Assembly (NCBI GenBank): GCA_001000675.1
Contig: LCHW01000001.1
Location: 424,875-488,874 of the forward strand
Length of the DNA stretch: 64,000 nucleotides
Source of the DNA: Candidatus Wolfebacteria bacterium GW2011_GWE2_44_13
GTDB lineage: Bacteria > Patescibacteriota > Minisyncoccia > UBA6257 > UBA9933
Reading direction: 5' to 3'
Below, in pieces: positions 1 to 64,000 of this stretch (position 1 is the stretch's first letter; every line of letters begins with the position of its first letter). Made by a program: the position numbers and the translations under genes. Under the pieces are notes generated by a model that searched no databases, had not been told where the DNA came from, and saw nothing but the letters and a program-made list of their open reading frames with translations.

Positions 1-53
1 TCGTTAAGGGCTTTACGCGACGGCTGTTGGATCAGTTCCGTGACTTTACTCAT
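1..53 (-). CDS. Partial CDS running off the window start (N-terminus MSKVTELIQQPSRKALN...). Hypothetical protein.
   Basis: The reverse complement has an ATG at 53, preceded by ctaGGAGca about 9 nt upstream. The reading frame stays open to the window edge. Confidence 0.3.
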   Translation of the reverse strand, partial: MSKVTELIQQPSRKALN

Positions 54-220
54 GTGGGCGTGCTCCTAGGGAAAGATGATGGTGCTGATGACTATTGTAA
101 TCGTGCTTATTGATAATTGTCAACCGCGATAAGGCAGGTATGTGGTGGAAAGGCCGCTTGAAATGGCGTATACTTACTATATTCAAGGAATACCAACCGA
201 GGCTATTTTATTTTGCAATA

Positions 221-1756
221 ATGACAATACTTATTAAAAATATTTTATTGATTGATGGCTCGGGACAGCCGGCTGTGAAGGCCGATGTGCTTGTTAAGAA
301 TGAAAAGATTGCCGCCATCGGATCGTTTCCTCGGTACCAAGCTGATACTATCATCGACGGTATGGGCGCATACCTTGCGCCTGGTTTTATCGATTGCAAT
401 ACAAACTCGGATCGGTATTTAACTATTTTTTCTAACCCAACGCAACAAGACTTCTTGCTACAAGGCATTACCACAATCATAGGCGGACAGGATGGAGTTT
501 CGCTTGCTCCACTTTTATATGGTTCATTGGATTTGCAAAAAATATATACCAATCCGTATAAAATAAATGTGGATTGGCATACGGTTTCTGATTTTTTTGA
601 CGTAGTAAAGCGTCGACCACTCGGAGTTAATTTTGGAACATTTGTTGGTCACTCTACGTTGCGCCATACAATTATCGGCAATGATTTTCGCGACTTAACG
701 CCAAAAGAGCTTGGCGTCTTTCGGTATATGCTTGATGCTGCAATGAAAGATGGCGCGATGGGTGTTTCATTTGATTTGCAATCTCCTGTTGCGGCGCTTA
801 CTCCTGCGAAAGAAATAAAGCTTGCACTCGAAGTTGTGGAAAAGCACAAAGGGATTGCGGCGTTTAAGGTGCGGAGCGGTTCGGATACCACAGTGCATAA
901 AGGGGATACTAATAATCATTTTCTTCCCGCTGTTACTGAAATTATTAACGCGTCTAAAGAAACGGGCGCACGTGTATTGATTACGAACTTTTCTCCTCTT
1001 AATGGATTGGAAGAAGAATATCGCCATGCAATTGAGGTAATCGAAGAAAACGCTGCTGTTGCTGATGTGTACTTCACGATGCATCCGTTTGCTCATTCCA
1101 TCATTCCGATTGTGTCATTTTTGCCTGTGTGGGCTCAACGGGGAGGTATGGACGAAATTTTAAAGGTACTGCAATCTCCTGAGCTTTCAGCAAAAATAAT
1201 CAGTGAGCTGGAGCACTTTTTAGGAGATAGTATTGTTATTCATGATGCTCCTGGACTTGATCATTTAGTAGGGAAGACACTTCGACAATTTGGCGATGAT
1301 TGCGGTACCGCCATGCCAGAAACGTTGCTTATTTTAATGCGTACAACGAAATTGCGTGCAACGCTTGTGTATAACAACATTTCACTGCAGGAATTTAACC
1401 GTGCATTGCTATGTGACCGTTCACTCGTTGCCTCTTCTGGGATGAGTTTTGAGCGTACACGACCACAAGCGCGCTTGCGATTATTCTCTGACACCATCGC
1501 AACGTATTTACAGACAATAGTTACTGATAAAGCAATTTCAATCGAGTCTGCAATACGAAAATTGACTAGTGTTCCTGCACAGCGGTTAGGCATTAAACAG
1601 CGAGGGCTTATTCGGGAAGGATATTTTGCTGATCTTGTGATGATTCGTGATTTAAAAATTGAAACGGTATTTGTGAACGGAACGATTGCGGTTCGTGACG
1701 GGGCGCTTACTGAAACTCCATTAAGTGGAAGAATAGTAAATCATGCGAATGAATAA
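221..1756 (+). CDS. Amidohydrolase family protein (D-aminoacylase / N-acyl-D-amino-acid deacylase-like).
   Basis: The N-terminus ILLIDGSGQPAVKADVLVKNEKIAAIGSF...YLAPGFIDCNTNSD matches the D-aminoacylase/amidohydrolase-3 signature. The canonical HxH metal motif is replaced by CNTN. I trimmed the start to the ATG at 221. The gene overlaps ftsW by 14 nt. Confidence 0.65.
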   Translation: MTILIKNILLIDGSGQPAVKADVLVKNEKIAAIGSFPRYQADTIIDGMGAYLAPGFIDCNTNSDRYLTIFSNPTQQDFLLQGITTIIGGQDGVSLAPLLYGSLDLQKIYTNPYKINVDWHTVSDFFDVVKRRPLGVNFGTFVGHSTLRHTIIGNDFRDLTPKELGVFRYMLDAAMKDGAMGVSFDLQSPVAALTPAKEIKLALEVVEKHKGIAAFKVRSGSDTTVHKGDTNNHFLPAVTEIINASKETGARVLITNFSPLNGLEEEYRHAIEVIEENAAVADVYFTMHPFAHSIIPIVSFLPVWAQRGGMDEILKVLQSPELSAKIISELEHFLGDSIVIHDAPGLDHLVGKTLRQFGDDCGTAMPETLLILMRTTKLRATLVYNNISLQEFNRALLCDRSLVASSGMSFERTRPQARLRLFSDTIATYLQTIVTDKAISIESAIRKLTSVPAQRLGIKQRGLIREGYFADLVMIRDLKIETVFVNGTIAVRDGALTETPLSGRIVNHANE

Positions 1757-2867
1757 TTTTCTAAAAAATAATAAGGGAGGACATGCGCCTGATTACGTTT
1801 TTTTGTCTACATTAGGCATATTAGTTGTATTTGGAATCGTAATGCTTTCAAGCGCTTCTTCTGATCTTGGGAAGATAAAATTTGACGATACTTTTTACTA
1901 TCTTAAGCACCAAATATACTATGGACTTCTTCCAGGGATTGTTGGGTTTTTATTTGCCGCATTCTTCCACTATAAAAAATGGCAAACCGCGGCATTATAT
2001 TTATTAGTTGGAAGCGTTATTGCGCTGCTCCTTGTGTTTACCCCACTCGGTATCCATGCGGGTGGTGCAACTCGATGGGTGAGTATCGGGCCTATTTCTT
2101 TACAGCCTGCCGAATTACTTAAGCTGACATTTATTTTGTATATGGCTGCGTGGCTTGGAGGAAAGCGCACAAAACGACAAACGAGTTTTAAAGAAGGATA
2201 TTTACCGTTTATACTTATCTCCGGATTTATCGCATTGCTTATTGTACTACAGCCTGCAACGACAACGGTTGCCGTTATCATGCTTGCAAGTCTAATCGTA
2301 TATTATATGAGTGGTGCGAAGTTTCGTTATATTGCACTCACTGTCCTCCTTGGGTTTGTGGCGCTTGTGGGTTTGATTATCGCAACGCCGTATCGTGCTG
2401 AACGTGTTATGAACTATTTTAACCCTGAGAAAGTTGATGTGCTTGGTAAGGGATATCATCGACAACAGGCGCTTATTGCTATTGGATCAGGGGGTCCTGC
2501 GGGGGTTGGGTATGGGCAATCTACGACGAAATATAAATTCTTGCCTGAGCCAATTGGCGACTCGATATTTGCGGTTATCGCAGAAGAGTTGGGGTTTGCT
2601 GGGTCTATATTTGTCCTTGCACTCTTCACCTTGCTCTTTACGCGTGGACTTATGATTGCAAATAAGTGTAAGGATAAATTTGGACAGTTGGCTGTGATTG
2701 GTATTATCTCCGTACTTGCTATTCAAACGTTTGTGAATATTGGAGCCATATCGGGTGTGCTGCCCCTTACGGGTGTTCCGCTGCCCTTTATCAGCTATGG
2801 TGGAACTGCACTTGCGATTTTCTTGACGATGATGGGAGTTGTAACGAATATATCTAAACATACGTAA
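1743..2867 (+). CDS. ftsW: FtsW/RodA/SpoVE (SEDS) family peptidoglycan glycosyltransferase / cell division protein.
   Basis: The protein is multi-TM and carries the SEDS motifs GSGGPAGVGYGQSTTKYKFLPEPIGDSIFAVIAEELGFAGS. It lies immediately upstream of murG. Confidence 0.85.
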   Translation: MRMNNFLKNNKGGHAPDYVFLSTLGILVVFGIVMLSSASSDLGKIKFDDTFYYLKHQIYYGLLPGIVGFLFAAFFHYKKWQTAALYLLVGSVIALLLVFTPLGIHAGGATRWVSIGPISLQPAELLKLTFILYMAAWLGGKRTKRQTSFKEGYLPFILISGFIALLIVLQPATTTVAVIMLASLIVYYMSGAKFRYIALTVLLGFVALVGLIIATPYRAERVMNYFNPEKVDVLGKGYHRQQALIAIGSGGPAGVGYGQSTTKYKFLPEPIGDSIFAVIAEELGFAGSIFVLALFTLLFTRGLMIANKCKDKFGQLAVIGIISVLAIQTFVNIGAISGVLPLTGVPLPFISYGGTALAIFLTMMGVVTNISKHT

Positions 2868-2900
2868 TCACATAACTAATAATCGATCACTGTACTATCT

Positions 2901-4073
2901 ATGAGAATTCTATTTACCGGTGGAGTAACAGGGGGGCATATTTATCCACTCGTCTCAGTGGCTGAAAAAATTTTAAAGGCGGGTAATGCAGACGCCGGTT
3001 TTGCCGACCTTTATTATGTAGGGGTTCCAGGTGTTTACCAGCAACTACTGGAGTCAAAAGGAATAATCGTTTCTCGTATTGCATCGGCTAAGCTTCGTCG
3101 CGGTGATGTGTTGCGTAATCTTATCGATTTGCCGGTATTTTTTATCAGCGTATTACAAGCGCTGTGGCAAGTGTTTTGGATTATGCCCGACGTACTCTTT
3201 TCAAAAGGAGGTCCGGGTGCGCTCCCTGTTGTATTGGCTTGTGCATTTTATCGCATTCCGATTATTATTCACGAATCAGATTCGGTTGCGGGGCTTACGA
3301 GCGCTGCTTCTGCACGATTCGCGAAACGGATTGGCATTGCCTATGTAGCTGCAAAAGAGTCTTTTATTCCGCGTAATGCAAGTGAACGTAAGCGATCGAT
3401 GATAGAGCAAAAGATAGCACTTATTGGAAATCCAATTCGAGAGTTCTTTTTTGCTAATACCGAAGTAGATAAAGAAGGGGCAAAACGACTTTTTGATTTC
3501 GATCCCGCAAAGCCACTCATTCTTATTATGGGCGGATCTCAGGGCGCAGTGCGCATCAATGAATTTATACTATCGGTTGCAGAGGACTTGCTAAGTCAAA
3601 ATATGCAAATCTTGCATCAAGTAGGGACGAATAATTTTACTGCTGCAGAAGCGGAAATGCGCGTGATTACACAAAAATATTCCGATGCACTCCGACGTTC
3701 CTATCGCATGGTTCCGTATTTTGAACAAGACCTTAGGGAAGCGTATCTTGCTGCGGATCTTGTTATTTCACGAGCGGGGAGTGGTTCGATATTTGAAATC
3801 GCGGCTATGGGATGCCCTGCCATTCTTATTCCACTACCCGAATCTATTTCGCGCGATCAGGTAAAAAATGCCTTTGAATATGCCGCAACAGGGGCTGCGA
3901 TCACGTTGGAAGAGTCTAATCTCACGAAGCATATATTCTTCAATCAACTCGAACGACTTACGGCAAATCCTGAAACGTTTGCCTCTATGGCAGCTGCGGC
4001 AAAAGCGTTTGCTCGTCCAGATGCCGCTGAAACATTAGCATCAGAAATTATACGACTAGGAAGTAGACAATGA
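2901..4073 (+). CDS. murG: UDP-N-acetylglucosamine--N-acetylmuramyl-(pentapeptide) pyrophosphoryl-undecaprenol GlcNAc transferase.
   Basis: The N-terminus is MRILFTGGVTGGHIYP (G-loop), and the C-terminal glycosyltransferase domain is present. The gene sits in dcw-type context after ftsW. Confidence 0.9.
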   Translation: MRILFTGGVTGGHIYPLVSVAEKILKAGNADAGFADLYYVGVPGVYQQLLESKGIIVSRIASAKLRRGDVLRNLIDLPVFFISVLQALWQVFWIMPDVLFSKGGPGALPVVLACAFYRIPIIIHESDSVAGLTSAASARFAKRIGIAYVAAKESFIPRNASERKRSMIEQKIALIGNPIREFFFANTEVDKEGAKRLFDFDPAKPLILIMGGSQGAVRINEFILSVAEDLLSQNMQILHQVGTNNFTAAEAEMRVITQKYSDALRRSYRMVPYFEQDLREAYLAADLVISRAGSGSIFEIAAMGCPAILIPLPESISRDQVKNAFEYAATGAAITLEESNLTKHIFFNQLERLTANPETFASMAAAAKAFARPDAAETLASEIIRLGSRQ

Positions 4074-5944
4074 GCACATATATTCGATTTATAATTATAG
4101 GGTTGGTCACACTTTTTACGATACCTTCTACTGCGGGGGCATTTGAAGTACCCTATCAAAAAATATTTCAACAACGAGGGTCTATTATGGCTGTTGAAGT
4201 GTATGGAAAAACAGAGCCACTATCGATTCAGTGCGATCTCGATGCATGGACCTGTGCAAGCCATGGAACAACAACAATAAATCTTTTTCCTGAATTTATC
4301 GAGAAGCAAGTTATTCTTTCTAAAGATCAGTCACTCGCACTTGTTTCTGAAGGATATGGAGTTACACAACAATACGATTTATATACTCTTGGAGTAGGTG
4401 TAGCTACTAAAATAAAGACACTCGATTTTAGTGGAGAAACGAAGAAAGCGTTATTTAGCGATGATAATACAAAAATTCTATTTGCGACTACGCGCGGGGA
4501 ATTTATTGTTTTTGATATCGCAACAAATATAGGGATAAAAAGCATTCCCATTGTTGGGGGTGCCTCGTTTATTCGCTTCTCGCCTCATGGTAATTACATT
4601 GCTTATTATGCACCAAGTACGCTAAGCGGAATGGACCGAACATATACATTAGTAGACGTTGCTCAGGGCCATACCTATACATGGAAAGAAAAAAATGATT
4701 ATTGGGACTTGCTGAGCGAGGAAGAACAAGTATTCGACTTTTCGCCCGATGAGCGATACTTTTTGTATCTGAGTGATCGAGATGGAACGCAAACGATATA
4801 CACAACGCGTCTTTGGCTACTGGACGGAATTAATAATGGACGGCTAGGAAAGCGTACATTTACGGGGAATTTTACGGTAAATAATCTTCTCTTCGGTAAT
4901 GATGGATTATTATATGCTACTACGAATAGATCTAATCCATTAATTTGGTCGCTTGATTCGTATGATTTTGCAACACAAGTCTTGAAAGAAGTTGCAAGTG
5001 ATGTGCTGTACTATCCACCTCCGCAGCGAAGTGGAAATCACATTGTATTTGTGCGTTCAAAAAATGAATTACCCGCATTACACACGTTTAATACAAAGAC
5101 GCGCGTCGTTACTCCATTACCGACTGCTGTGGATGAAACGTTCTTGCTTGCGGTAGGTAAGATAAAGAATTTTTCTGGCACCTATGGAGTGCTATACACC
5201 CCAGACGATTATGATGCGAAAAAAACATACCCCATGATCGTATGGTTGCATGGTGGTCCTCATCGGCAAACATCGCCTTCGTTCCATTCGTATCATAGCT
5301 ACGGTATCTACGACGTGCTCTTAGAGAATCTTCGCAAGAATGGATTTATCGTATTAAAACTCGACTATCGCGGAAGCTATGGATATGGGAAAAAATTCGC
5401 AACAGAATTAAAAGGAAATGTCGGCAAGCTTGACGTGAAGGATGTTATAACTGCCACAACAGTACTTAAAAAAGAAATGGCTATCGGAGAGGTATATCCG
5501 ATGGGAACGAGCTATGGAGGATACTTGGCACTGCGTGCATTAGCGGATAAGCCGGCATTGTTTGCGGGAGCCATTTCTGTTAACGGGGTAACTGATTGGT
5601 GGACACTTATTAAGAACGATCCAGATTCCATTTTCAAAGTACATTTTAACGGAGCACCGTCTTCTAAAAATAAGATTTTGTATGATCAGGCCTCGATCTT
5701 TTTACGGTTGAATAACTTAAAAGGAAAGAAGATTGTTTTAGTGAATGGGGAGGATGATGCGACCATTCCCGCTCAGCAGACGACAATGCTCTTTGATGCG
5801 CTTGCAAAGAAAAACATCGGAGCAACCGTTATTTCATATGAAAAAGAAGGGCACATTCTAAGTGATAGCGCGAATTTGGATGATCTGTGTTCTCGGGTTA
5901 TGCAACTCCCGGAGGGGTATGGGGGAAAGACCTGTGTGCAGTAA
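4070..5944 (+). CDS. S9 family peptidase (prolyl oligopeptidase / dipeptidyl aminopeptidase-like) with an N-terminal signal/TM segment and a beta-propeller region.
   Basis: The C-terminal alpha/beta hydrolase carries the GxSxGG nucleophile motif GTSYGGYLAL plus WLHGGPH. The N-terminus is hydrophobic. The gene overlaps the murG stop by 4 nt. Confidence 0.7.
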   Translation: MSTYIRFIIIGLVTLFTIPSTAGAFEVPYQKIFQQRGSIMAVEVYGKTEPLSIQCDLDAWTCASHGTTTINLFPEFIEKQVILSKDQSLALVSEGYGVTQQYDLYTLGVGVATKIKTLDFSGETKKALFSDDNTKILFATTRGEFIVFDIATNIGIKSIPIVGGASFIRFSPHGNYIAYYAPSTLSGMDRTYTLVDVAQGHTYTWKEKNDYWDLLSEEEQVFDFSPDERYFLYLSDRDGTQTIYTTRLWLLDGINNGRLGKRTFTGNFTVNNLLFGNDGLLYATTNRSNPLIWSLDSYDFATQVLKEVASDVLYYPPPQRSGNHIVFVRSKNELPALHTFNTKTRVVTPLPTAVDETFLLAVGKIKNFSGTYGVLYTPDDYDAKKTYPMIVWLHGGPHRQTSPSFHSYHSYGIYDVLLENLRKNGFIVLKLDYRGSYGYGKKFATELKGNVGKLDVKDVITATTVLKKEMAIGEVYPMGTSYGGYLALRALADKPALFAGAISVNGVTDWWTLIKNDPDSIFKVHFNGAPSSKNKILYDQASIFLRLNNLKGKKIVLVNGEDDATIPAQQTTMLFDALAKKNIGATVISYEKEGHILSDSANLDDLCSRVMQLPEGYGGKTCVQ

Positions 5945-6010
5945 TACTATCAAAATCCACCTGTGAGGGTGGATTTTTGGGGTAAAATGTGGTAGGATAA
6001 TAGTACTTTT

Positions 6011-7456
6011 ATGAGCATACCTGAACCTATTCGGGTGCGTATTGCGCCGTCTCCGACTGGATTACTTCATTTCGGAACAGCCCGTACCGCCCTTTTTAAT
6101 TGGCTTTTTGCCCGTCATGCAGGAGGAACCTTTATCCTTCGCATTGAAGATACGGATACAGAACGTTCAACAAAGGCATTTGAAGAAGATATTGTCACCG
6201 GATTACGATGGCTTGGTTTTGATTGGGATGAAGGTCCTGATGTCGGTGGTCCGTATGGTCCGTATCGACAATCAGAGCGACTTCCGTTTTATCAAAAATA
6301 TCTCCAGCAATTGCTCGATGAGGATAAGGCATATCATTGTTTTTGCACAAAAGAACAGTTGGATACAGATAAACAAGAAATGCAACAGCGTGGCGAAACC
6401 CCGGTGTATTCTGGACGATGCAGTGCGCTTTCTAAAGAAGATCAGGCGAAGCATATTGCAAATGGCGACGCTTCTGTTATTCGATTACGCGTTCCTACTG
6501 AGGGTGCTATCGAATTTCATGACATTATTCGCGATACCGTTTCTGTGCAAGCTACATTGATTGGCGATATTATTATTGCGCGCAGTATTGACTTACCTTT
6601 GTTTGCGCTTGCGGGTGTTGTTGATGATTACGAAATGAAAATCTCTCATGTTATTCGTGGTGAAGATCATATTTCAAACACGCCGAAACAAATCGCAATT
6701 GCGAGAGCACTTGGTTTTCCTATCCCGGAATATGCGCACCTTCCGCTTATTCTTGCACCTGACCGCAGTAAGCTTTCTAAGCGATACATTGAAACGTCGT
6801 TGAATGATTTTAAAACACAAGGATATCTTCCTAATGCACTTGTTAACTTCATGGCGTTTATTGGATGGCACCCAAAGGATGATACCGAGGTTATGTTGCC
6901 TGATGATTTAATTCGCGATTTTGATATGGAACGCGTGCAAAAAGGCGGAGGTATTTTTAACTTGGAAAAATTAGAATGGCTTAACGCGCAGCATATTAAA
7001 CGGCTTTCGATTGATGCACTTGTTGATGCTATCACGCCGTTTATTCCTACTGCGTGGACCACGCAGTCGCAAGTATTGCGACGCGCAGTCGAGGCCGAAC
7101 AAGATCGCCTTAAGCGACTAACTGAGTTTGCAGAATCAGCCGAGTTCTTCTTTGCGATTGCGGCGTATGAACCAACACTTCTTGCTTGGAAAGATGCTGC
7201 CGCAGAAGTTACCAAGGCACATCTACAATCTGTTCTGCAATTACTGGAGCCGATTGACGGGGCACAATTCACAAAAGAAGGCCTTGAAAGCGTACTTATG
7301 CCGTTGGCTGATACAAAGGGCAGGGGAGACGTTTTGTGGCCTCTACGGGTCGCTTTAAGCGGTAAAAAGGCATCTCCTGGGCCATTTGAAATCATGCCGG
7401 CGCTCGGAAAAGATGAAACGCTCCGCAGAATTCAGATGGGAATTGATAAATTATAA
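6011..7456 (+). CDS. gltX: Glutamyl-tRNA synthetase.
   Basis: The HIGH-type motif PSPTGLLHFGTAR and the KMSKS-type motif KLSKR are both present. Overall GluRS architecture, 481 aa. Confidence 0.9.
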   Translation: MSIPEPIRVRIAPSPTGLLHFGTARTALFNWLFARHAGGTFILRIEDTDTERSTKAFEEDIVTGLRWLGFDWDEGPDVGGPYGPYRQSERLPFYQKYLQQLLDEDKAYHCFCTKEQLDTDKQEMQQRGETPVYSGRCSALSKEDQAKHIANGDASVIRLRVPTEGAIEFHDIIRDTVSVQATLIGDIIIARSIDLPLFALAGVVDDYEMKISHVIRGEDHISNTPKQIAIARALGFPIPEYAHLPLILAPDRSKLSKRYIETSLNDFKTQGYLPNALVNFMAFIGWHPKDDTEVMLPDDLIRDFDMERVQKGGGIFNLEKLEWLNAQHIKRLSIDALVDAITPFIPTAWTTQSQVLRRAVEAEQDRLKRLTEFAESAEFFFAIAAYEPTLLAWKDAAAEVTKAHLQSVLQLLEPIDGAQFTKEGLESVLMPLADTKGRGDVLWPLRVALSGKKASPGPFEIMPALGKDETLRRIQMGIDKL

Positions 7457-7491
7457 TACAAACCGAATTTGTATTTTTGTAAAGTATTTTT

Positions 7492-8751
7492 ATGAATATT
7501 GTAACAAAAAAGGGGATAGTTACTCTTGCAATTACTGCGATGGCCGCGGGGTCTTTTGGTGTTGCTTTTGCTCAAACACCAACTGAGCTTAAAGAAGCAA
7601 TCGAGAAAAAACGACAAGAAGAACAAGCGCTTGGTACGCAAATTAAAGCGGTGCAAGAAAAACTTGAAGTTACTGCCGGTGAAAAACAAACTCTGCAACG
7701 CGAATTAAATCAAATTAGTGGAACGGTTAAGCAACTTGATCTGGGTATTAAGCAAAGTGTTATTGTTGCTGAAAAGCTTGGCTATGAAATAAAAGATACA
7801 CAATATACCATTGAAGAATCTGAGGAGCGTATTTTGGAACGCAAAAAAGAAATTAGTGAAATGCTTCGACAGGTACAACGCAAGGACACATCATCAGGAC
7901 CCCTCATGTCTATCTTGAGCGGAAAAAAGTTGACGGACACCCTTACAGAGATTCAGGCGTTGCTTGATTTTCAAGATAAGTTTTCGCAAGATATTCGTGA
8001 GTTGCAAGATTATACTATTGAGCTCGGTGGACATTTAAAAACTGCCGAAGAGAAAAAACGCTTAAAAGAAATAGAAGGCGAAAATTATAAAAATAAGAAA
8101 GTTATTTTAAGTGAAACGGAACGCTATCAGCAACAGCTTCTTGCACAGACAAAAAATAAAGAACAGCTGTACCAGAATTCACTTGCAGAACTGAAGAAGC
8201 AGCAAGATAAGATTGACCTTGAAATTGCGCGATTAGAAGAAGAAGCGCGTAAGAGTATTAACTTTGGCGCATTGCCAAAAGTTGATACCAGTCCGTTAAT
8301 GATGCCGGCGCAAGGAAAACTTACGCAAGGGTATGGATCAACACCGTTTGCACTGCGTAATTACGCAAGTAAACGGCATAATGGTATCGATATTGCCGCA
8401 CCCGTGGGTACACCGATTTACGCAGCTGCCGATGGGCGAGTCGTAGGAGTTGCTGATCAAGACTTGTATTGTCGAAAAGGTGCATACGGTAAGTTCGTCG
8501 CCATTACGCATTACAATGGTTTAACTACCCTGTACGCGCATCTTTCGTTATGGAAGGTTCGTGAAGGGCAAGAAGTCAAAAAAGGAGATGTTATTGGCTA
8601 CATGGGCAATACCGGATTTTCTACGGGATCGCATTTACACTTTACGGTGTATGCAACACCGACGTTTAAGATTGCGCCAGCCGCAAAGACGTGTGGTCCG
8701 AAGATGCCGTTTGGAGGAGACCTCAATCCGTTCGACTACCTCGCTAAGTAA
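7492..8751 (+). CDS. M23 family metallopeptidase with a long N-terminal coiled coil (EnvC-like murein hydrolase / activator).
   Basis: There is a signal peptide and a roughly 250-aa coiled-coil region. The C-terminal M23 motifs are HNGIDIAAPVGTPIYAAADGRV and GNTGFSTGSHLHF. Confidence 0.85.
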   Translation: MNIVTKKGIVTLAITAMAAGSFGVAFAQTPTELKEAIEKKRQEEQALGTQIKAVQEKLEVTAGEKQTLQRELNQISGTVKQLDLGIKQSVIVAEKLGYEIKDTQYTIEESEERILERKKEISEMLRQVQRKDTSSGPLMSILSGKKLTDTLTEIQALLDFQDKFSQDIRELQDYTIELGGHLKTAEEKKRLKEIEGENYKNKKVILSETERYQQQLLAQTKNKEQLYQNSLAELKKQQDKIDLEIARLEEEARKSINFGALPKVDTSPLMMPAQGKLTQGYGSTPFALRNYASKRHNGIDIAAPVGTPIYAAADGRVVGVADQDLYCRKGAYGKFVAITHYNGLTTLYAHLSLWKVREGQEVKKGDVIGYMGNTGFSTGSHLHFTVYATPTFKIAPAAKTCGPKMPFGGDLNPFDYLAK

Positions 8752-8876
8752 AAACTTTGTTATTGGCGAGCTACTACGTTACGGGCCCCAATTAACTTGG
8801 TCGATGTACAACTCAGCACATCTTCCGCGTTAATTTTCCCGTGCCTTGCATCTCATCCAATAACAAAGTTTTTTCA
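8752..8876 (+). repeat. Perfect 15-bp inverted repeat (AAACTTTGTTATTGG / CCAATAACAAAGTTT) enclosing about 95 nt, followed by TTTT. Candidate structured 3'UTR element or small RNA.
   Basis: Seen directly in the sequence. The left arm starts right after the M23 stop codon. Confidence 0.5.
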
Positions 8877-8896
8877 CCACAGTAATAGGAAAAAGA

Positions 8897-8928
8897 TTCG
8901 CTACAGGGCTCTGTAGCGAATTTTTTCT
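8897..8928 (+). terminator. Rho-independent terminator (stem tcgctacag/ctgtagcga followed by attttttct).
   Basis: A 9-bp stem followed by a T-run, downstream of the M23 peptidase gene. Confidence 0.6.
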
Positions 8929-8943
8929 GTACGGCGGGGTAGT

Positions 8944-8957
8944 TATAGTGGTATAAT
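8944..8957 (+). promoter_or_regulatory. Extended -10 promoter element TGgTATAAT, placed 8 nt before the ATG at 8966 (likely a leaderless or near-leaderless transcript).
   Basis: The sequence gtgGTATAATgacgccatATG is read directly from the sequence. Confidence 0.4.
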
Positions 8958-8965
8958 GACGCCAT

Positions 8966-9136
8966 ATGACAGAACTTCTTAATCAGATCATCGATATTGC
9001 AAAAAGCATCGCTCATGTATTCGATGCAAGCATTTGGCCGCCGCTCGTAACAATAGTTAAGAGTATTGGCCACTTGTTCGTTAAAATCCTAGAGTTAAGT
9101 ATTATGGTGGTACAATGGCTTTTGGATAAATTTTAA
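8966..9136 (+). CDS. Small 56-aa hydrophobic/amphipathic peptide (MTELLNQIIDIAKSIAHVFDASIWPPLVTIVKSIGHLFVKILELSIMVVQWLLDKF).
   Basis: I translated this by hand, since it is below the cutoff of the ORF track. A promoter lies immediately upstream. The peptide is amphipathic and contains two Trp residues. It is overlapped by an antisense 86-aa ORF (8813..9073) with a GTG start, which I consider less likely. Confidence 0.3.
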   Translation: MTELLNQIIDIAKSIAHVFDASIWPPLVTIVKSIGHLFVKILELSIMVVQWLLDKF

Positions 9137-9207
9137 TTCGTTGTACGTTGTTTTTACACGTGCTATATGGTTTACTAATATTAGTACATCGATTTAATAT
9201 AAAGAAA

Positions 9208-9230
9208 TGATTATCTCGACGAGATAATCA
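9208..9230. promoter_or_regulatory. Perfect 23-bp palindrome TGATTATCTCG-A-CGAGATAATCA immediately upstream of the RBS of the 42-aa Cys-rich peptide gene. Candidate operator.
   Basis: The palindrome has 11-bp arms. No T-run follows it, so it reads as an operator rather than a terminator. Confidence 0.5.
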
Positions 9231-9249
9231 AGAAAGGAGAGTATTTTGT

Positions 9250-9378
9250 ATGGATAAAAAGCCGTACATCCCCCCGAAGATCGAAAAGGTTGAAAAAATG
9301 CAATTCCCAATCGAGATCATCCACGGCGGGAAGAAGATCATCTGCCGTCAATGCTCATCGTGCCATGGATGCAGGTAA
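9250..9378 (+). CDS. Small 42-aa Cys-rich peptide (MDKKPYIPPKIEKVEKMQFPIEIIHGGKKIICRQCSSCHGCR).
   Basis: Translated by hand. A strong SD (aaAGGAGAgtattttgtATG) precedes the ORF. The C-terminus ends in a CxxCxxCxxC motif. A rho-independent terminator follows directly. Confidence 0.4.
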   Translation: MDKKPYIPPKIEKVEKMQFPIEIIHGGKKIICRQCSSCHGCR

Positions 9379-9402
9379 AAACACCTCACGGTTTGTTTTC
9401 GT

Positions 9403-9431
9403 AAATGCCCCGCTGCTTGGGGCATTTTTTT
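9403..9431 (+). terminator. Rho-independent terminator (atgcccc-gctgctt-ggggcat followed by ttttttt).
   Basis: A hairpin plus a T-run directly after the stop codon of the small Cys peptide ORF. Confidence 0.7.
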
Positions 9432-9462
9432 AGCACGCATGCTTGTGATATAATTTATTATT

Positions 9463-10377
9463 ATGGCTGCTATTCAAAAGGATTTTAATTTTTTTAAAAA
9501 GCGTAGAAAGCAGGCTGTATATGTAAGGCCAAAGGTTATTTTAGTTGATGTCGATGGGACTGTAATCAAGCCACGTATTAAAATGTACTCGATGTCAGAG
9601 GAAAAACTTGGCAAACAAGCAGTCGCAAAAATAGAAAAAGATCGCATTAAGCCACTGCGGCAGCAGATGATTAAGCGACAGATTAGTTTTGAGGAGTATC
9701 TCCTTGGATTATCAAAAATCGATATCGAGCTGGGTGAATATTATCAGGATTATAAGCAATTCTTTTTTGATTTAGTGAAGCAGGGGATGCTTAACGAACC
9801 GCTTATACGCGCATTAGGGATACTTAAGAAAAAACATAACATGAAGGTTATTTTTCTTACGTCAAATCTGCGAATTTATGGGGAGATCATTAGTGACTAT
9901 GCGCTTCAATTATTAGGTGAAAAAGGCACGTTTGATGGCGCAGTTGGTGCGGAATATTTATTTGATAAAAAAGGCAAGGCAGTTGGTGTAAAAAGTCTTA
10001 TTAGCCATGATGATGCGAAATTAGGTGCGGTGTCTTTTATGACTAAAGAAACTGCGATCAAAAAATTTTTTAAAGTAAATAAGGTTACGGTTCGCGATGA
10101 AGAGATTGCCGTCGTGAGTGATGCCGATACGGCCTTGATGAAACTCTACGGACTTGGTGGTCTTGTGCTGTATCCACTAAGTGAATTATCAAGTCAGTTT
10201 AAAGAGATTGAGTATATCCGTAATGCGCGTGAGGGGTTGTTTGATTTTTGCGTGGATTATGCAAAAGGAAAAGACTTAGATATTGCACAAAAAAAGTGGG
10301 AGCTAGTACTAAGTGACCCCTCGATATTACGAATGTCTAACAGCGAAATAAAAACATATTTAAAAAATAATGACTAA
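9463..10377 (+). CDS. HAD-superfamily phosphatase-like protein.
   Basis: HAD motif I is VILVDVDGTV (DxDGT). Motif II is IFLTSN, and motif IV is VVSDADTAL. The gene overlaps the downstream P-loop kinase gene by 8 nt. Confidence 0.6.
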   Translation: MAAIQKDFNFFKKRRKQAVYVRPKVILVDVDGTVIKPRIKMYSMSEEKLGKQAVAKIEKDRIKPLRQQMIKRQISFEEYLLGLSKIDIELGEYYQDYKQFFFDLVKQGMLNEPLIRALGILKKKHNMKVIFLTSNLRIYGEIISDYALQLLGEKGTFDGAVGAEYLFDKKGKAVGVKSLISHDDAKLGAVSFMTKETAIKKFFKVNKVTVRDEEIAVVSDADTALMKLYGLGGLVLYPLSELSSQFKEIEYIRNAREGLFDFCVDYAKGKDLDIAQKKWELVLSDPSILRMSNSEIKTYLKNND

Positions 10378-10915
10378 GAAAAACAATATACTCGTTGCAC
10401 TCCATGGCCCTGCGGGCATAGGAAAAACAGCTGTCGCAGGAAAATTGTGTAAAAAGCTACCGGGCAAGACTGCGCGTATTTCGATCGACGTACTTCGTGA
10501 TATGACTTGTATGAGGTACACAAGCGGTCGCCAAAGCGATGAATATATCACTTTGTCCAAGAAACTTGCTCCTGGGCTAATACAGGACCTTTTTTCCAAT
10601 GGGTTTAATGTTGTTGTGGAGATAGCTCCGCCTACAGCAGCAGATAAGGGGAAAACTGATACGTGGCTTGTTAGTGAACTGTGGCGCTTAGGAGGAAGTG
10701 TTTTTTTACTTGATGCGCCGTTGGCTATGGTGTTACAGCGAAATAAAAAACGTACCGGTGAATTTGGCCAAGGAAATTTAACCAAAAAGTTAACTGAACA
10801 ATTATATCGATATTGTGAAAAATATTTAAATAGAAACGATTACATCGTTATTGAGACAACAAAGATTGGAGCGGATAAAGTAACATCGCTTATTATTGAG
10901 AAATTAGGGTTCTAA
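10370..10915 (+). CDS. P-loop kinase of the polynucleotide kinase (T4 Pnk-like) / zeta-toxin-like fold.
   Basis: The Walker A motif is LHGPAGIGKTAV. The segment LQRNKKRTGEF resembles the T4 PNK motif VKRNSKRGTK. Confidence 0.55.
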   Translation: MTKKNNILVALHGPAGIGKTAVAGKLCKKLPGKTARISIDVLRDMTCMRYTSGRQSDEYITLSKKLAPGLIQDLFSNGFNVVVEIAPPTAADKGKTDTWLVSELWRLGGSVFLLDAPLAMVLQRNKKRTGEFGQGNLTKKLTEQLYRYCEKYLNRNDYIVIETTKIGADKVTSLIIEKLGF

Positions 10916-11112
10916 GGAATAAAAATAGTATATGGGATATACGGTAGAACCGTAGTGTTTAAAAGAGCTCATATTATCCGTCGTAAAACCTACATTTTGC
11001 GACAGATGAATAATGAGCATTTATCTATCCTCTCGAATTAAGCTGTATCTTTTACGCGAGTATCATATTTAATTAATTTACATAGTGCTCACCTAGTAAT
11101 AATCTTAGGTAA

Positions 11113-11140
11113 AAAATTCCCACCGGTTGGTGGGTTTTTG
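11113..11140. terminator. Bidirectional rho-independent terminator (cccaccggttggtggg flanked by A and T runs).
   Basis: A palindromic hairpin with a T-run on the plus strand and a T-run on the minus strand. It serves the convergent kinase and Nudix genes. Confidence 0.7.
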
Positions 11141-11170
11141 TTTGTTGTTTGTACTATGGCGGCGTAGGTT

Positions 11171-11593
11171 TTACGCCGCCATAGCGAGTTCCTTCAGGCG
11201 CTTTAAATATGGGCGCCTGTGGGTCGACAAAAAGTCGTTCCGCTCAAGGACCTCTTGGGGGTCAAGGATCATGACCTCCTCCCCTTTGTTCCTTTGCGGG
11301 TGAATACCGGCGATGGAATCCACCGTAACCCGAAAGAACACGAGGTCGTGGTTCCACTTATGGACCACAGCGATCTCCTCAAGCTTCGAAGGGTCGACTC
11401 GTATCCCGATCTCCTCAAAGACTTCCCGTTCGGCACACTTTTTTCGGGTTTCGCCCTCCTCTACGTGTCCTCCAGGGAACTTACAGAGAATGGGATTCGG
11501 TTTCGATTTATCCCGAATTACCACAATCCCATAGCATCCGCCACGGGGATTGTTTACTTCAACAAACACTACTGTCGCTGCTGGTCTTTCCAT
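11171..11593 (-). CDS. Nudix hydrolase.
   Basis: The Nudix box GGHVEEGETRKKCAEREVFEEIGI (Gx5Ex7REUxEExGU) is present. The SD is AAGGAGG. The plus-strand ORF 11219..11641 is its antisense shadow. Confidence 0.85.
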   Translation of the reverse strand: MERPAATVVFVEVNNPRGGCYGIVVIRDKSKPNPILCKFPGGHVEEGETRKKCAEREVFEEIGIRVDPSKLEEIAVVHKWNHDLVFFRVTVDSIAGIHPQRNKGEEVMILDPQEVLERNDFLSTHRRPYLKRLKELAMAA

Positions 11594-11748
11594 CCTCTTT
11601 CGCCTCCTTTCGGCCTATTTCGAATAAATGCGCTGTCTTAAATAAAACATTATTATCTAGATTAGTCAAGGGCCACGGCCCTCGGCGTAGTCGGAGGGTT
11701 TCCGCTGGCTCCTAGGTTTGGTATACTAGGGCATACAAATTTTATTTT

Positions 11749-12507
11749 ATGTACTACAAAACCGGCGATGAATTTAAAGAAGTTTCTGGATACGACCTTG
11801 AACGTGGTTGGTATCCCCGTGTGACAAAAATATTGGAAATTAAAGCAAAGCCAGCACTCTATAAATTTTATGGCGAGCTGACGAGCTTTGACGAAGGTGA
11901 GCAGATTAAAGAAAAGTCTGCTTCAGAAGGAACGCTTATTCATGAGGCTGCTGAGCAAATATTTGCCGGTGTCTCCCCTATCGTTGACCCTGCGATACAA
12001 CCGTCGATCGATGCGTTTAATCAATTTTTGCAAGACACAAATATTCAAGTCGATAAAGAGTATATTGAGAAGCGTGTTGTTAATCACACTGAACGATACA
12101 CGGGAACATTGGATGCATTAGCGCTTATTGATGGTAAGTTTGGCGTTTTGGATATTAAAACGTCGCAATCAATATATCGCGACTATAATTTGCAAACCGC
12201 TGCGTACATGGGCGCGCTTGATAAAGAGTTCAAGAATTTACAGACACGTTGGATATTGCGTATTGATCAAGCAAAAGAATGTATCAAGTGTGGTGCTTCG
12301 TTGCGGCAAAAAGGTGGACGCGATAAAGTGCGCGCTGGATTTGGTAAGGGAGATCCAAACTGCGACCACGAGTGGTCTGACATGAAAGGCATCGTTGAGC
12401 TAAAAGAATTTCCCTATTGGCAGAATGATTACAAAGCATTTCTTGCGGCAAAGAAACTATGGGAATGGGAAAATGAATATTGGTTAAAACAAATCGGATA
12501 TTTGTGA
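11749..12507 (+). CDS. PD-(D/E)xK (RecB/Cas4-like) nuclease family protein with a Cys cluster.
   Basis: Motif II is TGTLDAL, motif III is VLDIKTS (D-x-K), and the QxxxY motif is YNLQTAAY. The Cys cluster CIKC...C.H sits downstream. An extended -10 (tggTATACT) lies upstream. Confidence 0.6.
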   Translation: MYYKTGDEFKEVSGYDLERGWYPRVTKILEIKAKPALYKFYGELTSFDEGEQIKEKSASEGTLIHEAAEQIFAGVSPIVDPAIQPSIDAFNQFLQDTNIQVDKEYIEKRVVNHTERYTGTLDALALIDGKFGVLDIKTSQSIYRDYNLQTAAYMGALDKEFKNLQTRWILRIDQAKECIKCGASLRQKGGRDKVRAGFGKGDPNCDHEWSDMKGIVELKEFPYWQNDYKAFLAAKKLWEWENEYWLKQIGYL

Positions 12508-12515
12508 GATGAAAA

Positions 12516-12541
12516 AAAAGGGAGCCACTAGGGCTCCCGTT
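12516..12541 (-). terminator. Rho-independent terminator (GGGAGCC-actag-GGCTCCC plus T8 on the minus strand). Copy 1 of an exact 26-bp repeat.
   Basis: The string aaaagggagccactagggctcccgtt also occurs at 13616..13641. Confidence 0.7.
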
Positions 12542-12562
12542 GTAGTTACACAGACATTGCGT

Positions 12563-13534
12563 TTAGACGAACAGGCTTCTTTCGAAAAACTGCACAAGAT
12601 TTTCTCCGACGACGGTGTGAGTTTTTTCGCCGGCGATATCACGAATACTATTCGCGATGTGCTCGAGCTTGTTCGGTCCGAGAAAGATCTCTGGGTGTTC
12701 CGGATACCGCGCACCCCATGTTCCCTGGGGGTCGATCTTCGTGCGCATCATTTCAAACTGCGCACGTGCTTGCTCCTCGTCCACGTTCGAGTATGTCCCG
12801 TCGCTTCCGATAACGACAGACTCGATGCCACACACATTAATTGCATGCCTGATGTGTGCTCGGAAATGATTAATGTCCTCGTTTCCGTTCCCGAGAATAA
12901 ATTCGAGTGTTGGGATGCCGATTACACCGCCACGTTCTGCAATCTCGCGCAATACCTGGTCGGGTAAATTGCGGAAATGCGGATACACTCCGTAGCACCC
13001 TGTGTGCGATGCCATTACTGGAAGAAACAGCCGAGCTTCGTGGATGAACCTGAGCACCTCCCTTGCCATGCGATGACTTGCATGAGCGAGATCGAGAATC
13101 ATGCCCTTTTCCTGATCCATCGCCCTGAGAACGTCTTTTCCTGCCTGCGTTAGTCCGACATCCAGGTTCATACACCCACTGCCGTACATATTCACGGTGT
13201 CGTACGCCAGTGAGATAACTTGAATGCCAGCGCCTTTAAGGGCAGTAATGTCCACATTGTCCGGAAGGTTTTGAAGCCCCAGGATAATAGCGGTCGAGTT
13301 ATCTTCGCGAGCCATCACGATGTCATCTGTGTGCGTTGCGATTGTAACCAGGCTATCTGCATTTTGGAACAGGGCCACCTTAAATTTCTCGGCCTCCTCC
13401 AGCACCATGCTGGTTGTTGGTGCCCACGGCGGAGCACATGTGACAAGCGCCAAGTCAATTGCCATGTCACTCGTGATTGTCGGGGGTTGTCCGGGCATTC
13501 CGAAAAATGCCATCGCGTCTGCTCTTCTTGCCAT
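12563..13534 (-). CDS. Membrane dipeptidase (peptidase M19 family). The gene is clearly GC-richer than its surroundings.
   Basis: Motifs LDLAHAS and VIGSDGTY and the overall renal-dipeptidase-like pattern are present. GC content is visibly higher than in neighbouring genes. Confidence 0.8.
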   Translation of the reverse strand: MARRADAMAFFGMPGQPPTITSDMAIDLALVTCAPPWAPTTSMVLEEAEKFKVALFQNADSLVTIATHTDDIVMAREDNSTAIILGLQNLPDNVDITALKGAGIQVISLAYDTVNMYGSGCMNLDVGLTQAGKDVLRAMDQEKGMILDLAHASHRMAREVLRFIHEARLFLPVMASHTGCYGVYPHFRNLPDQVLREIAERGGVIGIPTLEFILGNGNEDINHFRAHIRHAINVCGIESVVIGSDGTYSNVDEEQARAQFEMMRTKIDPQGTWGARYPEHPEIFLGPNKLEHIANSIRDIAGEKTHTVVGENLVQFFERSLFV

Positions 13535-13615
13535 TGTCTTGCTCCTTTTCTCTGTAGTTGTAGGATAGTGAACTGACTATATTATGAACATATTCTATAT
13601 ATTTGTCAAGGTACA

Positions 13616-13641
13616 AAAAGGGAGCCACTAGGGCTCCCGTT
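13616..13641 (-). terminator. Rho-independent terminator. Copy 2 of the exact 26-bp repeat.
   Basis: It is identical to 12516..12541. It lies downstream of the minus-strand gene 13646..14161. Confidence 0.7.
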
Positions 13642-13645
13642 TGGG

Positions 13646-14161
13646 TCATGCATCGGCATATCCGGCCCGCACTGCGGCATTGCGCAGACGTAACCCGATA
13701 AACGAATCAGCTGGGATTATTATTGCGTTAAGGAAGACTGCAGATATCTCGTTCACTGCTCGGTCAATGTAGTTCTTGTAGAAGTCCAGGTTGCCGCCGT
13801 TTGGTCTAAATGACTTCACGACATCGGTGAGCGTATTTTCAAAATCAAACGCCCATTCCATCAGTACGTCCTCGACATCCTCTGCGTATTCGATTGAGGG
13901 GGCGCATATAACAAGTATCCGTTGTCCACTAGGCGAATTGTGTAGATATTCCCCTACTGCGCCATCATCAATGATGATGCAAATAGTTCCAAGGGTTTCT
14001 TTTGGACAATCCTCCTCTTCGTAGTTTAAAAAGATGTCGTGACGTTCGATTAGCTCCCCGATGTAGTTTGTCAGCATTTCAACTACCAGATCTTCTTCCT
14101 CCTCATCCGCTCGAAATTCTGCTCGATCCGCGGGAGACATTCCAAGTAGTAGTTCTACCAT
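13646..14161 (-). CDS. Hypothetical acidic protein (171 aa).
   Basis: A long ORF in a GC-rich region, with a terminator downstream. No motifs were recognised. Confidence 0.5.
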   Translation of the reverse strand: MVELLLGMSPADRAEFRADEEEEDLVVEMLTNYIGELIERHDIFLNYEEEDCPKETLGTICIIIDDGAVGEYLHNSPSGQRILVICAPSIEYAEDVEDVLMEWAFDFENTLTDVVKSFRPNGGNLDFYKNYIDRAVNEISAVFLNAIIIPADSFIGLRLRNAAVRAGYADA

Positions 14162-14230
14162 CGGTCACTCTCCTTCCTTAAGATATATAAAGGTAACTAA
14201 CCCTAGTGTGCGCTATAAGGGCTAAGCCTG

Positions 14231-14458
14231 TCAATTGCCCGTGGCAGGAGGGCATTTTTGAATAATGATGGGCGTACGGTGTGCGTTATTGCCGACAATA
14301 TAACCAATTGCGAGGCTTAGAGTAACTGCAAGAAACAAGGCACATGTAAAAAGAAGCTCCTTTTTTCGCTCCGTTCGTGCTTTTCGCATGGTCATTTTGA
14401 GTAAGAAAACACGGTCATGTAGTCGCATAATGGATAAAATATGGCTTAAAATGAACAC
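14231..14458 (-). CDS. Possible small membrane protein (75 aa, one TM segment).
   Basis: An ORF with the hydrophobic stretch LLFTCALFLAVTLSLAIGYIV. Weakly supported. Confidence 0.25.
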   Translation of the reverse strand: MFILSHILSIMRLHDRVFLLKMTMRKARTERKKELLFTCALFLAVTLSLAIGYIVGNNAHRTPIIIQKCPPATGN

Positions 14459-14480
14459 GGTGTCAGGTCGGGGTAGCCCG

Positions 14481-14510
14481 TTGACAGAATAGCTAATTAT
14501 ACTCTATACT
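14481..14510 (+). promoter_or_regulatory. Sigma70-like promoter TTGACA-N18-TATACT upstream of rpmA.
   Basis: Read directly from the sequence. Confidence 0.5.
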
Positions 14511-14585
14511 GAGGTGTAATAAAAAGTAACGTAGATAGCGGTCATACGGCACCACGCTTTATGATCATTTTTTCTCAATAGCGAT

Positions 14586-14879
14586 ATGGCACATACCAAA
14601 GCCAAGGGGTCTACCAAAAATGGCCGAGACTCCCAGGCTCAACGATTAGGAGTAAAGCGACAGCACGGCCAGACTGTCGGCGCCGGTGAGATCTTGATCC
14701 GCCAGCGTGGAACTAAATATTTGCCAGGTCTCAATGTAGCCCGAGCAAAAGATGACAGCCTTTACGCGATGATTCCAGGAACTCTTCAGTTCTTGTCTCG
14801 CTCAAAAGTATGTTTTAACGGCAACCGTCGAGAAGTAAAAGTTTTGACGATTGTTGCAAAGACAGCTGTAGAAGCATAA
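14586..14879 (+). CDS. rpmA: 50S ribosomal protein L27 (with a C-terminal extension).
   Basis: The N-terminus [25 protein letters not shown]...RQRGTKY matches the L27 signature. Confidence 0.9.
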
Positions 14880-14890
14880 CCCTTTATAAA

Positions 14891-14920
14891 AACCCCTCAG
14901 CCTAGGCTGAGGGGTTTTTG
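14891..14920 (+). terminator. Rho-independent terminator (cccctcagcctaggctgagggg followed by tttttg).
   Basis: A hairpin plus a T-run after rpmA. Confidence 0.8.
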
Positions 14921-14938
14921 TTTCATCAATATTTGTTG

Positions 14939-15294
14939 TGTCATTCCGGCGGATGCGGGAATCCATCTTCATTTTTTAGAACATCTTTTCGTTCCACTTT
15001 TTTTATAAAAAGTAGAGTAAAAAATCGCGAGCGAATAAAAATAGGGGGATGTGTTCTGGAATTTCTAACAAAACTGCGAACTCGCTCTTGCGCACCGCTC
15101 AGACACCGCAGTTTTTGAGGAAATTTCTATCGCACATCTAATCCCCTATTTTCACAGGCTCGCAGATAAGGATTAATAGAAGAAACTCAGGCACCGAGCC
15201 CATCCGGCAAGCTCAGGGTAAAGTTTCTTCCAATATTTTTCCAGCGACCTTTCTCCGAAATATTTCCATGTTCGGAAAAATGCAATTAAAATTC
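14939..15294 (+). repeat. Copy A of a roughly 300-350 bp hairpin-rich repeat family (candidate structured ncRNA or MITE-like element).
   Basis: It shares the ordered blocks tgtcattccNg..cgggaatcca, the hairpin ACTTTTT..AAAAAGT, aaactgcgaactcgctcttgcgcaccgctcagacaccgcagtttttgaggaaattt, and ccgaaatatttccatgttcgg.aaatgcaa with 55217..55545. Confidence 0.6.
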
Positions 15295-15928
15295 AACGTA
15301 CTTGTGTTGTTGTTAGGATATTAATCGCCTCTTTTATTTTGTCATCAAAATTTTCGTCCATATTCAAAACGGCGAGTTTATATTTCTCCACTCCTTCTTT
15401 GAAGAAATTCCCGTAGGTGCAGATCATGTTCGCAATGCTTCGATATGTTTCTTTACTATGAGTGCGTCCCAATATCCAATCATCGGGAGTTGTGCTCTTC
15501 TCTATCCCCTCAATAAATTTTTCGAGGTCTGATTTTATAAGAAAAATACTTTTTATTTTTCCTGGATATTTTTGGATAAGCTTCGCGGCAAGCTCGGGTT
15601 CGATATGGTATCCTTCGATAATAAAATCATTGCCGTAAACGATCTCGCACTCTGCAAACATTTCTATTGCTTGATAGGAAGTTTTTGCTTGTTGTCGATA
15701 TGCATCGATAATTTCCTTTGCTGAATATTTAGAAAATTTTTCATCGTTAGTGGCGCTTCGCTGGCCTAATGTAGGAAACTTTCCCAATATGTCCTTTTCG
15801 TTGATATAGGGACGGATAATACATTCGAGTGTATCAGTTGAAACCCAAGGAAGCCCTAGTGATTTTGAAAGGGTTTTTGTTAGTGTTGTTTTGCCGCATT
15901 TTGGTGGTCCACCGATAAGATAAATCAT
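15293..15928 (-). CDS. P-loop NTPase / nucleotide kinase-like protein.
   Basis: The Walker A motif is IGGPPKCGKTTL. It is the last gene of the rplI operon. Confidence 0.55.
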   Translation of the reverse strand: MIYLIGGPPKCGKTTLTKTLSKSLGLPWVSTDTLECIIRPYINEKDILGKFPTLGQRSATNDEKFSKYSAKEIIDAYRQQAKTSYQAIEMFAECEIVYGNDFIIEGYHIEPELAAKLIQKYPGKIKSIFLIKSDLEKFIEGIEKSTTPDDWILGRTHSKETYRSIANMICTYGNFFKEGVEKYKLAVLNMDENFDDKIKEAINILTTTQVR

Positions 15929-15965
15929 ACTATTTATTTCTAGACAAAGAATTAATAGGGAGTAC

Positions 15966-16460
15966 TCAAAGACCCCATTCTTTCGAAGTATATTTCGCTT
16001 GCTGTAATAAGAGTTCGATTTGTTTTTGTATTTCTAAAACATCAGCATCCGTTAAGGATTCGACGTTGTCGTAGAATCCAGTTTCGCGATGTGGCGCTTG
16101 AATTGCATCACCCCATTTGTTTATAGGTGCGCTTTTTGCGCGGCCATACAAATGAATATGGAGATACGGACCTTCGGGCTTCAAAACACTCCAATTTCCA
16201 TTATCTTGGTAGTTTATTCTTCCAATATCAATGCCCTGATTATTAAGGCCAATAGTCATCGCTTCACCAACGAGCATTGTTAGGCGCATAAGTTCGATTG
16301 CTAGTTTAGGCGACAATTGTGTGCGATCAACAAGTCTAGTCTTAGGGGATATTCTAATATGCCCACCATCAGTACGTGAAACATGGGGATGATCGACTGC
16401 TTCAACAATAAAATTTTCCGTTTGATATATTTGTGCCATTGTGATATTTTCTACGATCAT
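15966..16460 (-). CDS. HIT (histidine triad)-like hydrolase/transferase.
   Basis: A histidine triad-like motif PYLHIHLYGR is present. Confidence 0.5.
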   Translation of the reverse strand: MIVENITMAQIYQTENFIVEAVDHPHVSRTDGGHIRISPKTRLVDRTQLSPKLAIELMRLTMLVGEAMTIGLNNQGIDIGRINYQDNGNWSVLKPEGPYLHIHLYGRAKSAPINKWGDAIQAPHRETGFYDNVESLTDADVLEIQKQIELLLQQAKYTSKEWGL

Positions 16461-16480
16461 CGCAGATGAAATGCGAAATA

Positions 16481-17086
16481 TTATTTATTTAGAATAACCA
16501 ATTCCCTAACCCTTCCTACTGGAGTGGTGTATAATATTTGCTCTGTAGTGCTAAATATTTTTGATAACCTATTTTTCCAGTCATCGTAATAAAATTTGCA
16601 TGGCTCATAGTCATCTTCTTCATTATAGACAGTCCCCTTTGCTGGATTATCGATAAGAATTAGTCCGTTAGTTTTTAACATATCCTTCGCTCTTTTAATT
16701 GTAGTCAATTGTGCCTCTTTTGAGAACTCCCCTATAACTGTCCATGGGAAAATAATTACATCAAAATTATTGCCTTGATAGTTTTCAAATGCAGAGTAGA
16801 TAACCATGTCCTCAACATTCTTTATTCCATTATTCGCTAAATAATTTTTAAAAAAAATGAGGTACGGTTGATGCTGTTCGATTCCTATGTATTTATAAAC
16901 GCTTATTAAATGCTTGCCTATCCTACCGGTCCCACACCCGACTTCTAGAATAGAATTATTGATTTTAAGATATTTTTCGAATTGTAAAAAATCAGCTGGA
17001 CTCTCGCCTCCTAACCCAGCTTGCTCGGCAAAGTAATTTAATTCTTCACAATTTACATTATCGTATACGGACATGTTTATTTCCAA
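16481..17086 (-). CDS. Class I SAM-dependent methyltransferase.
   Basis: Motif I is LEVGCGTGRIG, followed by an acidic motif II. Confidence 0.75.
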   Translation of the reverse strand: MEINMSVYDNVNCEELNYFAEQAGLGGESPADFLQFEKYLKINNSILEVGCGTGRIGKHLISVYKYIGIEQHQPYLIFFKNYLANNGIKNVEDMVIYSAFENYQGNNFDVIIFPWTVIGEFSKEAQLTTIKRAKDMLKTNGLILIDNPAKGTVYNEEDDYEPCKFYYDDWKNRLSKIFSTTEQILYTTPVGRVRELVILNK

Positions 17087-17106
17087 AGCATTTTATCTAT
17101 GCAATT

Positions 17107-17565
17107 TTACTGTTCCGGATTAAGCATTACTACTATCTTCGCATCAACGCCGTGGCCGAGGGGGATTGCGACTTCGTTTGCGCCGAGCGTTTTGATTGGC
17201 TTTTCTAGCTCAACTTTCACAACCCCCTTTTCTTTTCCGAGCGGAGATAGCTTTGATTTAATTGCCTCTTCTACTTCGTGTTTTGTTACGGAGCCAAATA
17301 CTTCATTATGCTTGCCAACTTTTGTTGTGAACGTAAAAGGGCTTTCGTTCATTGCTTTTACTGATGCGAGCAACTCTTCTACGAGTCTCTGTTGCTGCTT
17401 TTCCTTGCTTTCCTTTTGTACTTGCAACTCGTGTGTTGCTTGACCTGTCGCAACCTTAACTAATCCTTTTGGGATAAGGAGGTTTTTGGCATGGCCATCG
17501 GAGACGTTTTTCACGTCGCCTTTTTTACCGAGACCTTTTACGTCTGCTAGGAATATTACCTTCAT
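17107..17565 (-). CDS. rplI: 50S ribosomal protein L9.
   Basis: The N-terminus [35 protein letters not shown] is the typical L9 N-domain. Confidence 0.9.
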
Positions 17566-17589
17566 GTTTTTTTAAATATTCCTATATTT

Positions 17590-17700
17590 GTCGAACTGCT
17601 TCGTTGCGGGCCCCTGTTGTCTCGGTCATCGTACAATTAGCACGTTTCCCTCGCCAACTCTCCCCTGCCTACCGGCAGGCAGGCGCGCCTCGCATTTCAT
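17590..17700 (-). other. GC-rich, hairpin-containing leader region upstream of rplI.
   Basis: About 100 nt are far GC-richer than the surrounding AT-rich intergenic DNA. It includes the stem cctgcc-tacc-ggcagg and the palindrome ggcgcgcc. Confidence 0.3.
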
Positions 17701-17740
17701 CCAAATCTAGAAATATTTTTTAAATTATTCTGGATACTTT

Positions 17741-18997
17741 TTATTTCAGTTGTTCTTTAAGCACCTCAACTGCCTTATCGAATTGCGGATCTTTTTCTGC
17801 CTTTACATCTTCTTCGGTTATAGCAATTTTTACATCAGGGGTAAGCCCGTTTTTGTCGATGACGGTTCCGTTTGGCGTGAGCCAATGTGCAATCGTTATC
17901 TTTACCATCGCGTCCGCTTTGAGCGGAATTAATTCTTGCACGCTCCCCTTTCCAAAGCTTTTTTCTCCGACGAGCTTAGCGCCATTATTATCGCGTAATG
18001 CTCCAGCGAGAATTTCAGATGCCGATGCTGACCCTTGGTTAATAAGTACTACTGTTGGCGTGTTGCGAAATACCGGAAGACCTTGTGCTTCGAAATTTTC
18101 GTGCCCATCGTTATCTGCCTTAAACTTTTCGGTTACGACAACACTTCCTCGATCAACAAACCATCCCGCGATGTTTACTGATGCATCGAGATATCCTCCT
18201 GGATTGTTACGTAAGTCGAGAATAATCCCCTTTGGATTTTTGTCTATTGCTCCTGCAACTGCTTGATAGAAAAGAAGTGGAGATTTTTCGTAAAAGTTAT
18301 AAAGCTGAATGTATAGGATTTTTCCGTTAGCATCTTCTTTGCCTGCGTCATTGACCATCTTCCAATCGAGTGTTGGGATTTGAATCGCATCACGTACTAT
18401 TGGAAAATCTTTTGTATCAGACCATCCTTCGCGAAATAAGGTTAGTGTTACAGTTGTTCCCTTTTCGCCACGAATTTTCCCTACTGCAGTTTCTGTGGTA
18501 AGACCATGCGTATCTTCATCATTTATCTTTACAATTGCATCGCCCGCTTTTATGCCTGCTCGTTCAGCAGGTGTATTTTTTAACGGTGCTACTACAACAA
18601 GTTGTTCGTTTCGAATACCTATTTCTGCTCCAATACCTCCGAATTCTCCACTAATCTCTTGGGCAAAATCGTCTGCTTCTTTGGGTGGCATGAATACGGA
18701 ATAAGGATCACCAGTAGATGCGAGCATGCCCGAGATTGCCCCATAGACCTTCTCTTGCTCGGTTATATTCTTTGCATCGACGTATTTATCATCGAGAACC
18801 TTCCATGCGTCCCAAAACAAGCTAAAATCAGCGTTTGTTTCCTTGCCGTCTTCTAGATTCGTTACTCCTTTTACAATAGTGAGCTTTGGTTGTTCAGCTC
18901 CCTTGCGATATCCATACGAAAAACTCGCACCTCCGAGAAGGACGATTATTAGTACGATACTAACCGCAAGTGCTATGCGTGTTGCCAGTTTTTTCAT
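17741..18997 (-). CDS. ctpA: Carboxyl-terminal processing protease (S41) with a PDZ domain.
   Basis: There is an N-terminal TM segment and a PDZ domain (GIGAEIGIRNEQLVVVAPLKNTPAERAGIKAGD). The S41 serine region is LINQGSASASEILAGAL. Confidence 0.9.
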   Translation of the reverse strand: MKKLATRIALAVSIVLIIVLLGGASFSYGYRKGAEQPKLTIVKGVTNLEDGKETNADFSLFWDAWKVLDDKYVDAKNITEQEKVYGAISGMLASTGDPYSVFMPPKEADDFAQEISGEFGGIGAEIGIRNEQLVVVAPLKNTPAERAGIKAGDAIVKINDEDTHGLTTETAVGKIRGEKGTTVTLTLFREGWSDTKDFPIVRDAIQIPTLDWKMVNDAGKEDANGKILYIQLYNFYEKSPLLFYQAVAGAIDKNPKGIILDLRNNPGGYLDASVNIAGWFVDRGSVVVTEKFKADNDGHENFEAQGLPVFRNTPTVVLINQGSASASEILAGALRDNNGAKLVGEKSFGKGSVQELIPLKADAMVKITIAHWLTPNGTVIDKNGLTPDVKIAITEEDVKAEKDPQFDKAVEVLKEQLK

Positions 18998-19009
18998 TGC
19001 TCCATTGTA

Positions 19010-19591
19010 TCAAACGGAGGGCTTGAAGTCTATTGATTTTACAATCGAATATGTTGCCCCTGTGCTATCTAGGCGCGATTCCATAAGGTCTATGGTCGCA
19101 GGTGTAAATGTGAGCGTGCTCGGAAATGTGGTTACATGCCCCTCTATTTTTCTTCCCTCGGGAAGATTGGCGATATTAATATGCCCATGATATGCCGGAT
19201 GCGCTTCTCCTTTTTGAAAAATACCCTTTGCAGCGAGCCCCTGCTCAATCATATGTTTTAGCTGCCCAAGTGCTTCATTGGTTGGCGTTATGGTTGTTAT
19301 CCAAATCATACGCGGTGGTCGCTTTGGTGGTGCGGTTGTGAGCGTTCGCAGAGAAACAACCGGTGTACTTATTTTTGTTACCACAGTGTGTAACACATCC
19401 TCAATAACCGAAAGCGCTTCCTCGGGCTGGTTTCCTAAAAATTTAATTGTTAGATGCCAATTATTTTCTGGTATCGGATGCGCATCTGTATACAATTCCG
19501 CAACATTCTTTTTATCTAAATCAACCGCATTGCGAATAGTTGTTTTGATGTCTTGGGGAAGATTGATTGCGATAAATAGTTTATGTTCCAT
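19010..19591 (-). CDS. 2H phosphoesterase family protein (RNA 2',3'-cyclic phosphodiesterase ThpR/LigT-like).
   Basis: The first H-x-T-x motif is WHLTIKFLG. The second motif is degenerate (HGHINIA). Size and layout fit LigT. Confidence 0.5.
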   Translation of the reverse strand: MEHKLFIAINLPQDIKTTIRNAVDLDKKNVAELYTDAHPIPENNWHLTIKFLGNQPEEALSVIEDVLHTVVTKISTPVVSLRTLTTAPPKRPPRMIWITTITPTNEALGQLKHMIEQGLAAKGIFQKGEAHPAYHGHINIANLPEGRKIEGHVTTFPSTLTFTPATIDLMESRLDSTGATYSIVKSIDFKPSV

Positions 19592-19599
19592 ATATATGT

Positions 19600-20685
19600 T
19601 TACGGCTGAAGAATATCCTCTGTCCTTCCGTTTATTGCAATAACAACTTCCTTTACGCTTGGGAATTGTTTAAGTGTTTCGGTAATTTGTGCGCGAATAG
19701 CGGTTACGCGACATGAACCACCAACTGCTTTATCAAGCTCTTCGGAAAAATCTATATACGCCACTCCATTTTCGATAGTGAGCGTGTTAATGCGCACGTT
19801 CGGATTGATGTTGGTAAAATAATCAGCAGCCTTCTCTGCCTCCATTGGTCCTTTAAGAAGTTCTTCGATTGCTGCACGCCCTATCCCTTCGGTCCATGGT
19901 ATTTCGCGTGTCGATGGAAAAACTTTGTCACAGAGAAATGCCGGATCAAGTTTGCTGTTATTAAAAAAGACATTAATTTTTATCGACGATAACTCAAAAT
20001 TAACAGGCACCTCAAACGATTTTTCGTGTTCCTTTAATCCGCTTGGATTGTCATTTCTAAAAATTAAGAATCCGGTTTTTGTGGTTGGCTTTTTGAATTC
20101 GAATTCTCCCTTGAACGGAACGAGTGATTCGGACATCCAGTCTTCGGTAGCAGTTACATAATGCTTCCCGAGTAGTTTTCGGTTTGCATCGATAATTTCT
20201 ACGCCAAACACTGCCTCGAAGTACCACATACCTCTCGCTAATCCTTCGACGAGTAATGGGCTTGTTGCTACAGTATTTTCTGTTGGGATCGTTATAATAA
20301 TTTCTGGACTTGTGATGATACGAATATCATTCGCGAGCATTGCATTTTTTGCGATTGACTCCCCTTTTCCTTCTATAGTGTATCCAATATGTATAAGCGA
20401 ACTTTCTACGGATTTATTTTTTTCATCAACAAATTTTGTTTCTGGGGTAAAGGCTATTTGTATTTCTTCTGTTGTTGATACATCTTTTATGGTTATGATT
20501 TTTGCGCTTTGCATAACCTGAATAACTTCACCACGCACCGTTTTGTTCATGCGTATAATACCATCTTTTTGTGAAGTGGGTGGGACGATTTTTTCTGGCC
20601 TCTGTTGCCATAGCACAACCATGCCAATAATAAGCGCAGCTCCGATTAGTGCAACTGTTGTGAAGAAAAAGGCTCGTGATCTCAT
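19600..20685 (-). CDS. GerMN domain-containing membrane-anchored protein.
   Basis: There is an N-terminal TM segment. A C-terminal GerMN-like domain runs ...GVAYIDFSEELDKAVGGSCRVTAIRAQITETLKQFPSVKEVVIAINGR. I trimmed the start to the ATG at 20685 to avoid overlap with the upstream gene. Confidence 0.5.
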   Translation of the reverse strand: MRSRAFFFTTVALIGAALIIGMVVLWQQRPEKIVPPTSQKDGIIRMNKTVRGEVIQVMQSAKIITIKDVSTTEEIQIAFTPETKFVDEKNKSVESSLIHIGYTIEGKGESIAKNAMLANDIRIITSPEIIITIPTENTVATSPLLVEGLARGMWYFEAVFGVEIIDANRKLLGKHYVTATEDWMSESLVPFKGEFEFKKPTTKTGFLIFRNDNPSGLKEHEKSFEVPVNFELSSIKINVFFNNSKLDPAFLCDKVFPSTREIPWTEGIGRAAIEELLKGPMEAEKAADYFTNINPNVRINTLTIENGVAYIDFSEELDKAVGGSCRVTAIRAQITETLKQFPSVKEVVIAINGRTEDILQP

Positions 20686-20696
20686 ATGGTTACAGT

Positions 20697-21998
20697 CTAT
20701 TGCTTGTTTGTTATTGGTGCAAGTCGATATATAACGCCTGCCTTGTCGTCGGAAATATATGCGGCTCCGTTTGCGTGAAATAGAATATCTACTGGGCGAC
20801 CAAGCGTTTTTTGTTCGCCATCTATCCACCCCGTGATAAAGTCCGTTACACCTTCATATGTGCCATTTGCATTGAACTGATGGCGTACGATTTTGTAACC
20901 GGTTGGCACGCTGCGATTCCATGATCCATGATATGCGACTAAAAGGTCGTTATGATATTCTTCTGGCCAGCTATTCGGAATAAATGCGAGCCCAAGTGGG
21001 GCAGAATGCGCTTGAATGTCGATGTAGCTCGGGGTTTCGAAAGGCTCCATGCACGGGTTGCGGAAATAGGTATTTTTATCAAATTCCGTATCATGGCTGT
21101 TTTTCCCGTAACAAATTGGCCACCCATAATTGCCGCCCTGCTTGATGATATTGATCTCGTCCGGAGGGGTATTATCGCCTAAGAGGTCTCGGCCCATTTC
21201 CGTGGCCCAAATGTCTCCTGTGAGTGGGTTAAAAGCCATAAAAACGGCGTTACGAAGCCCTCTAGCGAACGTTTCTGTCTTTCCTGTACCGATGTCTATT
21301 TTTGCAATTGTCGCCCTATTGGGGTCGTTTTCGTTGCAAACATTGCAGGACGAACCAATGGAAACAAGGAGGTTGTTTTTGTACGGCAACAGTGTTCGCG
21401 TACTGTGCCCTCCGCCACTCGGGAGGGATGCAATAACCCGTTTGTTAGTTGCGGTTAAGGCTGCTGCGTCGTAGGTAAATTCACTTACTTTATCTGTTTC
21501 AGCGACGTATAGTTTGCATATATTTTCTTGTGCGCACTGCACAAGAATGCCATGGGGTGCGTTTAATCCGGAAACGACTATTTTTGTCTCGTCGCTTTTA
21601 CCGTCGTTGTTTGTATCGATAAGCGCGACTACGTTCCCCTTACCCGGAATACTTGCGAGTAAAACATTGCTAGGATCAGTCGTTAGTACGCGCGGATCAT
21701 TTAAATCTTTAGCAAAAATAGAAAGTGAAAATCCTTGCGGTATACGGAGCGGTCCTTGGGATATAACTGGCGCTGTTTGTTTAGGCGGCTTTGGCGTTGC
21801 CGTCGTGGTTGTTGGTGTCGCCTGCTCTTCTGGTTGCGATACCGATGTAGATGCTTGTTCGATAAGTCTCACGATGTCTTGCTCCGGCTTTGTGATTGCG
21901 GGCCAAATACCTCGGAGTTGTGTCCAATATACTATCGTTCCTCCGACAACCGCGAGTGCAATAAGTATTCCTCCTGTGGTGAGAATTATTTTTTTCAT
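20697..21998 (-). CDS. PQQ-dependent sugar dehydrogenase (soluble glucose/sorbosone dehydrogenase-like beta-propeller) with an N-terminal TM segment and a Pro/Thr-rich linker.
   Basis: Motifs LAFIPNSWPEEYHNDLLVAYHGSWNRS and GRPVDILFHANGAAYISDDKAGVIYR are present. The gene overlaps sodA by 4 nt. Confidence 0.7.
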   Translation of the reverse strand: MKKIILTTGGILIALAVVGGTIVYWTQLRGIWPAITKPEQDIVRLIEQASTSVSQPEEQATPTTTTATPKPPKQTAPVISQGPLRIPQGFSLSIFAKDLNDPRVLTTDPSNVLLASIPGKGNVVALIDTNNDGKSDETKIVVSGLNAPHGILVQCAQENICKLYVAETDKVSEFTYDAAALTATNKRVIASLPSGGGHSTRTLLPYKNNLLVSIGSSCNVCNENDPNRATIAKIDIGTGKTETFARGLRNAVFMAFNPLTGDIWATEMGRDLLGDNTPPDEINIIKQGGNYGWPICYGKNSHDTEFDKNTYFRNPCMEPFETPSYIDIQAHSAPLGLAFIPNSWPEEYHNDLLVAYHGSWNRSVPTGYKIVRHQFNANGTYEGVTDFITGWIDGEQKTLGRPVDILFHANGAAYISDDKAGVIYRLAPITNKQ

Positions 21999-22606
21999 AT
22001 ATGTTCAGTATAATTTTGTCCTACAACTTTCCAGTCGAGTACGTTCCACCAGTTTTGAATATATTCGGCTCTTCGATTTTGATAATGAAGATAATATGCG
22101 TGTTCCCAAATATCGATAACCATAAGGGGCGTGTCTCCCGTCATGAGTGGATTATCATGTCCTTGGGTTGAAGTAATGGTAAGTTTTTTATTGGTCGCGT
22201 CGAATACTAACCATACCCAGCCGCTTCCGAAAAGATTTGTTGCTGCCACAGTAAACTGTTCTTTAAATGCGACAATACTACCGAAGTCGTCGACAATTGC
22301 CTTCCCTAATTCTTCGGGAATATCTTCCTGCGCAGTTGGGCTCATGCAATTCCAATAGAATGTATGGCTAAAATGTCCGCCTGCGTTATTACGAACGGTT
22401 GTGCGAATTGTTTCAGGGATTTCATCGAGCATCGCGATGAGCTCTTCGGCGGTTTTGTCTTGTAGTTCGGGATATTTTTCAAGCGCTGTGTTGAGTTTAT
22501 CGACGTACGATTGATGATGTTTGCTGTGATGAATTTCGAGTGTTCGCGCATCGATAAATGGCTCGAGTGCATTGTATGCATACGGAAGCGGTGAAAGTTG
22601 GTGCAT
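21995..22606 (-). CDS. sodA: Fe/Mn superoxide dismutase.
   Basis: Motifs HHSKHHQSYV and DIWEHAYYL are present. Confidence 0.9.
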   Translation of the reverse strand: MHQLSPLPYAYNALEPFIDARTLEIHHSKHHQSYVDKLNTALEKYPELQDKTAEELIAMLDEIPETIRTTVRNNAGGHFSHTFYWNCMSPTAQEDIPEELGKAIVDDFGSIVAFKEQFTVAATNLFGSGWVWLVFDATNKKLTITSTQGHDNPLMTGDTPLMVIDIWEHAYYLHYQNRRAEYIQNWWNVLDWKVVGQNYTEHI

Positions 22607-22656
22607 AAAAATAAGTTGGTTAGGTTACGCTCGACGTTGCTTCTATTATATCAAAT

Positions 22657-22689
22657 AGTAACAAAAAACGCCCCCGAGTGGGGGCGTTG
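22657..22689 (-). terminator. Terminator/repeat unit T1 (aacgcccccgagtgggggcgtt plus T-run on the minus strand).
   Basis: A member of a 4-copy repeat family. The other copies are at 23365, 24050 and 24458. Confidence 0.7.
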
Positions 22690-22692
22690 AAA

Positions 22693-22983
22693 CTACTTGT
22701 GAAACGTGTAATTGAATAACACGTTTGAGTCCAGAAAATAGGTAATCGTCTGGCTTCCTTCACGCACAGTGATCTCTGAGTAGCTAAAGAGATTTCGTTT
22801 TGTCTTGATGACTTCGGTGATAGTTGGATGATCTACTCGCAGTTCTTTTAGAACGCCGTCCGACGTCCACCATGCATTGTTCGTGGGGATGACTACTACG
22901 TTCACTACCACGATTAGCGCGATAACGATAACGATTATCAGCTCGATAAGCGTGTATCCTTTGCAATTACGAAGGTTGGTCAT
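22693..22983 (-). CDS. Type IV pilin / pseudopilin-like protein (96 aa) with a class III signal peptide.
   Basis: The prepilin motif is MTNLRNCKG-YTLIELIIVIVIALIV. The SD is aaAGGAGcagggccATG. I trimmed the start to the ATG at 22983. Confidence 0.65.
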   Translation of the reverse strand: MTNLRNCKGYTLIELIIVIVIALIVVVNVVVIPTNNAWWTSDGVLKELRVDHPTITEVIKTKRNLFSYSEITVREGSQTITYFLDSNVLFNYTFHK

Positions 22984-23021
22984 GGCCCTGCTCCTTTTGT
23001 TGAATGCTTTGAACGATGCGT

Positions 23022-23303
23022 TTATGCCTCGTCCAAGAACTTGATGAAGATCAACGGCATCTTGCGTATTTCGTGCCGTCCATGCAACAAATTCACGACT
23101 CGCTGCACTTCCTGGAATGCTTTGATATCCGGGGCGACGCATTCGAGATACGGAAACGGATCGCCTAAATGATCGGCGACTTTTGACTGAACAATTTCGG
23201 TCACGAGTTTATGTGCCATACGGGATGACAACGCGGTAACGATTTCTCGGCGAATTTTTTCCGCCTCCACTTCTCCAACTCCATGAATCTTCACAATAAT
23301 CAT
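23022..23303 (-). CDS. Small protein (93 aa), paralog A, with a tautomerase-like N-terminus.
   Basis: The sequence MIIVKIHGVGEVEAEKIRREIVTALSSRM is paralogous to 23426..23707, sharing PYL.C.A.D..F.EVQRVV.LL.GR.EI.KMPL. The SD is AGGAGG. Confidence 0.5.
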   Translation of the reverse strand: MIIVKIHGVGEVEAEKIRREIVTALSSRMAHKLVTEIVQSKVADHLGDPFPYLECVAPDIKAFQEVQRVVNLLHGRHEIRKMPLIFIKFLDEA

Positions 23304-23364
23304 CGGTTGTCCTCCTGTGTGAGAGTTAATAGTGCTGATTAGATTAAATAATAATATATAAAAT

Positions 23365-23399
23365 ATGTCAAACTAAAAACGCCCCGAGGTGGGGCGTTG
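23365..23399 (-). terminator. Terminator/repeat unit T2 (atgtcaaactaaaaacgccccgaggtggggcgttg).
   Basis: The hairpin plus T-run is on the minus strand. The conserved flank atgtcaaac is shared with T3 and T4. Confidence 0.7.
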
Positions 23400-23425
23400 G
23401 GTGTATTTCGAGTTATCAAATACAG

Positions 23426-23707
23426 CTATGAAGCATCGGAGAGCTCCACGTATAACAAAGGCATTTTTGGAATTTCGTAACGCCCCTGCAGTATCGTAAC
23501 AACTCGCTGCACTTCCCTGAAGCTTCGACGATCATGCGCAGTGCATTTGAGATACGGGCACTTCTCTTCCCTGTGGTTCTCGATGTTGGACAAAATAATT
23601 TCAATCACGAGAACTCTTTGTAATGGGATTGATGCTGCGTTGAATATCTTTGTCCGCAGTGCCTGTGCGTCGCTCGTGTTGGCGCCGTGAATTTCTAAGA
23701 TCGTCAT
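23426..23707 (-). CDS. Small protein (93 aa), paralog B (MTILEIHGANTSDAQALRTKIFNAASIPL...).
   Basis: Paralog of 23022..23303. The SD is GGGAGGT. I trimmed the start to the ATG at 23707. The Arg-rich N-terminal extension in the ORF track is read-through. Confidence 0.5.
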   Translation of the reverse strand: MTILEIHGANTSDAQALRTKIFNAASIPLQRVLVIEIILSNIENHREEKCPYLKCTAHDRRSFREVQRVVTILQGRYEIPKMPLLYVELSDAS

Positions 23708-23727
23708 GCGGGCTACCTCCCTTTGTC

Positions 23728-23988
23728 TTAGTCTGCCGCGGGGCGCAAGCGCCCAGTTTCCTCGAAATACTCGATCTCCTCGAGAATCATGAGTCGCGCG
23801 CCGACGATATCGAGTGCGTCGGGAGTTGCCTCGTAAAAGAGGAGCAACTGCAAGACCTTTTCGATAATGTGTTGGCTTAACGTTTCCGGCTCTATGCCGG
23901 TGGGGCCCTTCTTTTCCGTTGCCCATCGATAGAGGTCTCCGTAATTCGCGAGTTTTGCCACCTCGTCGCCGATCTGTTCGCTGTCCAT
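23728..23988 (-). CDS. Small acidic protein (86 aa, MDSEQIGDEVAKLANYGDLYRW...).
   Basis: The SD is GAGGTGA. It lies 20 nt upstream of paralog B and is co-transcribed with it. I trimmed it from the longer ORF. Confidence 0.4.
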   Translation of the reverse strand: MDSEQIGDEVAKLANYGDLYRWATEKKGPTGIEPETLSQHIIEKVLQLLLFYEATPDALDIVGARLMILEEIEYFEETGRLRPAAD

Positions 23989-24049
23989 AGACGTCACCTC
24001 GTTTTTAGGATGTTTTGAGCTGTCCCTACTGTATTTATTTTTTGTAACG

Positions 24050-24084
24050 ATGTCAAACAAAAAACGCCCCGAGATGGGGCGTTT
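24050..24084 (-). terminator. Terminator/repeat unit T3 (atgtcaaacaaaaaacgccccgagatggggcgttt).
   Basis: A repeat family member with a hairpin plus T-run on the minus strand. Confidence 0.7.
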
Positions 24085-24088
24085 GGCA

Positions 24089-24391
24089 TTACCGCGGACG
24101 GTATGCGATAACCTGCACGACTTCGATGTCGTACGTTTCTGCTGCGCAGAGATGTTCGCAGGAATCGATGAGCCCGATGATGCTGCGATGGTCCTCATCG
24201 GGAGTGATGTATGCCCGCAGAAACGGACGATTTCCTTGGCGCTCAACGCGCTCGCATACGCCGTTGACGACCGTGATACGGCAATCTTTTCCTGGTCTGT
24301 GATGCCGGATGTGCCTCCTGAGCTTGTTTCGATCGTGAATCATTTCTTCGAATTCGTGTCCTGGTCTGCCTCCAAACTCGATGTGTATCAT
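24089..24391 (-). CDS. Small protein (100 aa) with a Cys pattern C-x8-C...C-x3-C.
   Basis: The SD is gAGGAGGtttccATG. Repeat unit T3 follows it. Confidence 0.4.
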   Translation of the reverse strand: MIHIEFGGRPGHEFEEMIHDRNKLRRHIRHHRPGKDCRITVVNGVCERVERQGNRPFLRAYITPDEDHRSIIGLIDSCEHLCAAETYDIEVVQVIAYRPR

Positions 24392-24457
24392 GGAAACCTC
24401 CTCTCTCCTTCGATTAGGGTGATGGAGCTACTCGCACTGTAAGTATTTTAGGAGAAA

Positions 24458-24489
24458 ATGTCAAACTAAAAACGCCTCGCGGCGTCTTT
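24458..24489 (-). terminator. Terminator/repeat unit T4 (atgtcaaactaaaaacgcctcgcggcgtcttt), a degenerate copy.
   Basis: The same conserved flank with a mutated stem. It lies downstream of the S51 peptidase gene. Confidence 0.55.
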
Positions 24490-25114
24490 ATGCTGAAATT
24501 ATTTTAAGTGTATCGTTATCGACCCATATTGCTTGGTTGTCATGCAGTAATATGAGCGGTTCTGCGTGGTTGGAGAGCTCCTTAATAATCTCGGCATATT
24601 CACTTGCGAATTCCGGATTATTGCAGTGCGGAATGACGCCGAAGTTGATAAGCCCTAATCCCCTTCTGTTGGGGACGGTATCGAGAAATTCTTTCTCACC
24701 CTCGTCAAACGCAAATAGGGCGAGTGATTCAGAAATAATCATTGAGCCTGCGCTTGATCCTGTATAGATAACAGATTCGCTTTTTACTGCGTCGATAATA
24801 CTCTGCCCTAGATTTTTTTCTCGTAATAATCCGACGAGATAAAAAACACTTCCGCCGGCAATATGTAGAATGTCTGTATCCTCGAGTGCCTGTGTGAGCG
24901 CTCCCGTCGAAGTGGTTCGTAGGTCTATATCAGTCAGCTTGTAGCCGAGCTCCGTGAATTTAATTCGATCATTACTTACCCACCATGCATCTTTTGTAGG
25001 ATAGTTGTCAGATGCATTTGCAATAAATAAAACTTTTGTAGCCGCTTTGTTTTGCAAAAGCGGCTTAAGGAGTGGAAGGGTTTTATCGATTGCGGATGCG
25101 AGGAAGAGTTTCAT
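24488..25114 (-). CDS. Peptidase S51 (dipeptidase E / cyanophycinase-like).
   Basis: The serine motif YTGSSAGSMI lies in a class I glutamine-amidotransferase-like fold. Confidence 0.7.
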   Translation of the reverse strand: MKLFLASAIDKTLPLLKPLLQNKAATKVLFIANASDNYPTKDAWWVSNDRIKFTELGYKLTDIDLRTTSTGALTQALEDTDILHIAGGSVFYLVGLLREKNLGQSIIDAVKSESVIYTGSSAGSMIISESLALFAFDEGEKEFLDTVPNRRGLGLINFGVIPHCNNPEFASEYAEIIKELSNHAEPLILLHDNQAIWVDNDTLKIISA

Positions 25115-25717
25115 TTATTTAACCTTTGCTCCTGATTCAATATCTTTTTCTGGAGTAAGGAGTACTGGGTTTTCCGCTCCGCCTGCAGCGAGTAGCATAC
25201 CATGGCTTTCCACACCCATTAACGCGCGTGGGGCGAGGTTGGCAACGATGATAATTTCTTTACCAACAAGCTCTTCTGGGCCATATGCTTTACCGATGCC
25301 GGCAACAATCTGTCGTTTTTCATCCCCTACTTCGAGCTGAAGCTTAATTAATTTTTCGGACTTCTCTACTCGCTCAGCTTCCATAATCTTCGCCACCTTT
25401 AATTCTACTTTTGCAAAATCGTCGTAGGTAATTTCTCCCTCGTTTGTTGTAGTGTGTTCTTCCTTCGTTACGGCTGGTGCTTCTACTAGCTTCTCATGTT
25501 TTGTCGCCACCTTTGGCTGACGCTTGGCATAGAGATAATACACATCAAGGATTCCTAGTGTGTTTATGAGAAGCAATACGACGAACCAAACTCTTTCCTT
25601 TCGCTCAAATGCTCGTAATAACGCAGCTCCTTTTATTGTGAATGTCCATATAAATAACAAAAGAAATTCGACTGGATGATTAAGAATAAATATGAATAGT
25701 AAATATTGTATTTCCAT
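25115..25717 (-). CDS. Membrane-anchored tRNA-binding domain protein (CsaA/Myf-like OB fold).
   Basis: There are N-terminal TM helices. The C-terminal tRNA-binding domain runs ITYDDFAKVELKVAKI...KAYGPEELVGKEIIIVANLAPRALMGVESHGMLLAA. Confidence 0.65.
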   Translation of the reverse strand: MEIQYLLFIFILNHPVEFLLLFIWTFTIKGAALLRAFERKERVWFVVLLLINTLGILDVYYLYAKRQPKVATKHEKLVEAPAVTKEEHTTTNEGEITYDDFAKVELKVAKIMEAERVEKSEKLIKLQLEVGDEKRQIVAGIGKAYGPEELVGKEIIIVANLAPRALMGVESHGMLLAAGGAENPVLLTPEKDIESGAKVK

Positions 25718-25781
25718 AAATGTGTAATTAAATAAATTGCTCTTAGTGCTAGTATGATTGTTTTGCTCCTAAAATACTATA

Positions 25782-26600
25782 TCAGTCATCATCCTCATCG
25801 TCATCACCTCTATTATTGCTTGCTCCCACGGGGACGGTTGGACTTGTGGTTTGTTGTATTGTTTGCGTATTTGCTACTTGGCCAACTGCGCCTACGAAGA
25901 ATGATGCAAGTAGTTGGTGCGCGTTCGTTGAATGAGGAAGACCTTCAAATGCTGCTCCCCCATCTTTGCCACAATAGCGCAATATTGCAGAAGTGCCTCC
26001 CGGATGTCGTGGTAAATAACTCGTTACATTATACACATTATTATTAACGATCATCCAACAATCTTGTGCTATGTTATGCTTTGCTATTTCTTGTATGGAT
26101 AATGCTACAGATGCATTTGGTTGCGTGGATGGAGCTGTTGGCTGTGTTGCCGGTGTATTTGATTGTGGTTTAGTAGTGGGGCTCGCAGTTGGAGCAACTG
26201 CAATCGCTTCTTGTCCGAGATCACCGATATAGTAAGCCTTTAATAGTTCGTGTGCATTTTGAGAATGCGGAGATGGGCTCGTGGTTCTTCCTTTCGTGCT
26301 ATATGCTCGTGTTGCGTCTGTGCCGCATGTTGGCAGAATTGTATCTGCATCGCCAGGATGTTGATTTAAATACGAAGTAACGTCATATATCTTTTTATCA
26401 ATCAATAGCCAGCAACTTGATGCGCTCGCATGCTTTGCCAGCTCTTCTTTTGTTAAGATTGTACCCTGTGCGATTAATTGCGCGGGATTGTTTTGCGGCG
26501 TTGGATTGTTTGTTTTTTCCTGGAGTGCAAAGCCCGCGGTAAAAAGCGACGTAACAAATGCCCAAAATATAAAGAGTGATATGAGCGTTAATTTTTTCAT
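25782..26600 (-). CDS. Secreted protein with two tandem cytochrome b5-like heme-binding domains.
   Basis: There is a signal peptide and two HPGG-type motifs (LNQHPGDADTILPTCG and LPRHPGGTSAILRYCG). The C-terminus is acidic. Confidence 0.7.
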   Translation of the reverse strand: MKKLTLISLFIFWAFVTSLFTAGFALQEKTNNPTPQNNPAQLIAQGTILTKEELAKHASASSCWLLIDKKIYDVTSYLNQHPGDADTILPTCGTDATRAYSTKGRTTSPSPHSQNAHELLKAYYIGDLGQEAIAVAPTASPTTKPQSNTPATQPTAPSTQPNASVALSIQEIAKHNIAQDCWMIVNNNVYNVTSYLPRHPGGTSAILRYCGKDGGAAFEGLPHSTNAHQLLASFFVGAVGQVANTQTIQQTTSPTVPVGASNNRGDDDEDDD

Positions 26601-26605
26601 GGGTT

Positions 26606-27913
26606 TTAACGTAACGTGAATTCTTCGGTGTGAATATGGGCTCGACTAACGCCTTTCGCAGCAAGCTGCTTTTTGAGACTGTGCATCAGCGGTACTGGCC
26701 CACAGATAAGGATCTCGTTTGCAAAGATATCTTCTCCCATTGCTTGCAACGCATCTGCAGAAATATATCCGCGCTCGTTTGAGCAAAAAGTTGCGATGGT
26801 GATATTTGGATTCTTTTGCGCGACAGCGATGAGCTCTTCGAGAAATACCGCTTCTGTTTTGTTGGCAACACAGTAGTATATTTTTATACGGTATGCGGGG
26901 TCGATAATTGCTTTTGCCATACCAATAAACGGAGTGATTCCAATACCGCCCGCAATCCATAGCTGATTTTTCCCTGGGGCGCGCTCGTTTGAAAAAACGC
27001 CGAAAGGCCCCTCTATTTTTGCGACGGTGTTCTTCGCGATTAATTTAAATTTCCCTGTGTGATCTCCGAGTGTTTTTACGGCGATTGCTAGCCGTGGCTC
27101 ATCGGGTGACGACACAATGGAAAATGGATGAAATTCATCCCCCACTATTTCAGTTTTAAAACTAATAAATATAAATTGCCCTGCTTTATATGTAAACGGC
27201 TTGAACACGGGCTTCATAAATATCTCTACTGTATGCTCATCCATGGGGCGTACTTCATCAACAATATATTCTATGTATGAAACAAAAAGTTTTGGAGCAA
27301 CTGTTCTGTATATGATTGGGATTAAGCCGAGTACGACAAAGAATACCATATACCAATACAATAGCGATGATACTTGTGTGTCGCTATAAATAATAAGGGT
27401 ATGTATAGATGCGAGTATAAAAGAAGCTGCGAGAAACTTGTGTGTAATCCTCCACTTGTCATACGCAAAAGAAACAAAAAACGTAAGCACAAGAAATAAC
27501 ATCATAGATAGCAACGCAAATATCCCCCAGAGAATAGGCGGGTTTGTAGAAAGAAGAAATAATGCAGCGTCACGTGGTGAAGCTACGAACGCAAATTTAA
27601 GAGCGAGGAATATTGGGTGGAATAATAGCAGTGAAAATGCAATTGCACCAAACGTGTGGTGTGCAAGATATACCCGATTCATTCCATTAAAAAAGCGCTC
27701 CAAAATCGGGTGGCGTGTACTTAGAATGAGATTGAGCGCAAACATAGCCATGCCGACGAGGCCGAGCATTTGGCCAATGCTGGTTAGCGTTGTGGTAAAC
27801 GTTGCAAAACGTTCAGATAATGGCTGTATTGTAGCCCAAATAAACAACGGTGACACTGAAAGTGCCCCTACAATGAACCACCCTGATAGACCTTTCATCT
27901 TCTGTACTAGCAT
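26606..27913 (-). CDS. Ferric reductase-like transmembrane domain fused to an FAD/NAD(P)-binding domain (bacterial NOX-like oxidoreductase).
   Basis: The TM region carries paired His (HHTFG, HTLII). The HPFS motif (HPFSIVSS) and GGIGITPF are present. It sits 6 nt upstream of the di-cytochrome b5 gene on the minus strand. Confidence 0.7.
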   Translation of the reverse strand: MLVQKMKGLSGWFIVGALSVSPLFIWATIQPLSERFATFTTTLTSIGQMLGLVGMAMFALNLILSTRHPILERFFNGMNRVYLAHHTFGAIAFSLLLFHPIFLALKFAFVASPRDAALFLLSTNPPILWGIFALLSMMLFLVLTFFVSFAYDKWRITHKFLAASFILASIHTLIIYSDTQVSSLLYWYMVFFVVLGLIPIIYRTVAPKLFVSYIEYIVDEVRPMDEHTVEIFMKPVFKPFTYKAGQFIFISFKTEIVGDEFHPFSIVSSPDEPRLAIAVKTLGDHTGKFKLIAKNTVAKIEGPFGVFSNERAPGKNQLWIAGGIGITPFIGMAKAIIDPAYRIKIYYCVANKTEAVFLEELIAVAQKNPNITIATFCSNERGYISADALQAMGEDIFANEILICGPVPLMHSLKKQLAAKGVSRAHIHTEEFTLR

Positions 27914-27949
27914 ATAGCTTATTATACTGAATTGTTTGTTGTTTGGATA

Positions 27950-27975
27950 TAAAAAGCCCCCGATGGGGGGCTTAG
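27950..27975 (-). terminator. Rho-independent terminator (agcccccgatggggggct).
   Basis: A hairpin plus T-run on the minus strand after gene 27989..28423. Confidence 0.6.
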
Positions 27976-27988
27976 GGCGGCATGGATC

Positions 27989-28423
27989 TCATGCCGGAAT
28001 GGGCGGGACGAATAGGACCGCCATCTTCGCTCCCGATCCGAGGATTGGGAGGGGGATGATCTTGCTTTCGACCCCGGCGGCCTTGAGGATATCATAATAG
28101 CGCCGAGCCTCCCCTAACCGGGCTTTGTATCCGTCGAAGCCGCAGGGGTACAGGATGGTGCCATCCTCCAGCGACATGCCTGCAGTCGCTTCGATACGTT
28201 CGAAAAACCCCCGCTCACCTTCCTTTACGACAACATAAAAACCCCGCTCTATCGGCTTGGTGGAGGGCGAAATGTCGTTCCGTTGCAGAATGTCGATAAT
28301 CGGCATGCTGCGCAACAGCCGTTGCTGTGCAGGGCCACGCGTTGCCGTGTAGGCTTCTTTTGCCGCTTCTTGTGCGATCTTCTCTGCTCGTTCAATGAGG
28401 TCGCCTCTTTCGATTGTTCGCAT
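27989..28423 (-). CDS. Hypothetical protein (144 aa), GC-rich.
   Basis: An ORF with a terminator. No motif was recognised. Confidence 0.4.
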   Translation of the reverse strand: MRTIERGDLIERAEKIAQEAAKEAYTATRGPAQQRLLRSMPIIDILQRNDISPSTKPIERGFYVVVKEGERGFFERIEATAGMSLEDGTILYPCGFDGYKARLGEARRYYDILKAAGVESKIIPLPILGSGAKMAVLFVPPIPA

Positions 28424-28518
28424 ATCTCTCCTCCATTGGGACGTTAATTGTGTGGTGCTAGCAATAATTTAGCCCTTAAAAGGCCAGTTTGTCAAATGAT
28501 TGTACTTGTTAAAATCGG

Positions 28519-29556
28519 TCAACGGATCAGCATCCCATCCCCGAAGGAAAAGAATCGGAACTTGTGTTTGATCGCCAGACGGTAGAGCTCAAAGAGTTTG
28601 TCCTTGCCGATGAGGGCGGCGACGAGCATAAGAAGGCTTGATTGCGGAACATGAAAGTTGGTTATCATGCCATCGATAAAGGTAAATCGATACCCTTCTT
28701 GAATAAAGATGCTCGTGTTGTCGGATAAGTTTTTAAGCTCCCCTTTCTTTGTGGCTGATTCTAACGTACGAACAACGGTTGTACCTACACCAATAATAGG
28801 GCGGCCTTCTTTTTTTGCGTTATTTAAAAATGCCGCAGTCTCTTTGTCTATCTCGTACTGTTCGATGTGGAGCGCTCCCGTGTCGAGATGCTCCTGCGTC
28901 AGTGGTGCAAATGTGCCGATGTTTACGTGCAACGTTACGAAACGAATATCAATTCCCGATCGCTGCAACTTTTTAAGCAGTCGATCGGTGAAATGTAAAG
29001 AAGCCGTGGGAGCAGCGACTGAGCCGGAGTGTTTTGCGAAAACCGTTTGGTATCTTTTTCGCAAAGCGCTTTCGGTGAGCGGGGTTTTTTTAATGTACGG
29101 AGGAATGGGCGTAATACCATGACGCTCAAGTACGGCCGCAAGCTGTTGTATAGGAAACGACGGCTTTAGGAGATACTGTTTTTCGTCGTGGCTTACGACG
29201 GTTAAAAATAAGTCTTTTGCGATAAGAACATTTGTGCCTACAATAAGTTTTCTATCAGACATGACCCGAATGCAATCCCCTTCTGTTGCGATATATAATA
29301 TGCGTGCTTCGCCACCTGTTGGTTTTGTTACCTTGAGACGAGCGGGAAATACTTTTGTCTGATTAAAAACCAGTACCGCGTTTTTCGGAAGATATTCTCC
29401 GATATGCGCGAAAGTGCTTTCTGCTACCTCGTCATTCTTCCTGTCGTATATTAATAGCTTTGCGCTGTCGCGTGGCGATGCGGGGTTTTGCGCAATAAGC
29501 GTTTCGGGGAACGCGTAATCGTATGCCTGTATTGTTTGCTCTAATAATTGCTTCAC
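28519..29556 (-). CDS. queA: S-adenosylmethionine:tRNA ribosyltransferase-isomerase.
   Basis: The N-terminus LLEQTIQAYDYAFPETLIAQNPASPRDSAKLL is the QueA signature. Confidence 0.9.
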   Translation of the reverse strand: MKQLLEQTIQAYDYAFPETLIAQNPASPRDSAKLLIYDRKNDEVAESTFAHIGEYLPKNAVLVFNQTKVFPARLKVTKPTGGEARILYIATEGDCIRVMSDRKLIVGTNVLIAKDLFLTVVSHDEKQYLLKPSFPIQQLAAVLERHGITPIPPYIKKTPLTESALRKRYQTVFAKHSGSVAAPTASLHFTDRLLKKLQRSGIDIRFVTLHVNIGTFAPLTQEHLDTGALHIEQYEIDKETAAFLNNAKKEGRPIIGVGTTVVRTLESATKKGELKNLSDNTSIFIQEGYRFTFIDGMITNFHVPQSSLLMLVAALIGKDKLFELYRLAIKHKFRFFSFGDGMLIR

Positions 29557-30719
29557 AACTTTCCTTTTTTGATTTCTTCTCGTACTTTTTTCACAAACCC
29601 ATGAAAGAAATACATATTATGAAATGTAAGTAGCTTCAATGGAGTAATTTCGTTTGCCTTGAGAAGGTGTGTGATATATCCCTTGCTATAGTTTTGGCAC
29701 ACAAAACATGAGCACTTCGGGTCGAGCGGTTTTTTATCAGTAAGGAACGCTTTCTTCTTTAAATCTAGGCGTCCCTTTGATGTGAACGCCATGCCATGGC
29801 GAGCGTAGTGGGTTGGTGCAATGCAGTCGAAGGTATCGATGCCTGACTTCATAATAGGGATGATGTCGTCGAGGTGTCCGATGCCGAGCAAGTGGCGTGG
29901 TTTATTTTCCGGTAATTCGTTTGTAACGATGTCGAGCATTCCCGTCATCATGCTTTTATCGGCACCGAATTCTCCGCCAATACCAAAGCCGTCGAAAGGA
30001 AGGCCTCCGATAAACTTTGCACTTTCTGTACGGAGATCTTTGAACTTACCTCCTTGTACGATGCCATAAAGCGCTTGATCCGTCTTCTTTGTTTTGAGAC
30101 AAACCTTTGCCCAATCATTTGTATGCTCGAGTGATTTTTTCGTATACGCATGATCGGCCATGGGTGACGTGCATTCGTCGAATGCAAAAATAATATCAGC
30201 GCCAATTTGCTCCTGAATTTTTATGGATTCCTTTGGTCCTAAGAACATTTCACTCCCGTCATGATAGGAGCGAAACATAACTCCCTCAGGGGTTATTTTA
30301 AGTAGCTTCGGTTGCTGGCCGAGCTCAATAACCGAGTCACTCTCCTGCTTCATTATTTTCCCAGTCTGAAAATCTCGTCCAAACCCAAGACTGAATACCT
30401 GAAACCCGCCGGAGTCGGTCATAATAGGGCGCTTCCAGTTCATAAACTTGTGCAACCCGCCGTGCTTTTTCAGTACGGCTTCCCCTGGGCGAATATGCAA
30501 GTGATAGGTGTTGGCGATAAGCAACTGTGCTCCCGTTGCCTCAACCTCTTCTGAGGTAAGTGTCTTAATGACGCCTTGCGTTGCAACGGAAACATACGCA
30601 GGGGTTTCTACTGTGCCATGGGGCGTTTTAAGAAGACCTAAGCGCGCCCTGCTTTTCGTGGATCGTTTTTTGATTTTGAATTCAATCATAAGATTATTAG
30701 TATGCGGAATATAGTGCAA
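29553..30719 (-). CDS. tgt: Queuine tRNA-ribosyltransferase.
   Basis: The pattern RLGLLKTPHGTVETPAYVSVATQG and the C-terminal Zn site CSCFVCQ..H fit Tgt. The gene overlaps queA by 4 nt. Confidence 0.9.
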   Translation of the reverse strand: MHYIPHTNNLMIEFKIKKRSTKSRARLGLLKTPHGTVETPAYVSVATQGVIKTLTSEEVEATGAQLLIANTYHLHIRPGEAVLKKHGGLHKFMNWKRPIMTDSGGFQVFSLGFGRDFQTGKIMKQESDSVIELGQQPKLLKITPEGVMFRSYHDGSEMFLGPKESIKIQEQIGADIIFAFDECTSPMADHAYTKKSLEHTNDWAKVCLKTKKTDQALYGIVQGGKFKDLRTESAKFIGGLPFDGFGIGGEFGADKSMMTGMLDIVTNELPENKPRHLLGIGHLDDIIPIMKSGIDTFDCIAPTHYARHGMAFTSKGRLDLKKKAFLTDKKPLDPKCSCFVCQNYSKGYITHLLKANEITPLKLLTFHNMYFFHGFVKKVREEIKKGKL

Positions 30720-30755
30720 ATTGCAACCCCAGTGTGCTCGTGCTGTGCCTCGTGG

Positions 30756-33434
30756 TTATTTGCGCTTTCGAAGGAATATCGCGTACTTTGCGCTTTCGAT
30801 GAGTGCTATTTCTACTAAACCAATGCCACCAATAATTGCCCAGTGGATTGGCTCAAGCGGAACAGTACGTACGATTGTTTGTACGCCTGGTATATAAATT
30901 GCAGCGAGGAGCAAGAGTAATCCTAGTGCTGCTGCGCCATTAACATATTTGTTCGTAAAGATTCCTCGTGTAAACATGGTTGATTTAAGTGAACGAACAC
31001 TGAATGAAAATAGGAGTGAATCTATGCATGAAAAAGCAAATACGGCGGTACGCGCGAGCGCAACATCCCCTGTTTTTGCAAGGAATACCGAATAGATTCC
31101 AATTGCAGCGGATCCTGTCACGAGGAAAATAAATCCTAACCAATATTTCATCTGATTGTTAAGAAACGGCTCTGCTGGGTTGCGCGGCGGCTCCTCCATG
31201 ATTCCATGACGCTCACGTTCAGTAGTTAATGCTATGTTTGGAAGACCATCCTCTACGACGTTGATCCAGAGTAATTGCGTTGGTAAAAGTGGAATTGGTA
31301 ATGCAAATGAAATAGTTGTGATAAATAATAATAATTCGGCAAAACTATCTGCAATTAAATACATAAAAATCTTGCGAATATTGTTGTACATAATTCGTCC
31401 CTCCTCTATCGTTTTTAAAACGGTCTTGAGGTTGTTGTCGAGTAGCACAATATCAGACGCTTCTCTTGCTGCGTCTGTGCCTGACCCCAGCGCAATGCCG
31501 ATGTCGGATTTCTGTAGTGCGGGTGCATCATTTACGCCATCGCCAATCATCGCGACAACTTCACCATTTTGTTGTAATGCTTGCACAATACGTAACTTAT
31601 GATGTGGTGAAACACGTGCATAGAGGCAAACACCCCGTGCGATTTCTCTGAGCTCTTTGTCGGTTGCAATATCAATCTCAGACCCCTCCATAATACACGT
31701 TTCTTCTGCGGGAATGCCCACTTCTTGCGCAATTGCGCGTGCCGTTAATCGATGGTCCCCGGTAATGAGCACGGTTCTAATTCCCGCAGTTTTAGCGAGA
31801 TTAATCGTGTGCCGTGCATCAACACGCAAGGGGTCTTTAATAGCAATGAGGCCTATTAGCGTTAGGCCCTTTACGATTTCATTAAACTCAGTATATGTCG
31901 GACGTTTTGTGAATGTTTTTCGTGCACATGCAATAACCCGTAATCCGGTGGACGTTGTCATCTCCATATGACGAATAATGCGGTCTTGTTCTGGTTCTCC
32001 AATGTGTTGGTGGACGCCGTTTTTGTCTACGGAGTTTGCAAGTGCTGTAATTTGTTCTGCGGCGCCGACTACTAGTAACTCATACGTATCAATGCCCGTT
32101 CCAAAAAGCGTTGCTGCGTACTTTGTTTCTGAGTCAAACAACGTCATATCCTCTATCCACCGATTTTTCCAAAGCTCATCACGATCAACGCCTGCGTGCA
32201 TGGCGGCAATAAGGAGTGCGCGTTCGGTTGGTGTGCCACGAATAATAAGATCGTGTAGCTCATCTTGTGGATTTTCTATGTATGCTTCACTAACCAATGC
32301 GGTAATACGCAATGCGGTGATGTGTGAATCTTCTGGCCCACCATTATTTGTAATGCCATGAATGTCATCTTCACTCGCAATAGGTAATTCGTGTGTCGCA
32401 GTAAGAATATGGCTTACTTGCATCGTGCCTTCCGTTAAGGTGCCGGTTTTGTCTGTACAGATAACCGTTACACTCCCGAGCGTTTCTGTGGCGGCAAGTT
32501 TTCGAACCAGCCCTTTTTCTTGTAAAATGCGCCGCATGCCCATGACTAGCACAATCGTAATAGCGGGCAATAAGCCTTCTGGAATCGCAGACGCTGCAAG
32601 TGCAAGCGAGGCAATAAGAATATCTGCAAACGGTTCACCGCGCAGAACGCCCAAAATAATAATGCCTACAATAATACTGCTGATAATTGCGCCCAGTACG
32701 CGTGACATGCGCGCTATCTTTTTTTGCAGTGGTGTTGGGCGACGTTCAGCATCCTGAAGCGATACCGCTATTTTCCCAAATTCAGTATCACCTCCTGTTG
32801 CTACGACTAATAACGTGGCGCGCCCTGTTTCCACAGTCGTACCCATAAAAACCATATTATGGCGTTCGAAAATTAATGCGTCCGCAGCTACCTTGCTCGG
32901 ATTTTTATCTACTGGCGACCATTCCCCTGTAAGGGTTGATTCATTGACTGTTAGTCGCGTTGCTTCAATAACGCGTGCATCTGCTGGAATCTTGTTCCCT
33001 GCCTTTACAACAATAATATCTCCCGGAACAAGCTCTGTAGCGTCGATTTCTTTACGGTTGCCTTCGCGAATAACACTTGCCATTGTGTGCGCTATTTTAC
33101 GCAATGCTTGCAGCGATGCGTTCGCTTTGTTTTCTTGTAAAAATCCAACAACTCCGTTAATGGCAAGGACCACTAACATAAATATCCCATCAATAAAATG
33201 GTTTAGCGCAAATGCAATTATCGCAGCTCCAAATAAAATGTATATGAGCGAGTTATTAAACTGCTCAATAAACAATTTGATGCGTGAATAGGGCTTTCCT
33301 TCGGGGATATTATTTTTGCCCACAAGCTTCGCAATATCGACTACTTGGTTTTCTGAAAGTCCCCCCGGACCACTACCCGTTATATCGTACGCTTCTTCGG
33401 GCGTTAAGTTATGCCAGTGTATCTTTATTGCCAT
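30756..33434 (-). CDS. P-type cation-transporting ATPase (type II, Ca2+/Mg2+-like).
   Basis: The phosphorylation site is ICTDKTGTLT. The hinge is MIGDGVNDAPAL. There are 10 TM segments. Confidence 0.9.
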   Translation of the reverse strand: MAIKIHWHNLTPEEAYDITGSGPGGLSENQVVDIAKLVGKNNIPEGKPYSRIKLFIEQFNNSLIYILFGAAIIAFALNHFIDGIFMLVVLAINGVVGFLQENKANASLQALRKIAHTMASVIREGNRKEIDATELVPGDIIVVKAGNKIPADARVIEATRLTVNESTLTGEWSPVDKNPSKVAADALIFERHNMVFMGTTVETGRATLLVVATGGDTEFGKIAVSLQDAERRPTPLQKKIARMSRVLGAIISSIIVGIIILGVLRGEPFADILIASLALAASAIPEGLLPAITIVLVMGMRRILQEKGLVRKLAATETLGSVTVICTDKTGTLTEGTMQVSHILTATHELPIASEDDIHGITNNGGPEDSHITALRITALVSEAYIENPQDELHDLIIRGTPTERALLIAAMHAGVDRDELWKNRWIEDMTLFDSETKYAATLFGTGIDTYELLVVGAAEQITALANSVDKNGVHQHIGEPEQDRIIRHMEMTTSTGLRVIACARKTFTKRPTYTEFNEIVKGLTLIGLIAIKDPLRVDARHTINLAKTAGIRTVLITGDHRLTARAIAQEVGIPAEETCIMEGSEIDIATDKELREIARGVCLYARVSPHHKLRIVQALQQNGEVVAMIGDGVNDAPALQKSDIGIALGSGTDAAREASDIVLLDNNLKTVLKTIEEGRIMYNNIRKIFMYLIADSFAELLLFITTISFALPIPLLPTQLLWINVVEDGLPNIALTTERERHGIMEEPPRNPAEPFLNNQMKYWLGFIFLVTGSAAIGIYSVFLAKTGDVALARTAVFAFSCIDSLLFSFSVRSLKSTMFTRGIFTNKYVNGAAALGLLLLLAAIYIPGVQTIVRTVPLEPIHWAIIGGIGLVEIALIESAKYAIFLRKRK

Positions 33435-34635
33435 GTTCGTGTGTTATAAGCCCCGTTAATAGATGTGCGTGTGTTTTATTTGCGACTAGGAATATAAGCG
33501 ACATACATCCTGCTAATACAAAACTGATTGAAAAAAATGTACTAGTGGATGTGGTATATGCGATATACATTAATATCGGGATAAACACGACGCGCGCACT
33601 ATTGTAGAGTAACTCGCGACTGATAATAAATGCAGTAGCATCGGAAACGGTTTTAGTAATCTTATAATACTGGCTTGCCCATGCGACCATTAGCCCTGAA
33701 TATATTACATTTCCGCCAACATGCATGCCTGCAACCATGGGAGGTTGCCCAATAAACGGACGTATAAACCATACAAGTGCATTAGCGATGGATGCCCATC
33801 GAATAACATTGCGGCGCTTCCCATAATCCGAAAGGAATCCGACAAGATAGGTTACAACGGCGGTAACGACAAGCCCGAGTGATATAACACCGCCAAATTC
33901 TTTAACACCGCCAATAGCAAGAAATATAAAGAGGGGCCAAATTGTTTTGCTGATCACTACTTCTATTGCATATCCAATTCCTGATAGCGTAAAAGGAAGC
34001 AACTCCTTGTTCTTAAAGAATGGAACTATTGATTTGATCGTTAAATCTGAAGCGAGGTTTCTGTTTTTGAAAAAGAACAATGGTAATACTGAAATTAATA
34101 AGATTGCACTTCCAATAAGAAATGTTTCTTGAAAGCCTGCGGCTTCGATAAGCGCACCACCGAAAAAGGGAGCAGCAAGCCCGAGAACCGATCCAAGAAC
34201 GTACCGCACGCCAATTTCTTCTCCAATCCGTTCTTTGTCTGAGGCGCTTGAAAAATCAATGTGATATCCGATATTAAATAACAATGTGTGCATTGCGCTC
34301 GCAACCGGCAATAAAAAAAATATAAATGATTCCACCTCCACCATACTCAACCCAAAGAAATAAAGGACAAGAAAAGGAATGCTGAGAAACATCATCATCT
34401 TATCGCTTAATTTTTTAATGATAGGTAAAAGAATAAGGGTGAAGATTAAAAATAAGGCTGAGTGTAGAAAATAAAATAGCAAAATTTTCCATAGAGGAAA
34501 TCCTAGATTCCAAAAAAATATGGGCACGAAAACACTTAACAGCCCTTCTGCAAAAGCTAAAAAGCCAAGCGTTGCGTAGAGCGCATTTATTTCTTTATTG
34601 CCGAATATATGTAAGTGGTGTTTGTCACTAATCAT
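33409..34635 (-). CDS. MFS-type transporter.
   Basis: About 12 TM helices. Confidence 0.55.
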   Translation of the reverse strand: MISDKHHLHIFGNKEINALYATLGFLAFAEGLLSVFVPIFFWNLGFPLWKILLFYFLHSALFLIFTLILLPIIKKLSDKMMMFLSIPFLVLYFFGLSMVEVESFIFFLLPVASAMHTLLFNIGYHIDFSSASDKERIGEEIGVRYVLGSVLGLAAPFFGGALIEAAGFQETFLIGSAILLISVLPLFFFKNRNLASDLTIKSIVPFFKNKELLPFTLSGIGYAIEVVISKTIWPLFIFLAIGGVKEFGGVISLGLVVTAVVTYLVGFLSDYGKRRNVIRWASIANALVWFIRPFIGQPPMVAGMHVGGNVIYSGLMVAWASQYYKITKTVSDATAFIISRELLYNSARVVFIPILMYIAYTTSTSTFFSISFVLAGCMSLIFLVANKTHAHLLTGLITHEHGNKDTLA

Positions 34636-35876
34636 GGATTTGGTGTTTTTGCAAAAAGCGAAATGTGATTAATTTTCTTTTCTAATATGATAAAGAGTAG
34701 TGATGCGATAATCGCCATACTTCCTCCAAAAAGGAATGGCGCTGCTGAGCCAAGGCTTTCCCACATAACTCCGGCGATGAGTGATGCTAATAGGACGGCA
34801 AACCCAATCATTGTTTGGTAAAAACCGATTGCGGTTGCCGTGTGCTCTTCTTTGACGAGGTTTGATACATACGCAACCGACACGCCTTCTGTTAATCCAC
34901 GATAAAATCCAAACAAAGGGAAGAGTAGCCAGAGAAAGAAAGGTGCTGTAATTGATCCGAATAGTATATATGCCAATGCGAAGAGCAGGAATCCAATTAA
35001 AAGCACTTTTTTCGGGCCAATTTTATCGGAGACGATACCTGCGGGATATGATGATAATGAATGAGTCAGGTTTAGTAGTGCATACAGTACTAAAATTAAT
35101 TCAATTGGCATACCCATATCTTTTGCCTTAAGAATCATAAATGCATCCGCGCTGTTTCCGAGTGCAAACACAATACTAATAGCCAAGAACACCTTAAACG
35201 ATGGGCTTAAATCGGTAAGCTTAAAACGAAATACCGTGTGATTAACTGGTTTTGTATGAATATCTTTAACAAAGAGAATAAGACAAATAACGCCGATCAA
35301 TGCCGGAATAAATGCGATATAAAAAATTGAACGTATTTCTATGTGTAAGAAAAATAAAAGATAAATCGCAAGTAATGGTCCGATAATTGCCCCTGCGTTA
35401 TCGATTGCTCGATGGAGTCCAAAAGCCCTCCCTCTGTGTCCTGCTAATGTGCTGTCCGCAATAAGCGCATCGCGCGGTGAAGACCGTGCCCCCTTTCCTG
35501 TTCGGTCAAGCACTTTTCCAAACATAGCAGTATGCCATCCGGATGACATAGCTACTACGAGCTTTGCTAGCGCAGATATTGAATATCCAACAACTACGAT
35601 AATTTTTCGTTTTTGATATTTGTCAGATAGCCATCCAGAAACAATCTTTAGCATATTTAGCGCCGATGCCGCGAGGCCTTCCATAAGCCCTACAATAGTC
35701 ATCGGTGCTCCTAATGTTGCGGTAAGAAAGATTGGTAAAATTGGATACACCATTTCCGAGGCTACGTCGGTAAAAAAACTTACCACTCCCATAATGACAA
35801 CGTTTTTGCTCACCTCTGGTTGCACCTGCCCTCCTTTTTGTGTGTCAGGAGAAAGAATGTCGTGTACGGGTTCCAT
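34632..35876 (-). CDS. MFS transporter.
   Basis: About 12 TM helices, with an MFS loop motif LDRTGKGARSSPRDALIADS. Confidence 0.7.
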   Translation of the reverse strand: MEPVHDILSPDTQKGGQVQPEVSKNVVIMGVVSFFTDVASEMVYPILPIFLTATLGAPMTIVGLMEGLAASALNMLKIVSGWLSDKYQKRKIIVVVGYSISALAKLVVAMSSGWHTAMFGKVLDRTGKGARSSPRDALIADSTLAGHRGRAFGLHRAIDNAGAIIGPLLAIYLLFFLHIEIRSIFYIAFIPALIGVICLILFVKDIHTKPVNHTVFRFKLTDLSPSFKVFLAISIVFALGNSADAFMILKAKDMGMPIELILVLYALLNLTHSLSSYPAGIVSDKIGPKKVLLIGFLLFALAYILFGSITAPFFLWLLFPLFGFYRGLTEGVSVAYVSNLVKEEHTATAIGFYQTMIGFAVLLASLIAGVMWESLGSAAPFLFGGSMAIIASLLFIILEKKINHISLFAKTPNP

Positions 35877-35922
35877 AGTGTATAGTATAGCCGAAAATAG
35901 TGCTCTTGATAATCAAAACTCC

Positions 35923-36996
35923 TTACGTAAATTTTTCAATCTTTACGCCAAGAAGGCGTATCGGTTTTCTTTTTGGGTTCTCACGGGCATCAAGAAATGG
36001 CAATAGCAATTTCAAGGTTTCAAATTCCAAAACTGCGCTATCGTTTGTTGGCTCGGGCAATGTTTTTGAACGAGTTTTTGTTTCAAACCCTTCGAACCGC
36101 ACGGTAATTCCGACTGTTTTAAAGGTTGCAAATTCGCTTTTTGTAAAACGATCAAATACTTGTGCGCATAATTTTTGAAAGAGCTCGAGCAAGATATCCG
36201 GGGCAAGTGTATCGCGTTGTAGGGTTTCCTGTTCTCCTATAGATTGTGCTATCCATTCTTCGACAAGCGGGGTGTCATCGATGCCTCGTACCTTTGTGTA
36301 TAAATCGATGCCTGATTTACCTAATAACAGTTCTAAATCAATTGGCTCGAGTGCTTGGAGCTGTTTTGTTGTGGTTATGTCTTGTTCTTGTAACGCCAAC
36401 TCCATTTTAGGTCCGATGCCTGGGATTTTTCGCAATCCGATTTGTGCAATAAACGATTCGACTTCTGATGGCTTTACTACGGTTAACCCTTGTGGTTTCT
36501 TAAAATCGGAGGCGATTTTTGCAACGAGCTTGTTTGGCCCGATGCCAATAGAAGCGGTTAATGATTCTTTTTCTTGTATTTCTTTTTGAATTTTTTTTGC
36601 CACTGTTACCGCCTTTGCAAAATTTCCCAAGCGACTTAGATCGAAATATGCTTCATCGATACTCGCCTCTTCGATATGTTCGGCGTATGTCCGCACTATA
36701 GCCATAATACGATATGAAACTTCCATATACTTATGCATATTTGGCGTTATAAAGGCTACCCCGGGTTCGCCTCGCTTAACTGCTTCTTGTGAAAGTTTCC
36801 ATGCGGTTGATATGGGGAGTGCTGAATGGATGCCGTATGCACGTGCCTTATAATTTGCTGTTGATACAACCCCTCTTCCCTTTCCCTCTTCTGGATCTGA
36901 TCCAATTGCAATCGGCATACCACTGAGCCACGGCTTATCGCGCTCTTCTACTGCGGCAAAAAAGGCATCCATATCGATATGCGCGATGATTCTCAT
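35923..36996 (-). CDS. dinB: DNA polymerase IV (Y-family).
   Basis: The sequence MRIIAHIDMDAFFAAVEERD gives the catalytic DMD motif. The start is trimmed to the ATG at 36996. A terminator and a TATAAAT box lie upstream. Confidence 0.85.
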   Translation of the reverse strand: MRIIAHIDMDAFFAAVEERDKPWLSGMPIAIGSDPEEGKGRGVVSTANYKARAYGIHSALPISTAWKLSQEAVKRGEPGVAFITPNMHKYMEVSYRIMAIVRTYAEHIEEASIDEAYFDLSRLGNFAKAVTVAKKIQKEIQEKESLTASIGIGPNKLVAKIASDFKKPQGLTVVKPSEVESFIAQIGLRKIPGIGPKMELALQEQDITTTKQLQALEPIDLELLLGKSGIDLYTKVRGIDDTPLVEEWIAQSIGEQETLQRDTLAPDILLELFQKLCAQVFDRFTKSEFATFKTVGITVRFEGFETKTRSKTLPEPTNDSAVLEFETLKLLLPFLDARENPKRKPIRLLGVKIEKFT

Positions 36997-37022
36997 ATAT
37001 GTATTTATACCATATTTATGGT

Positions 37023-37047
37023 AAAAAATGCCCGCAGGTAAGCGGGC
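37023..37047 (-). terminator. Rho-independent terminator (gcccgcttacctgcgggc plus T-run on the minus strand).
   Basis: A hairpin after gene 37061..37468. Confidence 0.6.
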
Positions 37048-37060
37048 ACGGAGAACCGTC

Positions 37061-37468
37061 CTAAAAAGGACTTGAAACATGTTTCAGCGCCGCAATCAAT
37101 GCGATGCGCAGCGATTCAACTTCTTCGGTTAACGAAATGGTTATGACGGGGACACGATTTCGTACGAAGAAGTTTGATATGCCCTCCTTGCCGAGTTCAT
37201 TTACAAGAATTGCATACACTTTTTTTCGTCGCTGTCTTGCATATCGCACGATGCGCAGGGAATCCTCCTGTATGTTCGTGTCCAATATTGCGGTATCAAA
37301 TTGCATATACCGCTTGCTGCTGATTCCAAAATTTTGCTCCAATTCTCGGAGCAGGATATGGAGGTTGTGCCCTCGGTATGGGAGGGACACCCAGAGCAGT
37401 TTTTTGTCCAAGCTTTGCCCAGCCCCAAGAAATCCGGGCTGGAGTAATGGTTGCTCGTTCGTATCCAT
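37061..37468 (-). CDS. Hypothetical protein (135 aa).
   Basis: An ORF only. There is a weak receiver-like pattern. Confidence 0.4.
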   Translation of the reverse strand: MDTNEQPLLQPGFLGAGQSLDKKLLWVSLPYRGHNLHILLRELEQNFGISSKRYMQFDTAILDTNIQEDSLRIVRYARQRRKKVYAILVNELGKEGISNFFVRNRVPVITISLTEEVESLRIALIAALKHVSSPF

Positions 37469-37547
37469 CGCAGCTCAGCTCCTTTCGACGCTATTAAGAG
37501 GTGAAATATCTACGCAAAGCCTATCAAATCAAGACGTGCATAGCAAA

Positions 37548-38789
37548 TTATTCAGAGCGCAACGCTTCCATAGGACTTTTTTTGGCTGCTTGCGTTGCGG
37601 GGAAAATGCCGAAGATAAATCCAATGGCTATCGCAACGATTGCACCAATGATTGCGCCTTGTAGTGGGAAGAAGAAGCGAAAATCAATGCTATATATTTG
37701 GCCAAGAATAATGGTTAATAAAATACCTCCGCCCCATCCAATAAGTATGCCGATAAGCGCCCCGCTCATCGTGAGAATAAGTGCTTCAAAAAGAAACTGG
37801 CGCAGAATATCTTTGTCCGTTGCCCCGAGCGCTTTGCGAAGGCCAATTTCTTTGGTGCGTTCAGTTACTGATACAAACATAATATTCATAATACCAACGC
37901 CGCCAACCACGAGCGAAATTGCCGCTATGGTTGTTAGTAATATCGTAAGAATATCCGTGATTGTCGTAAGAAGTGCAGCTGCATCTTCCATGGTCATGGT
38001 GTAAAAATCATCCTTGGTGCTGTCAGTAATATCATGGCTTTCACGCACGGTTCTTTTAATGTCTTGCACCATTGCCGGAATACTTTCTTCGGTGCGTGCT
38101 TCCACGATAATGTGACTAATGTAATGAACCCCCATAACGTATAACTGTGCGGTTGTATAGGGAATGACAAACGCACTATCGAACTCACCTGCCGCGCCCG
38201 AGCCTTTTTTCTTTAGTATTCCTATGACGCGATAATTTTTATCCTTTATTTTTACATGCTTACCAATTGACTCTTCCAATCCAAATAATTTTTCTGCCAC
38301 TTTACTTCCAATAACAACTACCCCAGCTTTTTGTGCAACGTCTTCATCGGTAAATATATCACCTGCCTCAAGCTCGAGTTGGAAAATTCTAAAGATCACC
38401 TCCTCTCCTCCAAGGAGCGGACCGTTAAAAAGCTGTGAACCATAGGTTGCGGTTACGCTGCTTTCCATATAAGGCATAACTGTTTCTGCATCTGGTACAT
38501 TTTCCATTCTGCGGAGTGCTACAACGTCTTCCTCCTGTAGGGAGTCATTCATGATTGAGCTACTAAACCCAGAAAAACCCTCGGGTTGTTTCCCAGGGAG
38601 TACAAACACATTTTTAGGGCCAAAACTTTGTACCTCGCGAATAATTAATTCTTGTGCGCTGCTTCCGATTGCAAGAATAAGAATGATTGATGTTATGCCA
38701 ATCACGATACCAAGGATCGTTAACAATGATCGCGATTTATGCATAACAACCCCTTCGTATGCGGCTTTTAGTCTGTCAGTATTAGTCAT
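37548..38789 (-). CDS. ABC transporter permease (FtsX/MacB-like).
   Basis: There is an N-terminal TM segment, a periplasmic domain and the C-terminal FtsX 3-TM region. It is a paralog of the next gene. Confidence 0.8.
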   Translation of the reverse strand: MTNTDRLKAAYEGVVMHKSRSLLTILGIVIGITSIILILAIGSSAQELIIREVQSFGPKNVFVLPGKQPEGFSGFSSSIMNDSLQEEDVVALRRMENVPDAETVMPYMESSVTATYGSQLFNGPLLGGEEVIFRIFQLELEAGDIFTDEDVAQKAGVVVIGSKVAEKLFGLEESIGKHVKIKDKNYRVIGILKKKGSGAAGEFDSAFVIPYTTAQLYVMGVHYISHIIVEARTEESIPAMVQDIKRTVRESHDITDSTKDDFYTMTMEDAAALLTTITDILTILLTTIAAISLVVGGVGIMNIMFVSVTERTKEIGLRKALGATDKDILRQFLFEALILTMSGALIGILIGWGGGILLTIILGQIYSIDFRFFFPLQGAIIGAIVAIAIGFIFGIFPATQAAKKSPMEALRSE

Positions 38790-38790
38790 A

Positions 38791-40032
38791 TTATTCGTAG
38801 CGAAGCGCTTCCATAGGGCTTTTTTGTGCTGCTTTTCGTGCAGGGAAAATTCCAAATACAAATCCTACGATTGTCGATACTGCAAGGCCAGCGATTGCTC
38901 CTCCAACAGGGAATATAAATGTGAACGCAATGCCGAACATATACTTAATAAGAAGTGAGATAGTGATTCCTATGGCAACGCCAATAATAAGGCCAATTAC
39001 TCCACCGCTAAACGTTAATATGATTGCTTCGGAAAGAAACTGCTGTAAAATATCGCGATTAGTTGCTCCAAGTGCCTTGCGCAGACCGATTTCCCTGGTG
39101 CGTTCCATTACTGAAACGAGCATGATGTTCATAATGCCAACACCGCCAACAATCAATGAGATTGCCGCAACGGCAGAAAGAAGGATGGTCATGATATTCG
39201 TAACCGTCCCGATGCGCTCGACGATGTCGTCTTGCGTCATAATAAAAAAGTCATCCTTTGTTGGATCATCAATATCATGATTATTACGCAAGAGCGTTTC
39301 TATGTCTCGCGATGCATTTGCTATGTTCACTTCCTCATCTACCTCTACAACCATACGCTGAAAATGCTTAATACCTAATATGTATTGCTGAACAATGGTG
39401 TAGGGCGCGATCACTGTTTCGTCAAAGTTAACAAATGAACCTTGTCCTTTTTGTGCAAGCACTCCGACTACGCGATAATTTTTGTTTTTTATTTTTATTT
39501 TTTGTCCAACTGGATCTTGTGTTGGGAATAATTCATCAGCTACTTTTTTCCCAATAACCACTACCTCCTCTTTTTGACGGACGCTTTCATCGGGGAAAAA
39601 ATCTCCCGTTGCGAGCGTGAGGTCAAATAAGCGTACAAGATCAGGCGTGCTTCCCATAATAAGCCCCATGTACGATTCATTTTCGAATATGGATGTTATG
39701 TTTCCAAATACAATAGGGGTCACTGAAACTGCGTTAGGAACGTTTGCCTTCTCCTCGAGGTCTCTAAGATCGCTTTCTCGTAATGAATCGGTAAATAAGG
39801 TCGAACCCGCGCCACCAACATCTGTCGGTTCGCGTCCAGGGACGATAAATACATTCTTCGGCCCCATGTTTTGTATCTCTCCCACAATGAGTTGCTTACC
39901 GCTTTCACCTAAGGCCACAACGACAATAATAGCGCCGATACCAATAACAATACCAAGAATCGTCAATAAAGAACGCGACCGATGCGTCGCTAACCCTATG
40001 GCCGCCATGCGAATGGTATCCCATAGTCGCAT
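38791..40032 (-). CDS. ABC transporter permease (FtsX/MacB-like).
   Basis: Same architecture as the preceding permease. The N-terminus is RSRSLLTILGIVIGI. Confidence 0.8.
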   Translation of the reverse strand: MRLWDTIRMAAIGLATHRSRSLLTILGIVIGIGAIIVVVALGESGKQLIVGEIQNMGPKNVFIVPGREPTDVGGAGSTLFTDSLRESDLRDLEEKANVPNAVSVTPIVFGNITSIFENESYMGLIMGSTPDLVRLFDLTLATGDFFPDESVRQKEEVVVIGKKVADELFPTQDPVGQKIKIKNKNYRVVGVLAQKGQGSFVNFDETVIAPYTIVQQYILGIKHFQRMVVEVDEEVNIANASRDIETLLRNNHDIDDPTKDDFFIMTQDDIVERIGTVTNIMTILLSAVAAISLIVGGVGIMNIMLVSVMERTREIGLRKALGATNRDILQQFLSEAIILTFSGGVIGLIIGVAIGITISLLIKYMFGIAFTFIFPVGGAIAGLAVSTIVGFVFGIFPARKAAQKSPMEALRYE

Positions 40033-40035
40033 ATA

Positions 40036-40788
40036 TTATTTAATCGTATCGGTTTCTTTTACGCGGTGACGATGTTCGACCCATTCGTCGCTTTCAATCA
40101 GTCCATCTTTGATATGGATAATGCGTTCTGCTGCTGCTGCCACGTACGATTCATGGGTTACCATAACAATCGTGTGACCTTGCTCGTGCAACTCTTGCAG
40201 AAAAGCTAGTATAACGGCACCCGACTTTGAATCAAGACTTCCTGTTGGCTCATCGGCAAAAATGACTTTGGGGTCGTTTACCAGTGCTCGCGCAATTGCA
40301 ACACGTTGTTTTTGCCCGCCTGAAAGCTTAACGGTTGGAAAATTTTCTCGTTCGCCGAGGCCAACCATCGTTACCATCTCTCGAGCAATGCGCGTTCGTT
40401 CTGGTTCGTATATATTTGCGTAAATAAGCGGCAACTTTACATTGTCGATTACTGAAAGGCGCGGCAACAAGTTGAATGCTTGAAAAATAAACCCGATTTT
40501 TTTATTGCGAATGTGTGCAAGTTCGTCATCGGAATAATGCTCAAGATCTTTTCCGTCGAGCAAATATTTTCCATCGGTTGGGCGCTCAAGACATCCTAAT
40601 ATTTGCAGTAAGGTCGACTTTCCCGATCCTGAAGGACCCATGATCGACACGAATTCACCCTCATGAATATCGAGTGAAATGTCGCGTAATGCAATCGCTT
40701 CCAGATCTTCTATCATGTACACTTTGCGCAAATTTTTTGTCGAAAGTACGAGTGGTCGATCGTTGTGCCTGTGTTGTTCTGTGGCCAT
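40036..40788 (-). CDS. ABC transporter ATP-binding protein (MacB/LolD-like).
   Basis: Walker A is [10 protein letters not shown], the ABC signature is LSGGQKQR, and Walker B is IFADEPT. Confidence 0.9.
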
Positions 40789-40797
40789 ACCGTTTTA

Positions 40798-42468
40798 TTA
40801 GTTAGTTACTATGGCGTCTCCTTCTGCGACCCCCGATAGTATTTCTGTTCTTCCGTCAGATCCACGTAAGCCGGTCACTACTTCAATTTCTTGCACGGTA
40901 CCGGTTTCCTTGTTAGTAAGTACTTTTACATACTTCTTACCCTCACGCGAAATAATATTTCTTGTTGGTATATACAAAATATTTGTTCGTTCACCAGACA
41001 GTACATCAATATTTGCTGTAAGACCAGAAAGGATGCGACTATCTTCTTGTGTAAATTCAAACGTTGTTTTGTAGGTCGCAACTCCCTCTATGGTTGTTGC
41101 TGATAAATCGATAAGGATTACCTTTGCGTTGAATAATGCATCCGATCCATAGGCATCAAGTGTTACGCGCGCTTCGTTTCCGATTTTCACTTTTGCAATA
41201 TCTGCTTCTGCCACATACGATTCAATCAAAAATCTTCCCGATCCGATAATAGAAACAACTGGCGTATTCGGTGAGATAATATCTCCGAGCGTTGGAACTA
41301 TTTTTGTTATTGTGCCCGCAAATGGGGCTTTCAATATTGTTTTCTCTATTTGTGCTTGATAATAATCTGCGTTTGCGCGAGCGTTTTCTACCTGACTTTC
41401 TTGGTACGCTACATCTTGTACGGAAGCTGCAGCCGTTTTTAACGTTAGCTCGCGTTCTGCTTGATCGAGCGTGCTTTGTGCCGTCGTGATACTTGCTTGT
41501 GCATTCGAAATCGCGCTTTGGTTGATTGATTTTTGCGATGCAATCGATTGCCTTTGCTTGTTCACGTTCGTAAGCGCGGTTACGATACTGCTGCGTGCTG
41601 TTGATACTGCAGTTTTGTATGTGTTGAGTGTTGTTGTGTCTAAACCACTTGGGCTATTTACGACATCTTGCAAGTTACCAAAAAATGCAAGGAAAACATC
41701 GAGATTCACTTTTGCATTTTCAAGTGTGCTATTTAATACGGTTGCATCTCCGTTTGCGTTGCGTGCTGCTGTTACATTTTTTGAAAATGCAGCAAGATTA
41801 TCCGTTGCTTGCACGCGACCTGATTCTGAATTTATCTTTGCCTGGCTGTTGAAGGAGCTAAATGAAAGTGTTGGTCGATCGGTCTCGTCGTTTAAAAAGA
41901 GCCCATCGATTTGGTTTCTGATGGCGTCGTCTGATTTTGTGTATGCGTCTGTTAGTGTATCCGGTACTGAGCTATGTATATTTGCTAAGTCAGTCGTCGC
42001 TTTTTCAGTGACGTTGATCGCATTGCGCTGTGCGTCTGCAAGCGTATTCTTTGCATTTTCTACGCGTGCTTGCGATATTGCGATATCTTCTGCACGAGCC
42101 CCTTCTCGTAATTGTGCAAGCTTTGCTTCTTGCGAACGCACGTTAGCACGTGCTTGTGCAAGCTGTGCATACAAATCTGCATTGTCGAGCTGCATCATTT
42201 CTTGTCCTTGCCCTACGGTGTCCCCTACTGCTACGCGAATGCGCGAAACACGACCTCCTTTTTCAAATGCAATATCAAGATTTTGTGACGGTTTTACTTT
42301 GCCGGTAATGCTTACCTCCTCCTTAATATCTCCGCGCACTACGGGGATGGTCGGATATGTTTGAGGACGACTATTTTGGTACGATGTATATCCAACGATT
42401 GCAAGAATTATAAGAATAATCGCAATGACAATTTTATTTTTTAGAAAATGCAGTACTGTTTGTATCAT
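40798..42468 (-). CDS. Periplasmic adaptor (HlyD/MacA-like membrane fusion protein) with a long coiled coil.
   Basis: There is an N-terminal TM segment, a biotinyl/lipoyl-like region, about 300 aa of coiled coil, and a C-terminal beta-barrel. Confidence 0.8.
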   Translation of the reverse strand: MIQTVLHFLKNKIVIAIILIILAIVGYTSYQNSRPQTYPTIPVVRGDIKEEVSITGKVKPSQNLDIAFEKGGRVSRIRVAVGDTVGQGQEMMQLDNADLYAQLAQARANVRSQEAKLAQLREGARAEDIAISQARVENAKNTLADAQRNAINVTEKATTDLANIHSSVPDTLTDAYTKSDDAIRNQIDGLFLNDETDRPTLSFSSFNSQAKINSESGRVQATDNLAAFSKNVTAARNANGDATVLNSTLENAKVNLDVFLAFFGNLQDVVNSPSGLDTTTLNTYKTAVSTARSSIVTALTNVNKQRQSIASQKSINQSAISNAQASITTAQSTLDQAERELTLKTAAASVQDVAYQESQVENARANADYYQAQIEKTILKAPFAGTITKIVPTLGDIISPNTPVVSIIGSGRFLIESYVAEADIAKVKIGNEARVTLDAYGSDALFNAKVILIDLSATTIEGVATYKTTFEFTQEDSRILSGLTANIDVLSGERTNILYIPTRNIISREGKKYVKVLTNKETGTVQEIEVVTGLRGSDGRTEILSGVAEGDAIVTN

Positions 42469-42497
42469 GATGTCGAATGAATAATAAAAGCGTTCTT

Positions 42498-42514
42498 TCC
42501 TATAGTATATAGGA
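42498..42514. promoter_or_regulatory. Palindrome TCCTATA-gta-TATAGGA overlapping a -10-like TATACT in the efflux operon promoter region.
   Basis: Read directly from the sequence. Confidence 0.3.
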
Positions 42515-42559
42515 CATTTAGATGCTTCACAACGATATTACCGTTCTGTTTTTATGGTA

Positions 42560-42590
42560 CAAAAAAGCCCCTGTCTTGCGACGGGGGCTG
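42560..42590 (-). terminator. Rho-independent terminator after the PhoH-like gene.
   Basis: The hairpin is agcccctgtcttgcgacgggggct, with a T-run on the minus strand. Confidence 0.7.
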
Positions 42591-42611
42591 TGAAATGCAG
42601 CACGCTCGTTG

Positions 42612-44066
42612 TTACATGCGCGTTGCGACCAGCTCAGCGAGGCGCGAACGCTCGCTCTTGAGCAGGGTAACGTGGCCGATGCAGTCGAGATCTTTCAGAC
42701 TCTCGGCTGCATACACGAATCCGTTACTGATTGAATCAACTCGGGGGTTATCGATTTGCTCAACATCCCCTGTGAAAATTATTTTGGTTCCTTCTCCTGC
42801 GCGCGATATGATTGTCTTTGCCTCGTGTGGCGTAAGGTTCTGCGCCTCATCAACGATCACATAGCACTTGTGAATGCTTCGACCGCGGAGGTATACGATT
42901 GGGGAAATTTCCAAAATTCCCAGCTTGATCATTTCAGTGACAGGGTTCGCCTTACCTTTGAATTCACCCGGCTTGCCAGTGTCGAGCTCCTTGCCCAAGA
43001 TAAGACGCATGTTGTCTATTATCGGGAGCATCCATGGGGCAAATTTTTCACTGATATCTCCTGGCAAGAATCCGAGGTCTTCGCCCAAGGGGCAGTTCGG
43101 ACGATACACCAGTACTTGATCGTATACACCCTCATCGAGGAGTTTTAATCCGGCAGTAAGCGCCACGAGCGTCTTTCCGGTGCCGGCATGGCCGCCGAGC
43201 GACGTAAAAGCAATCTCGGGGTCTATCGCAAGGTAATACGCAAACCATTGCTCATCGTTGATAGGCTTAACGCCGCCGTCTTTGATGCATTGCTTGTCGA
43301 TTACCCTGAAGTACGCCGCATCTTTCTTGTAGATTGCCAAGAGTTTTTTGTCGCAGACTGTAAGTTCGCAGCACTGATTATGCAAGAGGCTGTCGAGGTC
43401 GATCTCGGAAGCAAGCACTCCCGCAGGGATGCGGTAATTCGTCCAGACGGGACTTGCACCATTGAGCAAGTCGCCCATTGCATCGGAAAGTGTGAACGAC
43501 CGTATTCCGGTGTACATTTCGCCGACGTTCTTGACTAACTTGTCGTGGAGATAGTCTTCCGAGAGAATCCCGCACGCATCTGCCTTTAAGCGAAGGTTGG
43601 CATCTTTCGAAATGATCCACGCCTCTGAGAATGTAACCTCAGGCAGCGGGTCACGTTTTTGCGACCCGATTCGTTTTTGCTGTGGCCGTTTCGGCTGGCT
43701 AGCGGTCCACGCTTGCCCGATTAAAGGAATGCGGTTATCGCGGTTTCGCTCGAGCCCCACGGGAAGAAGGCTAAAATCATTCCCATTATAGTCAACGATA
43801 ATCAAGCCGCCGCCTTCAGTGGGGACTCCTTTTGCCAGTGACCCTTGTTTTTTGTACGCGTCTAGTTTTCGCGACATTGTGCGTGCGTTCGCGCCAACTT
43901 CGTCTTGTCGTTTCTTGAGCCCGTCGAGCTCTTCTACTGCCCAGATCGGTATGACGACGATATTGTCGCCAAATTTCTCGATACATCCTGTGTCGTGTAC
44001 CAGTACGCATGTGTCGAGGATAAAAACTTTCTTTTTTCCGCCTTCCTTCTTTTTCGATGGGGGCAT
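42612..44066 (-). CDS. PhoH2-type protein (N-terminal PIN domain plus PhoH-like P-loop ATPase).
   Basis: The PIN-like N-terminus is VFILDTCVLVHD. Walker A is GHAGTGKT and Walker B is IVDEAQN. Confidence 0.85.
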   Translation of the reverse strand: MPPSKKKEGGKKKVFILDTCVLVHDTGCIEKFGDNIVVIPIWAVEELDGLKKRQDEVGANARTMSRKLDAYKKQGSLAKGVPTEGGGLIIVDYNGNDFSLLPVGLERNRDNRIPLIGQAWTASQPKRPQQKRIGSQKRDPLPEVTFSEAWIISKDANLRLKADACGILSEDYLHDKLVKNVGEMYTGIRSFTLSDAMGDLLNGASPVWTNYRIPAGVLASEIDLDSLLHNQCCELTVCDKKLLAIYKKDAAYFRVIDKQCIKDGGVKPINDEQWFAYYLAIDPEIAFTSLGGHAGTGKTLVALTAGLKLLDEGVYDQVLVYRPNCPLGEDLGFLPGDISEKFAPWMLPIIDNMRLILGKELDTGKPGEFKGKANPVTEMIKLGILEISPIVYLRGRSIHKCYVIVDEAQNLTPHEAKTIISRAGEGTKIIFTGDVEQIDNPRVDSISNGFVYAAESLKDLDCIGHVTLLKSERSRLAELVATRM

Positions 44067-44144
44067 GATCTTGCTCCTTCCTTCGTTAGGGGTTAATTAC
44101 TACGCAATCCCTTTCTGTATGCTATTTGAAATGCTACTGTCTGC

Positions 44145-44172
44145 AGTATACCCCCTCCCCTGTGTTTGTCAA
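44145..44172 (-). promoter_or_regulatory. Sigma70-like promoter TTGACA-N16-TATACT (minus strand) for the PhoH2 gene.
   Basis: Read directly from the sequence. Confidence 0.5.
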
Positions 44173-44207
44173 AAAAAACAGGCTTATCGTATGATAAGCC
44201 TGTTTTT
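44171..44207. terminator. Bidirectional terminator (A8-acaggcttatc-gtat-gataagcctgt-T5).
   Basis: Read directly from the sequence. Confidence 0.7.
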
Positions 44208-44211
44208 ATGT

Positions 44212-45033
44212 TTAGCGGATTTCGTATCGAAGTGATACGGTTACCGTTACTTCTTGAGACCCTGGTTCAATAGATGGAGCTTGCGCTGCTTCGAGTGATA
44301 CGCTTTTTGCATATCCTCCCATTGCATCGCGATACATTGGTACGGGCATATAGCCGCTTTCATCGATGTTGAGCAACTTTCCAATACGGAAGCTTGCTGC
44401 TTTTGCGGTCGCCTCCGCCTTGTCTTGCGCCTGCTTAATTGCCTCTTCTCGAGCCGCTGCCTCTACTTTTGCTGGCTCGTCAATCGTGAACGAAAGCTGA
44501 GAGATTGAGTTAGCCCCTTTCTTTGATAGCTGGCCCATAATCTCCCCTATTTTTTCGAAATCACGAACCTTTACGAGTGCGCTTTGTGTAATTGTATACC
44601 CTACGATATCAGGAGGAGGACACGGACGTGCTGCTGATGTTGAACCTCCCGTTGCCCATATAACTGTTTGAGAACAATCATAATACTGATATCGTGGCTC
44701 AATACTAAATTGTTGTGTTTTGATATCCTTATCTTCGACACCCTGTTCTTTAATGAAGCCAATAATAGCATTCATCTTTTCTGTGTTTTGTTTTTGCGCT
44801 GCTGATACGTTTTTATCGCCCTGCGTTACTACGCCAAATGAAAATTCGGCAACATCAGGGATTGCGGTCACCTTTCCTTCTCCTGTTACGGAAAAACTGC
44901 GAAACGAGGACGGTTCAATTGATTCCGAAAATGCTCGCGCATAGACAAGCCCTGAGTATGCAATTGTTACTACTGCTAATGCGCCTACGATCCATAATCC
45001 ATTTTTTATTTTAGTATCCATTTGTTCTGTCAT
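44212..45033 (-). CDS. SIMPL domain (DUF541) periplasmic protein.
   Basis: There is a signal/TM segment and the SIMPL-like repeat organisation. Confidence 0.7.
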   Translation of the reverse strand: MTEQMDTKIKNGLWIVGALAVVTIAYSGLVYARAFSESIEPSSFRSFSVTGEGKVTAIPDVAEFSFGVVTQGDKNVSAAQKQNTEKMNAIIGFIKEQGVEDKDIKTQQFSIEPRYQYYDCSQTVIWATGGSTSAARPCPPPDIVGYTITQSALVKVRDFEKIGEIMGQLSKKGANSISQLSFTIDEPAKVEAAAREEAIKQAQDKAEATAKAASFRIGKLLNIDESGYMPVPMYRDAMGGYAKSVSLEAAQAPSIEPGSQEVTVTVSLRYEIR

Positions 45034-45428
45034 ATTGCTTTTAAGACTTCTTTAAGTTTAATAATGATATCATCTATCTTCCAGTTCGACTTCAGGAGAT
45101 AATATGATGGTTGAACGAGTACAATATCCTTTAGCATTGCATCGGTGGTGTCAAAATTGGTTAAAATAATTACCTTTGCCGTTTCCCCCCATGCATCCTT
45201 ACGTAACTCCTTGACCATTGTGATGCCATCCATTTTCGGCATCAAAATATCAACAAGCAATAGGTCGGGATGTTCTTGCAATGCAAGCGCAAGCCCCTCT
45301 TCGCCGTTCTTTGCTAAGAGCGGCTCTGCAAACCCTTCTCGCCGCACCTTGTCGGCGATCGCATTTCGCATTGCGCCCTCGTCTTCTGCGATAAGTATTT
45401 TTATGGTTTTCTCTGGCTGCTGTTCCAT
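45030..45428 (-). CDS. Stand-alone response regulator receiver domain protein.
   Basis: The acidic pocket is KILIAEDE...DLLLVDILMPKMDG. There is no output domain. Confidence 0.8.
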   Translation of the reverse strand: MEQQPEKTIKILIAEDEGAMRNAIADKVRREGFAEPLLAKNGEEGLALALQEHPDLLLVDILMPKMDGITMVKELRKDAWGETAKVIILTNFDTTDAMLKDIVLVQPSYYLLKSNWKIDDIIIKLKEVLKAI

Positions 45429-45473
45429 GTGTATAGTATATAGCTAATACAATAAAAATTCCATTCGCATGCA

Positions 45474-47705
45474 TTACATAGCAAGCGGCCTGCTCCCTTC
45501 GCGAGATTTCATCCCTCTGAGTGGAATTTCAACATAAAATGCCGTCCCTTTATTTTCTTCTGATGTAAACCAAATCTTTCCCCCAGAACTTTCAATAAGT
45601 GATTTTATAATGTAGAGCCCTAGGCCATTTCCGTCGGGTTCTTTTGCACGCGCATTGTCTGCTCTATAGAATTTAGTAAATATCTTAGCTTGCTGGTGCG
45701 CTGGTATGCCGAAGCCAGTGTCTGCAACGGTAATAAGCACCGTTTCTTCTTGTTTAACAAGTGATACTGTAATAGTTCCTTCCTCGTGCGTATATTTGAC
45801 TGCGTTTGTTAATAAATTCTGTAGTATTATATGTAATAATCTCGGATCTGCATTAATGAGCGGTATCGCCTTGTCGTAGTGTTTTATCAGATGTAATTTT
45901 TTGCGTGCAATTTGTAGAGATAATTCTTTGAGTGCGTCTTCCATGGCTGCTACAAAATCTACCGTTTCTACATCTACCATAAACGTACCCATGTCGATGC
46001 GAGAAACATTAAGTAATGCGTTAACAAGGTCAACCATGCGCTTACTCGCATGTTCAATTTCTTCAAGATATTTTCTTTGCTTATCCGTAAGAGTGATATC
46101 TTTTGGATCAGTAAGCATTTCGATATACCAATTAATAATTGTCAGTGGCGTACGGAGCTGATGCGACGCGACGGACACGAACTCTGTTTTTGACTTGTCG
46201 ATTTCTTTTTGTCGCGTAATATCTCGCTCAACCGCAACAAATCCATATAATGCTCCTTGCTCATCGGAAATGGGAGAGATGTTTGTTTCTGCGATATATA
46301 ATCGTCCGTCTTTTCGCTTGTTAGTCACTTCCCCGTGGAAATTCTTACGCTCTTCTTTAATTGTGTGCCACATATTTCTATAAAATTCTTCTGGCATTTG
46401 TTTTCCCCAGAGTGATGGGCGGTTTCCTACCATTTCTTTATTGGAATACCCTGTAATTTCCTCGGCCGCTTTGTTTGCATATAAAATAACGCCTTCTTTA
46501 TCGGTTATGACTACATGGTCTGATGTACCCTCAACTGCAAGCTTAAATTTCTCAAAATTGCTTGTTACCTCGCGTATTTTTCGAAACAGTACACGATGGG
46601 AATCCTCCAACTTTTGCGCCATGCTATTAAACGCATTACTTAAGTCCCCTAGCTCATCGCGAGATGTAATATTTGCACGGATATCTAAATTGCCATCCCC
46701 GAGTTTTTGTGCCGAAAGTGCGAGCATTTTTATCGGATCAATAACTCTCCGATTCATAAAATACGTTATCAGTAAAATAAATATCACTAAAATTCCTGCA
46801 AGATAGAATAAATCATTGCGCAGTTCGGTGATTGCTTGCAAAGCTTGCGACTGCGGAATCTCCGTTATTAGTGTCCATCCATTATTAATACAGAGCGCTG
46901 ATCCAATTACTAGTACATTATTAATATTATAGTACTCTTTTTGCTCGCCACAGGACGCTTTTTTAGACACATCAAGATGTTGTGTTAAGCGCGAGCCATC
47001 AAAATAGCGTTCATCAACAATGTACCCATCTTTATTGGTAATAAATACCGACATCAAGGCATAGCGCTCCCCGGCGCTCGCAAGCACTGCATTTCTTGTA
47101 CGTATCATATTGGCAACTTTTCCGGCATCTACAAAATTTATAAGCGTACCAATCTTTCTTCCTTGTGTTGTATCGATTAGTGGAGCAGAAACTGTTAACG
47201 CAATCATACTGCGGTTGAACTTATCGGTAATCGCGAAGTCGCTTACTCGAGTCGCCCCGTAGGTAATATCTTCGGATTGAAGGTTTGTTACCCATATTGA
47301 TTCGTCTTTCCCCAACTCCTGCTCTTCTGTTGAGGCGATAACTATGCCATTTTCATCTAAAATATTAATGCCGTATATTGCAGAATCAAGAACCATCTTG
47401 TTGTTTCTTAGATGGTTTCCCAGTGCTTCCATTGCTTTTACATCTCGCGTTTCAACTATCTGTTGTGTTGTTTCTCTAATAAAGCCGTCCGAAGAAAAAT
47501 CTGCTGTTCTGTAGGTTAAACGTTCTATGGCGTCTGTAATAATGATTTCGCCCGTGTTGTTGATCAAACTTAATTCCGCTGATATGCCGTCGGTAATGCT
47601 CTTGCGTTGTGTAATAAAAATAGCAATGTTGGCAAAAATTACAAGCGTTAGAATAATTGCCAAACTCCCCACTATTTTAAATCCAATGGTGCGTCGCTTA
47701 AACAT
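45474..47705 (-). CDS. Sensor histidine kinase (periplasmic sensor, HAMP, PAS, HisKA, HATPase).
   Basis: The H-box is HQLRTPLT. The G-boxes are DTGFGIP and GNGLGLYI. Confidence 0.85.
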   Translation of the reverse strand: MFKRRTIGFKIVGSLAIILTLVIFANIAIFITQRKSITDGISAELSLINNTGEIIITDAIERLTYRTADFSSDGFIRETTQQIVETRDVKAMEALGNHLRNNKMVLDSAIYGINILDENGIVIASTEEQELGKDESIWVTNLQSEDITYGATRVSDFAITDKFNRSMIALTVSAPLIDTTQGRKIGTLINFVDAGKVANMIRTRNAVLASAGERYALMSVFITNKDGYIVDERYFDGSRLTQHLDVSKKASCGEQKEYYNINNVLVIGSALCINNGWTLITEIPQSQALQAITELRNDLFYLAGILVIFILLITYFMNRRVIDPIKMLALSAQKLGDGNLDIRANITSRDELGDLSNAFNSMAQKLEDSHRVLFRKIREVTSNFEKFKLAVEGTSDHVVITDKEGVILYANKAAEEITGYSNKEMVGNRPSLWGKQMPEEFYRNMWHTIKEERKNFHGEVTNKRKDGRLYIAETNISPISDEQGALYGFVAVERDITRQKEIDKSKTEFVSVASHQLRTPLTIINWYIEMLTDPKDITLTDKQRKYLEEIEHASKRMVDLVNALLNVSRIDMGTFMVDVETVDFVAAMEDALKELSLQIARKKLHLIKHYDKAIPLINADPRLLHIILQNLLTNAVKYTHEEGTITVSLVKQEETVLITVADTGFGIPAHQQAKIFTKFYRADNARAKEPDGNGLGLYIIKSLIESSGGKIWFTSEENKGTAFYVEIPLRGMKSREGSRPLAM

Positions 47706-47714
47706 ATAATTGCT

Positions 47715-50006
47715 TTATTTTACTGATGGTTCTTTTTGTCGTGTGTTTTTCGGGCTTGTGAGTGGCAATAGTATGGAGAATGTCGTGCCCTTGTCTTCTT
47801 CAGAGGTAAATTCAATAGACCCTTTAATTTCTTTAATGATCGCCTTTACGATATAGAGGCCAAGACCATTCCCATCCGGTTCTTTTTCCCGTGCGTTATC
47901 GGCGCGGAAAAATTTCGTAAATATTTTCGATTGTTGTTTTGCGGGAATGCCATATCCTGTGTCCGTGATTGTGATCGCGACGTGCTTTTGATCTGGTTGT
48001 TTTTTAATGCTGATCGAAACAGAACCTCCTTGTGGTGTGTATTTTATTGCATTTCCAATAAGGTTTTGGAATATAACGCGCAACAAGCTTGGGTCTGCGC
48101 TCATTTCTTTAAGGGATGCGTCATACTCCGTCTTAATATGGAGCGCCTTTTTTTCGATAATCTGCTTTGACTCTTCGAGAACCGAATCGATGACAGTTGC
48201 AAGTAGTACCGGTTCCGGTTCTACATAAAATGCTCCCATATCAATACGCGAAACACTAAGGAGTGAGTTCACTAGCTCCACCATGCGTTTACTTGCTAGA
48301 TAAACTTGCTCAAGGTATTTGCGTTGTTCCTTGTTAAGTGTACCTACCTCTTCTTTCGTCAGCATTTCTATATACCAATTTATTACCGCAAGCGGTGTGC
48401 GTAATTGATGCGATGCAATAGAAACAAACTCAGTTTTTACTCGGTCAACTTCTTTTTGAACCGTAATGTCCCGCTCAATACCTACAAACCCATACAATAG
48501 GCCTTTATCCATAATAAGCGGCGTGATGCGTAATTCTGCAACGTAAAGTTCCCCGTTTTTGCGTTTATTTGTTATCTCTCCAACAAAAACTTTTTTCTTT
48601 GTTTTTATGGTTTCCCATAAGTCTTTATAAAATTCACTGGACATCATTTTACCCCACAATGAAGGGCGGTTGCCTACGAGCTCGGCTCGAGAGTATCCCG
48701 TAATATTTTCAGCGGCTTTATTTGCATAGATAACACGCCCGTCGAGGTCTGTGATAATAATATGATCGGATGCGCTTTCAACGGCAAGCTTAAACTTTTC
48801 AAAATCAGCTGCGCGTTCCCATATCTTCTCTTCGATATTTCCGTAGACAGTCCCTAACCTTTGCGAAAGTGCTCCCAATGCATTTCCTATGTGTTCAAAT
48901 TCATCACCTGTTTTAATTACTATTGGTTGTGCGAAGTTGCCCTGGTTAAGCTGTTCAACCGCCTTGGTGATTGTTTCTAGCGGGCGTAATAATCGCTCAA
49001 TGAGAAATGCCAATATAACGCTCATAATTATTAGTAAGAGTGCAATAATAATACCGCCCATTACAACGAGCTGCTTTGCTGTGTATATAAATGTTTCCCG
49101 CGTTTCTTCGATAACTAGGGCGAATGATGTGTTTCCGATACGCGTGATACCGATAATCTCATCTCGTTCATGCACGGGGTCGTGAATCGTTTGCGATTGC
49201 GTCCTTAATAATTTTGTTGTATCAATTCCCAGTGTGTCGTATTGCAATGATGAGATGGCAATCGAGCCAAATCGTTTTGCATCAGAAATCTCTCGCTGTA
49301 CTTCGGGCGTAAGTGCCCCGAGGCTTCGAAAGACCATTTCAGGTCGATTTGATTGCACTACTATGCCATGCTCATCAACAATCATCGAAGTGCTCTCAGC
49401 TGCTGCCACGGCTGGCCTTACGGCAGTATTAAGTATGTCTGGTTTTAGCTTTACCGCAATAATACCAAGCACCTTTCCATCCGCATTTATTACTGGATGA
49501 GAAAAATAATATCCAAATGTTTTAGTGACAGCACTAATGGCCCCTTCCATGGTGGGGGTGCCCGCAGCGGCCTGTTTAAAATATTCGCGAAATGCAAAAC
49601 TTTGCCCCACTGCCATTGGATTTGTGGATACGAGGTCTACCCCACTTATATCCATAATATTAATTGACTCGTAGGTGTGGCCTGCATCAGCCATAGTAAG
49701 GCTTTCTAGCACTGCGGGGTTTTGCAAGGCTGGACTTTTTTGTTGTAAATAATCAACTACGATATGCTGAGAAGCAATTTGTTTTGTGAAAAGCTCCGCA
49801 TTTGTAAACACTACTTCGACAGCCGACCCTTGTTGTATCGCGATTGATTCAACGTGTTTAAGGCCCAATTGTGAAGCAATATTGTTATTTATCTGAAACG
49901 TCATGATGAGCACGAGCGTTCCAAAAAATAGTACGATTACGCTGATCGTCAGAATAAGTTTTCGTTTAAATGAAATGCGTGGTTGCATACGTTTGGTTAC
50001 TCGCAC
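47715..50006 (-). CDS. Sensor histidine kinase, paralog of 45474..47705.
   Basis: The H-box is HQLRTPLA. The G-boxes are DTGYGIP and GNGLGLYI. Confidence 0.85.
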   Translation of the reverse strand: MRVTKRMQPRISFKRKLILTISVIVLFFGTLVLIMTFQINNNIASQLGLKHVESIAIQQGSAVEVVFTNAELFTKQIASQHIVVDYLQQKSPALQNPAVLESLTMADAGHTYESINIMDISGVDLVSTNPMAVGQSFAFREYFKQAAAGTPTMEGAISAVTKTFGYYFSHPVINADGKVLGIIAVKLKPDILNTAVRPAVAAAESTSMIVDEHGIVVQSNRPEMVFRSLGALTPEVQREISDAKRFGSIAISSLQYDTLGIDTTKLLRTQSQTIHDPVHERDEIIGITRIGNTSFALVIEETRETFIYTAKQLVVMGGIIIALLLIIMSVILAFLIERLLRPLETITKAVEQLNQGNFAQPIVIKTGDEFEHIGNALGALSQRLGTVYGNIEEKIWERAADFEKFKLAVESASDHIIITDLDGRVIYANKAAENITGYSRAELVGNRPSLWGKMMSSEFYKDLWETIKTKKKVFVGEITNKRKNGELYVAELRITPLIMDKGLLYGFVGIERDITVQKEVDRVKTEFVSIASHQLRTPLAVINWYIEMLTKEEVGTLNKEQRKYLEQVYLASKRMVELVNSLLSVSRIDMGAFYVEPEPVLLATVIDSVLEESKQIIEKKALHIKTEYDASLKEMSADPSLLRVIFQNLIGNAIKYTPQGGSVSISIKKQPDQKHVAITITDTGYGIPAKQQSKIFTKFFRADNAREKEPDGNGLGLYIVKAIIKEIKGSIEFTSEEDKGTTFSILLPLTSPKNTRQKEPSVK

Positions 50007-50067
50007 TACTACACTTCTTATCTTATGTAAGTATACATCTTTTTTACTCGTAGCTACAGGGTATGTA

Positions 50068-51195
50068 TTATATTGCTCGATGGTTTACTCCGGTTGCTTC
50101 AGTGATGGTTGTAAGTCCGTCGCGCATGAGTAATGTTTTTAATCCCTGATTAATTTCGCCAATCAATTGAGGTCCCTCAAAAATCATTCCCGTGATGAGT
50201 TGTACGAGCGATGCGCCTTGTTTTATTTTTTCATAGGCATCGTGTGCTGAAAAAATACCTCCACAACCGATGATACAATAGGCGCCGTTTGTTTTCTTGT
50301 AGATATGGCCAATCATTATGTTAGAACGATCTCGCACTACCTTGCCACTCATGCCTCCATATGCGGGAATGTTTTTGTCCTTGATATGCTTATTTTCTCG
50401 GTTTTTTGTTAAATTCGTGCAAATAAACCCGTGGACTCGGTGCTGTTTAGCTACAACAATAATCGCATCGATTTGTACATCGGTTAAATCTGCAGAGAGT
50501 TTTAGAAAGATTGGCTTTTTAGTTTGAATCGCATCAATCCGTGTCAATAACGCGTCGAGTGCGCCTGGTTCTACAAATGGCTCTCCCATGCAAGTGTTTG
50601 GGCAACTGATATTAATCGTAAAGTAATCTCCAATTGTTGCAAATGCGGAAAATGCTTTTGCATAGTCTGCAATACCCGCCTCTTGCGTTGCGGTTGTGCT
50701 ATCGTTTGTCATTGCAATACTTGTCCCTAAGGGCGTGCGAAACTGCTTTTGCGTAAGACGATGGGCTATTGCAGCGCACCCAGAATTTTTTAACCCATAA
50801 TACACAATAAGGCCTTTAGATTTTTTCATACGCCACAAGCGTGGTCGTGTATTTCCTTTGCACGCATTCCCTGTTATTGATCCAATTTCAGTAAAACCAA
50901 AGCCAACTGCTCCGATAATATCCGTAAGAACGCCGTCTTTATCAAACCCTGCTGCAAGTCCCACTGGATTTGCAAAGCGAATACCCGCAACGTTCTGTTC
51001 CAATATTGGATCTGCATATGCAAATAAGCTTTTTGTTAATGCTCGCGTTATTGCGTAGTTACCTAAAAACACACCTACCTGTGTCATCGCATCGTGTACG
51101 TCTTCAGGATCAGCTGCAAAAAAGATACGCTTTAGGATAGTCCGATAGATAAATCCTATTACGATGTTTCTATTCCGTATAAAAATGTCTTTCAT
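50068..51195 (-). CDS. pyrD: Dihydroorotate dehydrogenase (quinone, class 2).
   Basis: The N-terminal membrane-association helix is followed by GFDKDG and the catalytic-serine region. Confidence 0.85.
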   Translation of the reverse strand: MKDIFIRNRNIVIGFIYRTILKRIFFAADPEDVHDAMTQVGVFLGNYAITRALTKSLFAYADPILEQNVAGIRFANPVGLAAGFDKDGVLTDIIGAVGFGFTEIGSITGNACKGNTRPRLWRMKKSKGLIVYYGLKNSGCAAIAHRLTQKQFRTPLGTSIAMTNDSTTATQEAGIADYAKAFSAFATIGDYFTINISCPNTCMGEPFVEPGALDALLTRIDAIQTKKPIFLKLSADLTDVQIDAIIVVAKQHRVHGFICTNLTKNRENKHIKDKNIPAYGGMSGKVVRDRSNIMIGHIYKKTNGAYCIIGCGGIFSAHDAYEKIKQGASLVQLITGMIFEGPQLIGEINQGLKTLLMRDGLTTITEATGVNHRAI

Positions 51196-51255
51196 AAAAA
51201 TAATAAAAATCAGTACTTGTGCGTACTGATTTGTATTATAGCATAGATTGTCTTG

Positions 51256-51504
51256 TTACTTCTGCATCGCTGCGAATCTTCCCGCGATTGCTTGCTGCGC
51301 TTTTTTAACCGCATCATTAAACGTATCTTTCATAATGCCCTCCAATTTTGCTGCTGCGATGTCTTCAGAAATAGTAACTTTCTTTACTTCAAAAGCACCG
51401 TTCATGCTAATAGTAACCCCGTCGCGCTCCACCGTTACCTCTTCTTGCTGAATTGCGCTCTGCAACTCCTTGAGCTGTTTTAATTGTTTAAATGAATCAA
51501 ACAT
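51256..51504 (-). CDS. ybaB: YbaB/EbfC family nucleoid-associated protein.
   Basis: The sequence MFDSFKQLKQLKELQSAIQQ...GRFAAMQK is the typical YbaB. Confidence 0.85.
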   Translation of the reverse strand: MFDSFKQLKQLKELQSAIQQEEVTVERDGVTISMNGAFEVKKVTISEDIAAAKLEGIMKDTFNDAVKKAQQAIAGRFAAMQK

Positions 51505-51560
51505 AGTTATGGATTTATTTTTATTGAGTACGCCATACGATTATAGCAGAAAATTTCTGT

Positions 51561-51588
51561 AAAAAAAGACCGTAGCAGTGCTACGGTC
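51561..51588 (-). terminator. Rho-independent terminator (gaccgtagc-agtg-ctacggtc).
   Basis: A hairpin plus T-run on the minus strand. Confidence 0.6.
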
Positions 51589-51623
51589 CATGATGAACAC
51601 ACCTTGGCAAGGGGCGGTGAATG

Positions 51624-52457
51624 TTATCTGCGCGCGGGAATCAGGATAAGCTCCTGCCCCTTGATTCCAGCGATGATTTGCGTTGCTCCGACGACCTGCT
51701 CTTGCAGGTGTCCGAAAACAGCGGTCACTTTTTGGCAGAACCCGTCAAACGGAGCAACATGTGCTTCGGTGCGCGTAATTGTTACGATGAATGTCGTTTC
51801 ATCGCTTAACGTCAGTGCCGCTGTTTTGTCGGGCTGTACGCGTCCGAGAAACGCGACGCTTTTTTGCGCCACATACATCGTGACTGCGACTTGCTCCCAA
51901 CACTCGTTTATCTGCGAAAGCCCAAGATACTTCAAGCAGGGTCCCGTAGTAAATAGTATCCCGTTCCCCTCGTTAAGAAGGCGGATATTCTTTGCCACGG
52001 GGGTTGCTTTTCGCAGCAGGTCGAGGCCGAATCCGAAGAAATATTCGGTCGGCTCCTTTGGCGTTCCACACGGGAAAAATGCGGTTACAATGTCTTGGAC
52101 ATGTAATTGCGTTGCCAAAGCGGCGATAACCTCCTTAACCGGTCCAGTCATCGCGCCCATCACCTCAACAATCAGAAGCCGTTTTTTCAGTTGCGCGCTT
52201 TTGATGGCGGTAATTGCCGCGCACTGTGAAAAGCGCATAGCAGGGACGATGAGACCTTTCTTACTTTCGATGGAAACAGGCACGTCCAGCGTCTGCACGT
52301 GCACCACATTTCCCTCCACAGCGATACCGCAAATCTGCCTGAGGTTCATGTTGCCGACTTCCGCTACGAACTTCGGGACCGTGTATATTCGTTCGGTGTA
52401 GTTCAAGTGACACCCCTTAAAAGTGAATGGTTTCGTATATGCCCCTTGCCAAGGCAA
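51624..52457 (-). CDS. Hypothetical protein (277 aa), GC-rich.
   Basis: A long ORF. The opposite-strand ORF 51604..52401 is low-complexity Cys/Ser/Thr and looks like an antisense artefact. Confidence 0.4.
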   Translation of the reverse strand: MPWQGAYTKPFTFKGCHLNYTERIYTVPKFVAEVGNMNLRQICGIAVEGNVVHVQTLDVPVSIESKKGLIVPAMRFSQCAAITAIKSAQLKKRLLIVEVMGAMTGPVKEVIAALATQLHVQDIVTAFFPCGTPKEPTEYFFGFGLDLLRKATPVAKNIRLLNEGNGILFTTGPCLKYLGLSQINECWEQVAVTMYVAQKSVAFLGRVQPDKTAALTLSDETTFIVTITRTEAHVAPFDGFCQKVTAVFGHLQEQVVGATQIIAGIKGQELILIPARR

Positions 52458-52580
52458 TATAAAAATAAATTTGAAATGTGCGAGTGAGTCGCTATCTTTA
52501 CATATACACGATAGTCTGTCAACCGTGTCGTTACGTAATATAAAAATCCCCCATCACAGAGATGGGGATTTTTATATTAC

Positions 52581-53234
52581 TTATTCCTCCCTAACTGTTG
52601 CAGAAAGAATTTTTACTGGGCTAACAGGGGCAGATGGCTCACCACCGCGACTCATGGTCACTGGTGCGTTTGCGATTGCATCTACTGCATCCATACCCTG
52701 AATTACTTTTCCAAAAATGGTGTAATTTTTTGGTAATGCATAATCGGCGTGCATGATAAAGAATTGGCTGCCGTTTGTGTTTGGCCCTGCGTTTGCCATA
52801 GCCACTGTTCCTCGTGAGTATTCTCCAACGAATGGTTCATCCGCAAACGTATATCCTGGGCCACCCGTGCCATCCCCTCGTGGATCCCCTCCTTGGATCA
52901 TAAACCCTTTGATTGCGCGGTGAAATATTGTGTTATCGTAGTACCCTTTTTTAGCGAGCGTTACAAAATTATCAACCGTTTTCGGTGTTTGGTCGGTATT
53001 GAGCGCGATTACAATTGCGCCTGCAGTTGTCTGTAGTGTTACTTCGATTTTAGTTTTTTGTGATCCTGTGGTTTCCATAGGTTTTTTTGGTTCTGTATTA
53101 GGTGAAGTTATTTGCGTTTGCTTTGTTACTGAACCCGTATCTTTTTTTGTGGTGTCGGATTTTCCGTAGATTCCAACTCCAATAACGAGCAGTACCAAGA
53201 AGATCACGATTGCGATGCCTTCTTTATTGTTCAT
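52581..53234 (-). CDS. ppiB: Peptidyl-prolyl cis-trans isomerase (cyclophilin type) with a signal/TM anchor.
   Basis: Motifs FHRAIKGFMIQGGDP and GTVAMANAGPNTNGSQFFI are present. Confidence 0.9.
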   Translation of the reverse strand: MNNKEGIAIVIFLVLLVIGVGIYGKSDTTKKDTGSVTKQTQITSPNTEPKKPMETTGSQKTKIEVTLQTTAGAIVIALNTDQTPKTVDNFVTLAKKGYYDNTIFHRAIKGFMIQGGDPRGDGTGGPGYTFADEPFVGEYSRGTVAMANAGPNTNGSQFFIMHADYALPKNYTIFGKVIQGMDAVDAIANAPVTMSRGGEPSAPVSPVKILSATVREE

Positions 53235-53326
53235 AGTTCTGTATATATGATTATCTTTTCTCTATTGTACAAAAGAACAATCCCTTTATGCAATAACAGC
53301 GCTCGAGGCGCTGTTATTGAAAATCA

Positions 53327-55213
53327 TTATTTGCCCTTTGCTGATTTGTTTCGATCAGTTTCGTTTAAATATTTTTTGCGTAATCGAATGCTCTTCGGAG
53401 TAACTTCGAGATATTCATCTTCAGCCATTACTTCGAGGCCGCGTTCTAATGATACGGTAAGTGGTGGAATTAGTTGGATAGCTTCATCAGCTCGTGACGA
53501 ACGCATGTTTGTGAGCTGCTTACCCTTGATTGGGTTAACGGTCATGTCTTGTCCCTTTGCAGTATTGCCAATGACCATACCTTCGTACACTTCAGTGTTG
53601 GCATCGATAAAGAGTGTGCCGCGTTCCTGTAAGTTTGCGAGCGAGAACGCAAGCGCCTTACCCGCTACCATGGAAATCATAGACCCTAATTCTGTCTTTA
53701 CGATTTCTCCTGCAAATGGGCGAAATCCGATGAACCGGCTACATAAAATTCCTTCGCCGCGCGTATCAATTGTAAACTGTCCGCGATAGCCAAGTAGTCC
53801 TCGTGTAGGAATCTCGAACAAGACGCGCGTGTAGCTTTCGATCTGCTTCATTTGCGTCATAATACCGCGACGCTTTCCGAGTGTTTCGATAACAACACCA
53901 GCCATTTTTTCTGGTACGTCAATAACAACCTCTTCGTATGGTTCCATTTTCTTCCCATCCTCTTCTCGCATAATAACCTGTGGCTGCGATACTTGCAGCT
54001 CGTACCCTTCGCGACGCATGTTTTCCAAAAGAATTGCGATGTGCATTTCTCCACGACCGTATACCTTAAAGGTATCTCCGCCAGAAAAATCTACTTTTAA
54101 GCCGACGTTAACTTCAAGCTCCTTTTCTAGGCGCTCTTTAATCTGTCGTGTTGTTACAAATTTACCTTCTTTTCCTGCAAATGGAGAATCGTTTACCAAG
54201 AAGTTTAGCGAGATTGTAGGCTCATCAATTGCGATTGCTGGCAGTGCTTCTTGGTCTGCACTTACACACAATGTTTCGCCAATGTCGATGTTTGGTAACC
54301 CTGCAATCATAACAATATCACCTGAGCTTACTGATAGTGAATCGATGCGCTCCAGGCCTTTAAAGGTGAAGAGTTTTGTAATTTTACCGGTGCGTGTTTC
54401 ACCTGTTGGCTTTTTGATAATGAGCGTATCGCCCACTTTTGTTGTTCCTTCATAGACACGTGCGATCGCAAGTCGACCCAAGAAATTGTCATACGCCAAG
54501 TTAAATGGCTGTGCACGAAAAGGTGCATCATCACGCATATGGCTTGGCTGAACTTCGTCAATGATTACGTCTAATAATGGGGTCAGATCTTTTGAATCAT
54601 CAGTCAAGTTCTTTTTTGCAATACCTTCGCGCCCGATTGCATAGACAGTGGTAAAGTTCAGCTGCTCATCGGTTGCTCCTAAGTCCATAAATAATTCAAG
54701 AACCATCTCATGTGCTTCTTCTGGATTTGCGGCTGGCTTGTCGATTTTATTGATAATAACAATCGGCTTTAATCCGAGCTCGAGCGACTTCTTCAATACG
54801 AATCGTGTCTGTGGCATTGGGCCTTCTTGTGCATCAACAACCAATAATACGGAGTCAATGGAGCGTAATACGCGCTCTACTTCAGATCCGAAATCGGCGT
54901 GTCCTGGGGTATCCACAATATTGACCTTTGTACCTTTGTACATGATCGATGCATTTTTTGCATAGATAGTAATACCACGCTCTTTTTCAAGCGTGTTGCT
55001 GTCCATGCTTACTCCTTCAACAGCGGCTCCTGTTTGTTTTAGGATTGCGTCGGTGAGTGTTGTTTTGCCGTGGTCTACGTGTGCGATAATCGCAATATTG
55101 CGGATTTCCATATAAAAAAGCCCTTTGGGGCAGTATCTATTAATTGAGTTACCATTATAACGTAAAGGTTGAAAATTGTCCAGCCTTTTTAAGGCTTCCG
55201 AAATACTTCCCAA
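53327..55213 (-). CDS. typA: Translational GTPase BipA/TypA.
   Basis: The G1 motif is AIIAHVDHGKTTL. The EF-G-like domain order is present. Confidence 0.9.
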   Translation of the reverse strand: MGSISEALKRLDNFQPLRYNGNSINRYCPKGLFYMEIRNIAIIAHVDHGKTTLTDAILKQTGAAVEGVSMDSNTLEKERGITIYAKNASIMYKGTKVNIVDTPGHADFGSEVERVLRSIDSVLLVVDAQEGPMPQTRFVLKKSLELGLKPIVIINKIDKPAANPEEAHEMVLELFMDLGATDEQLNFTTVYAIGREGIAKKNLTDDSKDLTPLLDVIIDEVQPSHMRDDAPFRAQPFNLAYDNFLGRLAIARVYEGTTKVGDTLIIKKPTGETRTGKITKLFTFKGLERIDSLSVSSGDIVMIAGLPNIDIGETLCVSADQEALPAIAIDEPTISLNFLVNDSPFAGKEGKFVTTRQIKERLEKELEVNVGLKVDFSGGDTFKVYGRGEMHIAILLENMRREGYELQVSQPQVIMREEDGKKMEPYEEVVIDVPEKMAGVVIETLGKRRGIMTQMKQIESYTRVLFEIPTRGLLGYRGQFTIDTRGEGILCSRFIGFRPFAGEIVKTELGSMISMVAGKALAFSLANLQERGTLFIDANTEVYEGMVIGNTAKGQDMTVNPIKGKQLTNMRSSRADEAIQLIPPLTVSLERGLEVMAEDEYLEVTPKSIRLRKKYLNETDRNKSAKGK

Positions 55214-55216
55214 TGT

Positions 55217-55545
55217 TTGTCATTCCCGTGCAGACGGGAATCCAGGCTTTCGTACTTTTTCAAAAAAGTACGTCCGTCGGATTCGAAAAGGAAGGATCAA
55301 ATCCGACAGCCCGGCACGTTGCACGCTTGCTCCGCTCGCTAGCAACGCCAAGGCTCAAAACTGTGAACTCGCTCCTGCGCACCGCTCAAACAACCCAGTT
55401 TTTGAGGAAATTTTTTTCGCCTATTTTATCCGTCATTTTTACGGATGCTTGGGGAATACGAATTAATGCGCCCTTAATCCGAAATATTTTCATGTTCGTA
55501 GATGCAAAATACATTCTCTGTCATTCCCGTCCTTCGACACTCAGA
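55217..55545 (+). repeat. Copy B of the hairpin-rich repeat family. It is flanked by the direct repeat tgtcattcccgt (55217 and 55519).
   Basis: It contains the perfect stems cattcccg/cgggaatg, CGTACTTTTT/AAAAAGTACG and gtcggatt/aatccgac. It shares ordered blocks with 14939..15294. Confidence 0.6.
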
Positions 55546-55552
55546 GCGCATA

Positions 55553-55581
55553 ATAAAAAAAAGCCGCTCGTATAGAGCGGC
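55553..55581 (-). terminator. Rho-independent terminator (agccgctc-gtata-gagcggct plus T8 on the minus strand).
   Basis: A hairpin after gene 55612..56100. Confidence 0.7.
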
Positions 55582-55611
55582 TGTTATAGTGAAAGACTAT
55601 TTACGAGGATT

Positions 55612-56100
55612 CTAGATAAGGCTTCCTCCCCAGTATTCGTGATAGCCAAGTACTCGGCCCGTTTCGATGCTTTTAATTACTTCATACCCCCTCATCTCGC
55701 GAAAAGACGCACTCGTGCAATTATTGATATACAATAGATCACCTTCTTCGCAAGATTGCGGGCCACGACACCCCACGGAACTGCCTGTCGTATATGCCTT
55801 CGTGAGAGCAGCCTTTAAAAATGAGATAACCTTCTTTGGATACGACCCTCCGTACGACATTAGCCAAATTGGCTTACCCTTGTAGAATATCGTTGTTGTT
55901 CCGACTGAGTAAGTCGATCGAGGCATTGTGTAGTAGCGATCTACTACCGTGAAGCCTTCTTCGATACATGTAATCGTCGTATACCCATCAGTTGTCTTAA
56001 TCTTGGGTACGCCATCGCCCTCTTCGCTTGCATATCCAGACAGCATTGCAGCGATGAAAGCCTTTTTTGCCCAATCTAATATCTCATTTCGTTTGTCCAT
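55612..56100 (-). CDS. Hypothetical protein (162 aa).
   Basis: An ORF with a terminator. Confidence 0.45.
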   Translation of the reverse strand: MDKRNEILDWAKKAFIAAMLSGYASEEGDGVPKIKTTDGYTTITCIEEGFTVVDRYYTMPRSTYSVGTTTIFYKGKPIWLMSYGGSYPKKVISFLKAALTKAYTTGSSVGCRGPQSCEEGDLLYINNCTSASFREMRGYEVIKSIETGRVLGYHEYWGGSLI

Positions 56101-56210
56101 TACTAGTCCCTCTCTTATTTTTTGGTTGGATTTAAATTAGCTAAAAATAGCATACCTTTTCTTGTTATTTTGTCAAACAAAAAACCGCCGGAAAATCCGG
56201 CGGATCTTTT

Positions 56211-56687
56211 TTATTTACACCAAAGGCACTTTTTCCATTTCGCAGGAATCATTTTTGAACGTTCGATCATGCCATCGATTCCCCAGTTACTACCCGCATT
56301 AAATACCATTAAAACGATGAAGCCGGTAATATAGACAATGTGTTCGTCCACGATGTACGAATGCTCCCCTACGTACGGGAACTTGAGGATTGGAATATAG
56401 TACAACGCCATCATTATTGCGCCAAGAAGCGATGCTGCTCGTGTAGCGAACCCAAGCAGTAATGTTGCGCCGATGAGGAAAAGTCCCCATTCATTCAAGA
56501 AATCGACCCATACAATGTTTTGCGGTGCTCCGAGCCACTGATAGAATCCTGACATAAACTGCGCCCCTTTAAGATACCCGGCTGACGTCCATGCTGCGTT
56601 CATGAGCTTAGCGATGCCGGCGTAGAGAAACAAAAACCCAAGAGAAACACGCAAAAGAAGCAATGCTATTTTTTGTGATTTTGTCAT
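56211..56687 (-). CDS. DoxX family membrane protein.
   Basis: Four TM helices, with LLLRVSLGFLFLYAGIAKL. Confidence 0.75.
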   Translation of the reverse strand: MTKSQKIALLLLRVSLGFLFLYAGIAKLMNAAWTSAGYLKGAQFMSGFYQWLGAPQNIVWVDFLNEWGLFLIGATLLLGFATRAASLLGAIMMALYYIPILKFPYVGEHSYIVDEHIVYITGFIVLMVFNAGSNWGIDGMIERSKMIPAKWKKCLWCK

Positions 56688-56737
56688 AGTGATATTAGTA
56701 TACCACTTCTACTCTATTTTATGTACTGCGCAACAAC

Positions 56738-59725
56738 TTACTGCATCATATCGCGCAGCGCACAATATTCACATTCTGCATCGTCGCACCGCTTCTCCCA
56801 AAAGATGCCGTCGAGAATCTCTTGCCCTACTCGTTTAATTTCTTCTTCGAGCGCTGTAAGCTCTTCAGGTACTATCTCAAACATCTCCTTGCGATATACT
56901 CCCCTTTCGTTTGGTTCTATAAAATCAATATCGCCTGAGAGCATTCGATATTTGCCGTCCTCATGGCGATCGAGTAGTAGCTTATAAAATATCAATTGGC
57001 GTTTAATGTTGCCCTCTGACGCTTGTGTGTTTCCTTCAATATCGTTACGCGATTTTGGTTTTCCTGTTTTGTAATCGACTACGTTTACTTCGTTACCCGC
57101 ACCGATAAATTCTATCTTATCGATTTTTCCCGTTAATCGAATTTCTGGCGTTAGCATGATTCCGTTCACCGCAAATTCGGTCAATGCGTTTATTCGCCAT
57201 GCACCTTTGTAGGTGTCGTAATATCCACCTAGCGCTTTTAAGCCCTTTGCGAGCGATTCCTCGTACTCACTTTTTACGAGCGGTTGTCGTGTAAGATAGT
57301 ACGTAAATTTATCCAACAAGAATTGTTTGTCCACCTCGCGCTCTTTTATGGTGTCAAAGAAATCTTTTAACGCACTATGGATCGCGATCCCATACATTTG
57401 ATGCTTGCTGGGTGCCTTGGGGATGCGAAGCAGGTTTGTATAAAAATATTTCCATGGACATTCGAGGTAGTTATTCAACGCGGTAACAGAAAATCCATTG
57501 CGCAAAAATAATTCTCGGATGTATTCCTTATCTTTGATATCAACGCCACTTAACATGCGCGGCGCAAATAATAATTCTTTTTGTGCGCCTAACTCCGCCT
57601 CGTATGGTGCGGCATCCGCTTGTGTAAGCAAATCCTCTCGCAACTCTCCGATAAATTGTGACGGGAGCTGTGCGCGGCCGTTACTATTTATTGCCGCATA
57701 GGTAATAACGATTTCTTTCTTTGCTCGCGTTAACGCAACGTAAAAGAGTCTTCGCTCGTCTGCGTTTTCGTCCTCCTCCTCTGTGAAATCACTCCCTGCG
57801 AGTGAGAATAGTCGCTTTGGTAGCTCAAATCCGGTCTTTTTGCGTTTATTACCCCAATGGCCATCAAATGCATTAATAATATATACGTATTCAAATTCAA
57901 GCCCTTTTGATTTGTGTGCGGTCATTAAACGTACTTTGCCTGAGCCATGCCCGGCTATACTTTTCTTGATGCGAATGTTGTGCGTTTTTAATGTTTCGAT
58001 ATACGCAAAGAAATCAGCGAGGCCATATTCTCGATGCGCTTCGATTAACTTCTTAATCTCTTCGAACAGCCCACCCACAACCTCTATTTTTTCTACAGGA
58101 TTTTCACTTGCCAATATATGCCCTAAAAATCCTGACTCTCGCATAACAATTTCGAACAGTTCGGCTAATCCTTTATTGCGACTCACCACACTCCATTGCG
58201 CAATTTTCCCATACCATGCGTTAATAATCTGGGGCTTTTCGAGCTTAAGGTCGGGAGTCTGTAAGACGTCTAACGAGCGCGCTACTTCATACACTGACAC
58301 TTTGCTTCGATTTGCATAATCCATGACCTTATACAGATCAAGTGGATCAATACCTAAAAAGTCCACATGCATTGCTTCAATAAAAGACTCCTGTGAACCG
58401 AACTCATTCACTGCGCGCAATAGCATGAGTAATTTTCGAATATCCTCGTCCTCTAAAATATCCTGATCGGATGAAACCGTAAAAGGTATCTGCATTTTTT
58501 GCAGCATGTCCGCAATCGGATCCATATCTCGGTTATTTCTGTATAGCACCGCAATCTCATCTGCTGCAACTCCAGCGGCAATATGATTTGCAATATCTTT
58601 TGCAATAAGATAACGCTCCACCTGCTCATCGGCGCAATTAAAAATGCGTATGGGTGCTTCTGTGTGCGCTACATTTGCCTTCAGCTCCTTTTTCCCAGGG
58701 ATGACATTGTGCGCCGAATCAAGGATCGTTTGCGTTGATCGATAATTTTCTTCAAGCACAATTAATACAGCCTCTGGATACAGGTTCTTGAAGTAGAGGA
58801 AATTTTCAAGCGATGCTCCTTGAAAACGATAGATTGCCTGCTTTTCGTCACCCACTACAAACAGATTTGGATTGGGATGAAAGTTACACAACAATTCAAT
58901 AATCTTGTTTTGTGCGTTGTTTGTATCTTGGTGTTCATCGACAAGAATATACTGATACTGCTCTTGCAGCATTAATAAGAGGTTCTTATTAGTTGTAAGC
59001 ACCTCAAGCACTTCCATGATCATATCACTATAATCATATTTTTTATCGTCAGTTAGTCGTTTTTGATAATAGGCGTATACCAATGCAAGCTCGGCATTTT
59101 TTCTGATGCTTTTGTCGAGCTTCTGATAGTGTCCTTTCATTTTCCCTTTGTGCGCACCCTTGTCGTGATAAAGGTCTTCGATGTGCTCAAATCGTTCGCG
59201 CTCTTTGTCCACCTCCTGCGTGAATCTATCAGCACTAACGCCTTCGCGTTTCAGTTCATTAATGGCCATTAAGATGGCGCCTAAATAATGCAATGTATCG
59301 CCAAAAGGTCGCAACTCAGCGAGCGGGATTGTTTCGATTGCATCTTCAAGAATGCGAATCTGATCGACATCGGTAATGTTTTCCGAACCAATGATACGGG
59401 GAAATTCTTCTGGGTAGTCTTTTATAACATCGTTACAGAATCCGTGAAATGTATTGATGGCTACGGAATATGCTGGCCCTCCGATAAGATCCATAAGCCG
59501 ACGGCGCATAGAAGCAACGCCCGATTCTGTAAACGTCAACGCTAATACGCTACTCGGCTCCATATCGGTTGTGCGCAAAATATTCGCAATGCGTAGGGTA
59601 AGAATTTGCGTCTTGCCTGTCCCAGGGCCTGCAATAACCATAACGGGTCCTTCTATGGTGTCTACGGCGGTTTTTTGTTGCGGATTGAGTTTAGCGTATG
59701 CGTTTTTGAATGCTTCGTTCGTCAT
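56738..59725 (-). CDS. UvrD/PcrA-like ATP-dependent helicase fused to a C-terminal Cas4/RecB-like PD-(D/E)xK nuclease with a Cys cluster (AddA/AdnB-like).
   Basis: Walker A is AGPGTGKTQ. UvrD helicase motifs are present. The C-terminal Cys pattern is C...CDDAECEYC. Confidence 0.85.
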   Translation of the reverse strand: MTNEAFKNAYAKLNPQQKTAVDTIEGPVMVIAGPGTGKTQILTLRIANILRTTDMEPSSVLALTFTESGVASMRRRLMDLIGGPAYSVAINTFHGFCNDVIKDYPEEFPRIIGSENITDVDQIRILEDAIETIPLAELRPFGDTLHYLGAILMAINELKREGVSADRFTQEVDKERERFEHIEDLYHDKGAHKGKMKGHYQKLDKSIRKNAELALVYAYYQKRLTDDKKYDYSDMIMEVLEVLTTNKNLLLMLQEQYQYILVDEHQDTNNAQNKIIELLCNFHPNPNLFVVGDEKQAIYRFQGASLENFLYFKNLYPEAVLIVLEENYRSTQTILDSAHNVIPGKKELKANVAHTEAPIRIFNCADEQVERYLIAKDIANHIAAGVAADEIAVLYRNNRDMDPIADMLQKMQIPFTVSSDQDILEDEDIRKLLMLLRAVNEFGSQESFIEAMHVDFLGIDPLDLYKVMDYANRSKVSVYEVARSLDVLQTPDLKLEKPQIINAWYGKIAQWSVVSRNKGLAELFEIVMRESGFLGHILASENPVEKIEVVGGLFEEIKKLIEAHREYGLADFFAYIETLKTHNIRIKKSIAGHGSGKVRLMTAHKSKGLEFEYVYIINAFDGHWGNKRKKTGFELPKRLFSLAGSDFTEEEDENADERRLFYVALTRAKKEIVITYAAINSNGRAQLPSQFIGELREDLLTQADAAPYEAELGAQKELLFAPRMLSGVDIKDKEYIRELFLRNGFSVTALNNYLECPWKYFYTNLLRIPKAPSKHQMYGIAIHSALKDFFDTIKEREVDKQFLLDKFTYYLTRQPLVKSEYEESLAKGLKALGGYYDTYKGAWRINALTEFAVNGIMLTPEIRLTGKIDKIEFIGAGNEVNVVDYKTGKPKSRNDIEGNTQASEGNIKRQLIFYKLLLDRHEDGKYRMLSGDIDFIEPNERGVYRKEMFEIVPEELTALEEEIKRVGQEILDGIFWEKRCDDAECEYCALRDMMQ

Positions 59726-59767
59726 ATTCTTACTATCATACCATAAAAAATGACCGCGATTAAACGG

Positions 59768-60283
59768 TCATTTTGCCTCCTTAATTGCCATCTCTTGTAT
59801 GCCTTCGTCTACTTTTGTTTCAATGCGACGTTCCCATTCTAATCGGCGCTCAAACCCGCTCTTTTCTACGCGATCTGAAATGCGCCAAATGCCTTTGTAT
59901 ATTTTTTGAATCTCACTAAGGAGTTCTGGCATTGTATGCTTTGTTGCAACCAATATCGATTTCTTTGTTTTAAAGAATCGCCAAATAACTGGATCGATTA
60001 AATATGCCTTTCCTCCATATTCAACGATTAATAAATCATGATGCGCACTTCGATCAATAATACCCTTGATCACATAGATGCGCGCATGGGGAAGCTCGTC
60101 GAGAATCCAATTTCCAGCAAGGTGTGCTATTTCATCGCAATATTTTTGCGATAACACTGTAAGCGGCTTATCCCCCACCTTTCCTAGGAGTGTGGCCATC
60201 ATTTTTTGCACCTGCTCGATTAGCTCCTTGTTCATATGCAAATTATATACTGTTTCTCTAGGAATGTCACCAAAAAATAACAC
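59768..60283 (-). CDS. Hypothetical protein (171 aa).
   Basis: An ORF preceded by a GC-rich leader with a terminator-like hairpin. Confidence 0.45.
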   Translation of the reverse strand: MLFFGDIPRETVYNLHMNKELIEQVQKMMATLLGKVGDKPLTVLSQKYCDEIAHLAGNWILDELPHARIYVIKGIIDRSAHHDLLIVEYGGKAYLIDPVIWRFFKTKKSILVATKHTMPELLSEIQKIYKGIWRISDRVEKSGFERRLEWERRIETKVDEGIQEMAIKEAK

Positions 60284-60302
60284 CCTGACCGAAATCAGGG
60301 TG
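60271..60302 (-). terminator. Terminator/attenuator hairpin (caccctga-ccgaaa-tcagggtg plus T-run on the minus strand) between a 27-aa leader ORF and gene 59768..60283.
   Basis: Read directly from the sequence. Confidence 0.5.
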
Positions 60303-60328
60303 TTTGCTGCGTGAGCAGGGCAACGGGG

Positions 60329-60412
60329 CTACATACACCCGTTACCCGATCGTCGGCAACCTTCTTTACAGCGGGTTACCGGGCGAAGTGCGTAGGTACG
60401 GTTTGTCCACAT
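60329..60412 (-). CDS. 27-aa mini-ORF (MWTNRTYALRPVTRCKEGCRRSGNGCM) with a strong SD gaaAGGAGGa. Candidate leader peptide or small protein.
   Basis: Translated by hand on the minus strand. It lies in a GC-rich island and is followed by a hairpin plus T-run. Confidence 0.3.
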   Translation of the reverse strand: MWTNRTYALRPVTRCKEGCRRSGNGCM

Positions 60413-60474
60413 GGGGCTCTTCCTCCTTTCTTGGCGATAGGTACTGCGAGGAATATATAACAAACTCGTGACCT

Positions 60475-60502
60475 TGTCAATATCTTTGGTATCTGCTATA
60501 GT
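60475..60502 (+). promoter_or_regulatory. Sigma70-like promoter TTGTCA-N16-TATAGT for obg, with a short leader.
   Basis: Read directly from the sequence. Confidence 0.5.
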
Positions 60503-60511
60503 ATACCCACT

Positions 60512-61516
60512 ATGTTAATCGATGATGTTGTAATCAAGGTGAGCTCTGGCCGAGGAGGGCGCGGGGCGGTTGCATTTAACAAAAACATGAAGAGCCTCGG
60601 ACCTGCGGGCGGAAGCGGCGGTAACGGCGGAGACGTCGTTGTTGAGGCCGCCTCAGATCTTAGCTTATTGAACCAATTTCGCTTCAAGAAAGAGATTTCT
60701 GCAGAAAGTGGCGAACCGGGAAAGCCGCAGTTTAACGATGGGCACACGGGCGTTGATCTTGTCCTCAAGGTGCCGGTCGGTACAATCATCCACAATATGA
60801 CAACAGGCGCCGACTACGAACTCGTAAAAATCAACGAGCGTATTGTGATTGCAAAGGGCGGCAAAGGTGGTCGTGGTAACTTCCATTTCAAATCTTCAAC
60901 CAATACCAGCCCTGTGCAGTATCAGAATGGTACACCAGGGGAAGAGTTTATGCTGCGCCTTGAGTTAAAGCTTATTGCCGACGTTGGTATTATTGGGCTT
61001 CCGAGTGCCGGTAAATCGAGTCTTCTTAATGAACTTACTAATGCACAAAGCAAGGTTGGAAACTATCCATTTACAACATTAGAGCCAAGCCTTGGTGTTT
61101 ACTATGAATTGATTCTGGCAGACATTCCTGGGCTTATCGAAGGATCAAGTCAAGGAAAAGGATTGGGAGATAAATTCCTTCGCCATATCGAGCGTACGGA
61201 AATATTATTCCACCTTGTGCCTGCTGATTCTCTCGACCCAGTGCATGATTACGAAATTATTCGTAAAGAACTCGGTGCGCATAACCCCGCGTTGCTTACG
61301 AAAAAAGAATATTTGTTCTTAAGTAAGAGTGATATGGTTAGCGAGCCGGAACTTGATGCAAAGATTGCGTTACTAAAAAAACTCAATCCGACGGTCATTC
61401 CTATCTCGGTGTACAACTGGGAAAGCCTCGACGCTGTAAAGCGTCTCCTCAATGCAGTAATCAAGGAAAAGCATTACACTACACCAGAAGTAAAAGAAGT
61501 TGTTACTGAAGAATAA
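60512..61516 (+). CDS. obg: GTPase Obg/CgtA.
   Basis: The Obg fold N-terminus is Gly-rich (GGRGGRGAVAF, GGSGGNGGDV). The G-domain motifs GLPSAGKSS and DIPGLIEGS are present. Confidence 0.9.
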   Translation: MLIDDVVIKVSSGRGGRGAVAFNKNMKSLGPAGGSGGNGGDVVVEAASDLSLLNQFRFKKEISAESGEPGKPQFNDGHTGVDLVLKVPVGTIIHNMTTGADYELVKINERIVIAKGGKGGRGNFHFKSSTNTSPVQYQNGTPGEEFMLRLELKLIADVGIIGLPSAGKSSLLNELTNAQSKVGNYPFTTLEPSLGVYYELILADIPGLIEGSSQGKGLGDKFLRHIERTEILFHLVPADSLDPVHDYEIIRKELGAHNPALLTKKEYLFLSKSDMVSEPELDAKIALLKKLNPTVIPISVYNWESLDAVKRLLNAVIKEKHYTTPEVKEVVTEE

Positions 61517-61548
61517 AAAAACAAACCCCTAGGGGTTTGTTTTTTATT
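61514..61548. terminator. Bidirectional terminator (caaacccctaggggtttg flanked by A and T runs).
   Basis: Read directly from the sequence. Confidence 0.7.
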
Positions 61549-61987
61549 TACTCAATTCTTTCTGCACATGCCCTAGGATTTCTTCCATGTGTCGTTCACA
61601 TACGTTCTTTTTCAAGCGCATCGTCACAAGCTTCTTTGCGGTCACGGGTAAGAGCTGTTCAATCTCTGCGATTACCGGCGAGATGATTGTTATCTGGGTA
61701 GGGAGCACTCGTGTAACAACATCCTTTGCAGTTACTTTAAACTTCGCTACAAACGCCTGCTGGTATAGTTCCTTAGGTGAATTCGAGCTTCCTCCGGTTA
61801 CCCCTGTTTTTCCGGTTCTTACCGAAAGGCCTTCTCTATCTGAAAACTTTATTTTCGGCACTCGAAACATTTCAATCTTTTCGATAACGCCATCCCCTGC
61901 AAGATAGAACTCAGCCTCTTGCGTGCCGGTTACAATGAGTAACGCCCTTTCTTTCTTGAATTGTGGAAATTGTTGTGCGATTTTCAT
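61544..61987 (-). CDS. Hypothetical protein (147 aa).
   Basis: An ORF only. Confidence 0.45.
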   Translation of the reverse strand: MKIAQQFPQFKKERALLIVTGTQEAEFYLAGDGVIEKIEMFRVPKIKFSDREGLSVRTGKTGVTGGSSNSPKELYQQAFVAKFKVTAKDVVTRVLPTQITIISPVIAEIEQLLPVTAKKLVTMRLKKNVCERHMEEILGHVQKELSK

Positions 61988-62019
61988 ATAGCTTCAGTAT
62001 ACTCCATCTCGCTTATTTA

Positions 62020-63018
62020 TTACAGATATCCTTCTTTGCGCAATGTATTCGTAACGTCATTTTTATCGCGAGAAGCCATAAGTTTTGCGCGCAATTCCCT
62101 TGCGCCATCAAATCCGTGTATATATGCCTTATAGTGTTTCTTCATTACATCAAAACGGTTTCCCATCCCAAAAAACTGTTCAAACAACTCTGTATGTTCT
62201 AGTAAAGCCGCTATCTTTTCTTGCAGGAGTATTTCTGTTGTCACAACACTTCCCCTCTTCTTTGCCTTGTCCTTATCTGCAAAAAACCAGGGGTTGCCAA
62301 ACATACCTCGCCCTACCATTACTCCATCAACACCATACTGCCTTACCTTATCAAATGCTTCTTCCAATGTTTGCACATCGCCGTTACCCAATACGAACGG
62401 GCGATCTTTTCCTCCATAATACTGCTCTGTTAACGCAACTCCATGTGCGATAACATCCCAATGTGCAGGCACATCCGACATTTCTTTCTTCGTTCGTCCA
62501 TGAATAGTAATTGCGGCTGGCTCGGTTTCTAAAATATACGGTAACCATTCATCGAGCGTATTTTTTGTGTATCCGATACGCGTTTTTACTGACACGGGCA
62601 ACTTCCCGGCTCCCCGCTTTGTTTCTGTAATAATTGCTTGCGCCAGCTTTGGGCTTTGTATTAACTTTGCTCCGGCATTTTGTTTCTGTATGTTTTTATC
62701 GGGGCACCCCATGTTAATATCAATACCATCAAACCCGAGTTCTTGCATTAATAGGGCTGTCTGATAAAAATGTTCTGGCGTTGCGCCAAAAACTTGCGCC
62801 ACGATAGGGCGTTCTTTTTTGTCATATTGCAGATCGCGCAATAACGCATCTTTTCCTTGTGAGCAGAGGCCATCACATGCAACGAACTCTGTCCACATAA
62901 CATCGGGCTTGCCATATTTTGCAATCATAAAGCGAAATGCGGCATCAGTTACTCCCGCCATCGGCGCAAGTGCAAAAATTGGCTTCTTCAGTTTTTTCCA
63001 AAACCCATAGTTAATCAT
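62020..63018 (-). CDS. dus: tRNA-dihydrouridine synthase.
   Basis: The sequence ALAPMAGVTDAAFRFM...DINMGCP is the Dus signature with the catalytic Cys. Confidence 0.85.
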   Translation of the reverse strand: MINYGFWKKLKKPIFALAPMAGVTDAAFRFMIAKYGKPDVMWTEFVACDGLCSQGKDALLRDLQYDKKERPIVAQVFGATPEHFYQTALLMQELGFDGIDINMGCPDKNIQKQNAGAKLIQSPKLAQAIITETKRGAGKLPVSVKTRIGYTKNTLDEWLPYILETEPAAITIHGRTKKEMSDVPAHWDVIAHGVALTEQYYGGKDRPFVLGNGDVQTLEEAFDKVRQYGVDGVMVGRGMFGNPWFFADKDKAKKRGSVVTTEILLQEKIAALLEHTELFEQFFGMGNRFDVMKKHYKAYIHGFDGARELRAKLMASRDKNDVTNTLRKEGYL

Positions 63019-63022
63019 ACGC

Positions 63023-63238
63023 TTATAGCCCTAGTCCCGCAGGTATCTGTAGTGTATTTAAGAATGCTGGGATTGCAAACATGAGTCCAATCGCTGGCAA
63101 TACGATCACTGCGATACTAATAATAAGTGTCCACTTAAAATAATTGCGCGTTTTTTCAACCGAAACAAATATCTGATCCATCTTCTTTTGCTGCTCATCA
63201 AGCTTGGTTATAAGTATTACTAGTTCGTTTGTATCCAT
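63023..63238 (-). CDS. Small membrane protein (71 aa), hypothetical.
   Basis: A single TM segment. It lies 5 nt downstream of dus on the same strand. Confidence 0.3.
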   Translation of the reverse strand: MDTNELVILITKLDEQQKKMDQIFVSVEKTRNYFKWTLIISIAVIVLPAIGLMFAIPAFLNTLQIPAGLGL

Positions 63239-63430
63239 ATTGGTATTATCCCATTAATTTGAAAAATAATATACTCACGTAGCCTTATACTATAAAAGAC
63301 GCCTATCGAATGACAGGCGTCTTTTATAGTTTGATACCCTTATTTGAAAAAGTCCTCACTCAATTTTCAAACAAAAGATCTTAGTAGTATTGTATCATAC
63401 GCGCCATAACGGAGCAAGTAATACCGCTTC

Positions 63431-64000
63431 TTATTTGCGCTGCATATCTTTCGCGAGCCTTTTTAAAACTGCGTCAATTAATTGTGGATCTCTCCCGACT
63501 ATTTCCGTAAAACGATTATGTGTTGCCATTGAATCATTTTTTAGACTTCCCATAAGTGCCGATGCAATTCTTCTTGGCACCCCCGTGATCCTTTGCACTG
63601 CCATTGCGGCAAGTGATATGGGAAATAGTCGCATATGGAGCAATCGGTTCTTTTTTCCTCGTACAATACTTCCGCTGCGCATAAGTAACTCATCATAGCC
63701 CATTACCTCTGATCCAATTTCAAAAATTTCATGTCCTACCTCATCTCGATTTATCAATGCCGCAATCATAGCAACTGCATCTTCTAACGCAATTGGGGAG
63801 CATTTTGTTTTGCTCCATTTTGGCATTATGAGAATTGGTAATCGCCTTGAAAGCCAGTACACCATTTGATATGAAACACTACATAAGCCTAATAAGATAC
63901 TTGCGCGTACCTCGGCGACAGGAACGCCCGCACTTGCAAGTGCCTTGCCCGTATCTTGTCTACTGCGTAAATGTTTGGAAAGTCCCTCTTTTGCAGGAAT
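63431..64000 (-). CDS. C-terminal part of a Rossmann-fold NAD(P)-binding (NmrA/epimerase-like) protein. It probably extends beyond the window end.
   Basis: The frame stays open upstream of the listed ATG at 63865 through to position 64000. The C-terminal pattern ALEDAVAMIAALINRDEVGHEIFEIGSE is present. Confidence 0.35.
   Translation of the reverse strand: MPAKEGLSKHLRSRQDTGKALASAGVPVAEVRASILLGLCSVSYQMVYWLSRRLPILIMPKWSKTKCSPIALEDAVAMIAALINRDEVGHEIFEIGSEVMGYDELLMRSGSIVRGKKNRLLHMRLFPISLAAMAVQRITGVPRRIASALMGSLKNDSMATHNRFTEIVGRDPQLIDAVLKRLAKDMQRK

What the first reader, a model, noticed from the sequence alone, without database searches (positions are those of the whole stretch)
60271..60440. GC-rich leader with a 27-aa Arg/Cys-rich mini-ORF (strong SD) and a terminator hairpin upstream of a hypothetical gene: attenuator or small RNA
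On the minus strand the order is gaaAGGAGGa, then the ATG at 60412 encoding MWTNRTYALRPVTRCKEGCRRSGNGCM, then the stop, then a GC hairpin (caccctga..tcagggtg) with a T-run, then immediately the start of gene 59768..60283.

That is the layout of a leader-peptide transcription attenuator or a riboswitch-like terminator. The 150-nt island is far GC-richer than the flanks, which suggests stable RNA structure. It lies back-to-back with the obg promoter.
Basis: seen in the sequence. Interest (0 to 1): 0.55.

Follow-up and report, generated by a model that had tools for sequence, protein, structure and literature searches.

The report
Conserved tiny protein gene, not attenuator
The GC-rich stretch next to obg in this Wolfebacteria genome is most likely a self-contained gene for a 27-residue cysteine-pair peptide, whose roughly 19-residue core recurs in at least three bacterial lineages but matches no described family; it is not a regulatory leader for the next gene.

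Summary
They are an 11/12 sigma-70-like promoter (60480..60452), AAAGGAGG, ATG 60412, a 27-codon ORF, a hairpin, and an intrinsic terminator with a T-run (60304..60272).

They do not form a leader for the next gene. That gene has its own 11/12 promoter, with its ATG (60235) 7 nt after the -10. In relatives the gene after the unit differs, and no antiterminator can be folded.

The mini-ORF is a real coding gene. Thirteen Wolfebacteria orthologues and three deltaproteobacterial loci keep the SD, the start and the peptide core MWT-x3-[YFW]-x-[LI]-R-P-V-x-[HR]-C-K-E-G-C. Variation is mostly synonymous (pooled pS 0.71 against pN 0.27; one cross-lineage pair has 10 synonymous and 1 non-synonymous codon differences).

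Profile searches find about 85 unnamed relatives, including Omnitrophota. Nothing matches in Pfam, NCBIfam, PDB, Rfam or the paper library.

A structurally conserved hairpin always starts 8-9 nt after the second Cys codon, wherever the stop codon lies. In Desulfuromonadales-like members this hairpin is the terminator itself and sits inside the ORF.

The peptide's function is unknown. My best guess is a trans-acting thiol or metal-binding microprotein.

The parts
60452..60480 (-). Promoter of the mini-gene: -35 TTGACA (60480..60475), 17-nt spacer, -10 TATATT (60457..60452). The inferred transcription start is near 60445.
   Evidence: 11 of 12 matches. ATATTGACAAGGT...TTGTTATATA is invariant in the window and L001-L003 and present in L098-L106. 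The transcription start is inferred, not measured.
60422..60429 (-). Shine-Dalgarno sequence AAAGGAGG, 9 nt upstream of the ATG.
   Evidence: An SD of GGAGG type lies 5-11 nt before the start in all 13 orthologues. AGGAGG followed by an ATG at SD spacing is rare in the window.
60329..60412 (-). Mini-ORF of 27 codons plus a TAG stop: MWTNRTYALRPVTRCKEGCRRSGNGCM.
60356..60412 (-). Conserved 19-codon core (MWTNRTYALRPVTRCKEGC). This is the part under purifying selection. The 8-residue tail RRSGNGCM is lineage-specific and arose by stop loss: UAG in relatives has become UCG here.
   Evidence: Codon alignment. Variable sites by codon position are 11/9/17 of 18, with pS 0.71 against pN 0.27.
60318..60347 (-). 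Hairpin H1: GGGUAACGGG / CCCGUUGCCC, 10 bp, with the stop codon in the loop. It starts 9 nt after the second Cys codon.
   Evidence: A hairpin starts at +7 to +9 in all 16 sequences for which DNA was available (+8/+9 in the folds). Mean z is -4.0 against shuffles and mean sequence identity is 37%, so the structure is conserved but the sequence is not.
60272..60304 (-). Intrinsic terminator: AACACCCUGAU-UUCG-GUCAGGGUGUU (60304..60279) followed by AUUUUUU.
   Evidence: An equivalent GC stem with a U-run is present in all 13 orthologues.
60242..60270 (-). Boundary marker, not part of the unit: the downstream gene's own promoter, GTGACA-17-TATAAT. Its ATG at 60235 lies 7 nt after the -10, so the mRNA looks leaderless.
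   Evidence: 11/12. The same -10, 6-7 nt before the ATG, is seen in L002, L098, L101 and L103.
60474..60502 (+). Divergent obg promoter, TTGTCA-17-TATAGT (TG-extended). Its -35 overlaps the mini-gene's -35 on the other strand. The obg ATG is at 60512.

Best explanation
Region 60272..60480 (minus strand) is a self-contained transcription unit of about 170 nt. It encodes a microprotein of 27 aa here and 18-24 aa in close relatives.

How it most likely works:
- A near-consensus promoter, back to back with the obg promoter, drives a short mRNA.
- A perfect SD loads ribosomes onto ATG 60412.
- The functional product is the conserved 18-19-residue core x-T-x-[KR]-[YFW]-x-[LI]-R-P-V-x-[HR]-C-K-E-G-C. 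The tail after the second Cys is dispensable.
- Hairpin H1 and the intrinsic terminator set and protect the 3' end.
- The peptide then acts in trans.

Shown: the unit's autonomy; purifying selection on the coding sequence; structural conservation of H1 and the terminator; and occurrence in Wolfebacteria, Omnitrophota and Desulfuromonadales-like or other deltaproteobacterial MAGs.

Inferred: high expression, from the signal strength. Also inferred is that activity depends on the invariant [HR]-C-x3-C thiol pair, through metal binding, disulfide chemistry or a specific partner contact.

Not known: the target.
For: Autonomy:
- The unit has its own 11/12 promoter and a terminator, and the next gene has its own 11/12 promoter.
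- The unit keeps its position next to obg in 13 Wolfebacteria loci while the gene after it changes.
- In L107, L109 and L110 it again has its own 10-11/12 promoter, in unrelated contexts.

Coding:
- All 13 orthologues keep the SD, the ATG and the same frame. Length differences before the first Cys are whole codons, 13-15.
- Third codon positions vary most: 17 of 18 codons, against 11 and 9 for positions 1 and 2. Pooled pS is 0.71 and pN 0.27.
- Invariant Thr, Val, Cys, Lys, Glu and Gly each use 2-4 different codons.
- L106 against L109 differs at 10 synonymous and 1 non-synonymous codon of 18. L107 against L110 gives 6 and 0.

Breadth:
- There are 15 profile hits, 31 hits among 50%-identity representatives and about 85 at 90% identity.
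- All are unnamed or called 'hypothetical'; two are labelled Omnitrophota.
- Neighbour genes of L107 and L109 cluster with proteins of Desulfuromonadales and Deltaproteobacteria MAGs.

Cys theme:
- Four relatives carry a second upstream mini-ORF. In three it is M[TP]C[NS]G[ND]CGG, also CxxxC, with a synonymously varying Gly codon; the fourth (L105) has a different Cys/Gly-rich peptide.
- Several relatives have CHRD-like and DsbD_2+Cupredoxin genes close downstream.
Against: - There is no direct evidence of transcription or translation.
- Nothing links the peptide to a target. AlphaFold2 with the family alignment gives pLDDT 59 and no secondary structure.
- A plain 'gene plus terminator' model does not explain why H1 starts exactly 8-9 nt after the second Cys codon in three lineages. 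Meanwhile the stop codon moves (+0, +6, +18, +24) or is absent before a terminator.
- In L107 and L110 the terminator lies inside the ORF, so terminated transcripts would lack a stop codon. That is odd for a simple trans-acting protein.
- The metal or redox idea rests only on the Cys pair and on loosely linked neighbour genes, which are absent from this window.
Confidence: 0.55

Rival explanations
1. Family-level cis mechanism. The conserved peptide is a regulatory nascent chain or a ribosome-positioning device. A ribosome at codons 19-21 covers the 5' arm of H1 and so controls whether H1 forms. H1 is the terminator itself in Desulfuromonadales-like members. This would give translation-coupled read-through into the next gene, or, for stop-less members, expression gated by trans-translation as for BrfA and ArfA.
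For: - The 8-9 nt spacing between the second Cys codon and H1 is fixed in all 16 sequences, while the stop position is free.
- The sequence after the core is not conserved. This is expected if what matters is the chain in the exit tunnel up to a stall site.
- In L107 and L110 the ORF runs through the terminator with no stop. No promoter-like site was found between it and the cytochrome c7 gene.
- BrfA has a terminator inside its ORF and is made from non-stop mRNA (PMC6881298).
Against: - In the window and in all 13 Wolfebacteria loci, H1 is not a terminator because it has no U-run.
- A separate strong terminator follows H1 and is unaffected by masking H1.
- A stop codon lies before or inside H1.
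- The next gene has its own promoter. So nothing downstream is available to be regulated here.
- No sequence similarity to ArfA, BrfA or known arrest peptides was found.
Confidence: 0.17
2. One reading: a leader-peptide attenuator or riboswitch-like terminator controlling the downstream hypothetical gene 59768..60235.
For: The order SD, short ORF, hairpin, terminator, gene is present. The overall fold is more stable than shuffles.
Against: - The downstream gene has its own conserved promoter and a leaderless-type start.
- Different genes follow the unit in relatives.
- No antiterminator can be folded.
- The peptide has no run of regulatory codons, and the whole peptide is conserved rather than particular codons.
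- There is no Rfam match.
Confidence: 0.06
3. RiPP or cofactor precursor. The CKEGC end would be modified by a maturase encoded elsewhere, comparable to PqqA or other short Cys-containing precursors.
For: - The layout fits: a short conserved N-terminal part followed by a Cys-containing end.
- It loosely resembles the PqqA N-terminus MWTKP...LR. That comparison is recalled from memory and was not tested.
- The strong expression signals are typical of precursor genes.
Against: - No maturase-type gene is adjacent in any of the three contexts.
- No ORF of 120 aa or more in the 64-kb window contains CxxxCxxC.
- There are no hits to NCBIfam precursor models.
- The host has a roughly 1-Mb reduced genome: the close relative CP011209 is 984 kb.
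Confidence: 0.07
4. A non-coding small RNA, or a dual-function RNA whose main role is RNA-level. The ORF would then be incidental.
For: It is an independent transcript of about 170 nt with two stable, conserved hairpins.
Against: The most conserved segment is the ORF, and its substitution pattern is codon-based. The hairpin sequences and loops are not conserved, so they offer no conserved seed or binding site. There is no Rfam match.
Confidence: 0.05

Closest known systems
Leader-peptide transcription attenuators (trpL, hisL, and pyrL of pyrBI)
   Same: A short SD-led ORF is followed by a GC-rich hairpin and an intrinsic terminator. In the Desulfuromonadales-like members the ORF runs through the terminator stem, as the pyrBI leader peptide does (established knowledge).
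   Different: - Here the unit ends at its own terminator and the next gene has its own promoter.
- There is no antiterminator alternative.
- There are no regulatory codon runs.
- The whole peptide is conserved across several bacterial lineages and across unrelated gene neighbourhoods.
BrfA / ArfA alternative ribosome-rescue factors (PMC6881298)
   Same: These are small basic proteins. A hairpin or terminator sits at a conserved place in the ORF, and the sequence beyond it, including the stop codon, is irrelevant. L107 and L110 have exactly this layout.
   Different: - There is no sequence similarity.
- The core is only 18-19 aa, against about 55-62 aa for ArfA and BrfA.
- In the window and in the other Wolfebacteria members a stop codon precedes H1 or lies in it, and the terminator is downstream, so the mRNA is not non-stop.
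Bacterial microproteins and dual-function small transcripts (SR1/SR1P, RNAIII/delta-toxin)
   Same: An independent short transcript with a strong SD encodes a peptide of fewer than 40 aa and ends in a terminator. SR1P is also Cys-rich (from memory).
   Different: There is no homology. No RNA-level seed region is conserved. The phyletic spread is much wider than for those examples.
Short RiPP or cofactor precursors such as PqqA
   Same: The length is about 20-25 aa. There is a conserved N-terminal stretch and reactive residues spaced x3 near the C-terminus.
   Different: No maturase or RRE gene is nearby. There is no match to precursor HMMs. The residues involved are Cys...Cys rather than Glu...Tyr.

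Membership tests
Leader-peptide transcription attenuator | The leader ORF and the regulated gene share one transcript, with no promoter between them. | tested here: not met
   An 11/12 promoter lies at 60270..60242, and the ATG is 7 nt after the -10. The same arrangement is seen in L002, L098, L101 and L103. The downstream gene differs among relatives.
Leader-peptide transcription attenuator | Mutually exclusive terminator and antiterminator pairings. | tested here: not met
   Constrained folds with the H1 5' arm masked keep the terminator in 13 of 13 orthologues. The H1 3' arm and the terminator 5' arm are both C-rich.
Leader-peptide transcription attenuator | A run of regulatory codons matching the regulated pathway. 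| tested here: not met
   There are no tandem codon runs. The entire 18-19-aa core is conserved instead.
Leader-peptide transcription attenuator | An intrinsic terminator directly after the leader ORF. | tested here: met
   Stem 60304..60279 plus a T-run. It is conserved in 13 orthologues.
Riboswitch or other described structured RNA (Rfam) | A match to a curated covariance model. | tested here: not met
   There were no hits at gathering score in the window. Only chance-level terminator look-alikes appear at E<=10. Nothing matches at the orthologous sites in L001-L003, L107, L109 or L110.
Riboswitch or other described structured RNA (Rfam) | Conservation carried by base pairs (compensatory changes) in the sensing domain. 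| tested here: not met
   In the conserved segment, variation is concentrated at third codon positions. The window's local hairpin CGGUAACC/GGUUGCCG does not pair in L107 and has a mismatch in L110 (read from the sequences).
Bacterial small-protein (microprotein) gene | A conserved start codon with an SD at functional spacing. | tested here: met
   13 of 13 Wolfebacteria loci, plus L107, L109 and L110. Translated SD remnants (KEV, KEG) precede the Met in many database members.
Bacterial small-protein (microprotein) gene | Purifying selection on the amino-acid sequence and frame-preserving indels. | tested here: met
   pS 0.71 against pN 0.27. One pair has 10 synonymous and 1 non-synonymous codon differences across lineages. 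All indels are whole codons.
Bacterial small-protein (microprotein) gene | Detected translation product. | not testable with these tools
   This needs ribosome profiling, mass spectrometry or a tagged fusion.
ArfA/BrfA-type factor made from non-stop mRNA | A terminator or RNase III hairpin inside the ORF, upstream of any stop codon. | tested here: not met
   In the window, stop TAG 60331..60329 lies in the H1 loop and the terminator is downstream of it. The feature is met only in L107 and L110.
ArfA/BrfA-type factor made from non-stop mRNA | Homology to ArfA, BrfA or ArfT, or recruitment of a release factor. | tested here: not met
   There are no NCBIfam, Pfam or PDB hits. Release-factor recruitment cannot be tested here.
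RiPP / PqqA-like precursor | A neighbouring maturase or RRE gene, or a match to a precursor model. | tested here: not met
   Neighbours are obg, a Pfam-less 155-aa protein, a UvrD/PDDEXK helicase and Dus. No CxxxCxxC protein is encoded in the window. No precursor HMM matches.

The most novel reading that the evidence does not exclude
The peptide and the hairpin might form one device. The conserved 18-19-residue chain, together with a hairpin fixed 8-9 nt after its last Cys codon, would report on or act on the translation machinery. It could be a new kind of ribosome-directed factor whose synthesis is gated by trans-translation in stop-less members (BrfA/ArfA logic). Or it could be a nascent-chain sensor that sets terminator formation. 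Either would be shared by Patescibacteria, Omnitrophota and Desulfuromonadales-like bacteria.
Probability: 0.12. Interest if true: 0.8.

Novelty: new member of a known kind. Interest (0 to 1): 0.5.

Why it matters
Gene callers skip ORFs this short, so the family is invisible in annotation; the database copies are artefactually extended 'hypothetical proteins'. Yet it is one of the most tightly conserved sequences at this locus. It carries near-consensus expression signals in a roughly 1-Mb reduced genome, and it recurs almost unchanged in unrelated bacteria.

That makes it a concrete candidate for a widely distributed microprotein with a basic cellular role. Candidate areas are thiol or metal chemistry, or the translation apparatus.

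It also gives a clean test case for telling small coding genes from attenuators and sRNAs by sequence comparison alone.

The fixed peptide-to-hairpin geometry, and the stop-less variants, are an unexplained regularity worth an experiment.

Tried and rejected
- **Rfam:** gathering-score and permissive searches on the window and six related loci found nothing relevant.
- **tRNA/tmRNA scan:** none found.
- **Selenocysteine or UGA recoding:** I considered this for the UGA directly after Cys in L001, L002 and L103. I rejected it because other members use UAG or a sense codon (CGA) at that place, and reading through gives unconserved sequence.
- **Programmed frameshifting at H1:** there is no slippery heptamer at GAA-GGU-UGC.
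- **SRP RNA or 6S RNA:** there is no model match, and the conserved segment varies synonymously.
- **bL36 relationship:** a superficial similarity ([KR]-[VI]-R-P...C-x-x-C) was not supported by Pfam. No rpmJ gene lies in the window to compare.
- **Metagenome scan with the conserved promoter pattern:** it only re-found the three known genomes.
- **Viral-contig scan with a degenerate core pattern:** it gave one unrelated phage zinc-ribbon-like ORF, consistent with chance.
- **tblastn against plasmids:** nothing.
- **AlphaFold2:** the family alignment (pLDDT 59) and the 155-aa neighbour (pLDDT 49) were both uninformative, so no fold search was run.
- **Paralogues:** none in the 64-kb window or in the other obg loci.
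- **Literature search by motif strings:** no paper describes the family.

Full report
**Organism and setting.** Obg (60512..61516, +) is 88-91% identical to Obg of three Candidatus Wolfebacteria genomes. Its exact sequence is recorded as Wolfeibacteriota. The window is therefore from a CPR/Patescibacteria genome of about 43% GC. The finding lies in the 276-nt gap between obg and a Pfam-less 155-aa gene.

**Observation.** Reading the minus strand gives the following order:
- a promoter, TTGACA-17-TATATT (60480..60452, 11 of 12 matches);
- AAAGGAGG (60429..60422);
- ATG 60412;
- a 27-codon ORF, MWTNRTYALRPVTRCKEGCRRSGNGCM, with TAG at 60331..60329;
- a 10-bp hairpin H1 (60347..60318) whose loop holds the stop codon;
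- an 11-bp terminator stem (60304..60279) followed by AUUUUUU.

Immediately after comes a second promoter, GTGACA-17-TATAAT (60270..60242, 11/12). ATG 60235 lies 7 nt after its -10. Orthologues of that gene start at the position of ATG 60235.

The unit's GC is 0.543 against a window mean of 0.433, in the top 2.2% of 175-nt windows. It folds better than shuffles (z = -3.1), but mostly because of the terminator. No Rfam family matches, and no tRNA or tmRNA is present.

**Relatives keep the unit, not its neighbour.** I collected twelve further Wolfebacteria loci: L001-L003 from the genome scan and L098-L106 through Obg homologues at 83-90% identity. All twelve carry the same package, divergent from obg: the promoter, an SD, an ATG and a small ORF. 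Examples of the ORF are:
- MWTSKKWALAAVNHCKEGCIR
- MWTAHYRIRPVTRCKEGCIR
- MWTARFRIRPVSHCKEGC
- MWTQRNWTLAAIAHCSCGDEGGC

The gene that follows varies. It is the 151-155-aa protein in the window, L002, L098, L101 and L103. In the others it is a secreted, CHRD-like or other protein. Wherever the 151-155-aa gene follows directly, it keeps a -10 box 6-7 nt before its ATG.

**Coding test.** In the codon alignment, length differences before the first Cys are whole codons (13-15).
- Variable sites by codon position number 11, 9 and 17 of 18 codons. Mean pairwise differences are 0.28, 0.27 and 0.52.
- Pooled Nei-Gojobori proportions are pS 0.71 and pN 0.27.
- Invariant residues use several codons: Thr ACA/ACC/ACG, Cys TGT/TGC and Gly GGA/GGC/GGG/GGT. 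The largely conserved Val uses GTA/GTC/GTG/GTT, and Arg at one position uses both AGA and CGN.

This is the signature of a translated, selected peptide, not of an RNA motif.

**The family is wider than Wolfebacteria.** Three searches show this.
- A profile search of 5.8 billion predicted proteins found 15 members.
- An exhaustive HMM search of 1.84 billion representatives found 31 at E<=0.001.
- A broader profile found about 85.

All hits are unnamed or 'hypothetical' and have no Pfam domain. Two are labelled Candidatus Omnitrophota.

They appear in the databases only because the ORF is artefactually long. Either it is extended upstream through the translated SD (KEV/KEG) and even through the promoter (LTNDT..VSL is TTGACA...), or it is extended downstream past a missing stop.

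The shared core is x-T-x-[KR]-[YFW]-[MRKA]-[LI]-R-P-[VI]-[TSA]-[HR]-C-K-E-G-C.

I retrieved DNA for three contexts outside Wolfebacteria.
- In L107 and L110 the unit sits between glycolate-oxidase-like genes and a triheme cytochrome c7 gene.
- In L109 it follows a DUF362/ferredoxin gene.
- Proteins at least 90% identical to neighbours in L107 and L109 are labelled Desulfuromonadales or Deltaproteobacteria MAGs.
- Each unit has its own 10-11/12 promoter.

Between lineages the peptide is nearly frozen while the codons drift. L106 against L109 differs at 10 synonymous and 1 non-synonymous codon of 18. L107 against L110 gives 6 and 0. Pfam, NCBIfam and PDB sequence searches, and the paper library searched by motif string, return nothing.

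**The hairpin.** In every one of the 16 sequences with DNA, a stable hairpin begins 7-9 nt after the second conserved Cys codon, at +8/+9 in the folds.
- Free energies are -17 to -29 kcal/mol.
- Mean z against shuffles is -4.0.
- Mean sequence identity of the segment is only 37%.
- Stem positions 4-10 use all four Watson-Crick pair types.

So the structure and its position are conserved, but the sequence and the loop are not.

The stop codon is not fixed. It lies directly after the Cys (+0) in L001, L002, L103 and L106, and at +6 in seven loci and L109. It is at +18 in L101, where it is the first of four tandem in-frame stops in the H1 loop, and at +24 in the window.

It is missing altogether in L107 and L110. 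There the hairpin is itself the U-tailed terminator, and the ORF runs through it; PPGxPGG is the translated stem. The window's longer tail arose by stop loss: AUA CGC UAG in relatives corresponds to CGA CGA UCG here.

**Attenuator test.** If a ribosome is imitated by forbidding pairing of the H1 5' arm, the terminator remains the minimum-energy structure in all 13 Wolfebacteria sequences, and no competing helix appears. The H1 3' arm and the terminator 5' arm are both C-rich, so they cannot pair. Taken together with the downstream gene's separate promoter and the changing downstream gene, this rules out the trp- or pyrBI-type reading for this window.

**What it most likely is.** It is an autonomous, probably strongly expressed mRNA for a microprotein whose functional part is the 18-19-residue core. 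The signals support strong expression: a near-consensus promoter and a perfect SD, in a window where AGGAGG followed by an ATG at SD distance is rare. H1 and the terminator would define and stabilise the 3' end.

The invariant [HR]-C-K-E-G-C suggests that the thiol pair is central, through metal binding, disulfide exchange or a specific contact. Two things give weak support.
- Four relatives have a second Cys-rich mini-ORF. In three it is the CxxxC peptide M[TP]C[NS]G[ND]CGG; in L105 it is MKRRCPGCGCGCGEGGG.
- Several relatives have CHRD-like and DsbD_2+cupredoxin genes nearby.

This functional guess is inference only. AlphaFold2 gave no confident fold.

**What remains unexplained.** The constant spacing between peptide and hairpin, the freedom of the stop codon and the stop-less terminator-in-ORF variants are not required by a simple gene model. 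They resemble two known designs. One is arrest or positioning peptides, in which only the chain up to a stall site matters. The other is BrfA/ArfA, whose ORFs contain a terminator or hairpin so that they are made from non-stop mRNA and are gated by trans-translation (PMC6881298).

In the window itself a stop codon precedes the terminator, and nothing downstream depends on it. I therefore rank this as a rival for the family as a whole (0.17) and as the most novel reading still open.

**Verdict.** The finding is a new, unannotated microprotein family of unknown function found in several bacterial lineages, which makes it a new member of a known kind. Interest is moderate.

Noticed in passing
L001:3820-3900(-), L002:3820-3900(-), L103 and L105 (reverse complement of about 1230-1390): Four Wolfebacteria relatives carry a second SD-led mini-ORF upstream of the main one, in the same transcript. 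It reads M[TP]C[NS]G[ND]CGG* (TTG start, CxxxC again, with the Gly codon varying GGC/GGG/GGA), or MKRRCPGCGCGCGEGGG* in L105. A conserved hairpin, GCAAGCGGUCGCUUG, follows it. The window lacks this.
   Followed up: partly
window 60474-60512 (+) and 60452-60480 (-): The obg promoter (TTGTCA-17-TATAGT) and the mini-gene promoter share overlapping -35 hexamers on opposite strands. The obg ATG lies 9 nt after its -10, so it looks leaderless. RNA polymerase binding to the two promoters may be mutually exclusive.
   Followed up: no
window 59768-60283 (-): The 155-aa neighbour has no Pfam or NCBIfam match and gives a low-confidence AlphaFold model. Its true start is ATG 60235, not GTG 60283. It appears to be transcribed as a leaderless mRNA from GTGACA-17-TATAAT. 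It is conserved near the mini-gene in the Wolfebacteria loci whose flanks extended far enough to check.
   Followed up: partly
L001:1387-3610, L003:1450-3614, L099-L101, L104: Relatives have genes inserted between the mini-gene and the UvrD/PDDEXK helicase. These encode secreted proteins (some CHRD-like with the motif AHIHxGxC) and a DsbD_2+Cupredoxin_1 membrane protein. The window (and L103) lacks them; here the helicase gene (56738..59725) follows directly.
   Followed up: no
L107:4001-4504 and L110:148-652: In Desulfuromonadales-like contigs the homologous mini-ORF sits directly upstream of a triheme cytochrome c7 gene. It has no stop codon before its terminator hairpin, and no promoter-like site lies in between. 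In L107 the extended ORF ends 12 nt before the cytochrome start codon.
   Followed up: partly
L101 (reverse complement of about 1320-1345): The loop of hairpin H1 contains four in-frame stop codons in a row (UAG UAG UAA UAA).
   Followed up: no
window 1-64000: The whole 64-kb window has no tRNA or tmRNA gene and no Rfam hit at gathering threshold. Few long ORFs have an SD-like motif (5 of 41 with a 4-mer core, based on a crude first-ATG start).
   Followed up: partly
L111:5100-5315 (-): An IMG/VR phage contig encodes a small protein, MKTCSCCKNIKPFERFSVNDYGRPISHCKEGCGD..., whose second Cys knuckle matches the core motif RP[VI]SHCKEGC. The match is probably chance, since the pattern is expected about once in the collection. 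It does hint that the motif could be half of a zinc-ribbon-like knuckle.
   Followed up: partly
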